A stretch of DNA of 64,000 nucleotides from Blastocatellia bacterium (GTDB lineage: Bacteria; Acidobacteriota; Blastocatellia; RBC074). Shown piece after piece: positions 1 to 64,000 of this stretch. Position 1 is the first letter of the stretch. Each line of letters begins with the position of its first letter. A program made the translations under genes and the position numbers. The stretch spans positions 10,296 through 74,295 of the forward strand of contig JAXLQQ010000014.1 of assembly GCA_046331525.1 (NCBI GenBank), read 5' to 3'. The notes under the pieces were generated by a model. That model worked only from the letters and a program-made list of their open reading frames with translations. It ran no database searches and had not been told where the DNA came from.

Positions 1-156
1 CATGGGAAGTGCAACAAACATCTTGTTTCTTGCCCTGTCCGCTACTTGTCAAACTCACTGATTTGTCCGCGCACTTAAGCTTCTGGTTGGAATGGCAGAA
101 ACGCCCATATTCTTCCTTACAAATCCTGCCCGAACGCAAAGCCCCGTGGCGCCCAG

Positions 157-990
157 CTACCGCCACGGAGTAAGTTGATTACGAATGGTTTGTACGCCAT
201 TTACATCGCGCGTGATTCTTTCGGCCAACGCGCGCTCTGCTTTAGAACTAACATTGCCGCTGAGTGTTACGATCCCGTCTTTAGTGTCCACATTAATTGC
301 ACCTACCTCAACAAAATTATCGCGCTCGTTAAAGAGGGCAAATTGTACTTGTTTGCCGAGCCGTTGACTGCTGTCTGAACTGACACCAGGCGTTTCGTTA
401 CGCCCCGCTGTTACGTCTTTCACCGCCAGCATGTTTGTCACATTCTGGATATTATTGATACTACGTGCGACTTGCTCCGCACCTGCTTTTTGCTGCGGCG
501 AGGTAACTTCGCCAGATAAAGTAACGTTCCGATCTTTGATAGTGATTTGAATATTTTCTCCGCTTAATTCCGGGCTGCTGGCATATCGTTCGCGCAAATC
601 AGCCTGAATTTCCAAATCAGCAATCCGCGCTGTTTCGCGCAAACTCTGCTCAGAAGGGCGCAGACCCGACTCAACCACGAGCTGATTAGTAACACCTGTC
701 ACGCCAGTCGTATCTTTAGCTACACTTGCGGCTAATTCTTTATCAATTTCTGTCGGCACCCGGCCTGTTAACGTTACTACTCCATTCTGGGTAGCAACTT
801 TCAGGTCATAGATAGACAACCGTTTGGACAGTGAAAAATTAGATTTTACTTTACCTGTTGTTGTTAAGTCTGCGGCTTGTTGCATTACGCCTTGTGCCGC
901 TTCTGGCAAGCGCGTGCGCGACATCGCAATCCAAATGACGACGCCCACCAACACAACTACGGCTAATAAAATCAACGGACTACGTCTCAT
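157..990 (-). CDS. BON domain-containing protein (OsmY-like; N-terminal membrane anchor plus three BON repeats)
   Basis: 277-aa ORF. Hydrophobic N-terminus LILLAVVVLVGVVIWIAM. Three BON-like repeats: VTLTGRVPTEIDKELAASVAKDTTGVTGVTNQLVV, VTLSGEVTSPQQKAGAEQVARSINNIQNVTNML, VTLSGNVSSKAERALAERITRDVNGVQTIRNQL. GAGGAGG RBS just upstream of the ATG. Confidence 0.85.
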   Translation of the reverse strand: MRRSPLILLAVVVLVGVVIWIAMSRTRLPEAAQGVMQQAADLTTTGKVKSNFSLSKRLSIYDLKVATQNGVVTLTGRVPTEIDKELAASVAKDTTGVTGVTNQLVVESGLRPSEQSLRETARIADLEIQADLRERYASSPELSGENIQITIKDRNVTLSGEVTSPQQKAGAEQVARSINNIQNVTNMLAVKDVTAGRNETPGVSSDSSQRLGKQVQFALFNERDNFVEVGAINVDTKDGIVTLSGNVSSKAERALAERITRDVNGVQTIRNQLTPWR

Positions 991-1005
991 TGCACGCCTC
1001 CTCGT

Positions 1006-1052
1006 CAGGCAAACTTTCCCGTTATTACCGTAATAACGGGAAAGTTTGCCTG
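1006..1052. terminator. 47-nt perfect palindrome (23-nt arms) between the yeaQ-like stop and the BON start
   Basis: CAGGCAAACTTTCCCGTTATTAC-C-GTAATAACGGGAAAGTTTGCCTG read directly. Lies immediately downstream of the 1070 stop on the minus strand. No clear U-tract. Outer ends are GGCAAAC/GTTTGCC. Confidence 0.6.
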
Positions 1053-1069
1053 CTCAGTTTCGCCTTGCC

Positions 1070-1327
1070 TCAAACTGTTGTACTGCGGCCTGCAATCAGC
1101 CGATAAATCCAGAGCAACAATACGGCTCCTACAATAGACATTACCCAGCCTGCCGAATAATCCACACCGCCCCACAACATACGCCCGATAAACGTTCCCA
1201 CCAGTGCCCCCACAACTCCCAACACAATGGTGATAATAAAACCACCCGGATCACGCCCTGGCATCAAGAGCTTGGCAATGATTCCGACTACTAATCCAAA
1301 AACGATTTGTCCGATTAAATGTCCCAT
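1070..1327 (-). CDS. GlsB/YeaQ/YmgE family stress-response membrane protein (transglycosylase-associated)
   Basis: 85 aa. MGHLIGQIVFGLVVGIIAKLLMPGRDPGGFIITIVLGVVGALVGTFIG is the typical YeaQ/GlsB pattern. Three TM helices. AGGAGAAG RBS. Confidence 0.85.
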   Translation of the reverse strand: MGHLIGQIVFGLVVGIIAKLLMPGRDPGGFIITIVLGVVGALVGTFIGRMLWGGVDYSAGWVMSIVGAVLLLWIYRLIAGRSTTV

Positions 1328-1476
1328 AACTTCTCCTGTAGTTCACATAGTTGTGAATGGTGCCAATAATTGCTGTCTGACTGCCAAACAATACTGCCCT
1401 CAGTTAGAACAGCAGCCCCACCCGCCCTGCGAATCTGCAAATTATGCGCCACAAGACTATGAAAGCACGGCGATGA

Positions 1477-1509
1477 GAAGGAGACATAAAAATTGGCTGT
1501 GTCTCCTTC
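1477..1509 (-). terminator. Short hairpin downstream of the hydrolase gene
   Basis: GAAGGAGACA (1477-1486) pairs with TGTCTCCTTC (1500-1509). Sits about 25 nt after the stop at 1532 on the minus strand. No strong U-tract. Confidence 0.35.
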
Positions 1510-1531
1510 ATCGTCGGGTTGCAGCCTTGTT

Positions 1532-2377
1532 TTAACGAATTGCAGCGCGCTTTTCATAGCCTTTGAGAAACGCCATCAGGTCTTGTAGTAATTGCTGCTT
1601 ATGCGTAGCGAACAAACCGTGGGGTGCGCCGGAGTACTCGATTAACTGCGCCTGCGGAACAGCCCTCGCCACGACACGCCCTGTGGCATCAATGGGTACT
1701 GTCTTATCGTCAGTGCCATGGATTATCAAAGTAGGAACGGTGAAGGCCGCCAGGTCAGGCCGAAAATCCGTCGTCGCAAACGCCGCCGCGCAATCCAGTG
1801 TTGCCTTCAGACTGGCCTGCATCGAAACGGCCCGCGACCATTCCAGCACCTCATCACTAACTGACTGCGACAACAATCCAACGCCATAGAAATCACGGAA
1901 GAAGTCCGCAAAAAAATGCGCGCGATCTTTTTTCATGTTTGTTGTCATCTCTTCAAATACGGACGGATCAACGCCATTTGGATTGTCATTCGTTTGGAGC
2001 ATGTACGGCACCACTGAAGAAACCAGCACCACCTGCGTTACCTGTTTGCCATTATGCCGTGACAGATACCGTGCCACCTCGCCGCCGCCCATCGAGAACC
2101 CCACAAGTGTAGCATCCGTTGCGCCTATGCCTTCGATCACATCGGCCAAGTCATCAGCCAGGGTATCGTAATCGTATCCGTTCCAGGGCTGTTCCGAACG
2201 GCCAAAGCCACGGCGGTCATAGGCAATCGTGCGAAAGCCCGCCTGCGCCAGCATTATCGCCGCATCATCCCAACTGTCTGCCGAAAGCGGCCAGCCGTGC
2301 AGTAAAACCACAGGACGGCCCTGCCCCCAATCCTTTACATATAGGTTTGTATTGTCTCTGGTTTTTAAATACGTCAT
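1532..2377 (-). CDS. alpha/beta hydrolase, non-haem haloperoxidase/arylesterase-like
   Basis: 281 aa. The N-terminus YVKDWGQGRPVVLLHGWPLSADSWD and the nucleophile elbow GFSMGGGE are typical of this family. GAGGAGGAG RBS. Confidence 0.85.
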   Translation of the reverse strand: MTYLKTRDNTNLYVKDWGQGRPVVLLHGWPLSADSWDDAAIMLAQAGFRTIAYDRRGFGRSEQPWNGYDYDTLADDLADVIEGIGATDATLVGFSMGGGEVARYLSRHNGKQVTQVVLVSSVVPYMLQTNDNPNGVDPSVFEEMTTNMKKDRAHFFADFFRDFYGVGLLSQSVSDEVLEWSRAVSMQASLKATLDCAAAFATTDFRPDLAAFTVPTLIIHGTDDKTVPIDATGRVVARAVPQAQLIEYSGAPHGLFATHKQQLLQDLMAFLKGYEKRAAIR

Positions 2378-2392
2378 ATTCTCCTCCTCGAT

Positions 2393-2505
2393 CGGTTTTC
2401 AGTTGCATATAGAACGTATGGTACCGGCTTCAGCCGGAAGCTGGGCGGGCCATTCCTTCCGGCTGAAGTCGGTACTACATACGTTCTACATGCAACTGAA
2501 AACCG
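2393..2505. repeat. 113-nt imperfect palindrome (arms about 48 nt, loop about 14 nt)
   Basis: Left arm CGGTTTTCAGTTGCATATAGAACGTATGGTACCGGCTTCAGCCGGAAG. The reverse complement of the right arm is CGGTTTTCAGTTGCATGTAGAACGTATGTAGTACCGACTTCAGCCGGAAG. Intergenic, between the M48 stop and the hydrolase start. Confidence 0.8.
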
Positions 2506-2687
2506 GTATAAAAGCTACATAAAAAGTTGCATCGCATCGTAGTCACAAAAATTTTGCCTGATGAAATGCAGCTATCGTTACCTGCCATTCCCAATTTTTT
2601 CTGACCTACAAAAATGCAGGTGAATTCAGCTTTAAGAATGAACTCTTTACTCTTAAAAAAACTTCTGGCTGACGGGACAGCGGGGTC

Positions 2688-4118
2688 TTACGAATTCAAA
2701 TTCACCGAATTAAGAATGCGCTGAAAAACCGTGTTATAGGAGCCATAATCATTGTTTGGTGCGACGTTAATCACATAAAAAAGCGCCCCATTGCGTAAGA
2801 GCACCGTATGCACATTAACGACTTCATTGCGCCCGGTAATTGGCGATTGCCCGCCAAGCGTAATGCCCAAGGCATTACGACCATCTATTGTTTCTGACCA
2901 AAAATTTCGCCGTACACGCAGATAAGAGTTGTTTTGCAGCAAAGCATTCACATAGCGGGCCGAAGCGTCTCGCAAGTTAGAACCGGGCGCGTTGGCGACT
3001 CCCACCATTGCCCCATGTGTAAAAACGCTTTGCCCCTGGTAATTGCCAAATGCGCCCTGCGGAGCGAATGTAATTGAATTATCATCCCCAAATTGACGCC
3101 AGTTTTCTGGTACGGCAAGTTGGAAAAGATTGCCGCCCCGATACGTGCGGTACTGGGAAGATGGAGTTTCGACGCGCTGCTCAATGCGGCTATCATTAGG
3201 GTACTGCGGACGGCTTGGCGAGCTTTGGCGATTGCGGACAATTTGTTCCATTGTCTGCGCGGGTGCCTGGCTACGTAGAGATGATCTAACGCGATTGAAT
3301 TCTGCCGTATTGCTTTGTGCCATACGTTCATTCACATTCAACCGCTCGGCTTCTTCGTTAATACGATTATAGCGATTGCCAGGATTAGGGTGACTGCTCA
3401 ACCATTCCGGGCCGCCGCCACCGCCTTGTTGTTCAATCGTGCGGAACATATTGGCGAGATCACGCGGATCGTAACCAGCCCTCGCCATAATTTGCGCGCC
3501 GAGAATATCAGCCTGTGTTTCATAATCACGACTGTATCGCAGCAGATAGGCCCCCAGCCCTAACTGTGTCCCCTGTGCAATCACACTGCCCGCATTCCCG
3601 CCAATAATTGCACCAAGAATAGCGCCGCCAATGGCTCCAAGCTGAATGCCGGGATTTTGCTGTTTTGTCGCCTGTGCTGTGCCGTGCCGCAAAGCAACGT
3701 GACTGATCTCATGCGCCATCACGCCAGCCATTTCTCCTTCCGTCCGCGCAGCCTCGATCATCCCGCGATTGACGTACATTGGCCCACCGGGTAAAGCAAA
3801 AGCATTGATGTCGCTCGCATTGACCACGTCAAAACGGTAATTAAATTCCTGATGCTGAAATTGAGACGGAATTGCCGCCACCAACCGACGCCCAACCCGC
3901 TCCACATATGCATCCACTTCACTATCTTCAGGGTAAAGCGGCATTTGTTTCTCTACCTCAGCGGCAGCTTGTCGGCCCAATTCAATATCCTGCGCCAGAG
4001 AGTACTTATTCTTTGGCGCTTCAACTCTGGTTGCCTGCGCATAGGTTAGAAATGGCATCAAAGTTAGTAGAATCACTACGGCAAAGCTGATTGGATGATA
4101 AATATTTTTCTTTCGCAT
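2688..4118 (-). CDS. M48 family zinc metallopeptidase, secreted, with C-terminal accessory domain
   Basis: HExxH motif MAHEISHVALRHG. Signal-like FAVVILLTLMPFLTYAQA. Start taken at MRKKN (ATG 4118, AAGGAG RBS); the ORF is open up to 4160. Confidence 0.85.
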   Translation of the reverse strand: MRKKNIYHPISFAVVILLTLMPFLTYAQATRVEAPKNKYSLAQDIELGRQAAAEVEKQMPLYPEDSEVDAYVERVGRRLVAAIPSQFQHQEFNYRFDVVNASDINAFALPGGPMYVNRGMIEAARTEGEMAGVMAHEISHVALRHGTAQATKQQNPGIQLGAIGGAILGAIIGGNAGSVIAQGTQLGLGAYLLRYSRDYETQADILGAQIMARAGYDPRDLANMFRTIEQQGGGGGPEWLSSHPNPGNRYNRINEEAERLNVNERMAQSNTAEFNRVRSSLRSQAPAQTMEQIVRNRQSSPSRPQYPNDSRIEQRVETPSSQYRTYRGGNLFQLAVPENWRQFGDDNSITFAPQGAFGNYQGQSVFTHGAMVGVANAPGSNLRDASARYVNALLQNNSYLRVRRNFWSETIDGRNALGITLGGQSPITGRNEVVNVHTVLLRNGALFYVINVAPNNDYGSYNTVFQRILNSVNLNS

Positions 4119-4241
4119 AAACTTTCTTAACTCCTTATCTACAGATAAATGATTTACCAAGTTGAGCGACTACTTACAGGAGCTAAGACAGCAAGCTATG
4201 TGCCGCACTATAACTCAGCAATCGTCTCAAGTTTATAGAGA

Positions 4242-4889
4242 ATGCAATTTGCAAGGAGATTCGTATTAATGAGTTACAGGAAGGCTATGAATAATAATTT
4301 ACATGGTAACGCACCTGACAACAGTTCGCTTTGTTTATTACTAATTGACGTTATTAATGACTTTGAATTTGCAGGCGGCGAGGAACTATTAAAAGCGGCA
4401 TTACCAGCAGGACAAAGGATTCTGCAATTGAAACAGCAGGCCCGACAGGCTGGGGTTCCAACCATTTATGTCAATGACAATTTTGGCAAATGGCGGTCTG
4501 ATTTTAGAAAACAAGTGGTGCATTGCCTAGAAGATGGCGTGCGCGGAGAACCGTTAGCAAAGCTATTGCATCCGCAAGAGGAAGATTACTTTGTTCTAAA
4601 GCCAAAACATTCTGGCTTCTATTCAACAACACTCGACACGTTGCTCAGTTATCTAAACGCCAAAACCCTAATCCTTACGGGGCTTACCGGAAATATGTGC
4701 ATTCTCTTCACTGCTATAGATGCTTACTTGCGTGACTTTCAACTCTTTGTCCCGGCAGACTGTGTTGTTTCTATTGAAATAGAGGAAAATCAAGCGGCAC
4801 TAAAATATATGCAGAAGGTTCTGAAAGCGAATATTTGTCCGGCGGCTGAAATAGATTTGACGGCAGTGAAAACAAAAAAAGGCAAATAA
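4242..4889 (+). CDS. isochorismatase-family cysteine hydrolase
   Basis: LLLIDVINDF..., KPKHSGFYSTTLDTLL..., LILTGLTGNMCILFTAIDAY (catalytic Cys context). The real start may be ATG 4269 (AAGGAG RBS) or ATG 4287. Confidence 0.85.
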   Translation: MQFARRFVLMSYRKAMNNNLHGNAPDNSSLCLLLIDVINDFEFAGGEELLKAALPAGQRILQLKQQARQAGVPTIYVNDNFGKWRSDFRKQVVHCLEDGVRGEPLAKLLHPQEEDYFVLKPKHSGFYSTTLDTLLSYLNAKTLILTGLTGNMCILFTAIDAYLRDFQLFVPADCVVSIEIEENQAALKYMQKVLKANICPAAEIDLTAVKTKKGK

Positions 4890-5029
4890 TGAACGAGCCC
4901 CCCGATTCATTTACTTTACTCACCTATCAGAAAAAGGAAGAGAAAATCAGCCCGAAGATACTCCTCTTCTTTTATAACTCTTCTGAAACGAACGAGAAGG
5001 TAAAGTAGCCAGGAGGCTCGTACTCTTTG

Positions 5030-5428
5030 CTAGCGACGGAAAAATTCGCTAGCAATTTCTGACAAAGCATTCATGACCGGCGGAACAATGCGTTGCGAAC
5101 GGCTGCGCCCTGTCCCCATTACTCCGCTTGCCAGCAACAAACCGACGCCAACGCCAACTCCAAAAGCCACGGCCATTGTGGTGCCGGGATTTTCGCGGCC
5201 ATATTCCTTAGCCTGATCCAAGGTTTCATTCACGGTGCGACTTGCTCGTTGATACGCCTCATTCACGGTCTGTTTCGCCTGATCCATCATTTCTTCCCGC
5301 TCACCAGTTCGCCCCCAGTTTTCGCGCCGTTCTGAAGCTTGTTGTTGCCCGCCCTGTGACGGGGGTTTGGGCGTTGTGATTGGTTGTGTGCCCGTTGCCT
5401 GACCAGTAGTTTTAGTTGTTTCTGCCAT
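5030..5428 (-). CDS. DUF883/YqjD(ElaB)-like tail-anchored stress protein
   Basis: 132 aa. Helical region QAKQTVNEAYQRASRTVNETLDQAKEYGRENP followed by a C-terminal TM segment TTMAVAFGVGVGVGLLLASG. GGAGGAG RBS. Confidence 0.6.
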   Translation of the reverse strand: MAETTKTTGQATGTQPITTPKPPSQGGQQQASERRENWGRTGEREEMMDQAKQTVNEAYQRASRTVNETLDQAKEYGRENPGTTMAVAFGVGVGVGLLLASGVMGTGRSRSQRIVPPVMNALSEIASEFFRR

Positions 5429-5556
5429 TTTAACTCCTCCTTGAAATAAAAATTCGGACGCTTGTCCTGCTGCTATGTGTATAGATAAGTCAGGTTAGAA
5501 ACCTGTTAGTGGAGCAAGAAACTAAATGTTTTTTCTTTAGCTCCGATGATTATGAA

Positions 5557-6096
5557 TTACTGTGAATAACTGCGCGCCTGGCGATAAGCGGCGCTATCCA
5601 CATAATCCTCTCCCTCCTGCTCATAGTCGGTGGTTTCGCGGCTGGCAAGAAACTTCTCGCGGGCAAAGTTCCCCGCCGCTTGCATAACGGCTCCAGTGGC
5701 CATTCCCCAAAGCGTGTGGCCTAAGCCGGGGCGATGCATGCCTAAACCTTCTAATTGATCCTGAAAACGCGAGGCGGTATCTTCAATAATCTCAGCGAAT
5801 GCTTCCTTAATTCGCTCTTCCGGTGTTGCGCGGCGATGAACCAGATAGCCCAGCATCAATCCTACTCCGGCAGCAACACCAGCGGCTGCCAACGGATAAT
5901 CTGAGATATATGTTTTCCAATCGAAGGTTCGCTGCACACGCGAACTTAGCTCATCCACCGTTTCTGTAATAGACTCGCGCGTGGCTGCAATGTGCTGACG
6001 AATCTCTTCTGAACTTCGACCGAGTGCCGTGCCAGAAGCGCCCTCCTGAGACGTTAGCGGTGAACTGCTTGTAGTTAAATTATCTCTTTCAACCAT
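5557..6096 (-). CDS. DUF3618-like membrane protein
   Basis: 179 aa. SSEEIRQHIAATRESITETVDELSSRV followed by the TM segment YPLAAAGVAAGVGLMLGYLV. GGAGGAG RBS. Overlaps the upstream gene by 22 nt. Confidence 0.6.
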   Translation of the reverse strand: MVERDNLTTSSSPLTSQEGASGTALGRSSEEIRQHIAATRESITETVDELSSRVQRTFDWKTYISDYPLAAAGVAAGVGLMLGYLVHRRATPEERIKEAFAEIIEDTASRFQDQLEGLGMHRPGLGHTLWGMATGAVMQAAGNFAREKFLASRETTDYEQEGEDYVDSAAYRQARSYSQ

Positions 6097-6482
6097 TCTT
6101 TATTCTCCTCCAGTGTGGCGATGGTTTGTTCTGGTTTAAGGCGCGCCTGTTTGAACTGTTGGATGCCCATAAATACAACGTAGGAAGCAATCAGCCCCAA
6201 ACCGAGACCAACGACTAAAGCGGCCACCCAGGGTTGCCAATAGAGGCTCAACCCCAGAATTAACGCGGCGATGAGACATAACGCAGCCAGCGCCACACCA
6301 CCAATCCCAATGGCCAGCATTATTACGGGCGGTCGAATTTCACGAACGCTTTCCTGCACTTCCTGCCGAGCCAGCGCGACTTCTTCACGCACGAGCGTAG
6401 CGGACTTTTCAGCCAACTCGACTAATAACTGCGTAAACGATTCTTGCGCATCGTTGCGCATTCGCCTTGCTTCCGGTTGCAT
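6075..6482 (-). CDS. DUF1469 / 'holin-X' family membrane protein (YqjE-like)
   Basis: Start set at ATG 6482 (GGAGG RBS). FTQLLVELAEKSATLVREEVALARQEV followed by two TM helices. This is the family that sits next to yqjD in E. coli. Confidence 0.7.
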   Translation of the reverse strand: MQPEARRMRNDAQESFTQLLVELAEKSATLVREEVALARQEVQESVREIRPPVIMLAIGIGGVALAALCLIAALILGLSLYWQPWVAALVVGLGLGLIASYVVFMGIQQFKQARLKPEQTIATLEENKEWLKEII

Positions 6483-6486
6483 ATCT

Positions 6487-6828
6487 CTACCTCCGGCGCA
6501 AAAGATTGCCGAGTACGACGCCGGCCAGCCCAACAATCAACAGGCTACGTCCGGGATTGCGGCGCACGGTTGTTTCCAGATCGGACTTCAGCTTTTGCGG
6601 TTCTAGTTCATTGACATAATCTGCCGAACGCTCCAGCCAACTTGCGGCTTGATCGCCGAATTTTGAGAGTTCGGTGGGACGTTCCGTGCGCGCAGACTTT
6701 TGATGCAATGCCTCGGCTGCCGAAGAAAGTTGCCGTGCGACAGTGCTTTTGATTTGCCCCCACGACGAGCCTTGCCGGTTTTCATATTGCTGCCCCGCTT
6801 CCAATTGTCTTTCCATTACGTACCTCAA
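6487..6828 (-). CDS. DUF883-like tail-anchored protein
   Basis: 113 aa. Helical body and C-terminal RRNPGRSLLIVGLAGVVLGNLLRRR. Its stop is 4 nt before the next gene's start. Confidence 0.55.
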   Translation of the reverse strand: MRYVMERQLEAGQQYENRQGSSWGQIKSTVARQLSSAAEALHQKSARTERPTELSKFGDQAASWLERSADYVNELEPQKLKSDLETTVRRNPGRSLLIVGLAGVVLGNLLRRR

Positions 6829-6857
6829 TGTTGTTTTTTAGACCGGGTTCGGTGTAT

Positions 6858-6921
6858 GGCAAACGTCTTGTTTGCCGCTTCGTGCCACAACACGCGAAGC
6901 GCGGCAAACAAGATGTTTGCC
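6858..6921. promoter_or_regulatory. Pair of GCAAAC-N5-GTTTGC palindromes flanking a central hairpin, upstream of the yqjD-like operon
   Basis: GGCAAACGTCTTGTTTGCC (6858-6876), GCTTCGTG-CCACAA-CACGCGAAGC (6877-6900), GGCAAACAAGATGTTTGCC (6903-6921). Lies 30-94 nt upstream of the start codon at 6828. Confidence 0.5.
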
Positions 6922-7060
6922 GTACATTTAATACAGCAAACCTCAGGCCAGATTTATAGCTCAGTTCTGCTTTATAAATTGGGTTATGACTGTAAGACCG
7001 GCATACGACGCGCACTTCTCTGGTACAGGTCAATGTATGCCTGCCTCGCTGTCCGCAGGA

Positions 7061-8782
7061 TTAGGCGGGCAAGGTATAACGGCGGGTAATTGCTTCTTTG
7101 ATGTGCAACCGGCTGTCCTGTACAGAAAGATTGGTGTCGGCTTCAATCCGCTCAGCTTCGCGTGCCAATCCATCATCTTTGATATGCTCACGGAACCAGC
7201 TTGAGTATTCTTTTCGTTGCAGGTGGTAGCGCCACGTTTCCTCATCCACGCCATCAGCCAGTTGCAGAAAGGTAATAAGATTTTGTGCGCGCAGGTTAAG
7301 CTTGTTTTCCGGCCCGCGAAAATAAAAGCTCCATTCGGGCGCAAGCTCGCCCTGCGCGTATTTACGCTGATGTCGGCGGCGCGTACCACGCGAAGGCGTA
7401 GTGCGCACCCAAAAAGGCGGGCTGGCTGTTTGCCCTTCGTGACGTGACCAAACTAACGCATCGCCACGCGCCAGTGTTGTTGGCGTCAGGCTGGGCACCG
7501 GTTCGCCAATCGCTTCGCAGAAATAGCGAACGGTTTGATCGGCAGCCTCGCCAATGGCAATAACGGTGTCCACCATCGTCAGCACATTTGTCGCAACGTG
7601 ATTCGGTTGCAAGGTAATAAGCAAAAGCCCGTACACATCCTGTGGAAAGCTGAGCGCTGCCGCTTCCCACGCGCGGGGCAGCAGATGATGTGTTTCGTCA
7701 ATCACGATCCAATGCGGTCGCCCGGTGCGGGAGCGTAATTCCTGCAAGCGCGGAAACAACTGGGCGAAAAATTCCGGGCGATGGTCAAGCGCCACGCCCA
7801 ACAAATTCACGACGGCATTTTGTTCCGGCGTTGCCAGCAATTCCATCACTTCATCCACACTCGGCACACGGTTACTATCACCAAGTGCGACGGCATACTC
7901 CAACTCGGAGTAATCGCCTTCGGGATCGAAAATGCAGAGTTGATATTGCTGTTCGGCCAAGCGTTCAATCAGGCCAGAGGCTGTAGTAGTTTTGCCACCT
8001 TGCGAAGAACCGGCCAACAGTACATTTTGCCCATACGGTTTGAGGCGTACTTCCGCTTCGTTCTCGCGCTGTCCTAGCAAGATGTCGTAGCGAGACAAGG
8101 TCGCCGAAAGATGACTAAGATCATCATCCAGCAGTTGTTCTGTGAGTTCAATTACACCATTGCCGTGATCGCCCGTCGTGACCCAGTCAGCCCGCTCTTT
8201 CAGCATTGGCAAGGCATTTGCCACGGCGACAGCACATTCGCAAAGATTGAGAAAAGCATGATCGTTTTCGGCATCGCCCACGCCTACCGTATTGTGAGCC
8301 GAGAGCTTTAAATCACTAAGCGCCGCAGCCAATCCGCTGGCTTTGTTCACGCCGGAAGGAAGCACCATCACTGCGCCTTTGTTGAAAATCACCTGTAATT
8401 CCAGCCCTAAATCCCGAATCGTTTGCAGCACCGTATTTTCGTGCGGCTCCCACGTCGCCACAATGGCGCGGCCAACAGAAATGGGTTCGACACCTCGCTC
8501 TTTGAGCAAGGCGACGAACCCATCGGGTGGGTGCTCGCCTAAAACCTTCTCCTCGCGCGTGGCTGGCGTATACAGCAGCGCACCGTTTTCCAGGACAGCT
8601 CGATCAAAGAGATCGAGCCGCGCAAACGTCTTTTGCAAATCCTCCAGCTCCCGACCACTCACTAGAATCAATTTGCGCCCGGAACTTCGCACCCGTTCCA
8701 GTGCTGCTATAGTTTCATCACTGACGATACCATTGTGAGCAATCGTGCCATCATAATCACAGGCCAGCGCGAGGTACCGCAT
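7061..8782 (-). CDS. HAD-IIB (Cof-type) phosphatase domain fused to a HerA/FtsK-like P-loop ATPase domain
   Basis: 573 aa. HAD motifs: CDYDGT (motif I), LVSGR, GVGDAENDHAF. ATPase motifs: Walker A LLAGSSQGGKTT, HerA-like IFDPEGDY, Walker B WIVIDETHHLLP, and LLLITLQPNHV. The start is 3 nt after the upstream BON gene's stop. Confidence 0.75.
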   Translation of the reverse strand: MRYLALACDYDGTIAHNGIVSDETIAALERVRSSGRKLILVSGRELEDLQKTFARLDLFDRAVLENGALLYTPATREEKVLGEHPPDGFVALLKERGVEPISVGRAIVATWEPHENTVLQTIRDLGLELQVIFNKGAVMVLPSGVNKASGLAAALSDLKLSAHNTVGVGDAENDHAFLNLCECAVAVANALPMLKERADWVTTGDHGNGVIELTEQLLDDDLSHLSATLSRYDILLGQRENEAEVRLKPYGQNVLLAGSSQGGKTTTASGLIERLAEQQYQLCIFDPEGDYSELEYAVALGDSNRVPSVDEVMELLATPEQNAVVNLLGVALDHRPEFFAQLFPRLQELRSRTGRPHWIVIDETHHLLPRAWEAAALSFPQDVYGLLLITLQPNHVATNVLTMVDTVIAIGEAADQTVRYFCEAIGEPVPSLTPTTLARGDALVWSRHEGQTASPPFWVRTTPSRGTRRRHQRKYAQGELAPEWSFYFRGPENKLNLRAQNLITFLQLADGVDEETWRYHLQRKEYSSWFREHIKDDGLAREAERIEADTNLSVQDSRLHIKEAITRRYTLPA

Positions 8783-8784
8783 AG

Positions 8785-9372
8785 TTATTTGGAGCTGGCC
8801 CGGCGATTATCACTTTGCAGCGTCAATTCGTTTTTGACCGAAAAGACACCAGAAACACCATTGGCTTTGACATTGGCCAGCGTCTTATCGCTTTCGCTAT
8901 CCACAATGCCTTTCAGCGTGACGTTCCCATTTTTGACGATGATGTGAATGGAAGGCACTGCGCCCATGCCATAACGATAAATCGGCGAATCGAAGTTAAA
9001 GAGCGTAAGATAAATCGCGCGCCGAATGCGGTCATCATTGGGCGAAAGCGGCAATACTTCGATTTGATTATTCACCTTTGTTACGCCCTCAATGTCCTTC
9101 ACTACGTTTTCCGCATCCGATTTTAATACAGGTCGTACAACCTGCCCCTGCAATGTCACAGTACCGTCGGCTTGCACTTCAAATTGCAGCCAGTCAAAGA
9201 CGCCGTAATACGGCAGCATTACCAGTTCGTGCCGCACTTCTTTAATCAGATAGGAACGCACGCGATCATTATTTGTCTGACGCTGCTGGTTAGCTGTAGT
9301 TGGTGTCACAGCTAACGTTGCCATTGAAGCAAGCAACAGCAAAACAACACTTAGTTTAGTCATTCGTTTCAT
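8785..9372 (-). CDS. secreted BON domain protein (two BON repeats)
   Basis: Start set at MKRMTK (ATG 9372, GGAGGAA RBS). Signal peptide LSVVLLLLASMATLAV. Repeats VTLQGQVVRPVLKSDAENVVKDIEGVTKVNNQIEV and VTLKGIVDSESDKTLANVKANGVSGVFSVKNEL. Confidence 0.8.
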   Translation of the reverse strand: MKRMTKLSVVLLLLASMATLAVTPTTANQQRQTNNDRVRSYLIKEVRHELVMLPYYGVFDWLQFEVQADGTVTLQGQVVRPVLKSDAENVVKDIEGVTKVNNQIEVLPLSPNDDRIRRAIYLTLFNFDSPIYRYGMGAVPSIHIIVKNGNVTLKGIVDSESDKTLANVKANGVSGVFSVKNELTLQSDNRRASSK

Positions 9373-9453
9373 GTTTGTTTCCTCCAAGGTTGAGATAAGC
9401 AAACTGCGCGCCAGAGGAGCGTGTATGACAGGCAGTTCACTTATCGCACATCA

Positions 9454-9822
9454 CTAGCGGTTGCGTTCCTGATAGTCTTCGGAAGAAGCGGGGTCGAGTT
9501 CCCAGCGATGCTTATCACGAGCAGACAATTTTTCTTCTGTGTGTAAGGGTTCGTTGTCTTCGTAAGTGATGCCCATCGCTTCGCCCAATTCTTCGACCAC
9601 ACTTTGATCCGGCGTGGGATTGCCGCCGCTCACAGACTCTTCGCCAACATCGGCATCTTCCCAGGCGGCATCCACATCGCCGCCCGACAACACAGGCGAA
9701 GTGGCGTGATGTTCGCGCTGTTTTTTGCGCATTTGCTCTTGCCCGGCCAGGACGCTCGGCGAAGCCTCCGTCGCCTCCTGACGTGCAGTTTCTGTTGCTG
9801 ATGGGTTGTCTTTGCGATTCAC
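9454..9822 (-). CDS. DUF6335-like acidic protein
   Basis: GTG 9822 is preceded by AAGGAG. The pattern SPVLSGGDVDAAWEDADVGEESVSGGNPTPDQSVVEELGEAMG...RWELDPASSEDY matches my recollection of the DUF6335 family. The longer ORF to 9870 would run into the palindrome. Confidence 0.55.
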   Translation of the reverse strand: MNRKDNPSATETARQEATEASPSVLAGQEQMRKKQREHHATSPVLSGGDVDAAWEDADVGEESVSGGNPTPDQSVVEELGEAMGITYEDNEPLHTEEKLSARDKHRWELDPASSEDYQERNR

Positions 9823-9839
9823 AATTGTCTCCTTAAGCG

Positions 9840-9911
9840 GACGGCAGAGGCCGACTGTCAAGGAGGGCATATACGAACTACGCCCTTCTTGACAGTCGGG
9901 CCTCTGCCGTC
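9840..9911. terminator. 72-nt palindrome (about 29-nt arms) downstream of the M50 protease gene
   Basis: GACGGCAGAGGCCGACTGTCAAGGAGGGC ... GCCCTTCTTGACAGTCGGGCCTCTGCCGTC. Starts 2 nt after the stop at 9913 (minus-strand direction). Confidence 0.65.
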
Positions 9912-9912
9912 T

Positions 9913-11043
9913 TTACATTTTCAATTCGGCGCGGGTGAGCAGATAGCGCAGAATCTGATCGCGCGAAATCATGCCGGCCAACCGCCCGTTGGCGAGTGCG
10001 GGTAGCTGATTGACATCGTCGCGCCCGATGATTTCCAGCGCTTCGCTGACAGGCGTTTCCGGCGTGACGGTTTTCAACTGCTCCAGCGGGCGCATCACAT
10101 CGTAGATCGTCGTGTAGGGCCACCGCGCCTGCTCAACTTCTTTGACCTCGTTGGGCGTAATCAGCCCCGTGATGCGCCCCTGTTCTGCGACCAGAAAGCA
10201 GCGGCGTCCGGTGTGCAACAAATATTCGTGGACGAAGGTTTGCAAATTGGTGTTGCCGTCCACAATCGTGCAATCGCGCGTCATCAAATCGCCCACGCGC
10301 ACGCCCTGTAAACGCTCGATAACTTCCTGCTGCACATAGGCTGAACGCGCGGCATTGAGCAGAAACCAGCCAATAAACGCCATCCACAAACCGCTCAAGC
10401 CCGCGCCGTTGAAGAAGCGAAAAATGCCCAGAAAGATAAAGCCAAAGGCGACCAATTGCCCCATTCCGGCAGCCAGCCGCGTGGCGCGCTGCGCGTTGCC
10501 TGTAAGCCACCAGATCAACGCGCGCAGCACGCGCCCGCCATCCATCGGAAAGCCCGGAATTAAATTGAATAGCGCCAGCCCCAGATTGATATAGCCCAGC
10601 CAAACAAACATCGCCATCAGTGGCGTAGTCGGTTCGCTGTTCGCCTCCCAACCCTGCACCCAGGCTACGAATAAGCAGGCAAGCCCAATCACAGCGCTCG
10701 TAACCGGGCCGACGACGCCGACCAGAAATTCGGTCTTGGCATCCTCGGCGTCTTTTTCCATCTGCGCCACGCCGCCCAGCGCGAACAGCGTGATGGAATT
10801 TACCGGCACACCGCGCCAGCGCGCGACGATGGCGTGCGAAAGTTCGTGCGCCACGATAGCGGCGAAAAACAGCAATGCCGTCACAATCGCCAAGCCCCAA
10901 ACCACGCCTAATGCCCAATCAGGATGCGCAGCCTGAAAATGCGCAGCCAGCGAGAACGCAATCAATAAGGCAATCATCAGCCAACTGTAATGCAGTCCAA
11001 TACTGATGCCGAAAATGCGCCCTAGTTTAATTTGTGCTTCCAT
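9913..11043 (-). CDS. M50 site-2 protease family metalloprotease with C-terminal CBS pair
   Basis: 376 aa. [14 protein letters not shown] (HExxH), multiple TM helices, [14 protein letters not shown]. Two CBS-like modules near the C-terminus. Confidence 0.9.
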
Positions 11044-11061
11044 ACTTGTTTTCTCTCTGCC

Positions 11062-12381
11062 TTAGCTGCCAGGTTGCTTCAGCACTTCCTGCACGCTCTG
11101 GCCGGTATCCATCGCCCGTTGCGCCAGCTTCGCAGCTTCCATAAAACCAAGTTCCTGATTATGCAGCGCGGCTAAGCCAACCGTGCGTTCGGCGTACATT
11201 GCGCAGCGTTCTCGATGGGCCTGAATGCCGCGCACACATTTTTCGGTGAAGCTGCGTACCGCGTGCGCCAGCACATCCAATGATTCCAGCAAGGCATACG
11301 CGACATACGGCATCATCACATTCAATTCCAGTTGCCCTGCTGCGCCGCATTGTGCGATGGCGGCATCTTGTCCCAACACGTGATAGCAAACCATATTCAG
11401 CATTTCGGCCAGTGCCGGATTCACCTTGCCAGGCATAATCGAAGAACCCGGCTGCACGGCAGGCAATTCAATTTCGTTCAGCCCCGTGTTGGGGCCGGAA
11501 CTGAGCAGGCGAATGTCATTCGCAATCTTGGTCAATTCCACCGCAATGCCGCGCAATGCACCGGACAGCGCGACCAAATCATTCAGGCTCTGCGTCGCCG
11601 CAAAACGATTCGGCGCGGCGCGCAATGGCAAGCCCGTGTGGTGCGCCAGCCGTTCAATCACGAGGCGCGTGTAATCAGGATTTGTGTTGACGCCGTTGCC
11701 AATCGCCGTGCCGCCGAGCGGCAATTCAATCAAAGCCCGCTGCGCCATTCGTAAGCGTTCGTTTCGCGTTCCAGAATGGCGGCATATGCACCAAACTCCT
11801 CGCCCAACATCGGCACCGCACGCAGATGCGCGCCCGGATTTACGCACGTCGGCAAATTCGCGGGACTTGTCTGCGCAGGTGTTGTTGCCAGTTCTGAAAG
11901 CGTAGCGTTCAGGAGTTCGCTCAGACGTAAAGCAGCAATGCGTATTGCGGAAGGCATCGTGTCGTTCGGATTGCGAATGATTGACGTGATCGTTGGGATG
12001 CAGAAATCCATAGTGCCGCGCGGCTGGCCTAATAATTCCAGCGCGCGGTTCGCAATCACTTCGTTAACATTCATATTGAATGACGCCAGCGCCCGCCTGA
12101 AAAACATCCACTCAGCCTGCTGCGCCACTTCCTCATCATTACCCAGTTGCGCGAATAATGGCATCGGCCTGTTCCGGCGATTGCGCCTGTTGCGCGATTT
12201 CCGCCTCTGCCGCCGCGCGTTTGATTTCGGCATAAGCGGCAAGGGCAGGAGGCAGGCGCAAATTACTGATGCGAAAGTTTTCCAACGCCTGCTGCGTTTG
12301 CACGCCGTATGGGTGCCGCAGCCGAACCTGCACTTCAAGCGGACGGCCTCCACACGAACCTGCTTTTCTTTTTGCCTTCAT
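11062..12381 (-). pseudogene. aspA: aspartate ammonia-lyase / class II fumarase family gene, multiply frameshifted
   Basis: The lyase-1 signature GSSIMPGKVNP and the C-terminal half are in one frame (11062-11847). NVNEVIANRALELLG and NDTMPSAIRIAA are in a second frame, HPNDHVN in a third. The N-terminal YGVQTQQALENF is back in the first frame (12139-12381). Confidence 0.8.
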
Positions 12382-12742
12382 ATCTGAGTTCCTTCTTCTC
12401 CCATTGCGTTAAAGGCTCTGCAAATATGAGGGGCCCAGGCTGGCCTGGATCATAGGGCGGGGTGGGATGCTCTGGTTCAGGCGGCTATGTACGGGTTCCT
12501 CCGGCTTTGGCACTGATAATCCGGCAAATCGCCTGGTTTAGGTATAGGAACATCAGGCGGCTGGGGAAAAGCTGGATTAGCTAACGAAAAAGATAGCGAT
12601 GAAATCTGATTCAGTGGTCACAAAGGCAAAAATTGGTATTACGGGCACATAGCTGCTATCATTTCGCTCCTGCACAAACAACAGAAGGAAATTAAACGGA
12701 GCGGACGACACTCAACTGATGTACAGGTCAGCAGTGCTTACT

Positions 12743-12925
12743 TTAGCGATTCATCCTGCCGTGTTGCGACTGCTGTTGATTACCCGCATATTGCTCCGGT
12801 TGTTGATCGAATTTGCGTTTGCACCAAGCTGAGCAGAAATAATAGTCCTTACCCTGAAATTGCGATTTCCCGTAGCCGCCGCCGGGTCATCTACCCGCAT
12901 ACAAACGGGATCAGTTTGGTATCAC
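12743..12925 (-). pseudogene. YHS-domain protein remnant (frameshifted)
   Basis: AAGGAGG RBS plus GTG at 12925. Fragments IPFVCG / VDDPAAA / GKDYYFCSAWCKRKFDQQPEQYA lie in three different frames. Paralogous to the intact YHS gene at 45580. Confidence 0.5.
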
Positions 12926-12937
12926 AATAGTTCCTCC

Positions 12938-13190
12938 TTATTTTGGTTTATGCCTTCTGCCTTCATCATTGCAAAGCGGGTGCCAGATACTCGTCGTTAT
13001 GCACCGCGCCGCGCGAATTTCAGCTTCAGCACGATACCAATCGCTAAGATCATCAGTTGCTGTTTTCGCCCCGCTGTCACAGTCTGCAAGCACGCCTACG
13101 AATACGTTCCCGTGATGTTGACTGATGGCGTGGCAGGTGGGGTTACGTTGGTAATACTTCTTCTGACCTGGCTTTGCTTTCTTATTTACT
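12938..13190 (-). pseudogene. DUF2934-like small protein remnant
   Basis: RERIRRRACRL-TGA-QRGENSN in one frame and DDLSDWYRAEAEIRAAR in another reproduce the ERIxxRAYxLWxxRG...DWxxAExE pattern. There is no ATG after the AGGAG at 13188-13193. Confidence 0.4.
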
Positions 13191-13489
13191 CCTGATGAAT
13201 ACGTTGTTGTGGAAACGGCTTTTTGGGCAGTTTTACCGTATCACCTGAGTGGCACGCCCACAAACACCAGAGACAAACCAAAAGCTGTACGAATGTCGAG
13301 CAGCCGTTCTCAGGAAATACGCCCCAGTTAAGCCAGGTGAATAGTGGCGATTGCTGCCCCATCTTCCACAGTTGTTTTGGGCAACCGTCGTGCCGATGGT
13401 TTGGCGCACGGCTTGCAGCAAGGCTGAAACACGATGAAGGAAAAGGAGCAAGCAGGGCAGAATGAATGAATTCCTTCCAAGGGGCAGGC

Positions 13490-16340
13490 AACCAAGTACG
13501 ACTGCCACTAGCCAATTTATCGCCTGCAATTTCATTCTGGAGTTTCAAGGTTTACCACAAGCAACTACCCTAGTGCCGTATTTTGCGGCATTGGGCATCA
13601 GCGATTTATATGCTTCTCCACTGCCTCTGCTGCGCGCCCCGGCAGCCAGCATGGTTATGACGTAATTGATCCGACGCGCCTCAACCGAGGTGGAAGCGAA
13701 ACAGAATGGCAAATCGCTGGCTACGCCAGGAACGTAAGATGGGAGTGCGTTACAGATGTCGCCAAATCGCGCGTGCATTGCGGTAGCAGCAATGAATGGT
13801 GGAACGATTTGCTGGAAAACGGCCCCGGCTCGCCCTTCGCCGCGTTCTTCGATATTGATCAGCACCCGCCAAAATGGAATTTGGAAAACAAAGTGCTACT
13901 ACCCATTCTAGGCGACCACTATGGCCGTGTGCTGGAAAATCAGAGCTGCAACCGTGTTACCAGGGCGGCAGTTTTTTCGCTGTGCAATACTTCACGAAAC
14001 CAGATTACCCATAGCGCCGCGTTCGGCAACGGCTGCTGCGGCTGTTATTGGAATCGCTGCTGAGCAAACAGAAGCAGCGGAGATGCAACGGGCAGAACTG
14101 GAAAGCATCATCTTTGCGCTCGAAATTGCCGCCATGAAGAACTTAATCCCGTCAAAATAAAACAACGGCGACGCGAAAAAGAAATTGTGAACGATGTCGC
14201 CTTTCCGCACTGGTCAGTGAGCCGTGAATTGCACAGTGCGCTGAACGCGTGCTGTGCGAGGTGAACGGCGTCAAAGGCGAGCCGCACAGTTTTTGATAGG
14301 CTGGTGCTGGCCGCGTACTGCTCGGCGGTTTGCCCTGGCGCGTAGCGGCGGACGAAATAATTACCGACGCTTTTGACGTAAAACGAACTGGCCGCCATTC
14401 GCATTGAGGACAAAAAGTTTTTTAAGCCGCCGTGCATCGCCTCTGTCTTTTCGCCTGTTGCGCGAAGGCGTCGTGACAGGATTGCGCATTGACCATATTG
14501 ACGGACTACTTGACCCGGAGCGGTATCTGGAACAATTGCACCGCATCTGTCGACGGCACTGCGGCTCCGGCGCGGTGGACAGTTATGTTGTCGTCGAAAA
14601 AATTCTCGGCCCCGATGAACGGCGCGCGCAGTGGGCAACACAGGCACAACGGGCTACGACTTTCTGAACCTGCTCAACGGCCTGTTTGTGGAGGAGCGCG
14701 GATAAAGCGGCCTTTCAGCAAATCTGGCGACGGGCTGACACGGCGGAAAAACTTCGACGACGTCGCGTACGAAGGGAAAAGTTAATCCTGCACGCGGCGT
14801 TGTCCGGCGAATGCGATAAAGTTGTCGCGGCGGTTAGAACGCATCGGCGAACATCGCTACTCGCGCGATTTTACGCTCAACAGCTTGCGGCGCAGTGCTG
14901 GGCGAAGTGATCGCTTTCCGGTTCTATCGCAGTTACCTGCGCCCCGGCAGCAGAAATGCACAGCAGCACAACAGAAATTCGCGGTGAAGAGGCCGCCTAT
15001 TTTGAGCGGCGGGCACAACTGCGCAATCCTGCGCTTAGCCCCACGATTTTTGCTTTTATTCGTTCGCTGCTGCTGCTGGAAGAGCCGGACGGATTGACGG
15101 CAGAGCAACGGCTGGAGCGGCGCAACTTTGTGCTGCGTTTCCAGCAATTGACCAGTCCGGTAACGGCGAAGGGCGTCGAAGACACGGCGTTTTATCGCTA
15201 CTATCCGCTGGCCTCGTTATGCGAAGTCGGCGGGCATCCTGCGCAATTCGGCACCACGCTGGCGAATTTTCACAAAGCCAATCAGCAACGCTTGCAGGAC
15301 TGGCCGCATTCGTTGCTGGCAACCTCAACGCACGACACCAAACGCAGTGAAGACGTGCGCGCACGTCTCAACGTGCTGGCCGTCAGAAAATTCCCGCGCA
15401 ATGGTATCGCGCCGTACGCCGCGAAGGCTCAATCAGGAATACAAAACCGTCGTGGAGAGCAACCCGCGCCCGACGACCGCGAATACCTGCTCTATCAAAC
15501 CCTGGTCGGCGCGCTGCCTTTCGCCGTAAGTGAGGGCGCGCGGCAAAACTTTCTGCAACGGATGCAGGAATATGCGTCAAAGCCTTGCGCGAGGCGAAAC
15601 GGCATTCCAGCTGGCTGAATCCCAACGAAGAATACGAGCAGGCGGTGCGCGATTTTGTGGCTCGCCTGCTGGCCGCAGACAGTGCGTTCCTGCCGCAATT
15701 GCGCGAGTTTCAGCAGCCCATCGCGCGCGCCGGAATGTTCAATTCGCTGATGTCATCGCCAAAATCACTGTGCCGGGTGCCGATTTTTATCAGGGAACGG
15801 AGCTGCGGATTTCAGTTTAGTTGACCCGACAATCGGCAGGCGGTGGATTATATCGAGCGGCAGCAGTTGTTGCAGTCGTTGCCGTCAGAAGAGAAACCGG
15901 ATGTGAGGAACTCTACACAACGCCCACGATGGACGCATCAAGTTATTTGTCATACAACGAGCACTGACACTGCGGCACAAACAGAGAACTGTTTGAATAA
16001 GGCGAATACCTGCCCTTGCGGAGTGAAGGAACGCACGCACGTCACGTCATTAGCTTTTGCCTGCTGCCTGCGGCAACAAACCGTTATCGTGGTTGCCACG
16101 CGCCTTTTTATCTCCCTAAGCTGGCTGAATTTCCATTGGGGTACGAGGTCTGTGGGCATGGTGATTGCGTTGCCGGATGAATGGCAGGCTGTTACCGCAA
16201 TGTTTTCACGGGGCGAAACCTTTTTGCCGCAATCTGGCGAGGCGCTGGCGTTGGCGCAGGTTTGCGCACACCTGCTGTTTGCGCGTTTGTGCAAAGAGCC
16301 CCACTACACCCTACCCATTTCCCATTCCTATTCCGAATAG
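13490..16340 (+). pseudogene. treY: malto-oligosyltrehalose synthase, heavily decayed
   Basis: TreY-like blocks are scattered over all three + frames: LVPYFAALGISDLYASP, ARPGSQHGYDVIDPTRLN, NEWWNDLLENGPGSPFAAFFDIDQ, KVLLPILGDHYGRVLEN, GLRIDHIDGLLDPERY, YVVVEKIL, RFQQLTSPVTAKGVEDTAFYRY, LATSTHDTKRSEDVRARL, REAKRHSSWLNPNEEYE. The conserved IVPNHM block reads MSPNRA. Confidence 0.8.
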
Positions 16341-16381
16341 GCGATGGAATAGGAATGGGAAATGGGTAGGGTGTAGTGGGG
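16299..16381. terminator. 83-nt palindrome with perfect 36-nt arms between convergent genes
   Basis: CCCCACTACACCCTACCCATTTCCCATTCCTATTCC - GAATAGGCGAT - GGAATAGGAATGGGAAATGGGTAGGGTGTAGTGGGG. Lies between the end of the treY remnant (+) and the DUF5335 stop (-). Confidence 0.75.
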
Positions 16382-16390
16382 AATATTTCT

Positions 16391-16744
16391 TCAGGACACG
16401 CCATCTACCAGCGATTCCATCCGCAACAGTAGGAGCACGCCGTTTTCGTCTTCAATTTCCAGCCCATCTTCGCTGTGATACGTGTCGAAATGGGTGTTCA
16501 GGCGTTTGACGTTGGTGATGGTAGTCACGATTGTTTGCGGTTCTGTGGTTGATTGATCCCGCCGTGTAACAATTAGTTGAGGAGCATCTGCGCCCTCGAA
16601 TTTCAACGTGAGGTTTTCCAGATGTGCTTCCTGCTCTTCTTCCTGCACGCCTTCACGGTCGAAGCGTTCAAAGCGAGCGCGGCGGGCGTGGTTGCGGCGG
16701 CTGAAATTCGCCAGAAAATCTGTCCATTGTGATTGGTTTATCAT
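16391..16744 (-). CDS. DUF5335-like protein
   Basis: 117 aa. N-terminal QWTDFLANFSRRNHARRARFE and an acidic C-terminal half match my recollection of the family. Starts 14 nt after the SDR stop. Confidence 0.5.
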   Translation of the reverse strand: MINQSQWTDFLANFSRRNHARRARFERFDREGVQEEEQEAHLENLTLKFEGADAPQLIVTRRDQSTTEPQTIVTTITNVKRLNTHFDTYHSEDGLEIEDENGVLLLLRMESLVDGVS

Positions 16745-16758
16745 CTACACCTCTCCCA

Positions 16759-17883
16759 TTAATGGATTTGATTATTGCGCACTGCCGCCTCTTCATTGGG
16801 GGCGGTCAACCACGAAGGTGAGAGCCACGATTCGCTGTCTTCGCCTTTCGCGGCGGTCTTCCCAATCCCGCCGGGGCCAGGTAACAAGCGATTCACAAGG
16901 CTCAACGCCTCGGTCGTAAGTGCGGGGAAATTGGCGTTCATCTGCGCCGCAATTTTTGCTGGCAGCGAAAGCACAACCTCATCCGTTCCCTGCTGACAGG
17001 CGGCAACTATATCCCGCGCCGCTTCTTCCGCACTCATCGAAAGCAATGGCAACGAATCACCGATACTGAACCAGGCATATTCGGCGCGATGCTGTCCTTT
17101 GAAAGTAGCGTTGCGCGGGCTGCCCGTACGCATCAAACCAGGAAACACCGTGGTCACGACGATGCCATCTTTGCGCAGTTCGGCGCGCAATCCCTTCGAT
17201 AAACCAGCCAAAGCAAATTTGCTGGCGCTGTACGGCACCAAATGCGGCACACTGATTTTGCCGCCGATAGAAACGATGTTGACGATGCGCCCTTGCCGCT
17301 GCGCTTTCATTGCAGGCAAGGCGGCTAGAATCGCATGCAATGCCGCGTAATAATTTGTCTGCATCGCCTCATCAAAATCTGCGAGCGTCATTTCTTCTAC
17401 TGGCGCAACGCTGATGATGCCTGCGTTATTCACCAACACATCTAAAGAGCCAAAATACTCCGTGACCTGTTCGATTAATACCTCTGCCTGCCGTGCGTCG
17501 GTAAGGTCACACGGAAACGCCTGCACGCGGCAGCCCTCGTGCAACAGGTTCAGGCTCGCGTGTGTAAGCTCATCAATGTCGCGCGCGCAAATCGCTACTT
17601 GCGCACCCTGCCGACAAAACGCGCGCGCCAGCTCCAAGCCCAGGCCACGCGAACCGCCGGTAATCAACACTGTCTTGCCAGTCAAATCATATTCATTGAA
17701 TTTGCGCCACACTGCCCGCGCAGCCAGTAAAGATGCAGCTCCACCTATCGTCCACGCCAGAGCTTTTCGCTGTTGTCGTCTCTTGGCCGACCTGGGCAAA
17801 AGCCAATGCTTTGCTAAATTAAGAGCAAGTTTTGTTTTCCAGTTCATAAACAAAGAATGGCGGCGATAGTCGAAAGCTATCAC
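16759..17883 (-). CDS. SDR family oxidoreductase with N-terminal membrane segment
   Basis: KTVLITGGSRGLGLELARAF (TGxxxGxG), NNAGI, YSASKFALAGLSKGL (YxxxK). The start is uncertain (GTG 17883 or ATG 17847). Confidence 0.85.
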   Translation of the reverse strand: MIAFDYRRHSLFMNWKTKLALNLAKHWLLPRSAKRRQQRKALAWTIGGAASLLAARAVWRKFNEYDLTGKTVLITGGSRGLGLELARAFCRQGAQVAICARDIDELTHASLNLLHEGCRVQAFPCDLTDARQAEVLIEQVTEYFGSLDVLVNNAGIISVAPVEEMTLADFDEAMQTNYYAALHAILAALPAMKAQRQGRIVNIVSIGGKISVPHLVPYSASKFALAGLSKGLRAELRKDGIVVTTVFPGLMRTGSPRNATFKGQHRAEYAWFSIGDSLPLLSMSAEEAARDIVAACQQGTDEVVLSLPAKIAAQMNANFPALTTEALSLVNRLLPGPGGIGKTAAKGEDSESWLSPSWLTAPNEEAAVRNNQIH

Positions 17884-17898
17884 TGCCCTATATTTGAT

Positions 17899-18399
17899 TT
17901 ATACCTTAGCCGTAGTATCGCTAGCTGAACGATGCGACAGTGAACTTGGCGAATCCAAATGCGCGCCATTGTCTACGCCCACACCCAACCTTTCGACAAG
18001 TTCACCACCTAACCAGCCTGTCACCATTACCAACCCCACGCCCACATAGGAAAGCGCGAGAGCCTCTGTAGAAGGCAAAGCCGGGTCGCCTCGACGTAAC
18101 CACCAACTGCCGATGAAGAGCAGCACTACAATTACATTGCCGACGCCGTGCAATGTGCCAATGCGTTTCGCGCGCGTGTTAGATGGAATTGCCAGCCAAT
18201 CCACTACACCAAATACTGCCGCGACTAGCCCGCCGATTACACCCGCCACAAGCATCCAATACGCGACAACTGTCATCATCCGGTTATCTGTAAACAGATA
18301 AATTGTATCGAAAATAACCGTAGTCGCCAGTAAGCCTAGCGGAAACACAATCAAAATAGGATGTAAGGCATGTCCAAATAATTTTGCTCTACTTTCCAT
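17899..18399 (-). CDS. DUF2231 domain membrane protein
   Basis: Start set at MESRAKL (ATG 18399, GGGGGAG RBS). FGHALHPILIVFPLGLLATTVIFD and four TM helices. The longer ORF to 18537 would read through the palindromes. Confidence 0.75.
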   Translation of the reverse strand: MESRAKLFGHALHPILIVFPLGLLATTVIFDTIYLFTDNRMMTVVAYWMLVAGVIGGLVAAVFGVVDWLAIPSNTRAKRIGTLHGVGNVIVVLLFIGSWWLRRGDPALPSTEALALSYVGVGLVMVTGWLGGELVERLGVGVDNGAHLDSPSSLSHRSASDTTAKV

Positions 18400-18420
18400 A
18401 TCTCCCCCTCGTTTGTCGTA

Positions 18421-18498
18421 CTGCAAACAGCATGTTTGCAGCCCTGCTCTGCCGACGTGGCACAATCCTGGTGAATCCTGCAAACAGGATGTTTGCAG
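18421..18498. promoter_or_regulatory. Direct pair of 21-nt palindromes CTGCAAACAG[C/G]ATGTTTGCAG upstream of the DUF2231-SDR-DUF5335 operon
   Basis: Copy 1 at 18421-18441 and copy 2 at 18478-18498, differing by one loop base. Each has the core GCAAAC-N5-GTTTGC. They lie 22-99 nt upstream of the start at 18399 and just downstream of the ADH stop at 18510. Confidence 0.5.
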
Positions 18499-18509
18499 CA
18501 CAATTTTCC

Positions 18510-19674
18510 TCAAGGTTGCAGGACGATTTTGATGCACTCATCTTGCTTATTCATAAAGGTCTCATAGCCACGTGGCGCATCGGCCAAGCGCAGGCGATGC
18601 GTAATGATGAAACTGGGGTCAATCTCGCCGCCTTCAATGCGATGCAACAGCGAATCGAAATAATGCGGGACATGAGTTTGCCCCGACTTGATCGTCAGCC
18701 CCTTATTCATCACCGCGCCCATTGGGAATTTGTCATCAAACCCGCCGTACACGCCAGGTACGGAAACCGTACCGCCGTTGCGACACGCGAGAATCGCCTG
18801 CCGTAAAGCATAAGGACGATCCGATTCTTGCATGAGCGCCTGTTTGACGCGGTCGTAGTAATAGGCCACGCCCGGCGCGTGGGCTTCCAGCCCCACTGCA
18901 TCCATACAGGAATCCGGGCCGATACTGCCGGTCATTTCCATCAACCGCTCAGATACGTCCTCTTCCATATAGTTAATGGTTTCCGCTCCGCTTTCGCGCG
19001 CCATCCGCAAGCGTTCCGACACACGATCAATCGCAATCACGCGCTCAGCGCCAAGCAGAAAACAACAACGAATCGCCAACTGACCGACCGGGCCGCAACC
19101 CCAGATCGCTACGGTATCGCCCGGCTGAATATTGCAGTTTTCAGCGGCCATATACGCCGTCGGAAAAATGTCGGACAGGAACAAAACTTGTTCATCCTTA
19201 AGGCCGCTTTCAATTTTCACAGTGCCGACATCGGCAAACGGCACGCGCACGTACTCCGCCTGTCCGCCCGCAAAACCGCCGGTCAAATGCGAATATCCAA
19301 ACGCTGCCGCCGTCGCGTGCCCAAAAAGCTTTTCGGCCATCCAGCCGTTCGGGTTAGAATTATCGCAGCAGGAAAACATTTCCTTTTTGCAGAAAAAACA
19401 TTCGCCGCAGCCAATCGTGAAGCTAACAACCACGCGATCACCGACTTTGCGCTGTTTGACCTCTGGCCCCACCTCCACAATCTCGCCCATAAATTCGTGG
19501 CCGAGAATATCGCCTTTTTCCATCGTCGGGATGAAGCCGTTGTAAAGATGCAAATCAGAGCCGCAAATGGCGGTCGAGGTCACTTTTACAATGGCGTCGC
19601 GTTTGTTCAGAATTTTCGGGTCAGGTACGTCTACGACCTGTAAATCTTTTGCCCATCCAGCAATTTGCTTTCAT
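18510..19674 (-). pseudogene. Zn-dependent alcohol/formaldehyde dehydrogenase (MDR family) with a 1-nt frameshift near the N-terminus
   Basis: ATG 19674 (AGGAGAG RBS) gives MKANCWMGK, then the frame is lost. The rest ([35 protein letters not shown]...[12 protein letters not shown]...) is in the next frame down to 18510. The shift lies in the run at 19647-19650. The intact ORF from GTG 19583 lacks about 30 N-terminal residues. A sequencing error is possible. Confidence 0.7.
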
Positions 19675-19701
19675 TTCGCTCTCTCCTACTTGTGCCTTTA
19701 G

Positions 19702-20706
19702 TTAACTGCGTATCGCCGTGTCAAATTTCCACGAGGTACTGCTGCTGCGTCCGGCGGATTGCCCTTGGGTGGTGATGATCTCCCCCGTTTCCATCAGTTG
19801 TTTGAAGCGGCGCAAATCGTCTTTAATTTGCCAGTCTGGGTCTTCACCCAACAACTTTGCTACGGTTGCGCCAACGACGCCCGCGGGCGGATTGTATTGC
19901 ATACGCACGCGCACCATTGTCCCGCGCCCGCCCGGTGCGCGCTCAAAGCGCACTGCGCCCGTATTTTCGACTGTACTGCCCTCCACTGAACGCCAGGCGA
20001 TGACCTCGTTCGGGCGGTCTTCGATGATTTCTGCATCCCATTCCACCGTCGTGCCAAGCGGCCCGCGCGCAACCCAATGCGATTGCTTTTCGCCCGTTAC
20101 CTGTATCGCCTCAAGGTGTTTCATGAAACGCGGCAAATGCTGGAAGTCGCGCCAGAATCGGTAAAGTTCTTCAGGCGGACGATTGATCGTGACCGCGTGT
20201 TGCACGCGCAATGCTGCGCCGGGCGTGCGTTCGTTGGCGACGCGACTGACCTGTTGCGAGCAAAGTACGTCCAGTGCTGTTACGCCTGCCACCGCCGCCG
20301 TAGCAGCCACCAGGCGTCCACGATTTGACTTCGGCAAAGTAAAAGCAGTACCTAACAAGGCCAAATCCATTGCATCTCCAGCCACCCGCGACCACGCACT
20401 GCGCGCGGGACGACGTTCCGTAAGCATACCAATCCCGCTGGCAATTTCGCGGGCCCCCAACCAGCGCAACAGCGCATCGTGATTCCCTCGCAACCCAATC
20501 AAACGCGCCAAGCCACGCGGCGCTACCACTTCGGCCACCCCCAGCCCCAAACTAAACCATCCCAAACCACGCGCCAGTTGTTGCTCATTCCATCCCTTTA
20601 CAGCGCGACGCGAAGTGTGACTGTAATCCCCGTTTTGTATGTGCTGTTCCTCACCAGCCTCCTGCTGTCTGCGAACCGGTACGCTGACTGCTGTTGTCTG
20701 TGCCAT
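19702..20706 (-). CDS. SRPBCC (cyclase/dehydrase) domain protein with N-terminal membrane region
   Basis: 334 aa. N-terminal TM region GLGWFSLGLGVAEVVAP. C-terminal INRPPEELYRFWRDFQHLPRFMKHLE...VIAWRSVEGS...MVRVRMQY is typical of the polyketide-cyclase/SRPBCC fold. Confidence 0.8.
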   Translation of the reverse strand: MAQTTAVSVPVRRQQEAGEEQHIQNGDYSHTSRRAVKGWNEQQLARGLGWFSLGLGVAEVVAPRGLARLIGLRGNHDALLRWLGAREIASGIGMLTERRPARSAWSRVAGDAMDLALLGTAFTLPKSNRGRLVAATAAVAGVTALDVLCSQQVSRVANERTPGAALRVQHAVTINRPPEELYRFWRDFQHLPRFMKHLEAIQVTGEKQSHWVARGPLGTTVEWDAEIIEDRPNEVIAWRSVEGSTVENTGAVRFERAPGGRGTMVRVRMQYNPPAGVVGATVAKLLGEDPDWQIKDDLRRFKQLMETGEIITTQGQSAGRSSSTSWKFDTAIRS

Positions 20707-20950
20707 TTTTCTCCCTCTGAATAAACTCTGTTATTAGTTCTATCGTGCGTTTCCTCTTATTACGTTTTGTATTTGTAAATAAGCGGGATCACCGCACAAG
20801 GGTAGCCATATATCTTGCGGCTCTGAAAGAAACTCAAAGCGCAAAGAGTACAGTTTCTTATGCAGTTCCAATCTATTTGCAGAGCAGGATGAAGGCCAAT
20901 CACAGCTAGGAGCTTCAACCGACACTTTCATCCTGCCTCTACAATCGTGC

Positions 20951-21613
20951 TTAGCGTTGAATATTGCGCCCGTTGTAGCCTTGCCACTCGCGCTCGAAAT
21001 ATGACGCATCTTCATCAGTACGCGGGTTCACGCCCATTACGATGCCGCCATTTTTGATGTCGGATTCATACGCTTTGGCGCGGTCTTCGGGAATGCCCGC
21101 ACCGATCAGCGCGCCGATGATGCCGCCCGTAGCACCACCCGCACCTGCACCTGCCAAACCAGCCAGAATCGGCCCGGCCACCACAATGCCCAACCCCGGC
21201 ACAATGGCATTTGTGCCGATAGCGGCCAATGCGCCAATGATGCCACCCGCGATGCCGCCAATTGCGCCGCCAGTGCCTGCGCCTTCCATCGCTTTGCTGC
21301 CCAACGCCGTGTCGTCATCGGAAAAATATTTCTTGCGCGTGTCGTCGGACATCATCAGGTTGACATCATCACGGTTGTAACCGCGATTCAACATTGAGTT
21401 ATAAGCACGCTCTGCCGAGTCACGATCACTGAAGGTACCAGTCAACCATTGATTTGATTCCTGCCGCGCGCGGCCTTGTTGATTTTGATATTCGCCGCGC
21501 TGCTCCAAATCACGATTGCCTGTCATTGCTCCTGTAGCTTCCTTCACCGCCCCTGTTGCCCGTTGGCCCATTGCCGACGCTTCTTCTGAAAAACTGCCTT
21601 TTTGCGTAGCCAT
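20951..21613 (-). CDS. CsbD-like / glycine-zipper general stress protein
   Basis: 220 aa. CsbD-like N-terminus GQRATGAVKEATGAMTGNRDLEQRGE. Long Gly-zipper GAGTGGAIGGIAGGIIGALAAIG...GAGAGGATGGIIGALIGAGIPE. Confidence 0.7.
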   Translation of the reverse strand: MATQKGSFSEEASAMGQRATGAVKEATGAMTGNRDLEQRGEYQNQQGRARQESNQWLTGTFSDRDSAERAYNSMLNRGYNRDDVNLMMSDDTRKKYFSDDDTALGSKAMEGAGTGGAIGGIAGGIIGALAAIGTNAIVPGLGIVVAGPILAGLAGAGAGGATGGIIGALIGAGIPEDRAKAYESDIKNGGIVMGVNPRTDEDASYFEREWQGYNGRNIQR

Positions 21614-21957
21614 GTTAGTAACGCTCCTTTTTGAAATGAATTGTTTGTGCAGCGATTATGCAGCGCCAAACGCGCCGCGACCCCTGCTGTACCACGTCTG
21701 AACATAAGCGCGGTTGCAAGTAACCAGAGCAAGCAGCGTTCCCTGCCGCAGCACCAGGTGTGTTGTAGCAAGGCAATGCAGGGCGTTGCCCATTAGCCGC
21801 GGGGAGCTTCCCATTGTTGTACAAGGAATACTGCTTGCATTGGCGACAGCTAGGCAGCGGGTGAGGAGGCTGCAAAGAAACGAACAGTTCACGTACCTCG
21901 CGCATACGCGAGTGTCTGACAGCCATTCAACGTGCCATTACACAGGAGAGGGAACCA

Positions 21958-22836
21958 ATGAAAGATTATTTTCTGGGCGGCTTGACGCTGCGTAACTGGG
22001 CTACGGAGATTTGGCATAACACAGAAAAAGATCAGGTTTTCGGGCGCGCGGCAGAACTAGCGTATTACTTTCTGTTCGCACTTTTTCCGATGTTGATTTT
22101 TCTGACCAGTCTGGTGGGCTTTTTGCCCGGCGTGCGCGAAGCCATCTTCACCTCGTTGGCGCGCGTGGTGCCGGGCGAAGCGATGACGCTGGTGCATCAA
22201 ACCATTGTGGACGTTACGCGCAATCGTAGCAGCGGCCTGATCTCCTTCGGCGTGCTAGGCGCGCTGTGGGCCGCGTCGGGCGGCGTGACTGCCGTGATGG
22301 GCGCATTAAATGCCACGTATAAAGTCGAAGAGGCGCGCGCCTTTTGGAAAATTCGCCTGCTGGCACTGGCGTTGACGATGCTGCTTTCGTTGCTGATCGT
22401 GGGTGGGACGGCGTTGATTATGTTTGGCGACCGTTTCAGCGCGTGGCTCGCGGCGCAGTTGGGACTGGGCGCAGTGTTTACGGTCTTGTGGGGCGTGGTG
22501 GATTACCTGCTGGGTTTAGTGCTGCTCTTTTTGGGACTGGAGCTGATTTACTACTTTGGGCCAAACGTCGAGCAGGACTGGAAGTGGATTACGCCGGGCG
22601 CGATTTTTGCAGTGTTGAGTTTAGTCACGGCTTCGCTGCTCTTTTCACTTTATCTGCGAGTGATGCCTGATTACAGCGCGACCTATGGCAGCCTTGGCGC
22701 AGTTGTGGTGTTGATGCTTTGGCTGTATCTGGCTGGCGTTGTCGTACTGATTGGTGGCGAAATCAATGCCGTTCGCACACGCGCGGCAGATGAACCCGTA
22801 CGACTCAAGCAAAGCCCGGCACCACAACCCATTTGA
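21958..22836 (+). CDS. YihY/BrkB (virulence factor BrkB / RNase BN-like) family membrane protein
   Basis: 292 aa. FGRAAELAYYFLFALFPMLIFL and six TM helices. GGAGAGGGA RBS. Confidence 0.9.
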   Translation: MKDYFLGGLTLRNWATEIWHNTEKDQVFGRAAELAYYFLFALFPMLIFLTSLVGFLPGVREAIFTSLARVVPGEAMTLVHQTIVDVTRNRSSGLISFGVLGALWAASGGVTAVMGALNATYKVEEARAFWKIRLLALALTMLLSLLIVGGTALIMFGDRFSAWLAAQLGLGAVFTVLWGVVDYLLGLVLLFLGLELIYYFGPNVEQDWKWITPGAIFAVLSLVTASLLFSLYLRVMPDYSATYGSLGAVVVLMLWLYLAGVVVLIGGEINAVRTRAADEPVRLKQSPAPQPI

Positions 22837-22852
22837 AAGAAGAGGAAACAAC

Positions 22853-23707
22853 ATGCCAGAACAAAAACAACCGCCGCAAACACAGGAGCGACAACCCGGC
22901 ATTGAGTCGGAAATGACGCCGCGCCCCAAAGCGCAGGATCAACAATACAAAGGCAGCGACAAACTGCAAGGCAAAGTCGCCTTGATTACTGGCGGTGATT
23001 CCGGCATCGGACGTGCCGTCGCCATTTGTTATGCCAGGGAAGGCGCAGATGTGGCTATCGCCTATCTGGACGAACACAGCGATGCCGAAGAAACCAAACA
23101 ACTCGTCGCCGCTGAAGGTCGTCGTTGCCTATTGCTACCCGGTGATGTCAGCGACGAAGGTTTCTGCCGCGAGGCCGTCGCCCGCACTGTCGAAGAACTC
23201 GGACGGCTGGATGTGCTGGTCAATAACGCCGCGCAACAGTTCCCGCAGGAAAGCATCACCGACATTAGCGCTGAGCAGTTGGAACGCACCTTTCGGACAA
23301 ATATCTTCTCGTATTTCTTCCTGGCTAAAGCGGCGCTGCCGCATTTGCAACCGGGCAGCGCCATTATCAACACCACGTCCGTTACTGCATATAAAGGCAG
23401 CCCCAAGCTGCTTGATTACTCTGCCACGAAAGGTGCAATCGTCGCGTTCACGCGCTCGCTGTCGCAGTCATTGGTGGGAAAAGGCATTCGCGTCAATGGT
23501 GTCGCACCTGGGCCCATCTGGACGCCGCTGATCCCGGCGACCTTTGACGAAGAGAAGGTAGCAGGCTTTGGTGCTGACACGCCGATGAAACGCGCCGGAC
23601 AGCCCGAAGAAGTCGCCCCGTGTTATGTCTTTCTTGCATCCGATGATTCGTCCTTTATGGCCGGACAGATTTTGCATCCGAATGGCGGCGTAGTCATCAA
23701 TGGATAA
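22853..23707 (+). CDS. SDR family oxidoreductase, YghA / general stress protein 39-like
   Basis: Start set at MPEQKQ (ATG 22853, GAGGAAA RBS). KVALITGGDSGIGRAVA, NNAAQQ, YSATKGAIVAFTRSL. The Pro/Gln-rich N-terminal tail is typical of this subgroup. Confidence 0.9.
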   Translation: MPEQKQPPQTQERQPGIESEMTPRPKAQDQQYKGSDKLQGKVALITGGDSGIGRAVAICYAREGADVAIAYLDEHSDAEETKQLVAAEGRRCLLLPGDVSDEGFCREAVARTVEELGRLDVLVNNAAQQFPQESITDISAEQLERTFRTNIFSYFFLAKAALPHLQPGSAIINTTSVTAYKGSPKLLDYSATKGAIVAFTRSLSQSLVGKGIRVNGVAPGPIWTPLIPATFDEEKVAGFGADTPMKRAGQPEEVAPCYVFLASDDSSFMAGQILHPNGGVVING

Positions 23708-24226
23708 AAACCATTTGGTGCTTGCACTGTCATATTTTCATACAGTGCCTGTATGCCAGCAAAGCAGCAATGCTCCCTTGATTCGGCAGGCAGTTTAAAG
23801 ATGTACGACAGAAATTCAATATCATTCAGACAAACTTTGGCACCGTAGTTGCACTAAAGCAAAACGGAACGTTTTAGGTTACATAGTAGTTTGACATGGT
23901 AGTAGCAAGATACGACGCACAAAAATAAGCTGAGCGAAGGCCATCAAAAGACAGCGACTCACCGAGCCTTTCGGGGGGGACGTTTAGGTAAGGAGAGTTG
24001 CTGTGTTTTGATGTAAAGCAGTTTGTGGCTGTTCGTTGTATGAATACCAGCATCTTGGGGGCAAATGCTGGTAGCTGGGCTGTCTGGCTCATTAGTCGTC
24101 AGGCATTCGGACGAGTGGACAGAATGTTCTTATAACCGCAACTGGGGGAACGCGCTGAAGTCCACACTTTTCCCGAATGACGTAATGACGCCCAAATGAG
24201 ACGGACAGCCATTTTTATTTTTGAGT

Positions 24227-24379
24227 ATGAAACAATCTACAGAACCATGCGAAACACCCGCACCTCAATTGCCGAATATCCCAATTAGCCCTGACGATCC
24301 GTTACAACCTGACCTGGAACGGCACGAACCTGTCACGGCACCGCCGCGTGAACCTATTTCTACTGAAGAACAGCAATAA
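24227..24379 (+). CDS. possible 50-aa proline-rich small protein
   Basis: ATG...TAA encoding MKQSTEPCETPAPQLPNIPISPDDPLQPDLERHEPVTAPPREPISTEEQQ. It is below the ORF-track cutoff, has a weak RBS and I recognise no family. Confidence 0.2.
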   Translation: MKQSTEPCETPAPQLPNIPISPDDPLQPDLERHEPVTAPPREPISTEEQQ

Positions 24380-24439
24380 ACCAGCGCGCTGTTCTGCAAC
24401 CAAATTAGTGGTAAGACATCACGACAACCAGACCGTGCG

Positions 24440-27400
24440 CTACCCCACTGGTAGCCGCCCTGACAGACTCGCCACAACCATTAACAGTTCGTGTGGTTCG
24501 ACCGGTTTGGCGACGTGAATTTGATAGCCTGCCCGCAAGGCGCGCAAACGATCTTCGGGACGGGAATAAGCAGTCACAGCCACGGCTGGCAGCCATTGCT
24601 CTGTCGCTGCATCACGTTGGCGAATGGTGCGGATTAGTTCGTAGCCATCGCCTTCAGGCATGCCGATGTCAGCAACCAGCACATCGGGTCGCCACGTAGC
24701 CAGCGTTTGCAAGGCTTCGGACATATTGCCTGCTGCTGCCACTTCAACGCCGTGCGCTATTAGCAAAGAGGTAATCAACCAGCGCGAATCTGCTTCATCA
24801 TCTACAACCAGCACGCGCACGCCATCCAGTGGAAGCTTTGTTTCCGAGCTTGTTTCATCTTGTAGTGCGGACGAGGCAGAGCGAGAACCGGCGAGCAACG
24901 GCAACCTTACGATAAACGTAGCGCCTTGTTTTAAGCCGGGGCTTTCGACCTTAATTTCGCCGCCGTGCAATTCCACCAGATGTCGAACAATGGCCAGCCC
25001 CAGCCCCAGGCCGCCGTGTCGCCGTTTGGTTGATCCATCGGCCTGACTGAAGCGGTCAAAAACATACGGCAGAAAGTCGGGCGCAATGCCCTCGCCGGTA
25101 TCGCTGACCTTGATTTCCAGATGAGATGCATCGCTTTCCAGCGCCACCACTACACGCCCGCCCGATGGCGTGAATTTGATGGCGTTGGACAAGAGATTCC
25201 ACACAACCTGTTGCAAGCGATCAGCATCACCGGAAATTGCCTCGGAGCGCGCATCAAGCCTGACTTCGAGCCAAATCCCTTTCGCTTCGGCAGTCGGACG
25301 AGCCGAGGCCACAGCAGCTTCGATCACCTGCGCGGGCCTAATCGGTTGCAGTTGCAGTTGCAACTTACCTGTAATGATGCGCGAAACATCGAGCAAGTCT
25401 TCGACCAGCCGATTTTGTGCGCGGACATTGCGTTCAATCGTTTCCACCGCCTCTGCCACTTTGTCTGGCGGCAGTTTGCCCGCGCGCAACAATACCGTCC
25501 AGCCCAACATATGATTCAGCGGCGTGCGCAATTCGTGTGAGACCGTTGCCAGAAATTCATCCTTCAGCCGATTAGCCTCTTCGGCAATTCGCCGGAGTTG
25601 CTGTTCGCGGGCAAACAACCGTTCGCGTTCGGCCTCAGCGTTTTTACGCTCGGTGATGTCCTGAATCACTGTCAGGGCAAACGGTTCGCCACCAATTTCG
25701 ATGCGTTCTGCTGACAGCAGCCCAATGAGTTCTTCGCCCGTGCGCGTGCAAAAAGTGTATTCCAGGTTATTTACCTGTCCCGTTTGGCGCACCATATCCA
25801 TTTCGGCGGCGCGATCAGCAGAGCGCTTCCACAGGCCAAGTTCCAGCGTAGTTTTGCCAAGCGCTTCGGCGCGCATAAAGCCAGTGGTGCGCTCAAAGGT
25901 TTCGTTGACTTCGATCAATCGGCCATCCGTTAAAGAGGAAATCGCCAATACCATTGGACTGACGCGAAAGGCTTTGGAGAAGCGTTCTTCAGATTCGCGG
26001 ACAGCGCGTTCTGCGCGTTTTATTCCGGTGATGTCGCGCGCGATTTTTGAGGCTCCGGTAATCTCGCCCGCTCTATCGCGTAGCGGCGAAACGGTCAGAG
26101 CAATTTCCAGCAGATGTCCGTCCTTATGACGGCGAAGGGTTTCGTAATGATCAATTTTTTCGCCGCGCCGAATAGTTTCTAGTACACGAGTTTCTTCCGC
26201 TGCACGTTCAGGCGGAATAATAATCATAATGGACTTGCCAATAACCTCGGCTGCCGTATAGCCAAAGAGTTTTTCGGCGGCGCGATTCCAACTGGTGATA
26301 CAGCTCTGCAAATTCTTACTGATGATGGCGTCGTCCGAAGATTCAACAATTGCGGCCAGACGCGCCATTGCCGTTTCTGCGCGTTTGCGTTCGGTGATGT
26401 CGCGAAAGACCAGCACGGCACCGATGGTCTGCCCGTGTTCATCACGAATCGGCGCGCCGCTGTCATCAATCGGAATTTCGCGCCCGTCACGCGCCAACAG
26501 CACCGTATGATTTGCTAACCCGACCACCACATTTTCACGGATGACTTTTTCGACCGGGCTTTCCACAGGCGCGCGGGTGTGTTCGTTAATGATGCGAAAG
26601 ACATCCACCAGCGGGCGACCTGTGGCATCAGCCTGCGACCATCCTGTAAGTTTTTCAGCCACGGTGTTCATAAAGCTGATTTCACCGCGCGCATTCGTTG
26701 AAATAACTGCATCGCCAATACTGCGCAAAGTGACTCGCAAGCGCGTGTCCAACACCTGCTCAGCGGCTTCTGCCTCACGGCGTTCCGCATCCAGCCAAGT
26801 CAGTTGCCGCGCCGCCCGCCACAGCAACAGGCTGAGTAATAAAACGCTCGCCAGCACCAGCGCCCCTGTGCCAAAAGACGTTTCATACAACCCTCGTGCT
26901 TCGCCTTCCAGACGCAACCAGCCCAGCAAAATTAGTAACAGAATTGCCTGTGGCCAAACCTGCCGCAATAACACCCCGCCTGCATTCTGGCTTACCAACA
27001 GCGCCACCAGCGAACGACGTGGGCGGGCGGTTAATAACCCGATAGCCAATAAAGCAAATACCGCCGCTGTATGAGGTGCCATCTGTGTCGCAGAAGAGAT
27101 GCGCAGCAGGTACGTCACACCATACGTATAGCCAATCAATGCTGCTAAAGCGATGAAGAGGCTGAGCAAGGCGCTGCCTTGTGCAAGGCGTACCATCGCC
27201 CGCCTTTTGGCCTCCAACAAGAATAAGGCAGTGCCCGTTAGAATACAGCAGAGTGCCGTATTCGGCCCCATACGCCCTGGATACGGCGTCAGCGTTGCAC
27301 CGGGGGCCTCACGAAACAGCAGTTGATCAATACCAAAATTTACCGTGAAAAAATATTCTCCCAGCGTCAGGAACCCTATCAGTAACACCACACCCGCACA

Positions 27401-27667
27401 GCCCCACGCTATCTGTTGCTGCCATTGCAAAGATTGTTCATCGGCCAATAACCACAAAGCCAGGCCCGCCAGCAGCAGCCCCAGCGCCGTATTCGGCTTC
27501 ATGGTAGTGAAACCAGCTAGCGGGCTTTTAAAAAGGCTGATCTCTACGGCCCAGCTAGCCAATACCAGGAAGGCTATAAGGATCACCGCGCCAGCTGCCC
27601 ATTGCGTAAAGCGTTGGAGCCATTGAACTGACGAAATGGAGGGAAGTGGAAGGGAGGAAGTGGTCAT
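24440..27667 (-). CDS. hybrid sensor histidine kinase/response regulator (multi-TM sensor, three PAS modules, HisKA, HATPase_c, REC)
   Basis: 1075 aa. About 8 N-terminal TM helices. PAS modules are separated by ITERKRAE/ITGIKRAE/ITERKNAE linkers. H-box FLATVSHELRTPLN. N/G boxes WNLLSNAIKFTP, DTGEGI, GGLGLGLAIV. Receiver: VLVVDDEADS, DVLVADIGMPEGDGYELI, HVAKP. Confidence 0.9.
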   Translation of the reverse strand: MTTSSLPLPSISSVQWLQRFTQWAAGAVILIAFLVLASWAVEISLFKSPLAGFTTMKPNTALGLLLAGLALWLLADEQSLQWQQQIAWGCAGVVLLIGFLTLGEYFFTVNFGIDQLLFREAPGATLTPYPGRMGPNTALCCILTGTALFLLEAKRRAMVRLAQGSALLSLFIALAALIGYTYGVTYLLRISSATQMAPHTAAVFALLAIGLLTARPRRSLVALLVSQNAGGVLLRQVWPQAILLLILLGWLRLEGEARGLYETSFGTGALVLASVLLLSLLLWRAARQLTWLDAERREAEAAEQVLDTRLRVTLRSIGDAVISTNARGEISFMNTVAEKLTGWSQADATGRPLVDVFRIINEHTRAPVESPVEKVIRENVVVGLANHTVLLARDGREIPIDDSGAPIRDEHGQTIGAVLVFRDITERKRAETAMARLAAIVESSDDAIISKNLQSCITSWNRAAEKLFGYTAAEVIGKSIMIIIPPERAAEETRVLETIRRGEKIDHYETLRRHKDGHLLEIALTVSPLRDRAGEITGASKIARDITGIKRAERAVRESEERFSKAFRVSPMVLAISSLTDGRLIEVNETFERTTGFMRAEALGKTTLELGLWKRSADRAAEMDMVRQTGQVNNLEYTFCTRTGEELIGLLSAERIEIGGEPFALTVIQDITERKNAEAERERLFAREQQLRRIAEEANRLKDEFLATVSHELRTPLNHMLGWTVLLRAGKLPPDKVAEAVETIERNVRAQNRLVEDLLDVSRIITGKLQLQLQPIRPAQVIEAAVASARPTAEAKGIWLEVRLDARSEAISGDADRLQQVVWNLLSNAIKFTPSGGRVVVALESDASHLEIKVSDTGEGIAPDFLPYVFDRFSQADGSTKRRHGGLGLGLAIVRHLVELHGGEIKVESPGLKQGATFIVRLPLLAGSRSASSALQDETSSETKLPLDGVRVLVVDDEADSRWLITSLLIAHGVEVAAAGNMSEALQTLATWRPDVLVADIGMPEGDGYELIRTIRQRDAATEQWLPAVAVTAYSRPEDRLRALRAGYQIHVAKPVEPHELLMVVASLSGRLPVG

Positions 27668-28146
27668 GGGATTTTCTTGCTGAAATTACGTCCGGTGGTG
27701 AAATAATTTGCTGCCATGGCGCGTGGCAGTGGAGATACACCTTTCAGCATCTTCAAACAGGCACCAAACCTTGGTGAGAGTCCCGCCCGCCCCTGGGGAT
27801 TCTGCTGCGCACAAAGCAAATCTTTTCAGGCTGTTCACCCTGTACTTACATCCCGCGCCGGAAGCGGTTTGATGATTTGTGAACGCGACTAATATATTGC
27901 TGGGAAAGCCATAAGTAATAACTTTCCACCATAAGTATCCATTTAGAACACATTGCATTTTACTCAGGCGCACGCACTGTTCTCTGCAAGTACAATAAAC
28001 TATTCCTGTGACTACTTTGTAGCCTTTTTCGTTGTCAGCAATTTGTGCGCCAGTGAAGAATGGTAAGTAGCCAGTTTGCTATTTTGCGTATTAGTTTCAC
28101 AAAGGGCGCGAACAGGTGGTCGCCAAGCACTTAAAAACCAGCTTCT

Positions 28147-28728
28147 TTATTTACTCCCAGCCTGAACCGCAAGACGGCGCGTCCACTCGACCAGCTTCTG
28201 TAGGAGTTGCCCGATTAGTTCTTTGGTCTTTTCGTCGGTCAGATTTCCGGCTTCATCAAATCGCTCAGCAGCATTGCCAATCATCACTTCCGGCTGATTA
28301 AGCGGGAACATATTCAAAAAAACAAACATTTGTCGCAGATGATACTGCGCCCGCGCCGTTCCAATAGTTCCGATAGAAGCGCCCATAATGGCCGCTGGTT
28401 TACCATTCCAGGCGCTTTCGCCATAAGGCCGCGAAGCCCAGTCAATGGCATTTTTTAGCACTCCGGGAATAGAATAATTGTATTCCGGTGTAACAATCAG
28501 GATGGCATCTGCTGCCTGGATGCGTTGTTTTAGCTCCGTGACTTTCGCGGGCGGGTGTTGTTCCTCATCCTGATTAAAGAGCGGAATACCGTCCAGCTCA
28601 AAAAGCTCCAGCGTCGCGCCCGCAGGCAAAAGTTGACCGGCTGCCCGCAATGCCGCCCGGTTGTAAGATTGCTGACGCAAACTACCAGCGATGCCCAGGA
28701 TACGAATAGTAGAGTTGTGCTGCTCCAT
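28147..28728 (-). CDS. NADPH-dependent FMN reductase
   Basis: Start set at MEQHNS (ATG 28728). IRILGIAGSLRQQSYNRAALRAA, TPEYNYSIPGVLKNAIDWASRP. Confidence 0.85.
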   Translation of the reverse strand: MEQHNSTIRILGIAGSLRQQSYNRAALRAAGQLLPAGATLELFELDGIPLFNQDEEQHPPAKVTELKQRIQAADAILIVTPEYNYSIPGVLKNAIDWASRPYGESAWNGKPAAIMGASIGTIGTARAQYHLRQMFVFLNMFPLNQPEVMIGNAAERFDEAGNLTDEKTKELIGQLLQKLVEWTRRLAVQAGSK

Positions 28729-28809
28729 AACCAATATTTCCCTCTCTTGAGTACTTGTGAAGGCAGCAAGCAGGACAGTTGTTGCCCTCACAAGTGCCAG
28801 CCGCCTGAA

Positions 28810-29097
28810 CTAAGAAGACGATCTTTGTTGCATCCGATCTGATCCTGCCACCTTTACCAGTTTGTTATAAACGCCCAGTAATAAGAAAGGCGAAACCCAT
28901 TGCCCGACAAAGCGGCTTTTTTCGTCATTGCCAGCCAACTGCAAAATGGCCGAAACGCCTATCGCGCCGACCGCCGCCCAAAGAAAAAGATCAGAGGGCA
29001 ACTTAGCCGTTTGCTGTTCAATAGTACGGGCAATCGGCCCTTCGGCATGTTGGGCCGCCTCATCTCGTTCACGTGTCTGTTGTTTTGTTGGTGTCAT
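28810..29097 (-). CDS. hypothetical small membrane protein
   Basis: Start set at MTPTKQQ (ATG 29097, AGGAAG RBS). One or two TM segments (LFLWAAVGAIGVSAILQLAG, VSPFLLLGVY). I recognise no family. Confidence 0.5.
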   Translation of the reverse strand: MTPTKQQTRERDEAAQHAEGPIARTIEQQTAKLPSDLFLWAAVGAIGVSAILQLAGNDEKSRFVGQWVSPFLLLGVYNKLVKVAGSDRMQQRSSS

Positions 29098-29694
29098 AAT
29101 TTTTGCTTCCTTTCTTTTGATTCGTAGCAATTTCCTTAAAAACTCTGTCTGCTTGCCACAGCAGAATTCTTTGCACAAATTTCCATTGTAGGCTTTACCG
29201 AATTAACCCTCGGTTTTCAGCAAACCACATACCACGCTCAACCCGCTGTGCCAGCTCTTTCTTAGTAGTAAACCGTTACACCGCCTGAGCAAACGAGGGA
29301 ATGGGATTCCCTGCTGTCACGCGATTTATCGCAGCGCTTCAGAATAGAGCAAGTAATAATTTGTGGTACGCATCTTGCTTTTAAAGGAAACGTCGAAGTA
29401 GTTAATAATTGGATGTTAGCTGTAATTCCCCAGATTGCGCTTGCTCTTTATTAACGATGATTTTTTTGCTTCGTTAGCTTAGGAAAGAAAAATCACCAGA
29501 CAGGTGAATGACAGGAATGCAACCCTCCGTCTTTGCTATAGCCTGTGTTTGGTGCGTATATACAAAAAAGTCTAATTAATAAATTCCAGCATAACTAAAT
29601 TTTGGTTGTAGGTAGTTCGCTAAACTATCTACTCCGCTACCAGTAACTCGCTACGCTAGCTTACATAGAGTAATAAGTTGGCCAGGGGCATATT

Positions 29695-30564
29695 GTGGCT
29701 AATCAAAAAAAAGGAACGCTCATTATCATTGGCGGACGCGAAGACAAAGAGAATGGGAAAGTGATCTTGCGCGAAGTTGCACGACGGGTAGCAAACGGCA
29801 AATTAGTGGTTTGTACTGCCGCCACGCAACATCCTGACGAGATGTTTCAGGATTACGAACGCGTCTTTCGCAAAGTCGGTATTAAGCATCTTTCGCATTT
29901 GCATGTTACTTCGCGCGACGAGGCAAAGGACGAAAAAAAATGGCGCATGTTGGAAGACGCCAGAGCCGTTTTTTTTACAGGCGGCGATCAATTAAAGATC
30001 ACCAGTCAAATCGGCGATACACCGTGTTTTGAAATGACACACCAGGTGTATGAAAAAGGAGGCATTATCGCTGGCACCAGCGCAGGCGCTTCAGTGATGT
30101 GCGAAACGATGATGGTGTCGGGGTTGGGCGATGCGTCACATCGGCTAAGCAATGCTGTCAGTATGGCTCCGGGGTTTGGCTTCATTCACGGCGTCGTCAT
30201 TGACCAACATTTTGCCGAACGCGGACGCATTGGGCGGTTGCTCGGCACCATTGCACAAAATCCGAAAAATATTGGCATCGGCATTGATGAAGATACGGCC
30301 ATTGTGGTGGAAGGCGATAAAGATTTTTACGTTATTGGCTCCGGTACAGTTTACGTCATTGATTGCCGCGATATGACGGGTTCCAACATAGCGGATGAAG
30401 ACTTAAACCAGACGCTGGCCGTTTACGACGTGCGGCTGCATTTGCTTAATCATGAAGATTTCTTCGACCTGCACGAGCGGCGTCCCAAACACATGACGCC
30501 CGAAGAAATCAAAGCCAGGATGCCGCAGCCAAAAGTACGCAGCAGTCAGCAGGAGGAAAAATGA
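29695..30564 (+). CDS. cphB: cyanophycinase (peptidase S51)
   Basis: 289 aa from GTG 29695. GTLIIIGGREDK, FFTGGDQLKI, GTSAGASVM (Ser nucleophile context), GIGIDEDTA. Its stop overlaps the cphA start (ATGA). Confidence 0.9.
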   Translation: MANQKKGTLIIIGGREDKENGKVILREVARRVANGKLVVCTAATQHPDEMFQDYERVFRKVGIKHLSHLHVTSRDEAKDEKKWRMLEDARAVFFTGGDQLKITSQIGDTPCFEMTHQVYEKGGIIAGTSAGASVMCETMMVSGLGDASHRLSNAVSMAPGFGFIHGVVIDQHFAERGRIGRLLGTIAQNPKNIGIGIDEDTAIVVEGDKDFYVIGSGTVYVIDCRDMTGSNIADEDLNQTLAVYDVRLHLLNHEDFFDLHERRPKHMTPEEIKARMPQPKVRSSQQEEK

Positions 30565-33227
30565 AAATCGGTACGATCCGCGCCTTACGCGGCCCGAATA
30601 TTTACAGTTATCAGCCAACGCTGGTGATGGAACTACAACTGGAAGAATTGACTGGCAGGGAGAGCTATGACATCCCCGGTTTTATTGACCCCCTGCTCAC
30701 ACTATTGCCAGGCATGCACGATCATCATTGTGCCTTGGGCGCGCCCGGTGGTTTTATCCAACGTCTGCACGGCGGCACCTGGTTCGGCCATATCGTCGAA
30801 CACGTCGCGCTGGAATTAACCGAACTCGCGGGCGTGCCGGTTTTTCACGGCAAGACGCGCGCCGCGCATACAGCAGGTCAATTCAACGTCGCCGTTGAAT
30901 ATCGCGCCGAAAAAGGCACGGAATATTTGCTGCGCGCCGCAGTGGATTTGGTTGAAGCGTTGGTCAAAGGCGAACCCTACCCGCTGGCGGAAACGATCAG
31001 TGAGGCAAAACGCATTATTGCGCGCACCGAACTCGGCCCCAGCACGCACGCCATTGTCACGGCTGCCGAACAGCGCGGCATTCCGTGGCGACGCCTGAAC
31101 GAAGACAGTTTGGTGCAATTCGGCTATGGCAAACATCGCAAGTGGATTGCCGCCGCGCTGACATCGCAAACCAGCGCGCTTGCCGTCGAAACCGCATCGG
31201 ACAAAGACCTCACGAAACAATTGCTCGCTGCCGCTGGCTTGCCCGTGCCGCAGGGCGCGATTGTGCATTCAGCAGAGGAAGCCATCGGCGTAATGGAATG
31301 GTTGCATAAACCCGTCGCGGTCAAACCTTACAACGGTTGTCAGGGCAAAGGCGTCTCGCTCAATCTCTACACGCCGGAACAGGTGGTCGAGGCGTTTCAC
31401 ATTGCGCACGAACATTCACCGGATGTGCTGGTCGAAGAGTTATTCGTCGGACGCGACTTTCGCGCGCTGATCGTTAACGGCAAACTCATTGCTGCCAGTG
31501 AACGACTGCCGGCCCAGGTCATCGGCGATGGCGTGCATTCGATTGCCGAACTGATTGAAATCGAAAACCGCAACCCACTACGCGGCGAAGGTCACGCGGC
31601 GGCGCTCACGAAAATTGCCATTGACGAGGTGATGACCGCGCATTTGCAAAAGAGCAGTTATGCGCCGGACAGCATTCCAGGCAAAGGCGAACAAGTCTGG
31701 CTCCGGCAAAATGCGAATCTCTCGCAGGGCGGCACGGCTGTAGACGTAACGGACATTGTGCATCCACAGGTGCGACAAGTTTGTGAGCGAGCCGCACGGG
31801 TGATCGGGTTAGATATTTGCGGCATTGATCTGGTGTTGCACGACATCAGCGAACCCATCAAAAAAATTGGGGCCGGCATCATCGAGGTGAACGCTGCGCC
31901 GGGGCTGCGCATGCACACGTCGCCTAGCATTGGCCAACCGCGCGATGTCGGTGCTGCTATCATCGAAATGATGTATCCAGCCGATGTCACCATCGACGCC
32001 CGCATCCCTATCGTTTCCATTACAGGTACGAATGGTAAGACGACAATTACACGACTGATTGCGCGACTGCTGGCTGACACGGGCGTGCGCGTAGGAATGA
32101 CCACAACGGACGGCATTTATTTGAATGACGAATTAATTGCGCCCGGCGACACGACCGGCCCTCGCTCCACGCGAACTATCCTGTCGGAACCAACTGTAGA
32201 TGCAGCAGTGTTAGAAGTCGCACGCGGCGGCATCGTGCGCGGCGGGCTGGGGTATGACTGGTCAGATATTTCAGTGCTGAGCAATATTCAGGCGGATCAT
32301 CTCGGCCAGGATGGCATTAACACGATTGACGATTTGCTCTTTATCAAATCGCTGGTGGCTGAACGAGTGCGCGCGGGTGGCACTTTGATTTTGAACGCCG
32401 ATGATGAACGACTGGCACAATTGGCTGAACACCCGCGCATTAGCAAAGTGCCGAAACAGATTGTGTACTACTCGCTCGACGCTAACCATCCACTGATCCG
32501 ACACAGCCCAACGGCTTACACGGTGCGCGACGGCTGGCTGATTGAACGTGCCAACGGTCAGGAAACGCGCGTGATCGAAGCGACGGCGGTGCCGCTAACG
32601 CTGGGCGGTGCGTTGCCTTATCAAATCTCGAACGTGCTGGCGGCACTGGCGGCGGCGCGTGCATATGGCCTGGGCCTTGAACAAATCGCTACTACATTGC
32701 AGCAAAGCACCGGCATAACGCATAACGCAGGCCGCGCGAATCTTTATCGCGTTGGCCAGGGGCGCGTGCTGGTGGATTATGGCCACAATCCGCAAGCCTT
32801 CGCTGCGGTGGGGCAAGCCTTGCGCGTCTTGCAACCCTCCCGCTTCACGGGCGTGATTGGTGTTCCCGGTGATCGCAATAACGAAGTCATTCAACAGGCA
32901 GGACAGGCCGCCGCCCAACATTTCGACCGCGTGATTATCAAGGAAGATCAGGATTTGCGCGGCAGAACAAGTGGCGAAGTCGCACACCTGCTGTGTCGCG
33001 CGGCAAACGATGCCCGCCCCGATCTGCAATGTCGTTTGATCCTCAATGAACAGAATGCGCTGGAAGTGGCCATTCGTGAAATGCAACCTAATGAGATTGT
33101 GGCGATCTTTTATGAAAAGCTCGCGCCAATCCTGCAAATCCTGGAGCGTTATCAGGCCGTGCCAGAAGAAGTGATCAGCGCGCAGCAGGTCACCCTGCGC
33201 CACAGTCTCGCCGGAGTCAAACGATGA
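30561..33227 (+). CDS. cphA: cyanophycin synthetase
   Basis: 888 aa. N-terminal MKIGTIRALRGPNIYS. ATP-grasp region KPVAVKPYNGCQGKGVSLNL. Mur-ligase-like P-loop ITGTNGKTTITRLIA. Confidence 0.95.
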   Translation: MKIGTIRALRGPNIYSYQPTLVMELQLEELTGRESYDIPGFIDPLLTLLPGMHDHHCALGAPGGFIQRLHGGTWFGHIVEHVALELTELAGVPVFHGKTRAAHTAGQFNVAVEYRAEKGTEYLLRAAVDLVEALVKGEPYPLAETISEAKRIIARTELGPSTHAIVTAAEQRGIPWRRLNEDSLVQFGYGKHRKWIAAALTSQTSALAVETASDKDLTKQLLAAAGLPVPQGAIVHSAEEAIGVMEWLHKPVAVKPYNGCQGKGVSLNLYTPEQVVEAFHIAHEHSPDVLVEELFVGRDFRALIVNGKLIAASERLPAQVIGDGVHSIAELIEIENRNPLRGEGHAAALTKIAIDEVMTAHLQKSSYAPDSIPGKGEQVWLRQNANLSQGGTAVDVTDIVHPQVRQVCERAARVIGLDICGIDLVLHDISEPIKKIGAGIIEVNAAPGLRMHTSPSIGQPRDVGAAIIEMMYPADVTIDARIPIVSITGTNGKTTITRLIARLLADTGVRVGMTTTDGIYLNDELIAPGDTTGPRSTRTILSEPTVDAAVLEVARGGIVRGGLGYDWSDISVLSNIQADHLGQDGINTIDDLLFIKSLVAERVRAGGTLILNADDERLAQLAEHPRISKVPKQIVYYSLDANHPLIRHSPTAYTVRDGWLIERANGQETRVIEATAVPLTLGGALPYQISNVLAALAAARAYGLGLEQIATTLQQSTGITHNAGRANLYRVGQGRVLVDYGHNPQAFAAVGQALRVLQPSRFTGVIGVPGDRNNEVIQQAGQAAAQHFDRVIIKEDQDLRGRTSGEVAHLLCRAANDARPDLQCRLILNEQNALEVAIREMQPNEIVAIFYEKLAPILQILERYQAVPEEVISAQQVTLRHSLAGVKR

Positions 33228-34375
33228 TGGTGCTGATAGAAAACGGCGAACTATACGCGCCGGAACCGCTGGAGCAGGCTGCGCTGCTGATCGTGGGCGA
33301 CAAAATCGTAAAAATAGGCGAGGTGGATCGGCAGGCATTGGACGCGCTCGCACTGGAGTACGAATACATTGACGCCACCGATTGTGTTGTTACGCCCGGC
33401 CTAATTGATCCGCACGAACATTTGCTGGGCGGCAGCGGTGAACGCGGTTTTAGCACACAGACGCCGGAAATCACGTTGCGCGAAATCGTTACGGCGGGCA
33501 TTACGACCGTTGTCGGCTGTCTTGGTGTAGATACTTCGATGAAAACGATGGCGGGCTTGCTGGCCAAAGCCAAAGCCCTGCGCGAAGACGGCTTGACCGC
33601 TTATATCTGGTCAGGCGGTTATGACGTGCCGCCGATTACGATTACCAAATCGGTGCGCGACGATTTGCTGTTTATTGACGAAGTGATTGGTGCAGGGGAA
33701 ATTGCCATCTCCGACATACGCGCAACCAGTCACGATTTGCTCGCGCTGGCGCGGCTGGTATCCGATGCATATGTGGGCGGATTACTCAGCGGCAAAGCAG
33801 GGATCACACACGTCCACGTCGGCGATGAACCAGGACGCCTTCAGCCCTTGCGAAAGCTGGTCGAGAAGTTTTCCATTCGCCCTGAATGGCTCTATCCCAC
33901 GCACATCGAACGTAATGAGGCATTGCTGCGCGAAGCGATTGAATGGGCTTCGCGCGGCGCGTTCGTGGATATTGATGTCGTGGAAAACGACCTGGCGCAA
34001 TGGCTGCGATTTTATCGTGAGCACGGCGGCGATATGCGCCAATTGACCCTCTCCTCCGACGCGGCTATTACCAGCCCGCGCCAGCTCTACGAACAACTGC
34101 GTCTTGCTGTCCTCAATCACGGCTTCAATCTTGCAGACGTATTGCCGCTGCTAACTACTAACCCAGCGCGTGCGCTAAGGCTCAGCAGCAAAGGGCGGCT
34201 TGCTGACGGGTATGATGCGGACGTATTAGTAATGCGCCAGCCATCACTGGCGCTCGTAGAAGTAATTGCGCGCGGGCGACGGTTAGTACAGGAAGGAAAG
34301 TTAACGGTTATAGAAGGGTTCGCCCAAAGTTCAGGTTTCAACCGGAAGAGCTGGACACCCAATTCTTCCGGTTGA
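33224..34375 (+). CDS. iadA: isoaspartyl dipeptidase (beta-aspartyl peptidase)
   Basis: 383 aa. Amidohydrolase fold with VTPGLIDPHEHLLGGSGE and GAGEIAISD. Its start overlaps the cphA stop (ATGA). Confidence 0.85.
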   Translation: MMVLIENGELYAPEPLEQAALLIVGDKIVKIGEVDRQALDALALEYEYIDATDCVVTPGLIDPHEHLLGGSGERGFSTQTPEITLREIVTAGITTVVGCLGVDTSMKTMAGLLAKAKALREDGLTAYIWSGGYDVPPITITKSVRDDLLFIDEVIGAGEIAISDIRATSHDLLALARLVSDAYVGGLLSGKAGITHVHVGDEPGRLQPLRKLVEKFSIRPEWLYPTHIERNEALLREAIEWASRGAFVDIDVVENDLAQWLRFYREHGGDMRQLTLSSDAAITSPRQLYEQLRLAVLNHGFNLADVLPLLTTNPARALRLSSKGRLADGYDADVLVMRQPSLALVEVIARGRRLVQEGKLTVIEGFAQSSGFNRKSWTPNSSG

Positions 34376-34412
34376 ACTATACCTGTCTGATGCCAGGATA
34401 GGGCTTGTTGAC

Positions 34413-35072
34413 TTACTTGCGCCCTGACTTGGTAGCATTAACGCCGACTTTAGCCGCGATGTCGCGCGCCATTTGTTGGTGTTCGCGCAGGGTGGGCAAT
34501 GTTTTTGCAGCAAAAGCCTTCAGGTCGGCATCATTGCCGCTATTTGCTTCTTTCTCAAATAACGCGATGTCTTTTTCGTGATCCTTGAGTTGACTGCGCA
34601 TATACTCCCGGTCAAATTCTGCACCGGAAAGTTTCATCATACGGTTCATCATTTCGCGTTCTTTGCCTTTCAGCGCCATCTGCTGTTCGGTCATTTTCAT
34701 GCCGGATTGGTTAGTGTTCTGCGTATTCATTTGCCCCATTTTGGAACTGTCTGACATCTTGATGCCTTTCGTTTCGGCCAACTGCATCAGTTCCTGATTT
34801 GCTTTGGAATGATCGTCCACCATCCGCTGGGCAAAATTTTTCACGTCCTGATTAGCTGCGCGTTCCACAGCCATTTGCCCGAAAGCAACTTCCGCCATCC
34901 CGCCGACTGCCGCTTCTTCGACAAAATGATGATCGGCACTGCTAGTACGCATCGTGTTCGTTTTCATGTCTTGCTTGGTTGCTTGCCGCGATGATTGAGT
35001 ATCGCTTTGCGACAGCACCGTTCCCGTAGCGAACAATAAGATCGCTACGGGAAAGTAAAATTTGTTCTTCAT
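34413..35072 (-). CDS. DUF4142 domain protein, secreted
   Basis: Start set at MKNKFYF (ATG 35072). Signal peptide. Repeats around DHHFVEEAAVGGMAEVAFGQMA...FAQRMVDDHSKANQEL and DREYMRSQLKDHEKDIALFE...FAAKTLPTLREHQQMA. Confidence 0.8.
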   Translation of the reverse strand: MKNKFYFPVAILLFATGTVLSQSDTQSSRQATKQDMKTNTMRTSSADHHFVEEAAVGGMAEVAFGQMAVERAANQDVKNFAQRMVDDHSKANQELMQLAETKGIKMSDSSKMGQMNTQNTNQSGMKMTEQQMALKGKEREMMNRMMKLSGAEFDREYMRSQLKDHEKDIALFEKEANSGNDADLKAFAAKTLPTLREHQQMARDIAAKVGVNATKSGRK

Positions 35073-35157
35073 ACCTAAATACTCCTTCTTGGTTACTTGA
35101 TGGTTGATAGATACTCGGCACCCCGGTAGCCGTGTAAAAGAATCTTTGCTAAGCGGC

Positions 35158-35391
35158 TCATACCTGATCAGCCGCACCGCTAACGCCCGACTGTCGCGCA
35201 CAATTCGCGCAGCAATAAAAGGTGTGATTTGCTTCGATGCCGTGCCCGACAATCTTGCAGCCGCAGTGAGCGCAGACCGGAGCCAGCTTATGAATTGCAC
35301 ACTCAAAGCTATCGAAAACGTGTTTACTGCCTGCGGTAATTACTTCAAAGGATAAGTAATAGTCATTTCCACAGACCTCACATTGCGCCAT
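35158..35391 (-). CDS. small cysteine-rich (putative metal-binding) protein
   Basis: Start set at MAQCEVCG (ATG 35391, AGGAGG RBS). 77 aa with nine Cys: CEVC, FECAIH, CAHCGC, YCCANC. Confidence 0.6.
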   Translation of the reverse strand: MAQCEVCGNDYYLSFEVITAGSKHVFDSFECAIHKLAPVCAHCGCKIVGHGIEANHTFYCCANCARQSGVSGAADQV

Positions 35392-35911
35392 AAAACCTCC
35401 TGTTTCAGCAGCGGCAAAGCGGTGAGGTTTTCCGGCTGCAATCTTCTTTATGGTAAATCGGCTAAGCAACATTAATTTGTATGTAAGGTTAAGCTCCTGT
35501 TGATTCTGCTTGTCCGTTAGTCGAAGACAGCGCAGCAAACAAGATACTTGCTATACATACTACTGGCCTCGTTCTTACCTCTTTTTCTTACTTTACAGAC
35601 TTGAGAAAAGGTAAAAGTTTTAAATTTACTTGTGCCCAATTTGCAAACACACCATCTCTGATCTGGTGTCTAATAACCTTCCGTTTGCAACTTCTATGCC
35701 CTCTGTTATGAGCCGCAACTGTAGCTTAAACGAACATTTCGGCTCAGGCATACGCATTGCACTGTGATAGCTGGTGATACAGGCAAGCAGAGGGTTAGTT
35801 GCACTACTTCTTCCAGGGCTGCGAAGGTAATAGCTTAAGTAAAAACCAAGGCGCGAGAATAAGAAAAACTACAATCAGCTTAGTTAAGCAAGAAAGTAAT
35901 TTGGTATTGGT

Positions 35912-37204
35912 ATGAGTATTATTTGTAGAGCAAAAAAAGCAGCAATTCCTATTTTTTCTTTTTTCTTTTTCTTAACTACTCTTTTCTTACTTTCCGCTTG
36001 CCAGCCACCCAAACCAACCGCGCAGGAACCAATTCTGGAAGTATCAACAATTAGTAAAGAAGTGGGGCCCTGGAAAGTAGTGGCTGGAGAAGAAATTAGC
36101 TTTTCAGTCACTGCACCGGGCGCGAAAGAAGTGAAAATCGTTTACCGTCCAGTTAGTGCCGTGAACCGGTACGCGGAACTGGGCACCGTAACCAATTCGG
36201 ATAACGCAGGAAAGTTCCTGTTACAGTGGAAGCCGAATGCCGATTTTACCGGCGATGTGTGGGCTGAAGCGACGTGGGACGAAGGGATAAAAATGCGTTC
36301 CAATGTCCTGGCATTGGCAACCGAAGACGCCATCAACCCGGGCGGCCAAATTCCGTTGGAGAATATTGGTAATTCAGTAGGCACCAATGAATCAGCGCGT
36401 TCTGACAAATTAACTGGCGGTAAGCTGGCCAAACCATCTCTGGCACCGGGCGATGGGCGCATTTGGATCACAGTTGACGTGCCCGCTTTTCGTCTGACGC
36501 TATGGCAAAACGGGAAGGAAGTTACGACTTATCAAATCGGCGTTGGGCGGTTGGATTATCAGTTGCCAGTGGGCGAGCGTAAAGCAACCGAGATTGTCTG
36601 GAATCCCGATTGGATTCCGCCCGATTCCAAATGGGTCACGGATGTCGAACCGGGCGAAAAAATTGAGGCGGACGATCCGCGCAATCCTTTAGGGAAAGTT
36701 AAAATCCGGCTGGGCAATGGCATTCTTATTCACGAAGCCGCCAAGCCCACGGACATTGGCCGTCTGGCGTCACACGGTTGTGTGCGGATGCTGACAGATG
36801 ACCTTTATGATCTAACGGAAAAGATCGTCGCGGCGCGCAAACTGCCCGTCAGCCAGCAACAGATCGAAGCCGCCAAACACAACACCGAACGATTGGCAAT
36901 CAAACTTGATCCGCCGCTTTGGGTGGATGTGAACTATGACACGCACGTCGTCGAAGGCGGGCGCTTGCACTTATATCCCGACGTTTATAAACGCGACAAA
37001 GATCGCTTAGCTACGTTGCGCCAGACGCTGAATGAAAATGGCGTGACGCAAAGCGATGACGCCTTGCTGAAAGAATTGCTCGCGCGCGTAACGCGGAAAG
37101 AAGAATTTCAGGTCAGTCTCGCCGACCTGAAAGCCGGTCGCGCGCTGGAGGCCGGCCACACTGTGCCCTTGGTGGACGTGCCAGAACGCAAACCGGAAGC
37201 TTAG
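35912..37204 (+). CDS. L,D-transpeptidase (YkuD) family lipoprotein
   Basis: 430 aa. Lipobox-like LFLLSAC. Catalytic motif LASHGCVRM. Confidence 0.85.
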   Translation: MSIICRAKKAAIPIFSFFFFLTTLFLLSACQPPKPTAQEPILEVSTISKEVGPWKVVAGEEISFSVTAPGAKEVKIVYRPVSAVNRYAELGTVTNSDNAGKFLLQWKPNADFTGDVWAEATWDEGIKMRSNVLALATEDAINPGGQIPLENIGNSVGTNESARSDKLTGGKLAKPSLAPGDGRIWITVDVPAFRLTLWQNGKEVTTYQIGVGRLDYQLPVGERKATEIVWNPDWIPPDSKWVTDVEPGEKIEADDPRNPLGKVKIRLGNGILIHEAAKPTDIGRLASHGCVRMLTDDLYDLTEKIVAARKLPVSQQQIEAAKHNTERLAIKLDPPLWVDVNYDTHVVEGGRLHLYPDVYKRDKDRLATLRQTLNENGVTQSDDALLKELLARVTRKEEFQVSLADLKAGRALEAGHTVPLVDVPERKPEA

Positions 37205-37250
37205 CTGACGCCTGCGACTTGCTGATAACCTGCTGACCAAAGGATGCCTT

Positions 37251-38066
37251 ATGACAGCCAAAGAATCTCTTGCCCCGGCACCTGCAAAAAAAATTGAGTG
37301 GGGTTTACCAAAAATCTTTACCAACACCTTTGCCTGGTTTGGTGAATTGGGATTGTTCGTAATGCGGTTCCTGCGCGCAGCCCTGACGCCACCGTATGAA
37401 GGGAAGGAGTTGTTGCGGCAGATGGATGAAATCGGCGCGCGTTCGTTGCCGCTCGTGGCGCTTGCAGGCGGAGCAATTGGCGTTGTTTTGTCCCTGCAAA
37501 CGCGCGATAGCCTCGTGCGCTTTGGCGCTAAGGCGGTGCTGCCGATGGTGATTGTTACCTCCATCATCAAAGAGAGCGGGCCGATTATCACGGCGCTGGT
37601 GATGAGCGGGCGCACGGGCGCAGGCATTGGTGCAGAACTAGGTTCGATGAAGGTGAGCGAGCAGATTGATGCGATTGAAGCTTCTGCGGTTGATCCACAT
37701 AAATTCCTGGTCGTAACGCGCATTCTGGCGTGTATGTTGATGGTGCCGCTGTTGACGCTGGCGGCAGATTTCTGTGGGATTTTTACAGGCTGGCTGGCCG
37801 CGACGCTGGCGGACGCAACGCCGTTGCGACTGTTTCTTAACAATGGCTTTGAGAATGTCGGCTTTGATGACCTGCTGCCATCGCTTTTCAAGGCACTGGT
37901 GTTCGGTTTCATCATTGGGTTGATGGGGTGCTTTCAGGGGATGCGCGCGGCGGGCGGGACGGAAGGCGTCGGGCGTGCTTCGACCAGTGCTGTAGTCCTG
38001 GCCTCGTTGTTTGTGATTCTGGCCGATGTCGTGCTGGTGCGGTTGATCATTATGTTGTTTCCCTAG
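37251..38066 (+). CDS. mlaE: MlaE-family ABC transporter permease
   Basis: 271 aa. EIGARSLPLVALAGGAIGVVLSLQT..., ESGPIITALVMSGRTGAGIGAELGSMKVSEQIDA is typical of MlaE/Ttg2B. Confidence 0.9.
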   Translation: MTAKESLAPAPAKKIEWGLPKIFTNTFAWFGELGLFVMRFLRAALTPPYEGKELLRQMDEIGARSLPLVALAGGAIGVVLSLQTRDSLVRFGAKAVLPMVIVTSIIKESGPIITALVMSGRTGAGIGAELGSMKVSEQIDAIEASAVDPHKFLVVTRILACMLMVPLLTLAADFCGIFTGWLAATLADATPLRLFLNNGFENVGFDDLLPSLFKALVFGFIIGLMGCFQGMRAAGGTEGVGRASTSAVVLASLFVILADVVLVRLIIMLFP

Positions 38067-38079
38067 CGAAAAAAAGAAT

Positions 38080-38838
38080 ATGCCAAACGATATAAATGAG
38101 CCGGTAATTCGCATGCACAATTTGCGCAAAGCCTTTGGTCAGCAGGTGGTGTTGCAGGATGTCAGCCTGAATGTTCCCCAAGGTCAAACGTTGATGGTGC
38201 TGGGTCGTAGCGGAATGGGCAAAAGTGTCTTGCTCAAAATTTTAATCGGTTTGCAAAAGCCGGATGCAGGCACGATTGAAATCAAAGATCAGGAGGTCAC
38301 AGCGCTGCCGCTCAAGGAATTGAATGAAGTGCGCAAAAAAATGGGCTTTCTCTTCCAGCACGCCGCGCTGTATGACTCGCTGACGGTGGAAGAAAACGTC
38401 GCGTTTCCGCTACGCCGTCACACCAAAATGAGCCAGCAGGAACGACAGGAGCGCGTACGGTCATTGCTGGCACGCGTGGGGATGGAAGACGCGATGAAGA
38501 AAATGCCAGCCAACATTTCCGGCGGGATGAAAAAGCGTGTGGGGCTGGCGCGGGCGCTGGCGCTTGATCCTGAAATTATGTTGCTCGATGAACCAAATGC
38601 CGGGCTTGATCCCATCACGGCAGCAGAAATTGACGAATTGATCCGCGATTTGCAACGTGAACGCGGCATCACGTCCGTCGTTGTCACGCACGATATGAAC
38701 AGTGTGCGTACCAGCGCGGATCGCGTGGCGCTGTTGAATAAAGGCCGCATCGTGCTGGAAGGCACGCCCGACGATTTACAACAAAGTGATGATCCCTTTG
38801 TCGTGCGTTTTGTGCAGGGAAAGGGGGAGGAAAACTAA
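38080..38838 (+). CDS. mlaF: MlaF-like ABC transporter ATP-binding protein
   Basis: Walker A GRSGMGKS, signature ISGGMKKRVGLARAL, Walker B IMLLDEPNAGLD. Confidence 0.9.
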   Translation: MPNDINEPVIRMHNLRKAFGQQVVLQDVSLNVPQGQTLMVLGRSGMGKSVLLKILIGLQKPDAGTIEIKDQEVTALPLKELNEVRKKMGFLFQHAALYDSLTVEENVAFPLRRHTKMSQQERQERVRSLLARVGMEDAMKKMPANISGGMKKRVGLARALALDPEIMLLDEPNAGLDPITAAEIDELIRDLQRERGITSVVVTHDMNSVRTSADRVALLNKGRIVLEGTPDDLQQSDDPFVVRFVQGKGEEN

Positions 38839-40001
38839 TGTCCCGAACGATACGTCTTGGCGCGTTTATTTTTGCTGCATTGCTGATTTTCGGCGCAGCA
38901 GTATTTTTGATTGGCGAAAAACAATTTCTCTTTAGCCCGACTTATCATCTGAAAGCGAACTTCGACAACGTCGCGGGCCTGGATGAAGGCGCGCCCGTGC
39001 GCGCAGGCGGCGTGCGCATCGGCACGGTCAATAAAATCCAACTACCCCAAAAGCCAAATGAGAAGGTGCTGATTGAAATGCAGCTCGAAAACTCTACGAA
39101 AGCCGTGATCCGGCAGGATTCCGTAGCCGCTATCGAAACAGAAGGCTTGCTTGGCAGTAAGTATTTGGAGCTGACGTTCGGCTCCGCAGCAGGCGCGCAG
39201 GTGCGCGACGGCGACACATTGCCGAGTCGCCCGCCGCTGGATTACGCGGACATCGCCCGCAAGGCAAGCAACACGATTGATTCGGCGAAGCAGGCAATTG
39301 ATTCCGCGAAGGATGCCATTGACCAATCGAAAGCCGCGATTGGCAACCTCACCGCCGCCACGGATGATGTTAAATCCATCACGAGCAAAATTGATCGTGG
39401 CGAAGGCACCATCGGCGCGTTCGTCAATGACCGTCAAACCTTCGACAACATCAACGCCATGACGACATCACTGCGTAGCGTTGTGACCGAAGCGCAAACC
39501 GGCGTGGTGTCATTTCAGGAAAATATGGAGGCGCTGAAGCATAACTTTCTGCTGCGCGGCTTCTTCAAAGATCGCGGTTATTTTGATTCGTCTGATTTGA
39601 CGCGGTATGCGTTAGATCGCCTGCCGCCGGGAGAACCCGACAAAAAATTTGTCATCACCAGCAAAGACCTTTTTGACAAACCCACAACAGCCAAGTTAGA
39701 CAAAGAAAAACTACTGAATGAAGTCGGAAAATATTTAGAGGCGAATGATTTCGGTGCCGTCGTGATTATTGCGCAAACGGGTTCGCTCGGCTCAAAAGAA
39801 GATAATTTGAAACTTTCGCAAGCCCGTGCTTCTGTCGTGCGGCAATATCTGGCGGAACATTTCAAACTGGATGATTCCCGCATTCGCACGCTGGGCCAAG
39901 GGGAAGGCACGCCCGGCGAAGTGGGGCGCGATGGACGCCTGGAAATCTTAATCTATGGTCAAAACACCAACTTGCGTGTGACCGAAGCGAAAACCAAGTA
40001 G
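38838..40001 (+). CDS. mlaD: MlaD/MCE domain protein fused to a C-terminal OmpA-like domain
   Basis: 387 aa. N-terminal TM, MCE block NFDNVAGLDEGAPVRAGGVRIGTV, Ala/Lys-rich coiled region. C-terminal OmpA-like pattern GSKEDNLKLSQARASVVRQYL...RIRTLGQGEG. The start overlaps the mlaF stop. Confidence 0.8.
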   Translation: MSRTIRLGAFIFAALLIFGAAVFLIGEKQFLFSPTYHLKANFDNVAGLDEGAPVRAGGVRIGTVNKIQLPQKPNEKVLIEMQLENSTKAVIRQDSVAAIETEGLLGSKYLELTFGSAAGAQVRDGDTLPSRPPLDYADIARKASNTIDSAKQAIDSAKDAIDQSKAAIGNLTAATDDVKSITSKIDRGEGTIGAFVNDRQTFDNINAMTTSLRSVVTEAQTGVVSFQENMEALKHNFLLRGFFKDRGYFDSSDLTRYALDRLPPGEPDKKFVITSKDLFDKPTTAKLDKEKLLNEVGKYLEANDFGAVVIIAQTGSLGSKEDNLKLSQARASVVRQYLAEHFKLDDSRIRTLGQGEGTPGEVGRDGRLEILIYGQNTNLRVTEAKTK

Positions 40002-40025
40002 CGGAGGTCGGGAGCTAAGAACCAG

Positions 40026-40118
40026 ATGCAGTACGGTGAGCGTAAGTGACCTGGATTTTGATGAAGTGATACGCTGATCAAAGTGCAGGTCGCTTACGCT
40101 CACCGTACTGCATTTTTG
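40026..40118 (+). terminator. Rho-independent-type terminator: 28-nt arms followed by a T-run
   Basis: ATGCAGTACGGTGAGCGTAAGTGACCTG (40026-40053) pairs with CAGGTCGCTTACGCTCACCGTACTGCAT (40086-40113), followed by TTTTT. Lies between convergent mlaD and the receptor remnant. Confidence 0.75.
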
Positions 40119-41399
40119 CGTGACCAACGTTTCCTGCAATATTCCGCAGCCCAACGATTCCTCTTCCTTACACCTTTTATATTGCAACTCGAAAGATTCA
40201 AGACCAAGCAAAGAGCAGCAAAAAAGGCCGGGAACGATTGCAGTTTCCCGGCCACCAGTAGGTTCAGTATGTCTAAGGAGATTCTTAGAAGGTAAGTTTT
40301 ACAGCCAATTGTACGTGCCGACGACCGCTGCGAATAACGGGAACAAAGCCTGTCGAACTAATGTCCGTTTCGCCATTCAACACAAAGTCATTAGTGTGAT
40401 TGAAGAGATTGAAGAATTCGCCCCGGAATTGCAGCCCTACATCTTCCGCCAATTTGAACCGCTTCGAGACGCCCATATCGATATTCCAGAAACGAGGCCC
40501 CTCAAAGAAATTCCGGCTGGTCGTGCTGGTCGAAAAAGGTGCAAAGCCCGTGTTAACAATCGCCGCGTTGCCCGCCGTCAATCCACTCAGGTCAATGAAA
40601 TTGAAGCGGTTTGGGAATCCGGCCACTGCTGTTGGATCATTCGTGCCAAATTGATTCACGGCACCGGTCAAGGCAACACGCGGGCAGGGCGTTTCGGCAT
40701 TTGTGATGCCTGCACAATTGAACACGCTGAAAGGCGTGCCGCTTTGCACGTTGAAAATGCCCGTCAATTGCCAGCCACCGAATATTTGGCGTGAGATCGC
40801 CGTGCCGGTACCGCCAAAGAAGCGGTCGCCGATTTTTTCAAACGGCACTTCCCAATTGAAGCTTGCAATAAAACGATGGCGGATGTCATAGTCCGACCGC
40901 CCGTAATCATTGCCTGGATCAAAGGGTGCGAGTTGATTAACACCAAACGTGTTCAGTCCCCCAAACCCAAATTGTGAACCAACGTTATCCAAAGATTTTG
41001 CATAACGGTAACGCGCCGTGAATTGCAACCCGATTTGCCGCCAGGTGCCAGCCCAGTGACCGTCAGCCGGGTCTGACGCCGTTATTTTGCAGGGTTAATT
41101 GGCCCAAACGCGCAGGGCGAATGCCATAAGCGCCGCCGTTGCTGCCGCCCACAGCACGCGAGCCCGGGCGATCTGCATTACGCAGCCAGGCAAAACAAAG
41201 CGCAGGTCCCGGAATGCCGTCACAAACCGCGCCGGGTCATTCAAAATCGGCGTTACGTTCCAGCGAATGCGCGCGCGAGCTGGCATTGTCGCCAACGAAT
41301 ATGCGCGGGCGCGAAAGCCCGGGTGGTCAGCAGCGCGCGCGCCACGTCCAGCGACAAACGGCTTCCAGATACGCCTGAGCGGCAGCGTTACCAGTACCA

Positions 41400-43055
41400 G
41401 TGCGGGTAAGGTTAATGAGGCACTGGCGGAAGTCACCTGGTGCTGAGAAATGGGTATCCACAACATCACCAGGAACTGGTCACGTGGTGGATGCCATAGC
41501 TGCTGTGCAATTACAAGGTCTTGGTCATCATTCTGTTTAACCATCTCCATATTATTGAGTGGTAAATGTTATTCACCATTGATCACAGTTCCACTGTGTC
41601 CTCCTGTGCCGGACCTGAAATGCCCAGCAAGGAATCTGTGCTGCTGGGCCATGTCTGTCAAAAGCTCCATAGGAAGTTCGATAAAATCACTGAGGGCAGC
41701 AGCACACCAGCAAACATCAAAATTTCAAAAGCCCCAGTCAGCATTGACAGCGAGGGTGCAAAAAGGAATGCTTTGGAAGGAATCATCTAATCAGGCTGAT
41801 TCAAAACAAAGGATGGTTGCTTATTCAAGGCCCAGATTGCCTGTCCTGGACACCAAACCAGCATTCCATCCTGCCCCATGCCACCGGTCCTGGGCACCAA
41901 CACACAGTGCCCTGTGCCTGGTGTCATGGGGGCCTGGGTGACAGGAATGGCCGGTTAGGAGTTTGAGCAGTGAGCATCCTGTGCGCGGCAGTGAAGGCTC
42001 CACTGCTAATAATTGCTGTTCCTACCAAGAAACCCAGTTGCTCAAACTTATTGAGAACAATTTAACAAACCACCAGATTTGAGGTCAGCAGAACAAATCA
42101 GCAGAAATGGGGCCATGAGTTCTTCCTGCACAGTTCCTGCAAGAAAGCAAAGCAAAGAGAATGCACCATTTATCAGGCCATGCTGATTGTTAGCCCCTGC
42201 TGTGCTGAGCTGTTGCTCATGTAATCCCAGGTCCAGTTCGAGGTTGGGAGGATCCCTTGGGCCAGGAGTTCAAGAGGCTGGCCAACGTAAGAAGGAAGTT
42301 CTCCCAAAAGCCGGGCGCGGAGTCATGCAGCAGGTGGCAACAAACTTCCCTTGAGAGCCAAGGTGAAGGTGTAATCCAAATGTCCAGTCAAGCTCAGGCC
42401 TGTATCCAAAGGAAGCTCAGCCCAAGTCTGCTGTTGTCTGGGGAATTGAGAGTGCTGCTTCCAGAGCCCACAGAGGCCAGAAATGGCTGCCTGCAGGAGC
42501 ACACATCCCAGAGAAGGGCGAATGCTGACTGCACAGTGGCTCTCCAGCTTCAGCGGGGAGCACGCAGGAAAAGGCAGCAGATGCTGCATTGCAGGCCTGC
42601 TGAAGCTGCCAGCACTGAAGGCCATGCTCCACCTGAGTGACCTGGCTGAGCACAGAGAGGAGTGCTGAGGGGAGACGCAAAGAAAACAAACTCAGAGTCC
42701 AAATGAGTTTCCACAGAAGGCAGCAGAATGAACACATCACACTGAGTGTCCAGGAAATGCTGAAGCATTCCCAGTGCTGTTGCTGGAGCCTGTTAGCAGC
42801 AGAGACAGCAGCAGTGACCAGCAGTACCACAAGCTGCCCGGCCACAGGGGAGCTGGGGCTGGGGCTGAGTGCTGCCCCTTCAGCAGGCCCAGAGAGGCTC
42901 AGCAGACGGCGGAGAAACTGCCTTGTTGCATCTGACCCCTCTTTGTACTGGCATCTGAAGAGAAACCAGCCTGTCTCAGGCATGGAGCCAGGGACCAGAC
43001 AGCGCGGCCTCCCCGTCCACTGTATGAGTGACAGTGGCTGGTGCTGCCCACACGG
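41400..43055. other. CpG-depleted, vertebrate-like DNA segment (probable contaminant/chimeric sequence)
   Basis: Hand count: about 23 CpG in 41461-43050, against 9 in 41101-41160. CTG/CAG/CCAGG-rich texture. No ORF with flank-like composition. Contains an Alu-like stretch. Confidence 0.7.
42215..42440 (+). mobile_element. diverged Alu / 7SL-derived SINE-like sequence
   Basis: GCTCATGTAATCCCAGG...GGGAGGATCCCTTGGGCCAGGAGTTCAAGAGGCTGGCCAAC...AAAAGCCGGGCGCGGAGTCATGC...CTTGAGAGCCAAGGTGAAGGT is colinear with the Alu consensus as I recall it. Recognised from memory only. Confidence 0.5.
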
Positions 43056-43856
43056 GGCCCGCTGATGGAGTAAGCAATGTCGCGTTGCCCACCGATACCA
43101 TTGGGATTCGTCGTTTGGGTCACGTTGCCAGAGAGGGTGACCAGATCATACGGATCGCGGGTAATAGTGGGCAATTCCCGAATCTGACGACCGGAAATCG
43201 GATCGGAAAGTTGTTGCGAAGCGGTATTGATTTCAACGCCGCCGCTGCCTTCCACAACCTCCTGATTTTCTGTAACTGGATTTACCGAAAGCTGTGTTTC
43301 CACCCGCCGCGCGGCCCCGACTGAAACGCGGACACGTTGTGTTCGCGGTGCGAACCCTGTGGATTGCACTTGTACATCGTAAAGCCCCGGCTGTAAGCCA
43401 CTGACCAAATAAAATCCGCCGCTGTCTGTGGTCGCGTCACGCACGATTCCAGTGTCAGCAGATTTTACTGTTACAGCTGCGCCAGGGATTGCGGCTCCGC
43501 TTTGGTCAGTGATTTTGCCCGCGATTTGCCCCGCTTCACTCTGTGCCCAAACAGCACAACAAAAAGCAATTAGCAGTAGCACGCCGGGCATCAGGCGGCT
43601 ACGGCAAAAGGAAAGAGATGGCGAAAGATCTATCATTTTTTGACCTCCAAAGGAATATCACCGGCCAGATGTCGGTATGACATCTGTACCATTCAATCTT
43701 GTAATGAGGGAATCTTAGCGTTTGCGGGGAGAACTGGTACGAAGCAAGCGGCAGACCAACTTATTGCGAAAGGAAAGAAGAAAGCTTACTCGTGACAGTT
43801 AATAAGGAGGATTTAATTGTCTGCATCAAACGACTTGTAAAGGCATTGCCAAGGAA

Positions 43857-43980
43857 CGCGCAGCGCCTGGGAGCGCACGCAGCTCGCGTGCTGAGACGTG
43901 ATAAGCAAATTCGCTCCGAGAAAAGGTAACGCTTATAACTTCTTAGCACGCGAGCCGCGTGCGCTCCCAGGCGCTGCGCG
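43857..43980. repeat. 124-nt element with 36-nt terminal inverted repeats (1 mismatch) and a 52-nt AT-richer centre
   Basis: CGCGCAGCGCCTGGGAGCGCACGCAGCTCGCGTGCT (43857-43892) versus the reverse complement of 43945-43980, CGCGCAGCGCCTGGGAGCGCACGCGGCTCGCGTGCT. Lies between the TPR stop and the receptor start. Confidence 0.8.
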
Positions 43981-43991
43981 CTCTCGCTCGG

Positions 43992-44819
43992 TTATTTGAA
44001 TTTCGACGAATTTTTCGGGGCTGCCGCTGTCGAATCAGTCATCATTTGCTCTTTATTTTTGGCCTTAATGCGGTCTATGCGTACCTGCAAGCTATCCTTT
44101 AATTCAGGATTCCGCTGCAAACATTGGGCAAAATCCTGTGCGGCCTCCGATTCTTTGCCCAGCAATAATTTTGTGATTCCCCGTTCGGCCCAGTATTCGG
44201 CCCGGTTTTGATTCAGCTTAATGGCCTGATCGAAATCTGTCAGGGCCGCACGGAATTGCCCCTGCATCAACTGCGCCGTACCGCGATGATACCAGGCCGA
44301 GGGCGGGCGCGGATTCAATTCAATCGCGCGGTTGTAATCACTGATCGCGCCGGTTGCATCCTGTTTTAGCTGTCGCACCAGCCCCCGACTGTGATACGCC
44401 GTCGCATAGCGGGGATTTAAACGAATAGCTTCGGCAAAATCGGTCAGCGCGCCTTCCGCATCGCCTTTTGCAGCCTTGGCGTTGCCTCGATTGTTCCAGG
44501 CTTCGGCGTAGGTGGCCTGTAAGGTAAGCGCTTTAGTGCAATCAGCAATCGCCTCGTCAAAACGTTTTTGTAGGTAATGCACCACGCCGCGATTGTTCCA
44601 GGCTTCGGCCAACTGCGGATTGAAAATCAGCGCGATGCCATAATCCGCCGCGGCACCATCCAGATCGCCCTGTTTTTGCCGTTCATTCGCGCGATTATAA
44701 TAATCGCCCGCCGACCCCGCCCGCGAAGCCTGCGCCCACAAGGGCAATGACAGCAGACCAAGCCACAAGAGTCGTAAAAAAAGTACTCGCGCAATCAGTG
44801 GAGGAGTCATGTTTTTCAT
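43992..44819 (-). CDS. TPR repeat protein, secreted
   Basis: 275 aa. Signal peptide LWLGLLSLPLWAQA. About six TPR units (AEAWNNRG..., YAEAWNNRGNAKAAKGD..., AIRLNPRYATAYHSRG...). Confidence 0.85.
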   Translation of the reverse strand: MKNMTPPLIARVLFLRLLWLGLLSLPLWAQASRAGSAGDYYNRANERQKQGDLDGAAADYGIALIFNPQLAEAWNNRGVVHYLQKRFDEAIADCTKALTLQATYAEAWNNRGNAKAAKGDAEGALTDFAEAIRLNPRYATAYHSRGLVRQLKQDATGAISDYNRAIELNPRPPSAWYHRGTAQLMQGQFRAALTDFDQAIKLNQNRAEYWAERGITKLLLGKESEAAQDFAQCLQRNPELKDSLQVRIDRIKAKNKEQMMTDSTAAAPKNSSKFK

Positions 44820-45080
44820 CCCAGTAAGTATAGGTTAGACCAACAGCATTCCTGTTAGTTGCCTAAAAATTGTTTGATCGAATCGTTGCAGGAAGGTGAG
44901 TTTAGGTGTAGCAATCTTTGCATCAGGGCAGTATCTGCTACGGCCAGCAGGCTAGAGCAAGCAAATGAAGATTGTCAAGAAAAGAACTGTAATTGGCCTA
45001 TTTCTAATATTAAAAACGAGGGCCAGGCGATTATAAAACTACTTTGAGCTAGAATGACGCTACTCAGGAAGGATACAAAA

Positions 45081-45134
45081 ACTGATCAGGCAAACTATCG
45101 TCTTCCCCCGTGAACAATAGTTTGTCTGATCAGT
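45081..45134. repeat. 18-bp-stem hairpin in the lower-G+C intergenic region
   Basis: ACTGATCAGGCAAACTAT (45081-45098) pairs with ATAGTTTGTCTGATCAGT (45117-45134) with one mismatch. Contains GGCAAAC / GTTTGTC. Confidence 0.6.
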
Positions 45135-45579
45135 GCGGCTTCCTCATATTAGGACCAGGAAGTACACTCCCCAATGCACTCCTTCGGATGGCCTGCAGAC
45201 ACCCGCTCCACATACAAGGTTAGCTATAGTCGAAAAATGACTACACCCTCTCCAAGCAAGCTTGATGCCATAAACCCTCTTGCTCGTAATTAACTGGCCA
45301 ACCGCTATAACTTTGTAGAGTTGCCTTATTACCCCCCTTCATTTTCCGATAAGTAGCAGTGAGACGCTCATCATAATTTAAGCATTTCGCCAGCGATTTA
45401 GTACAAGTTAGTCCAACTAAGATTATTCATACTGTTTCATCGCAGAACGAAAAGTACGATTTAAATACACATAACTGCTAGTTGCGCAGACACAAGGTCT
45501 GAGCAAGCGGACGAAACGCCTATCGCCTGGCCTAGGATTTGCCCTAGCTTTTACGACCACTAAGCCGGAGGAATAAATT

Positions 45580-45759
45580 ATGGCGAATCAAATTGATCTT
45601 GTTTGCGGAACACCAATCTCTGCACAAACAAACGTGCAATCAGAATATTTGGGGCAAATCTATTATTTTTGCTCCGAAGGTTGTAAGCATAAATTCGATC
45701 AACGGCCTGAGGATTACCTAGTCAAAGGGCAGAGTTCTTCAATAGCAACAGACCCCTAG
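45580..45759 (+). CDS. YHS domain-containing small protein
   Basis: 59-aa ORF, below the ORF-track cutoff. GGAGGA RBS 8 nt upstream of the ATG. MANQIDLVCGTPI...GQIYYFCSEGCKHKFDQRPEDY matches the YHS/TRASH pattern. Confidence 0.7.
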   Translation: MANQIDLVCGTPISAQTNVQSEYLGQIYYFCSEGCKHKFDQRPEDYLVKGQSSSIATDP

Positions 45760-46108
45760 CACGACTGATCCATAAATTAATGTCTGTGGGGAATAATTCA
45801 ATTACTAAAGAGCTGAGCAGACAAAATGCTTGCCGTTTTCCTTCACTCCTTGCAGTAAAGATACGTTTGTACTTTACGCGGGAACAGAAAGTAATTCGAC
45901 CTATTAGAATAACACCTTCTGGTATGGTGTTTGCTGCGGTCACGCTTGCAACGGTGCAGGCAAAGTTCGTTTTGGATGAAGCCATCGCCGTCTCGTTTTC
46001 AATGCAAATAAGTATAAAGGAGGCTAGCAAAATTTATTAGCTGCACTCTTTATCATCAGCTTTTGTCCATTGAAATCTTGATACTGAGTAAAAAAGGATG
46101 ACGAAATT

Positions 46109-46570
46109 ATGGATGCACTAAATCAGTTAATTCAGGATCACCGCAAAGTTGCTGAGCTTTTTGAGCAGTTTGAAGCAACTGAGAATGAACAGGAATGCCA
46201 GCGTATTTTCCAGCAAATTCACCAGGAGCTGGAAGTTCACACACAATTGGAAGAAACGGCTCTCTATCCAGCCTTGCAACAATACGAAGAACTCAAGGAC
46301 ATCACGCTGGAAGCCATCGAAGAACACCGGCAGGTCAAAACGCTTCTACGTGAAGTGAGTAATCTGACCAAAGGGAGCGAAAAGATGCAGGCCAAAGTAA
46401 AGGTCATGCAGGAAAATATTGAGCATCACGTCAAAGAAGAAGAAAAAGAAATGTTTCCGCTGATCAGACAGGCTATTCCAAGCGAAGACCTGCTGCGCAT
46501 TGGGCAGGACTTACAACAAAAGCGCACCGAGTTGCAAAAGACTGCCAAAGCGCAGTCCAGTCGTAAGTAA
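46109..46570 (+). CDS. hemerythrin (HHE cation-binding) domain protein
   Basis: 153 aa. LIQDHRKVAELFEQFE, ELEVHTQLEETALYPAL, AIEEHRQVKTLL, IEHHVKEEEKEMFP. Confidence 0.85.
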   Translation: MDALNQLIQDHRKVAELFEQFEATENEQECQRIFQQIHQELEVHTQLEETALYPALQQYEELKDITLEAIEEHRQVKTLLREVSNLTKGSEKMQAKVKVMQENIEHHVKEEEKEMFPLIRQAIPSEDLLRIGQDLQQKRTELQKTAKAQSSRK

Positions 46571-46680
46571 TATTGGTACGGGCAAGTGCCAATAAACTAT
46601 TTCCCATCGAAAAAGCTGCCTGTGTTGGTTTCACTGCCAGCACGGGCAGTTTGCTGTGTCTTTCAGAAAGGAGCCTATCT

Positions 46681-46872
46681 ATGCCGCAAGGAGATAAATC
46701 AAAATATACAGACAAACAAAAACGTATGGCAGAACATATTGAGGAAGGTTACAAGGAGCGTGGCGTTGCGGATGACGAAGCCGAAGCCCGCGCCTGGGCG
46801 ACTGTCAATAAACACGACGGTGGAGGGAAAAAGAGTGGCGCTGGCAGAGCCAAAAAGACGGAAAAAAAATAA
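46681..46872 (+). CDS. small basic conserved hypothetical protein
   Basis: Start set at MPQGDKSKYTDKQKRMAEHIEEGY (ATG 46681, AAGGAG RBS). 63 aa with a Lys/Gly-rich tail. The motif KYTDKQKR.AEHIEEGY recurs in small stress-associated proteins as I recall. Confidence 0.6.
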   Translation: MPQGDKSKYTDKQKRMAEHIEEGYKERGVADDEAEARAWATVNKHDGGGKKSGAGRAKKTEKK

Positions 46873-47041
46873 GTGGACGACAAGCAAGATGTTTGTCGCG
46901 GACTCTGCAAGCTTAATTGCGGCAGCAAAAAAGAGGCTTGCTGTACTTTGATCAATACTCAACGCAAAATCGCACTATTCAAAAAATAACGTACTTTTTC
47001 GTCAGCATAAAAAGTATCGAAAGGTAGTCAAACAAGTACAG

Positions 47042-49186
47042 GTGATGATGATGAAACTTTGGCCCGGACAGCCTTACCCGCTCGGCGCAACTTGGGATGG
47101 AGAAGGTGTTAACTTTGCTCTCTTTTCTGAAAATGCTACAGCTGTAGAGTTATGTTTATTTGAGTCGTCAGGTCGGTTACCTGAGAGGCAACGCATCTTT
47201 CTGCAAGAACAAACAGAGCACGTCTGGCACGGTTACTTTCCTGACTTGCGGCCTGGACAATTATATGGTTATCGCATTCACGGCCCCTATGACCCGGCGA
47301 AGGGGCAGCGGTTTAATCCTCATAAATTATTGCTTGACCCGTATGCACGAGCGTTGCAGGGAGAATTGCAATGGGGGGCGGCGCTGTTTGCTTATCAAAT
47401 AGGAGAAGCGGCGGGTGATCTTTCATTTAGCGAAGAAGATAGTGCGGCAGCAATGCCGAAATGCCTGGTAATTGATCCTACTTTCAACTGGCAGGGCGAC
47501 CGCCCGCCGCGTACGCCCTGGCATAAAACGTTGATTTACGAATTACACGTGCGCGGCTTCACGATGCAGCATCCTGGCCTGCCGGACGAGGTGCGCGGGA
47601 CGTATACGGGGCTAGCGCATCCGACGATTCTTGCATACTTCAAAGAACTAGGCATCACAGCAGTGGAGTTATTGCCGGTTCAGCAAGCAGTGATTGATGG
47701 GCATTTACTGGATCGAGGGCTGAATAATTATTGGGGGTATAACACCATTAGTTTTTTCGCGCCGGATGCGCGCTATGCCGCCAGCCAACAAGTGGGGCAA
47801 CAGGTCACGGAATTCAAGCAGATGGTGCGGGCGTTGCATCAGGCGGGCATCGAAGTGATTTTGGATGTCGTTTATAACCACACGGGCGAAGGCAATCATC
47901 TGGGGCCGACGCTTAGTTTTCGCGGCATTGATAATGCGGCGTACTACCGCTTGGTGGCCGATCAGCCGCGTTATTACATGGATTTTACGGGCTGTGGCAA
48001 CACGCTGAATATGCAACAGCCGCGCGCGTTGCAATTGCTGATGGACAGTTTGCGGTATTGGGTGCAGGAAATGCACGTGGATGGGTTTCGCTTTGATCTG
48101 GCATCGTCCCTTGCGCGTGAATTGCAGGAGGTGGATCGACTCTCGGCTTTCTTTGACATCATTCAGCAAGACCCAGTGATTAGTCAGGTGAAGTTGATTG
48201 CTGAACCCTGGGATGTTGGGCCGGGCGGCTATCAGGTGGGTAAGTTTCCGGTGCTGTGGGCAGAGTGGAATGGATTGTACCGGGACACCGTGCGTGGCTT
48301 TTGGCGCGGCGATGGCGGGTTGGCGTCGAACCTGGCTTATCGCCTGACGGGCAGCAGCGATTTGTACGAAAGCGGCGGGCGTCGTCCGTATGCCAGCATC
48401 AATTTCATCACTGCGCACGATGGTTTCACGCTGGCGGATTTGGTGAGTTATAACGAAAAGCACAACGAAGCCAATGGCGAAGAAAACCGCGATGGTCACG
48501 ACGACAATTTAAGCTGGAATTGCGGCGTAGAAGGGCCAACGGATAATCCGGCGATTCAGACGCTACGCGCGCGGCAATGCCGAAACTTTCTCGCCACGAT
48601 GTTGCTTTCGCAGGGCGTGCCGATGTTGCAGGCGGGCGATGAGGTGGGGCGCACGCAGCATGGCAACAACAATGCTTATTGCCAGGACAATGAAATTTCG
48701 TGGCTTAACTGGCAACTGGATGAAGACAAAACTGCGCTGCTCGCGTTCACGCGCTTTGTCGTGCAGTTGTTTCATCAGCATCCTGTCTTGCGCCGCAAGA
48801 AATTCTTTCAGGGGCGGCGCATTCGCGGCTCCGATGTCAAAGACCTGGCGTGGTTCCGTCCCGACGGGCAGGAAATGTCGGAGGAAGACTGGAACAACGA
48901 ACACACGCGCGCGCTGGGTTTGCGGCTGGCTGGTGAGGCCATAGCGGATGTGGATGAACGGGGACAACGCATTACCGACGACACATTATTGATTTTGCTC
49001 AATGCACACCACGAACCATTGCCGTTTGTGTTACCCGCACATCGCGCGGATATGCAATGGGAGCTGTTGTTGGATACGCGCTTTGCCGAGGGCAAGCCCG
49101 CTACGCCAATGATTGGTGCGGGCGGGCAAATATATGAAATGGAATTCCGCTCACTCACCCTCTTTCGCCTGCTGCCAGAATCGTAA
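47042..49186 (+). CDS. glgX: glycogen debranching enzyme GlgX (GH13)
   Basis: 714 aa. [56 protein letters not shown]. Confidence 0.95.
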
Positions 49187-49191
49187 ATGTC

Positions 49192-51171
49192 ATGACCATC
49201 ACAAAACAATCGCAAACCGCTCGTCTGTTACCCGTCGGTGCCGAAGTGTTGGCGGGACAAGGCGTCCATTTTCGCGTCTATGCGCCGCACTGGAAAAAAG
49301 TGGAAGTCGTGTTGGAAGAAAAAGGTCGGGCATTTCCACTGACGACAGAAGAGTCCGGCTATTTTTCCGGTGTTTTTGCCGAGGCCGAGGCAGGCACGCT
49401 GTATCGTTTGCGGTTGGACGACGGCGACAAACTTTATCCTGATCCAGTTTCGCGCTTTCAACCGCAGGGGCCGCACGGCGCTTCGATGGTCGTTGACCCG
49501 CGCGCATTTGCGTGGAGCGATTCAAGCTGGCAGGGTTGTGCCATACACGGGCAGGTGATGTACGAAATGCACGTCGGCACGTTCACGCCGGAAGGCACCT
49601 GGGCAGCGGCAACGGAGCAGTTGCCGCAACTTGCGTCGCTTGGCATTACGGTGATTGAAATGATGCCGGTCGCAGATTTTCCGGGGCGCTTTGGCTGGGG
49701 TTATGACGGAGTGAATTTGTTTGCGCCGACGCGGTTGTACGGCACGCCGGATGATTTGCGCCGCTTCATTGATCGCGCGCATTCCTTTGGCATCGGCGTG
49801 ATTTTGGATGTCGTTTACAACCACCTGGGGCCGGACGGAAATTACCTGAAAGAATTCGCGCCCGAATACTTTTCGTCCAAACACAAAACCGAATGGGGCG
49901 AGGCAATTAACTACGATGACGTAGGCAATGCCGCCGTGCGCGAATTCTTTTTGAGCAATGCCGCGTACTGGATTAATGAATTTCACTTCGATGGCCTGCG
50001 CCTTGACGCGACGCAGAGCATCTTTGACGACTCCGACGAACACATCATGACCGCGATTGGCCGCACTGTGCGCGAAGTAGCGCGCGGGCGAGAAACAATT
50101 ATCGTGGCAGAAAACGAACCGCAGCACGTGCGGCTGGTGCGGGCAACAGAACAAGGCGGACACGGTCTGGATGCGCTTTGGAATGATGATTTTCATCACA
50201 GCGCCGTTGTGGCGCTCACTGGACGCAATGAGGCATATTACACCGATTATCTCGGCAGGCCGCAGGAATTCATTTCTGCTATCAAATACGGCTACCTGTA
50301 TCAAGGCCAATGGTATCGTTGGCAACATAACCGACGCGGTACGGCTGACCTGACGTTGCCGCCGACAGCGTATGTGAACTTTATTCAAAACCACGATCAG
50401 ATCGCTAACTCAGGGCGCGGCGAGCGGGTTCATACACTGACAAGTCCGGGACGCTACCGCGCACTAACCGCGTTGTTATTGCTCGCGCCCAGCACGCCGA
50501 TGCTGTTTCAGGGACAAGAGTTTGCGGCGTCGAGTCCATTTCTGTACTTCGCCGATTTCGAGGGTGAATTGCGCCGTTTGGTGAGCGAAGGGCGAAAGCA
50601 AAACCTGGCTCAGTTTCGCAGTTTAGCGACGCCGGAAACGCAAGCGGTGCTGGCTGAACCGGGCGAATTAGAAACATTCACGCGCTGCAAGCTGGATTTT
50701 TCCGAACGTGAACGCCACGCGGAGATTTATCAGTTGCACCGCGATTTATTACGCCTTCGCCGCCACGATCCCGTCTTTCGCGCGCAGCGACAACGGGGCG
50801 TAGACGGCGCGGTGCTGAGCAATGAAGCCTTTGTGCTGCGCTTTTTTGGCGCGGCGGGAAAGCCCTACGACGACCGCTTACTGCTCGTCAATCTGGGCGC
50901 AGATTTGATCCTGACGCCAGCGCCGGAACCGCTGCTCGCGCCGCCGCCCAATCGGCAATGGAAAGTGCTGTGGTCAAGCGAAAGCACAAAGTATGGTGGC
51001 CTGGGTACGCCGCCGCTGGAAACGACGGAAAATTGGTTGATCCCCGGTCAGGCCGCCGTCGTGATGCGCCCCGGCAGGTTAACGGGTGTGGCGGAAGTTT
51101 CGCTGATTCACCCCGACGTGCTGGAAGAATTGCAGGCCGCACAATTGGAAAACGCCGAGGAACAAGTATGA
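49192..51171 (+). CDS. treZ: malto-oligosyltrehalose trehalohydrolase (GH13)
   Basis: 659 aa. [65 protein letters not shown]. Confidence 0.9.
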   Translation: MTITKQSQTARLLPVGAEVLAGQGVHFRVYAPHWKKVEVVLEEKGRAFPLTTEESGYFSGVFAEAEAGTLYRLRLDDGDKLYPDPVSRFQPQGPHGASMVVDPRAFAWSDSSWQGCAIHGQVMYEMHVGTFTPEGTWAAATEQLPQLASLGITVIEMMPVADFPGRFGWGYDGVNLFAPTRLYGTPDDLRRFIDRAHSFGIGVILDVVYNHLGPDGNYLKEFAPEYFSSKHKTEWGEAINYDDVGNAAVREFFLSNAAYWINEFHFDGLRLDATQSIFDDSDEHIMTAIGRTVREVARGRETIIVAENEPQHVRLVRATEQGGHGLDALWNDDFHHSAVVALTGRNEAYYTDYLGRPQEFISAIKYGYLYQGQWYRWQHNRRGTADLTLPPTAYVNFIQNHDQIANSGRGERVHTLTSPGRYRALTALLLLAPSTPMLFQGQEFAASSPFLYFADFEGELRRLVSEGRKQNLAQFRSLATPETQAVLAEPGELETFTRCKLDFSERERHAEIYQLHRDLLRLRRHDPVFRAQRQRGVDGAVLSNEAFVLRFFGAAGKPYDDRLLLVNLGADLILTPAPEPLLAPPPNRQWKVLWSSESTKYGGLGTPPLETTENWLIPGQAAVVMRPGRLTGVAEVSLIHPDVLEELQAAQLENAEEQV

Positions 51172-53237
51172 AGAATTGGACTCGTCGCCTGACAAACCTG
51201 AATACGCTGGACACCGATGCGTTGTTATCGCACGAATGGCTGGTGGCGAATGGATTGGGCGGCTACGCTTCCAGCACAATCGCAGGCGTAGCGACGCGGC
51301 GATTTCACGGGCTGTTGATTGCCGCGCTGCCGTCACCGCTCGGACGCCTGAATATGTTCAATCATCTGGCCGAATACCTCATTCTGCCTGACGATTCACA
51401 GCATCAAATCAGCGGCGAAGAGCAAACCACTACCGACCGCGACATTGATAGCGCACAGTATCTGGCCGAATTTCGGCTGGAAGGCGGCTTGCCGGTTTGG
51501 GTTTATCAAGTCGGCGATGCGCAGGTCGAAAAACGCCTACTACTGCCGCACCTACAAAATACGGTACAAATCAGTTGGAAGCTGCTCGCGGGCGCGGATT
51601 CATTGCGGCTGCGGCTGCGGCCAGGATTTTATTTTCGCCCCCACGAAGGATTAGTCAGCGAGCCGCTCGCGGAACCGTACAAGCTGACGATTGTCGGAGA
51701 TCGGTATGAAATTTCGACGCGCGATGATTACCCACCGTTGCGCCTGATGTTGAGCGGCGATGCCTCACAAATGACGCTGGATCGCGGCATTCTCGAAAAT
51801 CAGTTTTACACCATCGAAGCGCATCGAGGCTACGATTCACAGGGCGTGCTGTGGAGTCCCGGCTGTTTCAGCACGCGGCTTACGAAAGATCAGACAACAA
51901 CGTTGACTGCTTCAACAGAATCGTGGCTACGGCTGCAAGCACTCAGCCCGGAAGAAGCCTTTGAGGCCGAACGCGAACGGCGACGACGGCTGCTGTTTGC
52001 CGCACCGCAGGCTGCGCACAGCGGAATGGGCGCAGAGCTGGTACTGGCCGCCGATCAATTTATCATCACCCCTGCCGGACGTGCCGAAGAGGCGGTGCGC
52101 GTGCGGGCTGCGGGCGATGAAGTGCGTACCGTCATTGCGGGCTATCACTGGTTTACCGATTGGGGCCGCGACACGATGATTAGTTTGGAGGGGTTGACGC
52201 TTTCGACCGGGCGCTACATCGAAGCAGGCTGGATTCTGCGCACCTTTGCGCATTACGTCCGCGACGGCCTGATCCCGAATATGTTTCCCGAAGGCGAGAA
52301 GGAAGGGCTGTATCACACGGCGGATGCGACGCTCTGGTTCTTTCACGCGCTGGATCGTTACTTGCACTACACGCACGATGGCGAAACGTTGCGGTTGCTG
52401 CTGCCGACACTGCAAAACATCGTGCGGCATCACCTTGATGGCACCCGCTTCGGCATTGGCGTTGATTCGTCTGACGGATTGTTGCGACAGGGCGCGGACG
52501 GCTATCAACTGACGTGGATGGATGCCAAAGTCGGCGATTGGGTCGTCACGCCCCGGCGCGGTAAGGCCGTTGAAATCAATGCCCTCTGGTATAACGCCCT
52601 GCGCCTGCTGGAAGGCTGGTTGCGCGAGGCCGAGCAGGAAACCGCCGCCGCCAACATCGCCGCCCAAGCCGAGCAAACCGCTGCCGCCTTCAATCGCCGG
52701 TTCTGGTATGAGAAAGGGCAGTACCTCTACGACGTAGTGGACAGCGAGCAGGGCGACGATCCCGCATTTCGTCCGAATCAATTGCTGGCGTTTTCGCTGC
52801 CGCATCCGGTGTTGACACAAGATCGTTGGGCAATCGTATTGAAGGCAGCGCAGGAGAAGCTGTATACGCCGGTCGGGCTGCGTTCGCTCGCGCCCGATCA
52901 AAAGGATTACAAACCGAAATACGATGGCGATTTGCGTTCGCGCGATGCGGCCTATCATCAGGGCACGGTCTGGGGCTGGCTGATCGGGCCGTTTGTAGAT
53001 GCGTGGTTGAAAGTGCATCCCGACGACACCGAAGGCGCGCGGCGCTTTGTGCAAGGCTTCGAGCCGCATTTGAACGAAGGTTGCGTCGGTTCGATCAGCG
53101 AAATCTTCGACGCCGAGCAACCCTACACTCAACGCGGCTGTGTTGCGCAAGCGTGGAGCGTGGCCGAGGTGTTGCGTTGCTGGGTGAAAACAGCGGCGGC
53201 AGGCGGCGAAGCCAGAGCGCCACACGGGAAACAGTAA
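51168..53237 (+). CDS. amylo-alpha-1,6-glucosidase (bacterial/archaeal-type glycogen debranching enzyme, GDE_N+GDE_C)
   Basis: 689 aa from ATG 51168 (ATGA overlap with the treZ stop). HEWLVANGLGGYASSTIAGVATRRFHGLL, IAGYHWFTDWGRDTMISL, YHQGTVWGWLIGPF. The ORF-track extension to 50958 lies inside treZ. Confidence 0.85.
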   Translation: MKNWTRRLTNLNTLDTDALLSHEWLVANGLGGYASSTIAGVATRRFHGLLIAALPSPLGRLNMFNHLAEYLILPDDSQHQISGEEQTTTDRDIDSAQYLAEFRLEGGLPVWVYQVGDAQVEKRLLLPHLQNTVQISWKLLAGADSLRLRLRPGFYFRPHEGLVSEPLAEPYKLTIVGDRYEISTRDDYPPLRLMLSGDASQMTLDRGILENQFYTIEAHRGYDSQGVLWSPGCFSTRLTKDQTTTLTASTESWLRLQALSPEEAFEAERERRRRLLFAAPQAAHSGMGAELVLAADQFIITPAGRAEEAVRVRAAGDEVRTVIAGYHWFTDWGRDTMISLEGLTLSTGRYIEAGWILRTFAHYVRDGLIPNMFPEGEKEGLYHTADATLWFFHALDRYLHYTHDGETLRLLLPTLQNIVRHHLDGTRFGIGVDSSDGLLRQGADGYQLTWMDAKVGDWVVTPRRGKAVEINALWYNALRLLEGWLREAEQETAAANIAAQAEQTAAAFNRRFWYEKGQYLYDVVDSEQGDDPAFRPNQLLAFSLPHPVLTQDRWAIVLKAAQEKLYTPVGLRSLAPDQKDYKPKYDGDLRSRDAAYHQGTVWGWLIGPFVDAWLKVHPDDTEGARRFVQGFEPHLNEGCVGSISEIFDAEQPYTQRGCVAQAWSVAEVLRCWVKTAAAGGEARAPHGKQ

Positions 53238-53246
53238 AAATCAGCT

Positions 53247-54884
53247 TTACCGCAATTGCAGCCAATAAAATCCATATTCATTCAACGCCAATTGATACAG
53301 ATCCGACCCGATGCGCGGGAACGCAATCTGATACTGCAAATCCATCGGCACGCAGCCCGCATACGCCTGCAAATCAAGCTGCACGGGTTGTGAACAACGC
53401 GACAGGTTATACAAACAAAGCACCGTTTCCCCCTGCCATTCGCGCGTAAAAGCTAACACCTTACGATTCGATGGATGCAAAAACGTCATCGCCCCGCTCC
53501 CGAAAACCGGATGCGCACGCCGCAGGTGAATCATCTCGCGCATCCAGTGCAGCAGCGAGAAGGAATGCCGCTGCTCGGCTTCGACGTTGACAGATTGAAA
53601 GCCGTAGACCGGGTCAACAATCGGCGGAAAATATAACTGTGCAAAATCCGCGCGCGAAAATCCGCCGTTGCGATCCGCCGACCATTGCATCGGCGTGCGC
53701 ACGCCGTCGCGGTCGCCCAGGTAAATGTTATCGCCCATCCCGATCTCATCGCCGTAATACAAAAACGGCGTCCCGGGCAAACTGAACAACAGCGCGTGCA
53801 AAAGCTCAATCCGCCGCCGCCCATTGTCCAGGAGCGGGGCCAAACGGCGACGAATGCCGAGATTGAGCCGCATACGCGGATGTTTGGCGTACTCGTTGTA
53901 GAGATAATCCCGCTCTTCATCCGTTACCATTTCCAACGTCAATTCATCGTGATTGCGCAGGAACAAACCCCATTGGCAGCTTTCCGGCAGTACGGGCGTG
54001 CGATGAAAAATCTCGATAATCGGCAAGCGATCTTCCTGCTGTAGGGCGATGAACAGGCGCGGCATAATCGGAAAGTGATAACACATCTGGCATTCGTCAC
54101 CGTCGCCAAAAAACTGCACGACATCTTCCGGCCACTGATTCGCTTCGGCCAGCAGCAAGCGGTTCGGAAAGCGTTCGTCAATTATGCGGCGCAGGCGTTT
54201 GATGAAGACATGCGTTTCCGGCAGGTTCTCGCAATTCGTGCCTTCGCGTTCGAACAAATACGGAATCGCATCCAGCCGAAACCCGTCAATGCCCAGTTCC
54301 AGCCAGTAGGCCACGACATCCAGCATCGCCTGTTGCACCGCCGGATTGTCGTAGTTGAGATCGGGTTGATGGCTAAAAAAACGATGCCAATAAAATTGCT
54401 TCGTCGTTTCATCCCATGCCCAGTTGGAGCGTTCGGTGTCCAGAAACACAATGCGTGCGTCGGCGTAGCGATGATCCGTGTCGCTCCACACATACCAATC
54501 GCGTTTCGGCGAATCGCGCGAACTGCGGGCTTCAAGAAACCACGGATGCTGATCCGACGTGTGATTCAGCACCAAATCCGCAATCACGCGAATGCCGCGC
54601 GCGTGCGCCGCCGCCAGAAAATTTTTAAAGTCATCGAGCGTGCCATACTCCGGCAACACCGCGTAGTAATCCGAAATATCATAGCCGCCATCGCACAGCG
54701 GCGACGGGTACGTCGGCAATAACCAGATACAATTCACGCCGAGCCAGGCCAGATAATCCAGCTTTTCCGTCAGCCCGCGCAGGTCGCCGATGCCATCGCC
54801 GTTGGAATCGAAAAACCCGCGCACGTAGACTTCGTAAACAATCGCTTCCTTATACCAAAGTGGTTTGTTTTCCAGTTCACTCAT
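53247..54884 (-). CDS. treS: trehalose synthase / maltose alpha-D-glucosyltransferase (GH13)
   Basis: 545 aa, colinear with characterised TreS as I recall it. [86 protein letters not shown]. Confidence 0.9.
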
Positions 54885-54994
54885 TGCGTTTCCTCAGTCC
54901 GAAAGCGCAGCAAATTCGTTGCCACAATCGAACGGAGTGCCAGATTTTTTTCAGATTCAACGAGAGAGAATACGCTGGCCGCTGCCCACCAACG

Positions 54995-55052
54995 GCTGAC
55001 CACTGACCTAAAAACGCTGCCTGGCCAAAAAAGTTTTTAGTCAGTGGTCAGC
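54995..55052. repeat. inverted repeat in the treS / M36 divergent promoter region
   Basis: GCTGACCACTGACCTAAAAAC (54995-55015) versus GTTTTTAGTCAGTGGTCAGC (55033-55052). About 20-nt arms with one indel. Confidence 0.6.
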
Positions 55053-55242
55053 TATCAGTGAGCAGTAGGCAATCAATGGCTTTCCTTTGGAAGGGGGCAA
55101 GAAATGTCTGGAAAAAAGGGGTTGCTCGGATTGTGTTGTTATTGCCCCTTGCAGCACCAAACACTTACGCCTCTCGGCTCCCCGGCTGTTCTCTGATTCC
55201 TGAAACAACTGACCTTCACTCTCCCTTCGTGTTAGTTCCGCT

Positions 55243-58200
55243 ATGAAACGAAACCTGACGTTTTTGATCCCTGCGTTATTCGCCGCCGTTGCGGTAGCAC
55301 AATCTATCTTTCAGCCGACAACCACTCCGCGCCGTTACGAAGATTTTGACATTCGCGCCACATATCAACGCACGCTCGACAGCGCGCCGCTCCCCCCTGC
55401 ACGTACGACAAAATCAGCCGCCGCCTTGCAGCCCGACCACGCGCGGCTGCGGTGGAGTTCGCTAAGTGGAACGCCCAGCCGGATGCTGGCACAACAAGCC
55501 GCCCTAACCGCGCGTAGTGACGACGAAGCGGAAACAATTGCGCGCCGCTTCTTGCGCGAACGCGAAAGCCTGTTTCAATTAACAGCGGCGGAAGTGGACG
55601 CCTTGCAGGTCACGCGCCGCGATCAAAGCAAGCCGAGCGGCGTGACGCATCTGACGCTGCAACAACAATGCAACGGCATTGAGGTCTTCGGCGCACGGAT
55701 GAATCTGCATCTGACCCGTGCAGGCGAAGTGCTGGCAGCAGATGGCGAGTTGATGCCCACAACCGCTACGGCAAATTCCAGCTTGCGATTGCGCGTAACA
55801 GCGGCGACCGCGCTGGAACGGGCGGCAGCAACCGTCGGCTTGCAGTTTTCTGTTCTGCCGCGCGCAACAATGGCAGCAGGCGCAGCACAACGGCAGCAAT
55901 TCGCGCGCAGTGCAGAACTCGCACGCGAGGCGCAGACGCGGCTTGTCTACTTTCCGCTCGCCGCCGACAAGCTGCAACTGGCATGGGAATGCGAAGTCTG
56001 GCCTGCCGCAACCACCGATGCTTATTTGATGGTCGTGGATGCGGAGCGCGGCTCGTTACTCTTTCGCCGCAATCTGACTCGTTATGAAACTGATCCGCAC
56101 GGCCTTGTCTTCAGCGGCGTCAGCCCGCGCCCCGACCTTCCACATACCAAAACCAATCCACCACTCATCGAACGCACTGATGTTCCCTTCAATGGCCAGC
56201 CGCACTTTGTCGCTGCTGATAAGCATTTTGATTGGTGGGCTGGGAAGCCACAGACCAGCCTGCGCGGCAACAATGTCGAGGCGCATTTGGATCGCAACAA
56301 TGACAACCTGCCGGATCAGCCGGAATTGACCGTGCCGGACAAAAACTTTTCTTTCCCACTCGATCTCACGAAAGACGTTTTTACCGCCGACAATCAAAAA
56401 GCGGCACAGGTGAATTTGTTTTACTGGGCGAATCGCTTTCACGACATTTTGTATTCGTTCGGCTTTACCGAGTCGGCAGGCAATTTTCAGACGGAGAATT
56501 TCGGCCTCGGCGGACAAGGCAGCGATGCGATTCAGGCCGATGTGCAGGACGGTAGCGGTTTCAATAACGCGAACTTTACGACGCCGCCCGATGGTCGCGC
56601 GGGACGAGTGCAGATGTTTGTCTGGAATACCTCGTCGCCGTTGCTTGATGGCAGTTTGGATCAAACTGTGATCTTGCATGAACTGACGCACGGCGTCAGC
56701 AATCGCTTGATCGGCAACGGCCTCGGCCTCGGTGGTTACCAAGCCGCAGGAATGGGCGAAGGCTGGTCGGATTATGTGGCTCTCGCGTTGCTTAGCAAAG
56801 AAACTGACCCGATTGACGGGCAATTTATGATCGCGCAGTACGCAACAAATTTGCCTGCGCGGGGACTGCGCAGTTTTCCCTACACGACTGACATCAACGC
56901 CTCGCCGCGCACGTTTGGCTTTATTCGCTTCACACGCGAAGTGCATACAGTCGGCGAAATCTGGTGCGCAGCGTTGTGGGAAATGCGCGCGGCGCTCCTC
57001 AAGCAATACGGCTTTCAGACCGGCCAACGGCAAAGCATTCAACTCGTGCTGGACGGAATGAAATTCACGCCGATTGAGCCGACGTTTTTGGAAGCGCGCG
57101 ATGCCATTCTGCTGGCGGATCGTGTGAACAACAACGGCGCAAATCAATGTTTGCTATGGCAGGCATTTGCTAAACGCGGGATGGGCTACTCGGCCAGCAC
57201 GATTGAAGTGAACGACCTCAACACGATTGAGTCCTTCGACGTACCGCCTTTTTGCAGCAATACAGCGACGGTGAAACTTAACCAGGCGAATTACGTGAAC
57301 GGCGAAGTCGTACAAATCGCACTCGGCGACCGCAACGCGGCGCAGTCTGTGCAGGTGCAGGTGAGCAGTTCCGTGACCGCCGATCAGGAAACAGTAACCC
57401 TCACGCCGGACGCTGCGCAGCCCGGCAGTTACAAAGGCGCGCTCAAAATCGCGGCGGGCAAAGGCAAAGCGAATGACGGCGTGTTGCAGGCTTCCGTAGA
57501 TAGTAAAGACGAAATCATCGTGCGCTACCAAGACGCAAGTAACGACGCAGGCAAGGCAGCTATCGTTGAAGCAAAAGCCAAAGTCGTGCGCGAAAAAATC
57601 CTTTTTGCCGATGCGGGCGAAAGCGACAATCAGGGCTGGCTGGCAACGGGGGCGTGGGCGTTGACGACGGAGCGCGCGGCTTCGGGAACCTATTCGTGGT
57701 CAGACAGTCCGAATGGTAATTATCAAAACCTGAGCAACGCGACGCTCACTTCCCCGCTCTTTGATCTGCGTGATTTTAGCGACATCAAAGTCGTGTTTGC
57801 CCAGGCTTACGAATTTGAGAATCGCTACGATTACGGCGTGCTGGATTATTCGACGGATGATGGCGCAACGTGGAATTTTGCGGGCGCGGTTACGGGCACG
57901 CAGGCGAGCTTCACGTCGGCGGAGGTAAAGCTCGCGGGGTTGGATGGACAACAACGGGCCCGGTTTCGGTTTCGCCTCTTCAGCGATTTGGAAGTGACAG
58001 GTGACGGATGGTATTTGGATGACATTCGCTTGCTCGGACGTGCGGCAGAGGCGGCGGTAATTGCGCCGGGCAGCAATACTGCACCGACGATTACGAGCGT
58101 TAGCCCGGCGTATGGCGCGTTGTCAGGCGGCACGCGGGTCACAGTCACGGGTGCGAATTTCACCGACAGTGTCGACACGATTGTTACATTCGACGGCATC

Positions 58201-60855
58201 GCAGCGAGTAATCTCAAAGTCATCAGTGACAGCACGCTCATTGCCGTTACACCTCAGCACGCGGCGGGCGCGGTGGCCGTGCGCGTGCTGAATCGCAATG
58301 GCGGATCATCGTTTAATCAGGGCTTTACCTACTGGTCGGGTGAATCATTGCTCAAACGCCCAACTATAACGCGCGTGACGCCCAATTCCGGTTCGGTGCG
58401 CGGCGGCACAGTGGTTACGATCACGGGCAAGGATTTCACGCCTGCGACGACGCTTGTCTTTGGTAACAAACTCGTCACGCCGACGTTCATTAGCCCGCAG
58501 GAACTGCGCGTCACGAGTCCGAGCAGTGCGACAACGGGCGTGGTGCGGTTCGTCATCAGCAATGGCAATTTCTCCGACGCCTGGGAAGACGCCTTCACTT
58601 ACACGGCAGCCACGCCACCGCAAGTGCAACTGCTCAGTCCGAATGGCGGTGAAGTATTGTATGCGGGCAGCACGACCACGATTCGCTGGCGCTCCAGCGA
58701 TGATCGCGCGGTCATTAAACATCGGCTTGCACTCGTCAGTAGCAGTGGTGCGCTACTGACAGAGATTGCCGGAGACGTGAGCGGCGAGCGGCAAGCATTT
58801 GTCTGGACGCTGCCGTCTTCGCTACCCGCCGGAACGGCGCGCCTTCGCATCACAGCCATTGATGACGAAAGTGCGGAAACACAGGCCACCTCCGCACAGG
58901 ACTTCACGATTGTGAAGCGATGGCAAACTGGAACACCGCTGCCGACGGCGCTCTGGCAATTCCCTGCCGTTACGGATGGGCAAAGCATTTATACCCTCGG
59001 CGGCTTGACGGGCGCAGCGGGGACGACGGTTAACACGCTCGCGCGTTTTGAGCCGGGCAACAACACGTGGACGACGCTGGCACCGATGAAGCGCACCGTT
59101 AGCAGCAATGACGCGGTGTATTTGAATGGCAAAATTTATGTACCGGGCGGGATGCTGTCGTCGGGACTCGTTATCACGAATCATCAGGTTTACGACCTGG
59201 CGACAAACGCCTGGAAGGAAGTGCTGGAACCACCGACTTCAGTGATTTACTCAACGCTAGTGGCGGACACTGCACAGAATCGTTATTACCGCATTGGCGG
59301 GCGCAACGCGAATAATTCCAGCGCCATCAGCCCAGAGTTATTCGTCTACGATGTAAAGGCGAACGAATGGACAGAGCTCTCGCCGCTGCCTGAAGCGCGC
59401 TACGGACACGAAGCGGTGTTCATCAACGGCAGGATTTTCGTCGCAGGCGGCGCAGATCGAAGCACCGGGCTGCGCACCTGTTGGCAATACGATCCAGCGA
59501 CGGATTTCTGGACGCCCTTTGCCAGCCTGAACAAGAAACGTCGTTTTGCCGCTTCGGCGCTCGGCAGCGATGCACAGGGCAATCCGCTTTGGTTTCTCTT
59601 GGGCGGCGACGATCCTGACACGGGCGCGCCGCTCCCTGACGGCGAAGTCTACGACGTGCGCAATGATCGCTGGTTGCCGCTGGATGATTCGTTTCGCCTG
59701 AGCAAAGGCCGTACACAAATGGCCAGCGTGACGCTGAACGGCAAGCTGTATGCAATGGGCGGCGCGGTGTTGTCCGACGATGGCAAAGCGTATGTCATCA
59801 GCTCAGCCGTCGAAAGCATCCCGGTCAACAACACCACGCTCACCACGCCCGACCAGCCGCCCGTCCTCGCTGCGCCGACGGCTGCCGTTGCTATCGTCGG
59901 CAATGAAAGCACCTTGGTTGTCACGGCGAATGATTTACATTCCAGCATCGCACTCAGCCTGAAAGCAGAGGGCTTGCCCGCAGGCGCAAGCTTTACGGTC
60001 ACGACCGAAACCAACAACAGCACACGTGGCCTGGTGCGCTGGACGCCGCAGTTCGCCGACGCAGGCAAGACGTGGACAGTGATATTCACAGCGAGCGATG
60101 GGCAACTGGAAGACAGCCGCGTCGTCACGTTGCGTGCGGTCACGGCGGATTCGCTGGCGGTCGTCAATGCGGCGAGTTATGCGGGGGGCGCAGTGGCGGC
60201 AGATTCGATTGCCACGGCGTTCGGGGTGAACTTGGCCGCGCGTGCGGAAGCGGCACAAGCGATTCCGTTGCCGCTGACGATGGCCGGAGCGTCGGTCACG
60301 GTGAACGGCGTGCCCACGCCGTTGCTGTACGTTTCGCCGGAGCAAATCAATTTCGTGCTGCCGCCGCATCTCGCACCGGGCATCGCCACTGTTCTTGTCA
60401 GCAATGCGCAGGGCACGTATGCGCTCGGCTACATCCCGATTACCGACGACGCCCCGGCCCTCTTTACGGCAGATGCGACCGGGCGCGGAGATGCCGCAGC
60501 GGTCGCAACAGCAGATGGCGCGCAGTACCAAACTTCGCCCTTTCCGCTGACCGTCAACGGCAAGCCGAATTATCTGTTGTTATTTGGAACAGGACTGCGG
60601 CACGCGGCAGCGGCTAATGCGGAGGATGAAAATGGGATTGCCGAAAGCGTGACGGTCACGATTGGCGGCATCGCGGCAAAAGTGCTGTACGCCGGTGCGC
60701 AGGGCCAATATCTCGGCCTCGATCAACTCAACATCGAATTACCCGCGCGACTCGCCGCACAACTCACCACGCTTCCCAGCCGCGTGGAAATCGTCGTGTC
60801 CGTCAATGGCCACGAGGCGAATCGCGCTAGCCTCTGGCTGAAGAAAGAGCCGTAA
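55243..60855 (+). CDS. giant secreted M36 (fungalysin-type) metalloprotease with MAM-like, 2x IPT/TIG, Kelch-repeat, cadherin-like and TIGR03437-like C-terminal domains
   Basis: 1870 aa. Signal peptide. FTP-like propeptide. HELTHGVSNRL at nt 56677 on, plus GEGWSDY. TIG units PTITSVSPAYGALSGGTRVTVTGANFT and PTITRVTPNSGSVRGGTVVTITGKDFT. About six Kelch-like blades (...YVPGG..., ...FVAGG..., ...YAMGG...). C-terminal AVVNAASYAGGAVAADSI...LLYVSPEQINFVLP...GTGLR...LYAGAQGQYLGLDQLNIELP. Confidence 0.85.
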   Translation: MKRNLTFLIPALFAAVAVAQSIFQPTTTPRRYEDFDIRATYQRTLDSAPLPPARTTKSAAALQPDHARLRWSSLSGTPSRMLAQQAALTARSDDEAETIARRFLRERESLFQLTAAEVDALQVTRRDQSKPSGVTHLTLQQQCNGIEVFGARMNLHLTRAGEVLAADGELMPTTATANSSLRLRVTAATALERAAATVGLQFSVLPRATMAAGAAQRQQFARSAELAREAQTRLVYFPLAADKLQLAWECEVWPAATTDAYLMVVDAERGSLLFRRNLTRYETDPHGLVFSGVSPRPDLPHTKTNPPLIERTDVPFNGQPHFVAADKHFDWWAGKPQTSLRGNNVEAHLDRNNDNLPDQPELTVPDKNFSFPLDLTKDVFTADNQKAAQVNLFYWANRFHDILYSFGFTESAGNFQTENFGLGGQGSDAIQADVQDGSGFNNANFTTPPDGRAGRVQMFVWNTSSPLLDGSLDQTVILHELTHGVSNRLIGNGLGLGGYQAAGMGEGWSDYVALALLSKETDPIDGQFMIAQYATNLPARGLRSFPYTTDINASPRTFGFIRFTREVHTVGEIWCAALWEMRAALLKQYGFQTGQRQSIQLVLDGMKFTPIEPTFLEARDAILLADRVNNNGANQCLLWQAFAKRGMGYSASTIEVNDLNTIESFDVPPFCSNTATVKLNQANYVNGEVVQIALGDRNAAQSVQVQVSSSVTADQETVTLTPDAAQPGSYKGALKIAAGKGKANDGVLQASVDSKDEIIVRYQDASNDAGKAAIVEAKAKVVREKILFADAGESDNQGWLATGAWALTTERAASGTYSWSDSPNGNYQNLSNATLTSPLFDLRDFSDIKVVFAQAYEFENRYDYGVLDYSTDDGATWNFAGAVTGTQASFTSAEVKLAGLDGQQRARFRFRLFSDLEVTGDGWYLDDIRLLGRAAEAAVIAPGSNTAPTITSVSPAYGALSGGTRVTVTGANFTDSVDTIVTFDGIAASNLKVISDSTLIAVTPQHAAGAVAVRVLNRNGGSSFNQGFTYWSGESLLKRPTITRVTPNSGSVRGGTVVTITGKDFTPATTLVFGNKLVTPTFISPQELRVTSPSSATTGVVRFVISNGNFSDAWEDAFTYTAATPPQVQLLSPNGGEVLYAGSTTTIRWRSSDDRAVIKHRLALVSSSGALLTEIAGDVSGERQAFVWTLPSSLPAGTARLRITAIDDESAETQATSAQDFTIVKRWQTGTPLPTALWQFPAVTDGQSIYTLGGLTGAAGTTVNTLARFEPGNNTWTTLAPMKRTVSSNDAVYLNGKIYVPGGMLSSGLVITNHQVYDLATNAWKEVLEPPTSVIYSTLVADTAQNRYYRIGGRNANNSSAISPELFVYDVKANEWTELSPLPEARYGHEAVFINGRIFVAGGADRSTGLRTCWQYDPATDFWTPFASLNKKRRFAASALGSDAQGNPLWFLLGGDDPDTGAPLPDGEVYDVRNDRWLPLDDSFRLSKGRTQMASVTLNGKLYAMGGAVLSDDGKAYVISSAVESIPVNNTTLTTPDQPPVLAAPTAAVAIVGNESTLVVTANDLHSSIALSLKAEGLPAGASFTVTTETNNSTRGLVRWTPQFADAGKTWTVIFTASDGQLEDSRVVTLRAVTADSLAVVNAASYAGGAVAADSIATAFGVNLAARAEAAQAIPLPLTMAGASVTVNGVPTPLLYVSPEQINFVLPPHLAPGIATVLVSNAQGTYALGYIPITDDAPALFTADATGRGDAAAVATADGAQYQTSPFPLTVNGKPNYLLLFGTGLRHAAAANAEDENGIAESVTVTIGGIAAKVLYAGAQGQYLGLDQLNIELPARLAAQLTTLPSRVEIVVSVNGHEANRASLWLKKEP

Positions 60856-60860
60856 AAAGC

Positions 60861-60965
60861 GTACCGCAGGTTGTCGAACCTGCGGAAGCCCTCGCAGGCA
60901 AGCACTTTGGTTAGCCTAGACGCTTTGCCTGCCACAACTGCCGCAGCCTCGACAGGCTGCGGTAC
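60861..60965. terminator. compound three-hairpin palindromic element between convergent genes
   Basis: GTAC-[CCGCAGGTT-GTCG-AACCTGCGG]-...-[GCAGGCAAGC...GCTTTGCCTGC]-...-[CCGCAGCCT-CGAC-AGGCTGCGG]-TAC. The outer hairpins are also complementary to each other. Confidence 0.65.
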
Positions 60966-60973
60966 GCTGATGC

Positions 60974-63900
60974 TCAAAACGTAAAGCGGAATTGCAACTG
61001 CACACGCCGATTGCCGCGCTTCGTAATCACTTTGCCGAAATTCTGATTCGTCGTGTCGTTGAAGACGTAGCCTTTCGACGGATCGCACACATTTGTCACC
61101 GTACCGCCCGTGCCGTTCGGGGCGCTGGCGGCGCGCACGTTACAAGTGGTTTGCAGTGTTAGGTCGATGTCTGCTTGCCGCGTCACGAAGGCTTGATTGA
61201 AGATATTGAAGAAACCCGCGCGAATCTGGATGTTCTTGCTTTCCTTGAAACGGAAGTTCTTCATCAGCGTCATATCGTGATTGTTGCGGTTCGGCAGGCG
61301 AATATAAAACGGCGATTGGTACGCGCCCGATTCCCCAAAGTTCGGAATGCCGATGGCAGAGACATCAAAGAGTTTATCGCCGACCTTCGCGCCGCTGCCT
61401 GCGATTTGCGGATTGCGCAGCAGAATTGGCGCAATGCCGCCGATGTTGGTCGCGCCCGCGCCCGCAAAGGCGTTCGTGCCGAACCACGATTGCCACGCAT
61501 TCGTGGATTGCAACGAATTACCCGTGCCCGTGCCAGAACCGCCAGAGAAGAAAATGCGAATCGGCGCGCCGCTCTGATAGGTCGAAATACCTGACAATTG
61601 CCAGCCATTCAGGAAGCCGCCGGTCAGCTTATTGCGAAACGCGCCGCGCGCCAGGTTCGGCAAATTGTAGTTGTAATTCACCACAAGGTTATGCGTGCGG
61701 TCATACGTCTGCACGCCGTAGGAGCGATTGCGCGCATCCAGCGGGTCATTCGTTCCGCCGTCGCCGCCGAGAATGCCCAATGCTTTCGAGAAGGTGTAAG
61801 CAGCGGTGTACGTCAGCCCTCGGCTCTGTTGCCGCGACAAGGTCAATTGTCCCGAATGATACGACGACGTGCCGACGTATTCGCGAATATTGATGCCGTT
61901 GTAATCGGGATAGGGCAACAAGGAGCGAAACGCTTCGGTCGAAAGCGCCATCCGATTGATCGGATTCGACAAATCCACGACCTGCGTGCCGGACGTGATC
62001 GTGCCTTTCAGCAAGGCACCAATCGGCACGACATTCAGGTTGCGCACTTGCGGCAGGTGGCGCACCTGATTACCGACGTAGCCGACTTCCAGCACGTTGC
62101 CCCACCACAAACGCCGCGCGAGCGAAAAGCTGCTGTTCGCGGTGCGTGTTGGTGTCACGCCGTCAGGATTGATGGAAACCGGCGTGATCGAAAGCGGCAC
62201 GCGCGCCAAATCCACTTGATTCAGCCGCGCCAATGTCAGATCGGCGATGCCGTCTTTGTACGCAGAAGCCGTCGAAGTCGAAGTGACAGTCGGGTTGATA
62301 AAGTTCGGTGCGTTTTGCAGCGCGGGCGAGTATTGGAAGTTGCCTTGCGAACGGTTGTAGAACAAGCCATAGCCGCCGCGCACCACGAAATTCCCCTTCT
62401 TCGACACGTCCCACGCGAAGCTCACGCGCGGTGCCATTTGCGGTTTGGGATCAGGCACGATGCCCGGCTTGGCTTGTCCGCGCGACACCAGCGCAATGCC
62501 GTTGGGCTTTTGCAAATCGCCGTTGATGAACGCGCCCGCGCCCTTCTGATATAAGTTCGGATCGAACCACGTTTCATAGCCGTTGCGTTCCTTGTTGTTC
62601 GGAATGCCAACAACGCGCAGGCCATATTCAAACGTCAGGTTTGATTTCAGCTTCCACGAATCCTGTGCGTAAGCATCAATGTTGTAGGCGCGAAATTCGC
62701 CTTCGGGCGTAAAGTTGGATTGTTGCACCGAGCCAGGGCGACCGATATACAAATTGCCAAACGGATTGCCGGTGCCGTTCGTGATCGTGTTCAGTGTGAT
62801 AACCCCGTTGTATTGGTTGCCGAGGTTTTGCTTTTTGTTCACTTGTTCGAGCAGACCGCCGAATTTGTAGGTGTGTGCGCCTTTGATTTTGGTCACGTTC
62901 GAGTTGACCGAATAGCTGGAATTAAAGGCAAACAGCGGCGTTTCGCCCTGATTATTGCCGACCTGATTCAGACTCAATCCGGCGCTGAACCCGCTCAAAA
63001 TCAAGCGCGGCGCGCTCTTGCCCAAATAGCCGAACGGTAATTTCAAATTGCTCAGCCCCAGCGCCTGCGGCGAGACTTTGTTGTAATCAATGTATTCGTG
63101 ATAAAGCTTCAACTTGCTCGCGCTGAACACAACTTCCATCGTTAAGGAAGGATCAAAAACCGTCACCATATTCACCGCTGCCGAACGTCCGATGTGGTCG
63201 CCGTTCGTGTGGCTGTACAGCTCAGTCATCGAACTGCGGCCCCACACGCCATAGGCAAATTCTTCGTCTTCCTTCTCGCGGGCGAGTCGCGCATAGAGAT
63301 TCGTGCGGTCGCTGACTTTGTAATCCACGCGCAGTTTTTGATCCGTGCGATCCAGCGGCAACGTCGCGCCCGAAACGTAATTGAACCGTCCGGTCGGGTC
63401 GTTGTAATTTGGCTGTGGGAACAGCTTGTCGAGAATCGTTGGCCCCAGATTCGTCGCGTCTTTGAAAGGGTTCAGATTGAAGTTATTGGAAACCAGACTT
63501 TGCCCGACCGTAAACCCCGCAGGGGGTTGTTGCGGCACGGTCAGCGTGCGGTTTTGCAGCAGGTACGTCGTCGTACAACCGGTCGGATTGCCAATGTTCG
63601 CACATGGCAGAAATTCGCTGAAATCGCCCTGGCGTTGTTTGGCCGTGGGCACGACGCCAAATACGACGTCATTCGTGTTGCGCTGGCGTTGAAATTCCAG
63701 ACCGTAGAAAAGAACAACCCGATCTCTGGTTTTATCGCCGCCCAAAAACGACGGCAGCTTAACGGGGCCGCCGAGGTTGCCGCCCGTATAATACTGCGAC
63801 GTTTCGGGGCGTCCGAGGCCGGAGTAATTGCGCGCGCGGTCGTTCGCATTCAAATGCTGGTTGCGCGCGTATTCATATAAACTGCCGTGAAACTGTTTGC

Positions 63901-64000
63901 CGCCCGATTTGGTGACAGCGGTGATTTGCAACGTGCTGGTGCCAAACTCAGCAGCGTAATTCGACGTTTGTACGCGCACTTCTTTCACCATATCGTTGTT
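60974..64000 (-). CDS. TonB-dependent receptor (partial; N-terminus beyond window end)
   Basis: The frame is open to the window edge. The Gly/Asn/Tyr/Thr-rich barrel ends ...RRVQLQFRFTF. Colinear with the C-terminal remnant at 40285-41094 (YTFSKALG versus YRYAKSLDN; GWQLSGI versus GWQLTGI; FFNIFNQ versus FFNLFNH). Confidence 0.9.
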   Translation of the reverse strand, partial: NNDMVKEVRVQTSNYAAEFGTSTLQITAVTKSGGKQFHGSLYEYARNQHLNANDRARNYSGLGRPETSQYYTGGNLGGPVKLPSFLGGDKTRDRVVLFYGLEFQRQRNTNDVVFGVVPTAKQRQGDFSEFLPCANIGNPTGCTTTYLLQNRTLTVPQQPPAGFTVGQSLVSNNFNLNPFKDATNLGPTILDKLFPQPNYNDPTGRFNYVSGATLPLDRTDQKLRVDYKVSDRTNLYARLAREKEDEEFAYGVWGRSSMTELYSHTNGDHIGRSAAVNMVTVFDPSLTMEVVFSASKLKLYHEYIDYNKVSPQALGLSNLKLPFGYLGKSAPRLILSGFSAGLSLNQVGNNQGETPLFAFNSSYSVNSNVTKIKGAHTYKFGGLLEQVNKKQNLGNQYNGVITLNTITNGTGNPFGNLYIGRPGSVQQSNFTPEGEFRAYNIDAYAQDSWKLKSNLTFEYGLRVVGIPNNKERNGYETWFDPNLYQKGAGAFINGDLQKPNGIALVSRGQAKPGIVPDPKPQMAPRVSFAWDVSKKGNFVVRGGYGLFYNRSQGNFQYSPALQNAPNFINPTVTSTSTASAYKDGIADLTLARLNQVDLARVPLSITPVSINPDGVTPTRTANSSFSLARRLWWGNVLEVGYVGNQVRHLPQVRNLNVVPIGALLKGTITSGTQVVDLSNPINRMALSTEAFRSLLPYPDYNGINIREYVGTSSYHSGQLTLSRQQSRGLTYTAAYTFSKALGILGGDGGTNDPLDARNRSYGVQTYDRTHNLVVNYNYNLPNLARGAFRNKLTGGFLNGWQLSGISTYQSGAPIRIFFSGGSGTGTGNSLQSTNAWQSWFGTNAFAGAGATNIGGIAPILLRNPQIAGSGAKVGDKLFDVSAIGIPNFGESGAYQSPFYIRLPNRNNHDMTLMKNFRFKESKNIQIRAGFFNIFNQAFVTRQADIDLTLQTTCNVRAASAPNGTGGTVTNVCDPSKGYVFNDTTNQNFGKVITKRGNRRVQLQFRFTF

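What the first reader, a model, noticed from the sequence alone, without database searches (positions are those of the whole stretch)
41400..43055. About 1.65 kb of CpG-depleted, vertebrate-like DNA (with an Alu/7SL-SINE-like stretch) inside a bacterial outer-membrane receptor gene
The sequence changes character abruptly here. My hand count gives about 23 CpG in 41461-43050 (roughly 1 per 70 nt), against roughly 1 per 7-10 nt in the flanks (for example 9 in 41101-41160). The segment is rich in CTG/CAG/TGCTG/CCAGG strings, and its ORFs (for example 42417-42983 and 41450-41941) have no bacterial-like composition. Positions 42215-42330 read GCTCATGTAATCCCAGG..GGGAGGATCCCTTGGGCCAGGAGTTCAAGAGGCTGGCCAAC..AAAAGCCGGGCGCGGAGTCATGC. 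That is colinear with the left monomer and linker of primate Alu elements as I remember the consensus (GCTCACGCCTGTAATCCCAGC..GGAGGATCGCTTGAGCCCAGGAGTTCAAGACCAGCCTGGGCAAC..TTAGCCGGGCGTGGTGGC). Both edges fall within one TonB-dependent receptor gene. The most parsimonious explanation is host/human contamination joined in by assembly, or a chimeric or engineered record. A genuine eukaryote-to-bacterium transfer would be extraordinary.
Basis: partly seen in the sequence, partly recalled or inferred. Interest (0 to 1): 0.8.

Follow-up and report, generated by a model that had tools for sequence, protein, structure and literature searches.

The report
Vertebrate-like DNA patch in bacterial MAG
A 1.6-kb stretch that looks like mammalian non-coding DNA replaces the middle of an outer-membrane receptor gene in a deposited soil-bacterium genome; it is most likely contaminant DNA joined in during sequencing or assembly, not a real animal-to-bacterium transfer.

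Summary
Window 41417-43052 holds 24 CpG (o/e 0.21), where the host rate predicts about 148. Its dinucleotide signature lies far outside every other 1.6-kb stretch of the window. An 80-nt piece (42209-42289) aligns to a published Alu-J consensus above all null models, but Rfam's 7SL/SRP model does not detect it.

The block is in the NCBI record, a Blastocatellia MAG contig of 87,519 nt. Two annotated "proteins" are translations across its junctions.

It is not a simple insertion. The receptor keeps its first ~195 and last ~250 residues, and about 1.5 kb of its middle is missing. In its place are the CpG-poor block and a 370-nt GC-rich, bacterial-like block with no receptor homology. There are no terminal inverted repeats, transposase, adapters or recognisable coding sequence.

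No vertebrate genome library was available, and searches of the other collections found nothing. Some of those negatives are weak because candidate lists were capped. The species of origin is therefore unproven.

Best reading (about 0.68): contaminant primate-like DNA joined in by library or assembly error. A genuine integration is not excluded (about 0.08), because the flanks are colinear and a 9-nt repeat sits at both edges. Mapping reads across the junctions would decide it.

The parts
43052..43636 (-). N-terminal fragment of a TonB-dependent receptor: signal peptide, CarboxypepD_reg domain and the start of the plug, about 195 codons.
   Evidence: Pfam PF13620 matches at E=1.3e-20. tblastn with the relative's protein (residues 18-192) covers 43582-43052 at 64% identity.
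42899..43636 (-). Annotated chimeric ORF (NCBI MFN7927962.1, 245 aa). Its last ~50 residues are read from the CpG-poor block, so this is a spurious fusion protein.
   Evidence: P0001 is identical to the window ORF over all 245 residues.
41417..43052 (.). CpG-poor, CAG/CTG-rich, vertebrate-like non-coding block of 1636 nt.
   Evidence: CpG o/e 0.21, TpA o/e 0.32 and CA/TG 1.60. Dinucleotide distance to the host is 0.309, against a host maximum of 0.149. No Pfam, NCBIfam, PDB or protein-database relative was found for its ORFs.
42209..42320 (+). Alu-J-like stretch. 42209-42289 aligns to Alu-J positions 9-101, and a colinear 11-mer GCCGGGCGCGG lies at 42310-42320.
   Evidence: The local alignment to the published Alu-J consensus (PMC5218400) scores 47, against null maxima of 29-34. 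blastn finds a core at 42246-42289 with 79% identity over 48 nt. Rfam gives no SRP hit.
41047..41416 (.). GC-rich (0.63), CpG-rich (o/e 1.31) bacterial-like block with no receptor homology. Its origin is unknown: it may be native DNA or come from another bacterium.
   Evidence: No tblastn match to the relative's receptor at E<=10. No Pfam or NCBIfam hit in any frame and no period-3 signal. Its dinucleotide signature is host-typical (0.113 against a host mean of 0.121), but its GC is in the top 0.6% of host windows.
41095..41550 (-). Annotated hypothetical protein (NCBI MFN7927960.1, locus tag U0Y68_08430, 151 aa). It spans the junction between the GC-rich and CpG-poor blocks and is most likely a spurious ORF.
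   Evidence: Exact look-up. It is a singleton cluster and has no family hit.
40285..41046 (-). C-terminal fragment of the same TonB-dependent receptor: the last ~250 codons of the beta-barrel. Annotated as MFN7927959.1 (U0Y68_08425) at 40285-41028.
   Evidence: Pfam PF25183 matches profile positions 621-821 of 838 at E=8e-43. tblastn with the relative's residues 419-672 covers 41046-40288 at 57% identity. Exact look-up.
41437..41445 (+). Left copy of the 9-nt direct repeat CTGGTGCTG, near the left edge of the CpG-poor block.
   Evidence: The chance of such a shared 9-mer between the two edge windows is about 3%.
43038..43046 (+). Right copy of the 9-nt direct repeat CTGGTGCTG, near the right edge of the CpG-poor block.

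Best explanation
The CpG-poor block is non-coding DNA from a CpG-methylating amniote genome, probably a primate and most plausibly human contaminant DNA. It is not part of the Blastocatellia chromosome. It entered the deposited contig while the metagenome-assembled genome was made, through chimeric molecules or reads, or through an erroneous path or gap fill across a poorly covered stretch of the receptor gene. Gene calling on the resulting contig then produced spurious proteins.

Shown here:
- the compositional break and its edges;
- the loss of the middle of the receptor;
- the absence of any mobile-element or coding feature;
- the presence of the block, and of ORFs read from it, in the NCBI record.

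Inferred:
- the amniote or primate origin, from composition and a short Alu-J-like match;
- the artefactual join, from base rates and context, not from reads.
For: **Composition.**
- CpG o/e is 0.21 with CA/TG 1.60 at 53% GC.
- The dinucleotide distance to the host is twice the largest seen anywhere else in the window.

**Alu-like stretch.**
- It scores 47 against a published Alu-J consensus, above all nulls (maximum 34).
- It includes the Alu-type fusion ...GAGTTCaAGA..GGCTGGCCAAC.
- It shows CG>TG and CG>CA changes at consensus CpG sites.

**No sign of coding sequence.**
- The 188-aa ORF has 0 relatives among 1.84 billion representative proteins.
- Exon-like segments gave no hits.

**No sign of a biological insertion mechanism.**
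- There are no terminal inverted repeats, transposase or tRNA.
- The receptor is destroyed rather than neatly interrupted.

**Source.**
- The source is a MAG contig.
- The only independent assembly of the same strain is ENA ERZ773281 NODE_215879, coverage 1.74. It is 100% identical to window 40174-40807.
- That contig is itself chimeric within the same gene. At window position 40807 it switches to an unrelated pheA-like sequence at a 13-nt microhomology.

**Base rate from the literature (PMC6581058).**
- Human sequence was found in 2250 prokaryotic assemblies.
- Most of the long scaffolds that carry human repeats were judged misassembled.
- A 'false chimera' protein spanning a join between microbial DNA and a human Alu is documented there.
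Against: - Both flanks are the two ends of the same gene, in the same orientation, within a syntenic neighbourhood. Random chimeras rarely return to the same locus, so a specific process such as gap filling or a bubble path is needed.
- PMC6581058 reports contaminants almost only in small contigs, whereas this one lies inside an 87.5-kb contig.
- A 9-nt direct repeat lies at both edges of the block (chance about 3%). This could point to a microhomology-mediated event in real DNA.
- No adapter or linker sequence is present at the junctions.
- Origin is unproven. No vertebrate genome library was on hand, and Rfam's SRP model does not detect the Alu-like piece.
- TpA o/e of 0.32 is lower than the genome-wide vertebrate value I remember (about 0.7).
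Confidence: 0.68

Rival explanations
1. The integration is genuine. A Blastocatellia lineage suffered a break in a dispensable receptor paralogue, lost about 1.5 kb by resection, and captured environmental DNA. The repair would be by non-homologous end joining or microhomology-mediated illegitimate recombination. The captured DNA would include a 1.6-kb fragment of animal DNA and possibly the 370-nt GC-rich piece. That lineage then dominated the sampled population.
For: - The flanks are colinear, in the same orientation, and belong to one gene in a syntenic context. This is the expected footprint of a deletion plus filler insertion.
- The 9-nt repeat CTGGTGCTG sits at both edges.
- The junctions carry no adapters.
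- The block lies inside a long contig.
- There are precedents. A 685-bp human L1 fragment sits in Neisseria gonorrhoeae genomes (PMC3042738). NHEJ captures heterologous DNA at breaks in Sinorhizobium meliloti (PMC6379672).
Against: - The prior for animal DNA in a soil bacterium is extremely low.
- No independent assembly carries either junction. The N-terminal ORF cluster has one member, and the nearest other relative is 64% identical.
- The record is a MAG.
- A chimeric contig of the same strain exists elsewhere.
- The result has no plausible function.
- Competence and NHEJ genes in this organism were not examined.
Confidence: 0.08
2. The CpG-poor block was joined in by error but is not primate or vertebrate DNA. 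It would come from some other CpG-depleted source present in the sample, such as another animal, another methylating eukaryote or a virus of such a host. The Alu resemblance would then be a chance or convergent match.
For: - No vertebrate match could be obtained with the tools on hand.
- The Rfam SRP model finds nothing.
- The Alu match is only about 80 nt at about 75% identity with five indels.
- The match does not extend into a right monomer, an A-rich linker or a poly-A tail.
- TpA o/e 0.32 and CA/TG 1.60 are more extreme than typical vertebrate averages (the averages are from my own knowledge).
Against: - The strict alignment score of 47 exceeds 600 null sequences of Markov order 1-3, whose maximum is 34.
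- The match covers the Alu-specific fusion of the 7SL 5' and 3' parts.
- CpG o/e of about 0.2 at 53% GC is typical of amniotes and rare elsewhere (established knowledge).
Confidence: 0.15
3. The block is not a copy of any natural DNA. It would be sequence produced by the pipeline itself, for example poor long-read signal base-called into human-like k-mers, or an erroneous local gap-fill assembly.
For: - Nothing matched in any collection searched.
- Alu-like motifs are partly out of order downstream of 42320.
- The triple CpG in GCCGGGCGCGG is intact, although the rest of the element is about 25% diverged.
- The dinucleotide values are more extreme than vertebrate averages.
Against: - The sequence is complex, not low-complexity.
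- The collections searched hold essentially no vertebrate DNA. For example, a canonical 34-nt Alu string has 0 hits in the viral collection. The negatives therefore say little.
- I know of no documented pipeline artefact of this kind.
Confidence: 0.05

Closest known systems
Human or host contamination and false chimeric proteins in prokaryotic assemblies (Breitwieser et al. 2019, PMC6581058)
   Same: Vertebrate-like, repeat-bearing DNA lies in a bacterial record. ORFs across the join are annotated as bacterial proteins and have entered NCBI (MFN7927960.1, MFN7927962.1). That paper documents an analogous chimera protein spanning a join between microbial DNA and an Alu.
   Different: Those contaminants are almost all separate contigs under 10 kb, or pieces joined to a contig end, and consist mostly of high-copy repeats. 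Here a largely unique 1.6-kb block lies inside an 87.5-kb contig, with both flanks belonging to one gene. Identity to human DNA was not tested.
nL1: a human L1 fragment integrated in Neisseria gonorrhoeae (Anderson & Seifert 2011, PMC3042738)
   Same: A stretch of mammalian non-coding or repeat DNA lies within otherwise colinear bacterial sequence.
   Different: nL1 is 98-100% identical to human L1 and is present at the same site in many cultured isolates of an obligate human pathogen that is naturally competent. Here there is one MAG of a soil-type acidobacterium, no independent confirmation, no identified source sequence, and a 1.5-kb loss of target sequence.
Alu / free left Alu monomer (7SL-derived SINEs of primates)
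   Same: Window 42209-42289 is colinear with Alu-J positions 9-101. This includes TGTAATCCCAG, GGGAGGATC.CTTG and the fusion GAGTTC.AGA..GCCTGG.CAAC. GCCGGGCG.GG follows at the position of the start of the right monomer.
   Different: Identity is only about 75% with five indels. There is no significant right monomer, no A-rich linker or tail, and no flanking duplication. The covariance model for SRP RNA does not detect it.
NHEJ-mediated capture of heterologous DNA at chromosomal breaks (Dupuy et al., Sinorhizobium meliloti, PMC6379672)
   Same: It would give the observed footprint of a deletion at the break, filler DNA of unrelated origin, and no transposon features.
   Different: It has been shown only in the laboratory, with supplied DNA. 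Nothing here shows that it operated, and Ku/LigD and DNA uptake in this organism were not examined.

Membership tests
Vertebrate (CpG-methylating) genomic DNA | Strong CpG depletion with compensating TpG/CpA excess at moderate-to-high GC | tested here: met
   CpG o/e is 0.21 and CA/TG o/e is 1.60 at GC 0.534. The lowest CpG count elsewhere in the window is 58 per 1600 nt, against 22 here.
Vertebrate (CpG-methylating) genomic DNA | High-identity match to a sequenced vertebrate genome | not testable with these tools
   No vertebrate genome library was on hand. Searches of plasmids, phages, E. coli genomes, JGI metagenomes, GTDB genomes, IMG/VR and the protein collections all found nothing. The pattern scans were capped at 600 candidates and one search missed a known self-match, so these negatives are weak.
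Alu / 7SL-derived SINE | Sequence similarity to the Alu consensus beyond chance | tested here: met
   The local alignment scores 47, against null maxima of 29-34 (Markov orders 1-3), using the published Alu-J consensus. It covers window 42209-42289 = Alu-J 9-101.
Alu / 7SL-derived SINE | Fold and sequence of the 7SL Alu domain, as detected by the Rfam SRP covariance model | tested here: not met
   No SRP-clan hit at E<=1 over 40900-43300, or at E<=10 over 42150-42420.
Alu / 7SL-derived SINE | Dimeric structure with an A-rich linker, right monomer, poly-A tail and flanking target-site duplication | tested here: not met
   The permissive alignment into the right monomer scores 110, within the null range (maximum 113). 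No A-rich linker or tail is visible in the sequence.
Alu / 7SL-derived SINE | RepeatMasker or Dfam classification | not testable with these tools
   No repeat library was available.
TonB-dependent receptor (CarboxypepD_reg + plug + OMP_b-brl_4 barrel) | N-terminal CarboxypepD_reg domain and C-terminal barrel end | tested here: met
   PF13620 matches at E=1.3e-20. PF25183 matches profile positions 621-821 of 838 at E=8e-43.
TonB-dependent receptor (CarboxypepD_reg + plug + OMP_b-brl_4 barrel) | One continuous ORF with a full plug and barrel | tested here: not met
   No receptor homology between 41047 and 43051. The relative's residues 193 (N-terminal part) to 418 (C-terminal part) have no counterpart. 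Stop codons occur in every frame.
Insertion sequence / transposon insertion | Terminal inverted repeats, a transposase gene and a target-site duplication around an otherwise intact target | tested here: not met
   No terminal inverted repeats and no family hit for any ORF. About 1.5 kb of the target is missing. Only a 9-nt direct repeat lies near the edges, with a chance of about 3%.
Genuine eukaryote-to-bacterium transfer (as for gonococcal nL1) | The same junctions present in independent isolates or assemblies | tested here: not met
   The junction-spanning ORFs are singleton clusters from this one NCBI record. The nearest other N-terminal relative is 64% identical. The only same-strain contig elsewhere (L004) does not reach the junctions.
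Genuine eukaryote-to-bacterium transfer (as for gonococcal nL1) | Reads or PCR spanning both junctions at chromosomal depth | not testable with these tools
   No read data were accessible.

The most novel reading that the evidence does not exclude
An uncultured soil acidobacterium (Blastocatellia) really carries 1.6 kb of primate-like non-coding DNA in its chromosome. It would have been captured at a double-strand break in a dispensable TonB-dependent receptor gene by end joining or microhomology-mediated repair, with 1.5 kb of the gene lost. This would be the first animal-to-bacterium DNA capture seen outside an obligate human pathogen.
Probability: 0.08. Interest if true: 0.85.

Novelty: not a real feature. 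Interest (0 to 1): 0.27.

Why it matters
As an artefact, it matters for database hygiene. At least two spurious proteins from this join are in NCBI: MFN7927960.1, and the false fusion MFN7927962.1, which is named 'carboxypeptidase-like regulatory domain-containing protein'. A receptor gene of this MAG is also misrepresented. The case shows that contaminant DNA can hide inside long MAG contigs, where filters based on contig length do not catch it.

If the join were real, it would be a rare documented case of animal DNA fixed in a free-living bacterium. It would also be direct evidence that environmental DNA can be captured at chromosomal breaks in nature.

Tried and rejected
**Cloning vector, E. 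coli, plasmid or phage origin.** Rejected for both blocks. There were no megablast or blastn matches.

**7SL/SRP RNA or another known RNA.** No Rfam hit was found. The only match at E<=10 was a chance-level mir-3618 hit (E=2.5).

**A protein-coding gene or vertebrate exon in the block.**
- The ORFs and an exon-like segment (41572-41724, minus strand, with splice-site-like borders) gave nothing in Pfam, NCBIfam, PDB or the 5.8-billion-protein set.
- The 188-aa ORF gave nothing in the exhaustive 1.84-billion-protein search.
- Relevant calls: 11, 49, 61-63, 67.

**An unreliable search.** I disregard it.

**Source locus or independent copies in public collections.**
- Peptide-pattern scans for both blocks found nothing in JGI metagenomes or GTDB genomes. 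Each stopped at about 600 candidates, so these are weak negatives.
- IMG/VR also had nothing.

**Independent assemblies of the junctions.** Exact-protein look-ups found none.

**Transposon, integron or phage insertion.** There are no repeats, integrase or tRNA.

**Sequencing adapters or linkers at the junctions.** None were found.

**The GC-rich block as an inverted or frameshifted piece of the receptor.** No tblastn or Pfam signal appeared in any frame.

**The GC-rich block as a vertebrate CpG island.** This is unlikely. Its CpG o/e is 1.31-1.39 and its dinucleotide signature is bacterial and host-like.

**Mirror-image synthetic spike-ins.** Rejected, because reversing a sequence would deplete GpC rather than CpG, and GpC o/e here is 1.23.

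**Literature on the accessions.** A search for ERZ773281, U0Y68 and MFN7927962 found nothing.
Full report
**1. The observation**

- Over the whole window, a 1600-nt stretch holds a median of 144 CpG. The minimum is 22, starting at 41387, and the lowest value anywhere else is 58.
- Per kilobase, 42001-43000 has CpG o/e 0.16, against about 0.9-1.6 in nearly all other kilobases. GpC o/e stays normal at 1.32.
- A Markov-1 change-point analysis places the edges at 41417 and 43053.
- The block 41417-43052 (1636 nt, GC 0.534) has the following composition:
  - 24 CpG (o/e 0.21), where the host rate predicts about 148;
  - TpA o/e 0.32 and CA/TG o/e 1.60;
  - 86 CTG+CAG per kb, against 36-39 per kb in the flanks.
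- Its dinucleotide distance to the rest of the window is 0.309. Host 1.6-kb windows give 0.071 +/- 0.023, with a maximum of 0.149. The anomaly is real and unique in the window.

**2. Where the window comes from, and whether the block is in the record**

- The ORF 42899-43636 (-) is identical over all 245 residues to NCBI MFN7927962.1. That entry is named 'MAG: carboxypeptidase-like regulatory domain-containing protein [Blastocatellia bacterium]' and sits on a contig of 87,519 nt.
- The last ~50 residues of that protein are translated from the CpG-poor block.
- ORF 41095-41550 (-) is MFN7927960.1 (U0Y68_08430). ORF 40285-41028 (-) is MFN7927959.1 (U0Y68_08425).
- The block is therefore part of the deposited metagenome-assembled genome, and spurious proteins have been derived from it.

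**3. Anatomy**

- On the minus strand, 43636-43052 encodes a signal peptide, a CarboxypepD_reg domain (PF13620, E=1.3e-20) and the start of a plug.
- 41046-40285 encodes the last ~250 residues of an OMP_b-brl_4 barrel (PF25183, profile positions 621-821 of 838, E=8e-43).
- A relative at 64% identity was found in three records: JGI 3300005529, GCA_035652435.1 and Logan SRR5581483 (loci L001-L003). It has the orthologous receptor next to the same TPR-like gene and, further off, MlaE/ABC genes.
- tblastn with that relative's receptor matches window 43582-43052 (its residues 18-192) and 41046-40288 (residues 419-672 of its second part). Nothing matches in between.
- Roughly 460-500 codons (about 1.5 kb) of the receptor are therefore missing. 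In their place are 2005 nt made of two parts:
  - **41047-41416.** GC 0.63, CpG o/e 1.31. It has no receptor homology, no family hit in any frame and no period-3 signal. Its dinucleotide signature is typical of the host (0.113 against a mean of 0.121), although its GC is in the top 0.6% of host windows.
  - **41417-43052.** This is the CpG-poor block.
- This is a replacement, not a simple insertion. The left edge of the CpG-poor block does not touch the receptor.

**4. What the CpG-poor block is**

- It has no coding signature:
  - Its ORFs have no Pfam or NCBIfam family.
  - The longest ORF (188 aa) has no relative among 1.84 billion representative proteins.
  - Exon-like segments found nothing in the PDB or in the 5.8-billion-protein set.
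- It is not vector, E. coli, plasmid or phage DNA.
- The combination of CpG o/e about 0.2 with TpG/CpA excess at 53% GC is what methylated amniote genomes show (established knowledge).
- For the Alu claim I used a published Alu-J consensus (PMC5218400):
  - A strict local alignment covers window 42209-42289 = Alu-J 9-101 and scores 47. The maxima over 600 null sequences of Markov order 1-3 are 29-34.
  - blastn finds a core at 42246-42289 (79% identity over 48 nt). Colinear 11-mers lie at 42220-42230 (TGTAATCCCAG) and 42310-42320 (GCCGGGCGCGG).
  - The match includes the Alu-type fusion of the 7SL 5' and 3' parts. Several consensus CpG sites read TG or CA.
- There are limits to the Alu match:
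  - It spans about 80 nt at about 75% identity, with five indels.
  - A permissive extension into the right monomer is not above the null (110 against a maximum of 113).
  - There is no A-rich linker or tail.
  - Rfam's SRP model sees nothing even at E<=10.
- No vertebrate genome or repeat library was available. 'Primate-like' is therefore an inference, and 'human' is a guess.
- TpA o/e of 0.32 is lower than the genome-wide vertebrate value I remember (about 0.7). This is unexplained.

**5. How it got there**

- There are no terminal inverted repeats, transposase, integrase, tRNA or adapters.
- Evidence for an artefact:
  - The source is a MAG.
  - The base rate favours it (PMC6581058). Human sequence was found in 2250 prokaryotic assemblies. 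Most long scaffolds carrying human repeats were judged misassembled. A false fusion protein across a join between microbial DNA and an Alu is documented there.
  - The only other assembly of the same strain is ENA ERZ773281 NODE_215879 (coverage 1.74). It is 100% identical to window 40174-40807.
  - That contig is itself chimeric inside the same gene. At window position 40807 it switches to an unrelated pheA-like sequence across a 13-nt microhomology.
- Evidence against a trivial artefact:
  - The two flanks are the two ends of one gene, colinear and in a syntenic setting. Random chimeras rarely return to the same locus.
  - The block lies inside a long contig.
  - A 9-nt direct repeat, CTGGTGCTG, lies at both edges (41437-41445 and 43038-43046). 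The chance of this is about 3%.
- A gap fill or a wrong path across a weakly covered stretch would explain the colinearity. So would a real deletion with filler capture, for example by NHEJ as shown experimentally in S. meliloti (PMC6379672). The gonococcal L1 fragment is a natural precedent (PMC3042738).
- I put the artefact at about 0.68. An erroneous join of DNA from some other CpG-depleted source is about 0.15. Genuine integration is about 0.08, and pipeline-generated sequence about 0.05.

**6. Comparison, novelty and verdict**

- The closest known category is host or human contamination giving false chimeric proteins. This case differs in being internal to a long contig and flanked by one gene.
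- Membership in 'Alu' is only partly met: sequence similarity yes; structure model, dimer and tail no.
- Membership in 'genuine host-to-bacterium transfer' fails the one criterion I could test, because no independent assembly holds the junctions.
- As a feature of the organism it is most likely not real, so the interest is low to moderate. It is worth flagging to the database. A read-mapping check is cheap and would settle the small chance of something extraordinary.

**7. Caveats on the negative searches**

- The concatenated protein query hit the candidate cap and missed a known self-match, so I ignore it.
- The four pattern scans of metagenome and genome collections stopped at about 600 candidates.
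- None of the searchable DNA collections is expected to hold much vertebrate DNA. A canonical 34-nt Alu string has no hit in IMG/VR.

Noticed in passing
L004 1-1161 (ENA ERZ773281 NODE_215879, coverage 1.74); window 40174-40807: A low-coverage contig from another public assembly is 100% identical to the window for 634 nt. At window position 40807 it switches to an unrelated 61%-GC sequence encoding a prephenate-dehydratase-like peptide (...IPVENSLIGRIAD), across a 13-nt shared string CGGCACGGCGATC. This is a second, independent chimera inside the same receptor gene.
   Followed up: partly
L001 10001-12870 (also L002 and L003): In the 64%-identical relative, the orthologous receptor is called as two overlapping genes (284 + 672 aa). 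The tail of the first looks out of frame, so this is a frameshift or pseudogene. The three records may derive from one sample, so they may not be independent.
   Followed up: no
window 41095-41550 (-) and 42899-43636 (-): NCBI proteins MFN7927960.1 (hypothetical) and MFN7927962.1 (named as a carboxypeptidase-like regulatory domain protein) are translations across the junctions of foreign blocks. They are spurious database entries. MFN7927961.1 presumably also lies in the block but was not identified.
   Followed up: partly
window 41437-41445 and 43038-43046: The 9-nt direct repeat CTGGTGCTG occurs near both edges of the CpG-poor block. Two 60-nt windows of this composition share a 9-mer about 3% of the time. 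Its meaning (microhomology, something like a target duplication, or chance) is open.
   Followed up: partly
window 44820-46108: This is a 1.3-kb stretch of low GC (about 0.43) with almost no long ORFs, lying between the TPR gene and a hemerythrin-like gene. It holds a 59-aa ORF (45580-45759) with a YHS/TRASH-like Cys motif (my reading by eye, not tested).
   Followed up: no
window 61160-62689 (-): A second, distant TonB-dependent receptor paralogue (24% identity to the relative's barrel) lies here and appears intact over the matched part.
   Followed up: no
window 41572-41724 (-): A 51-codon open segment (…SDFIELPMELLTDMAQQHRFLAGHFRSGTGGHSGTVING) is bordered by splice-acceptor-like (ctgccctcag|) and donor-like (|gtgaat) strings. 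It has no homologue in the PDB, Pfam or the large protein set, so it is probably chance.
   Followed up: yes
All peptide-pattern scans stopped at about 600 candidate stretches. Negatives from these calls are weak.
   Followed up: yes
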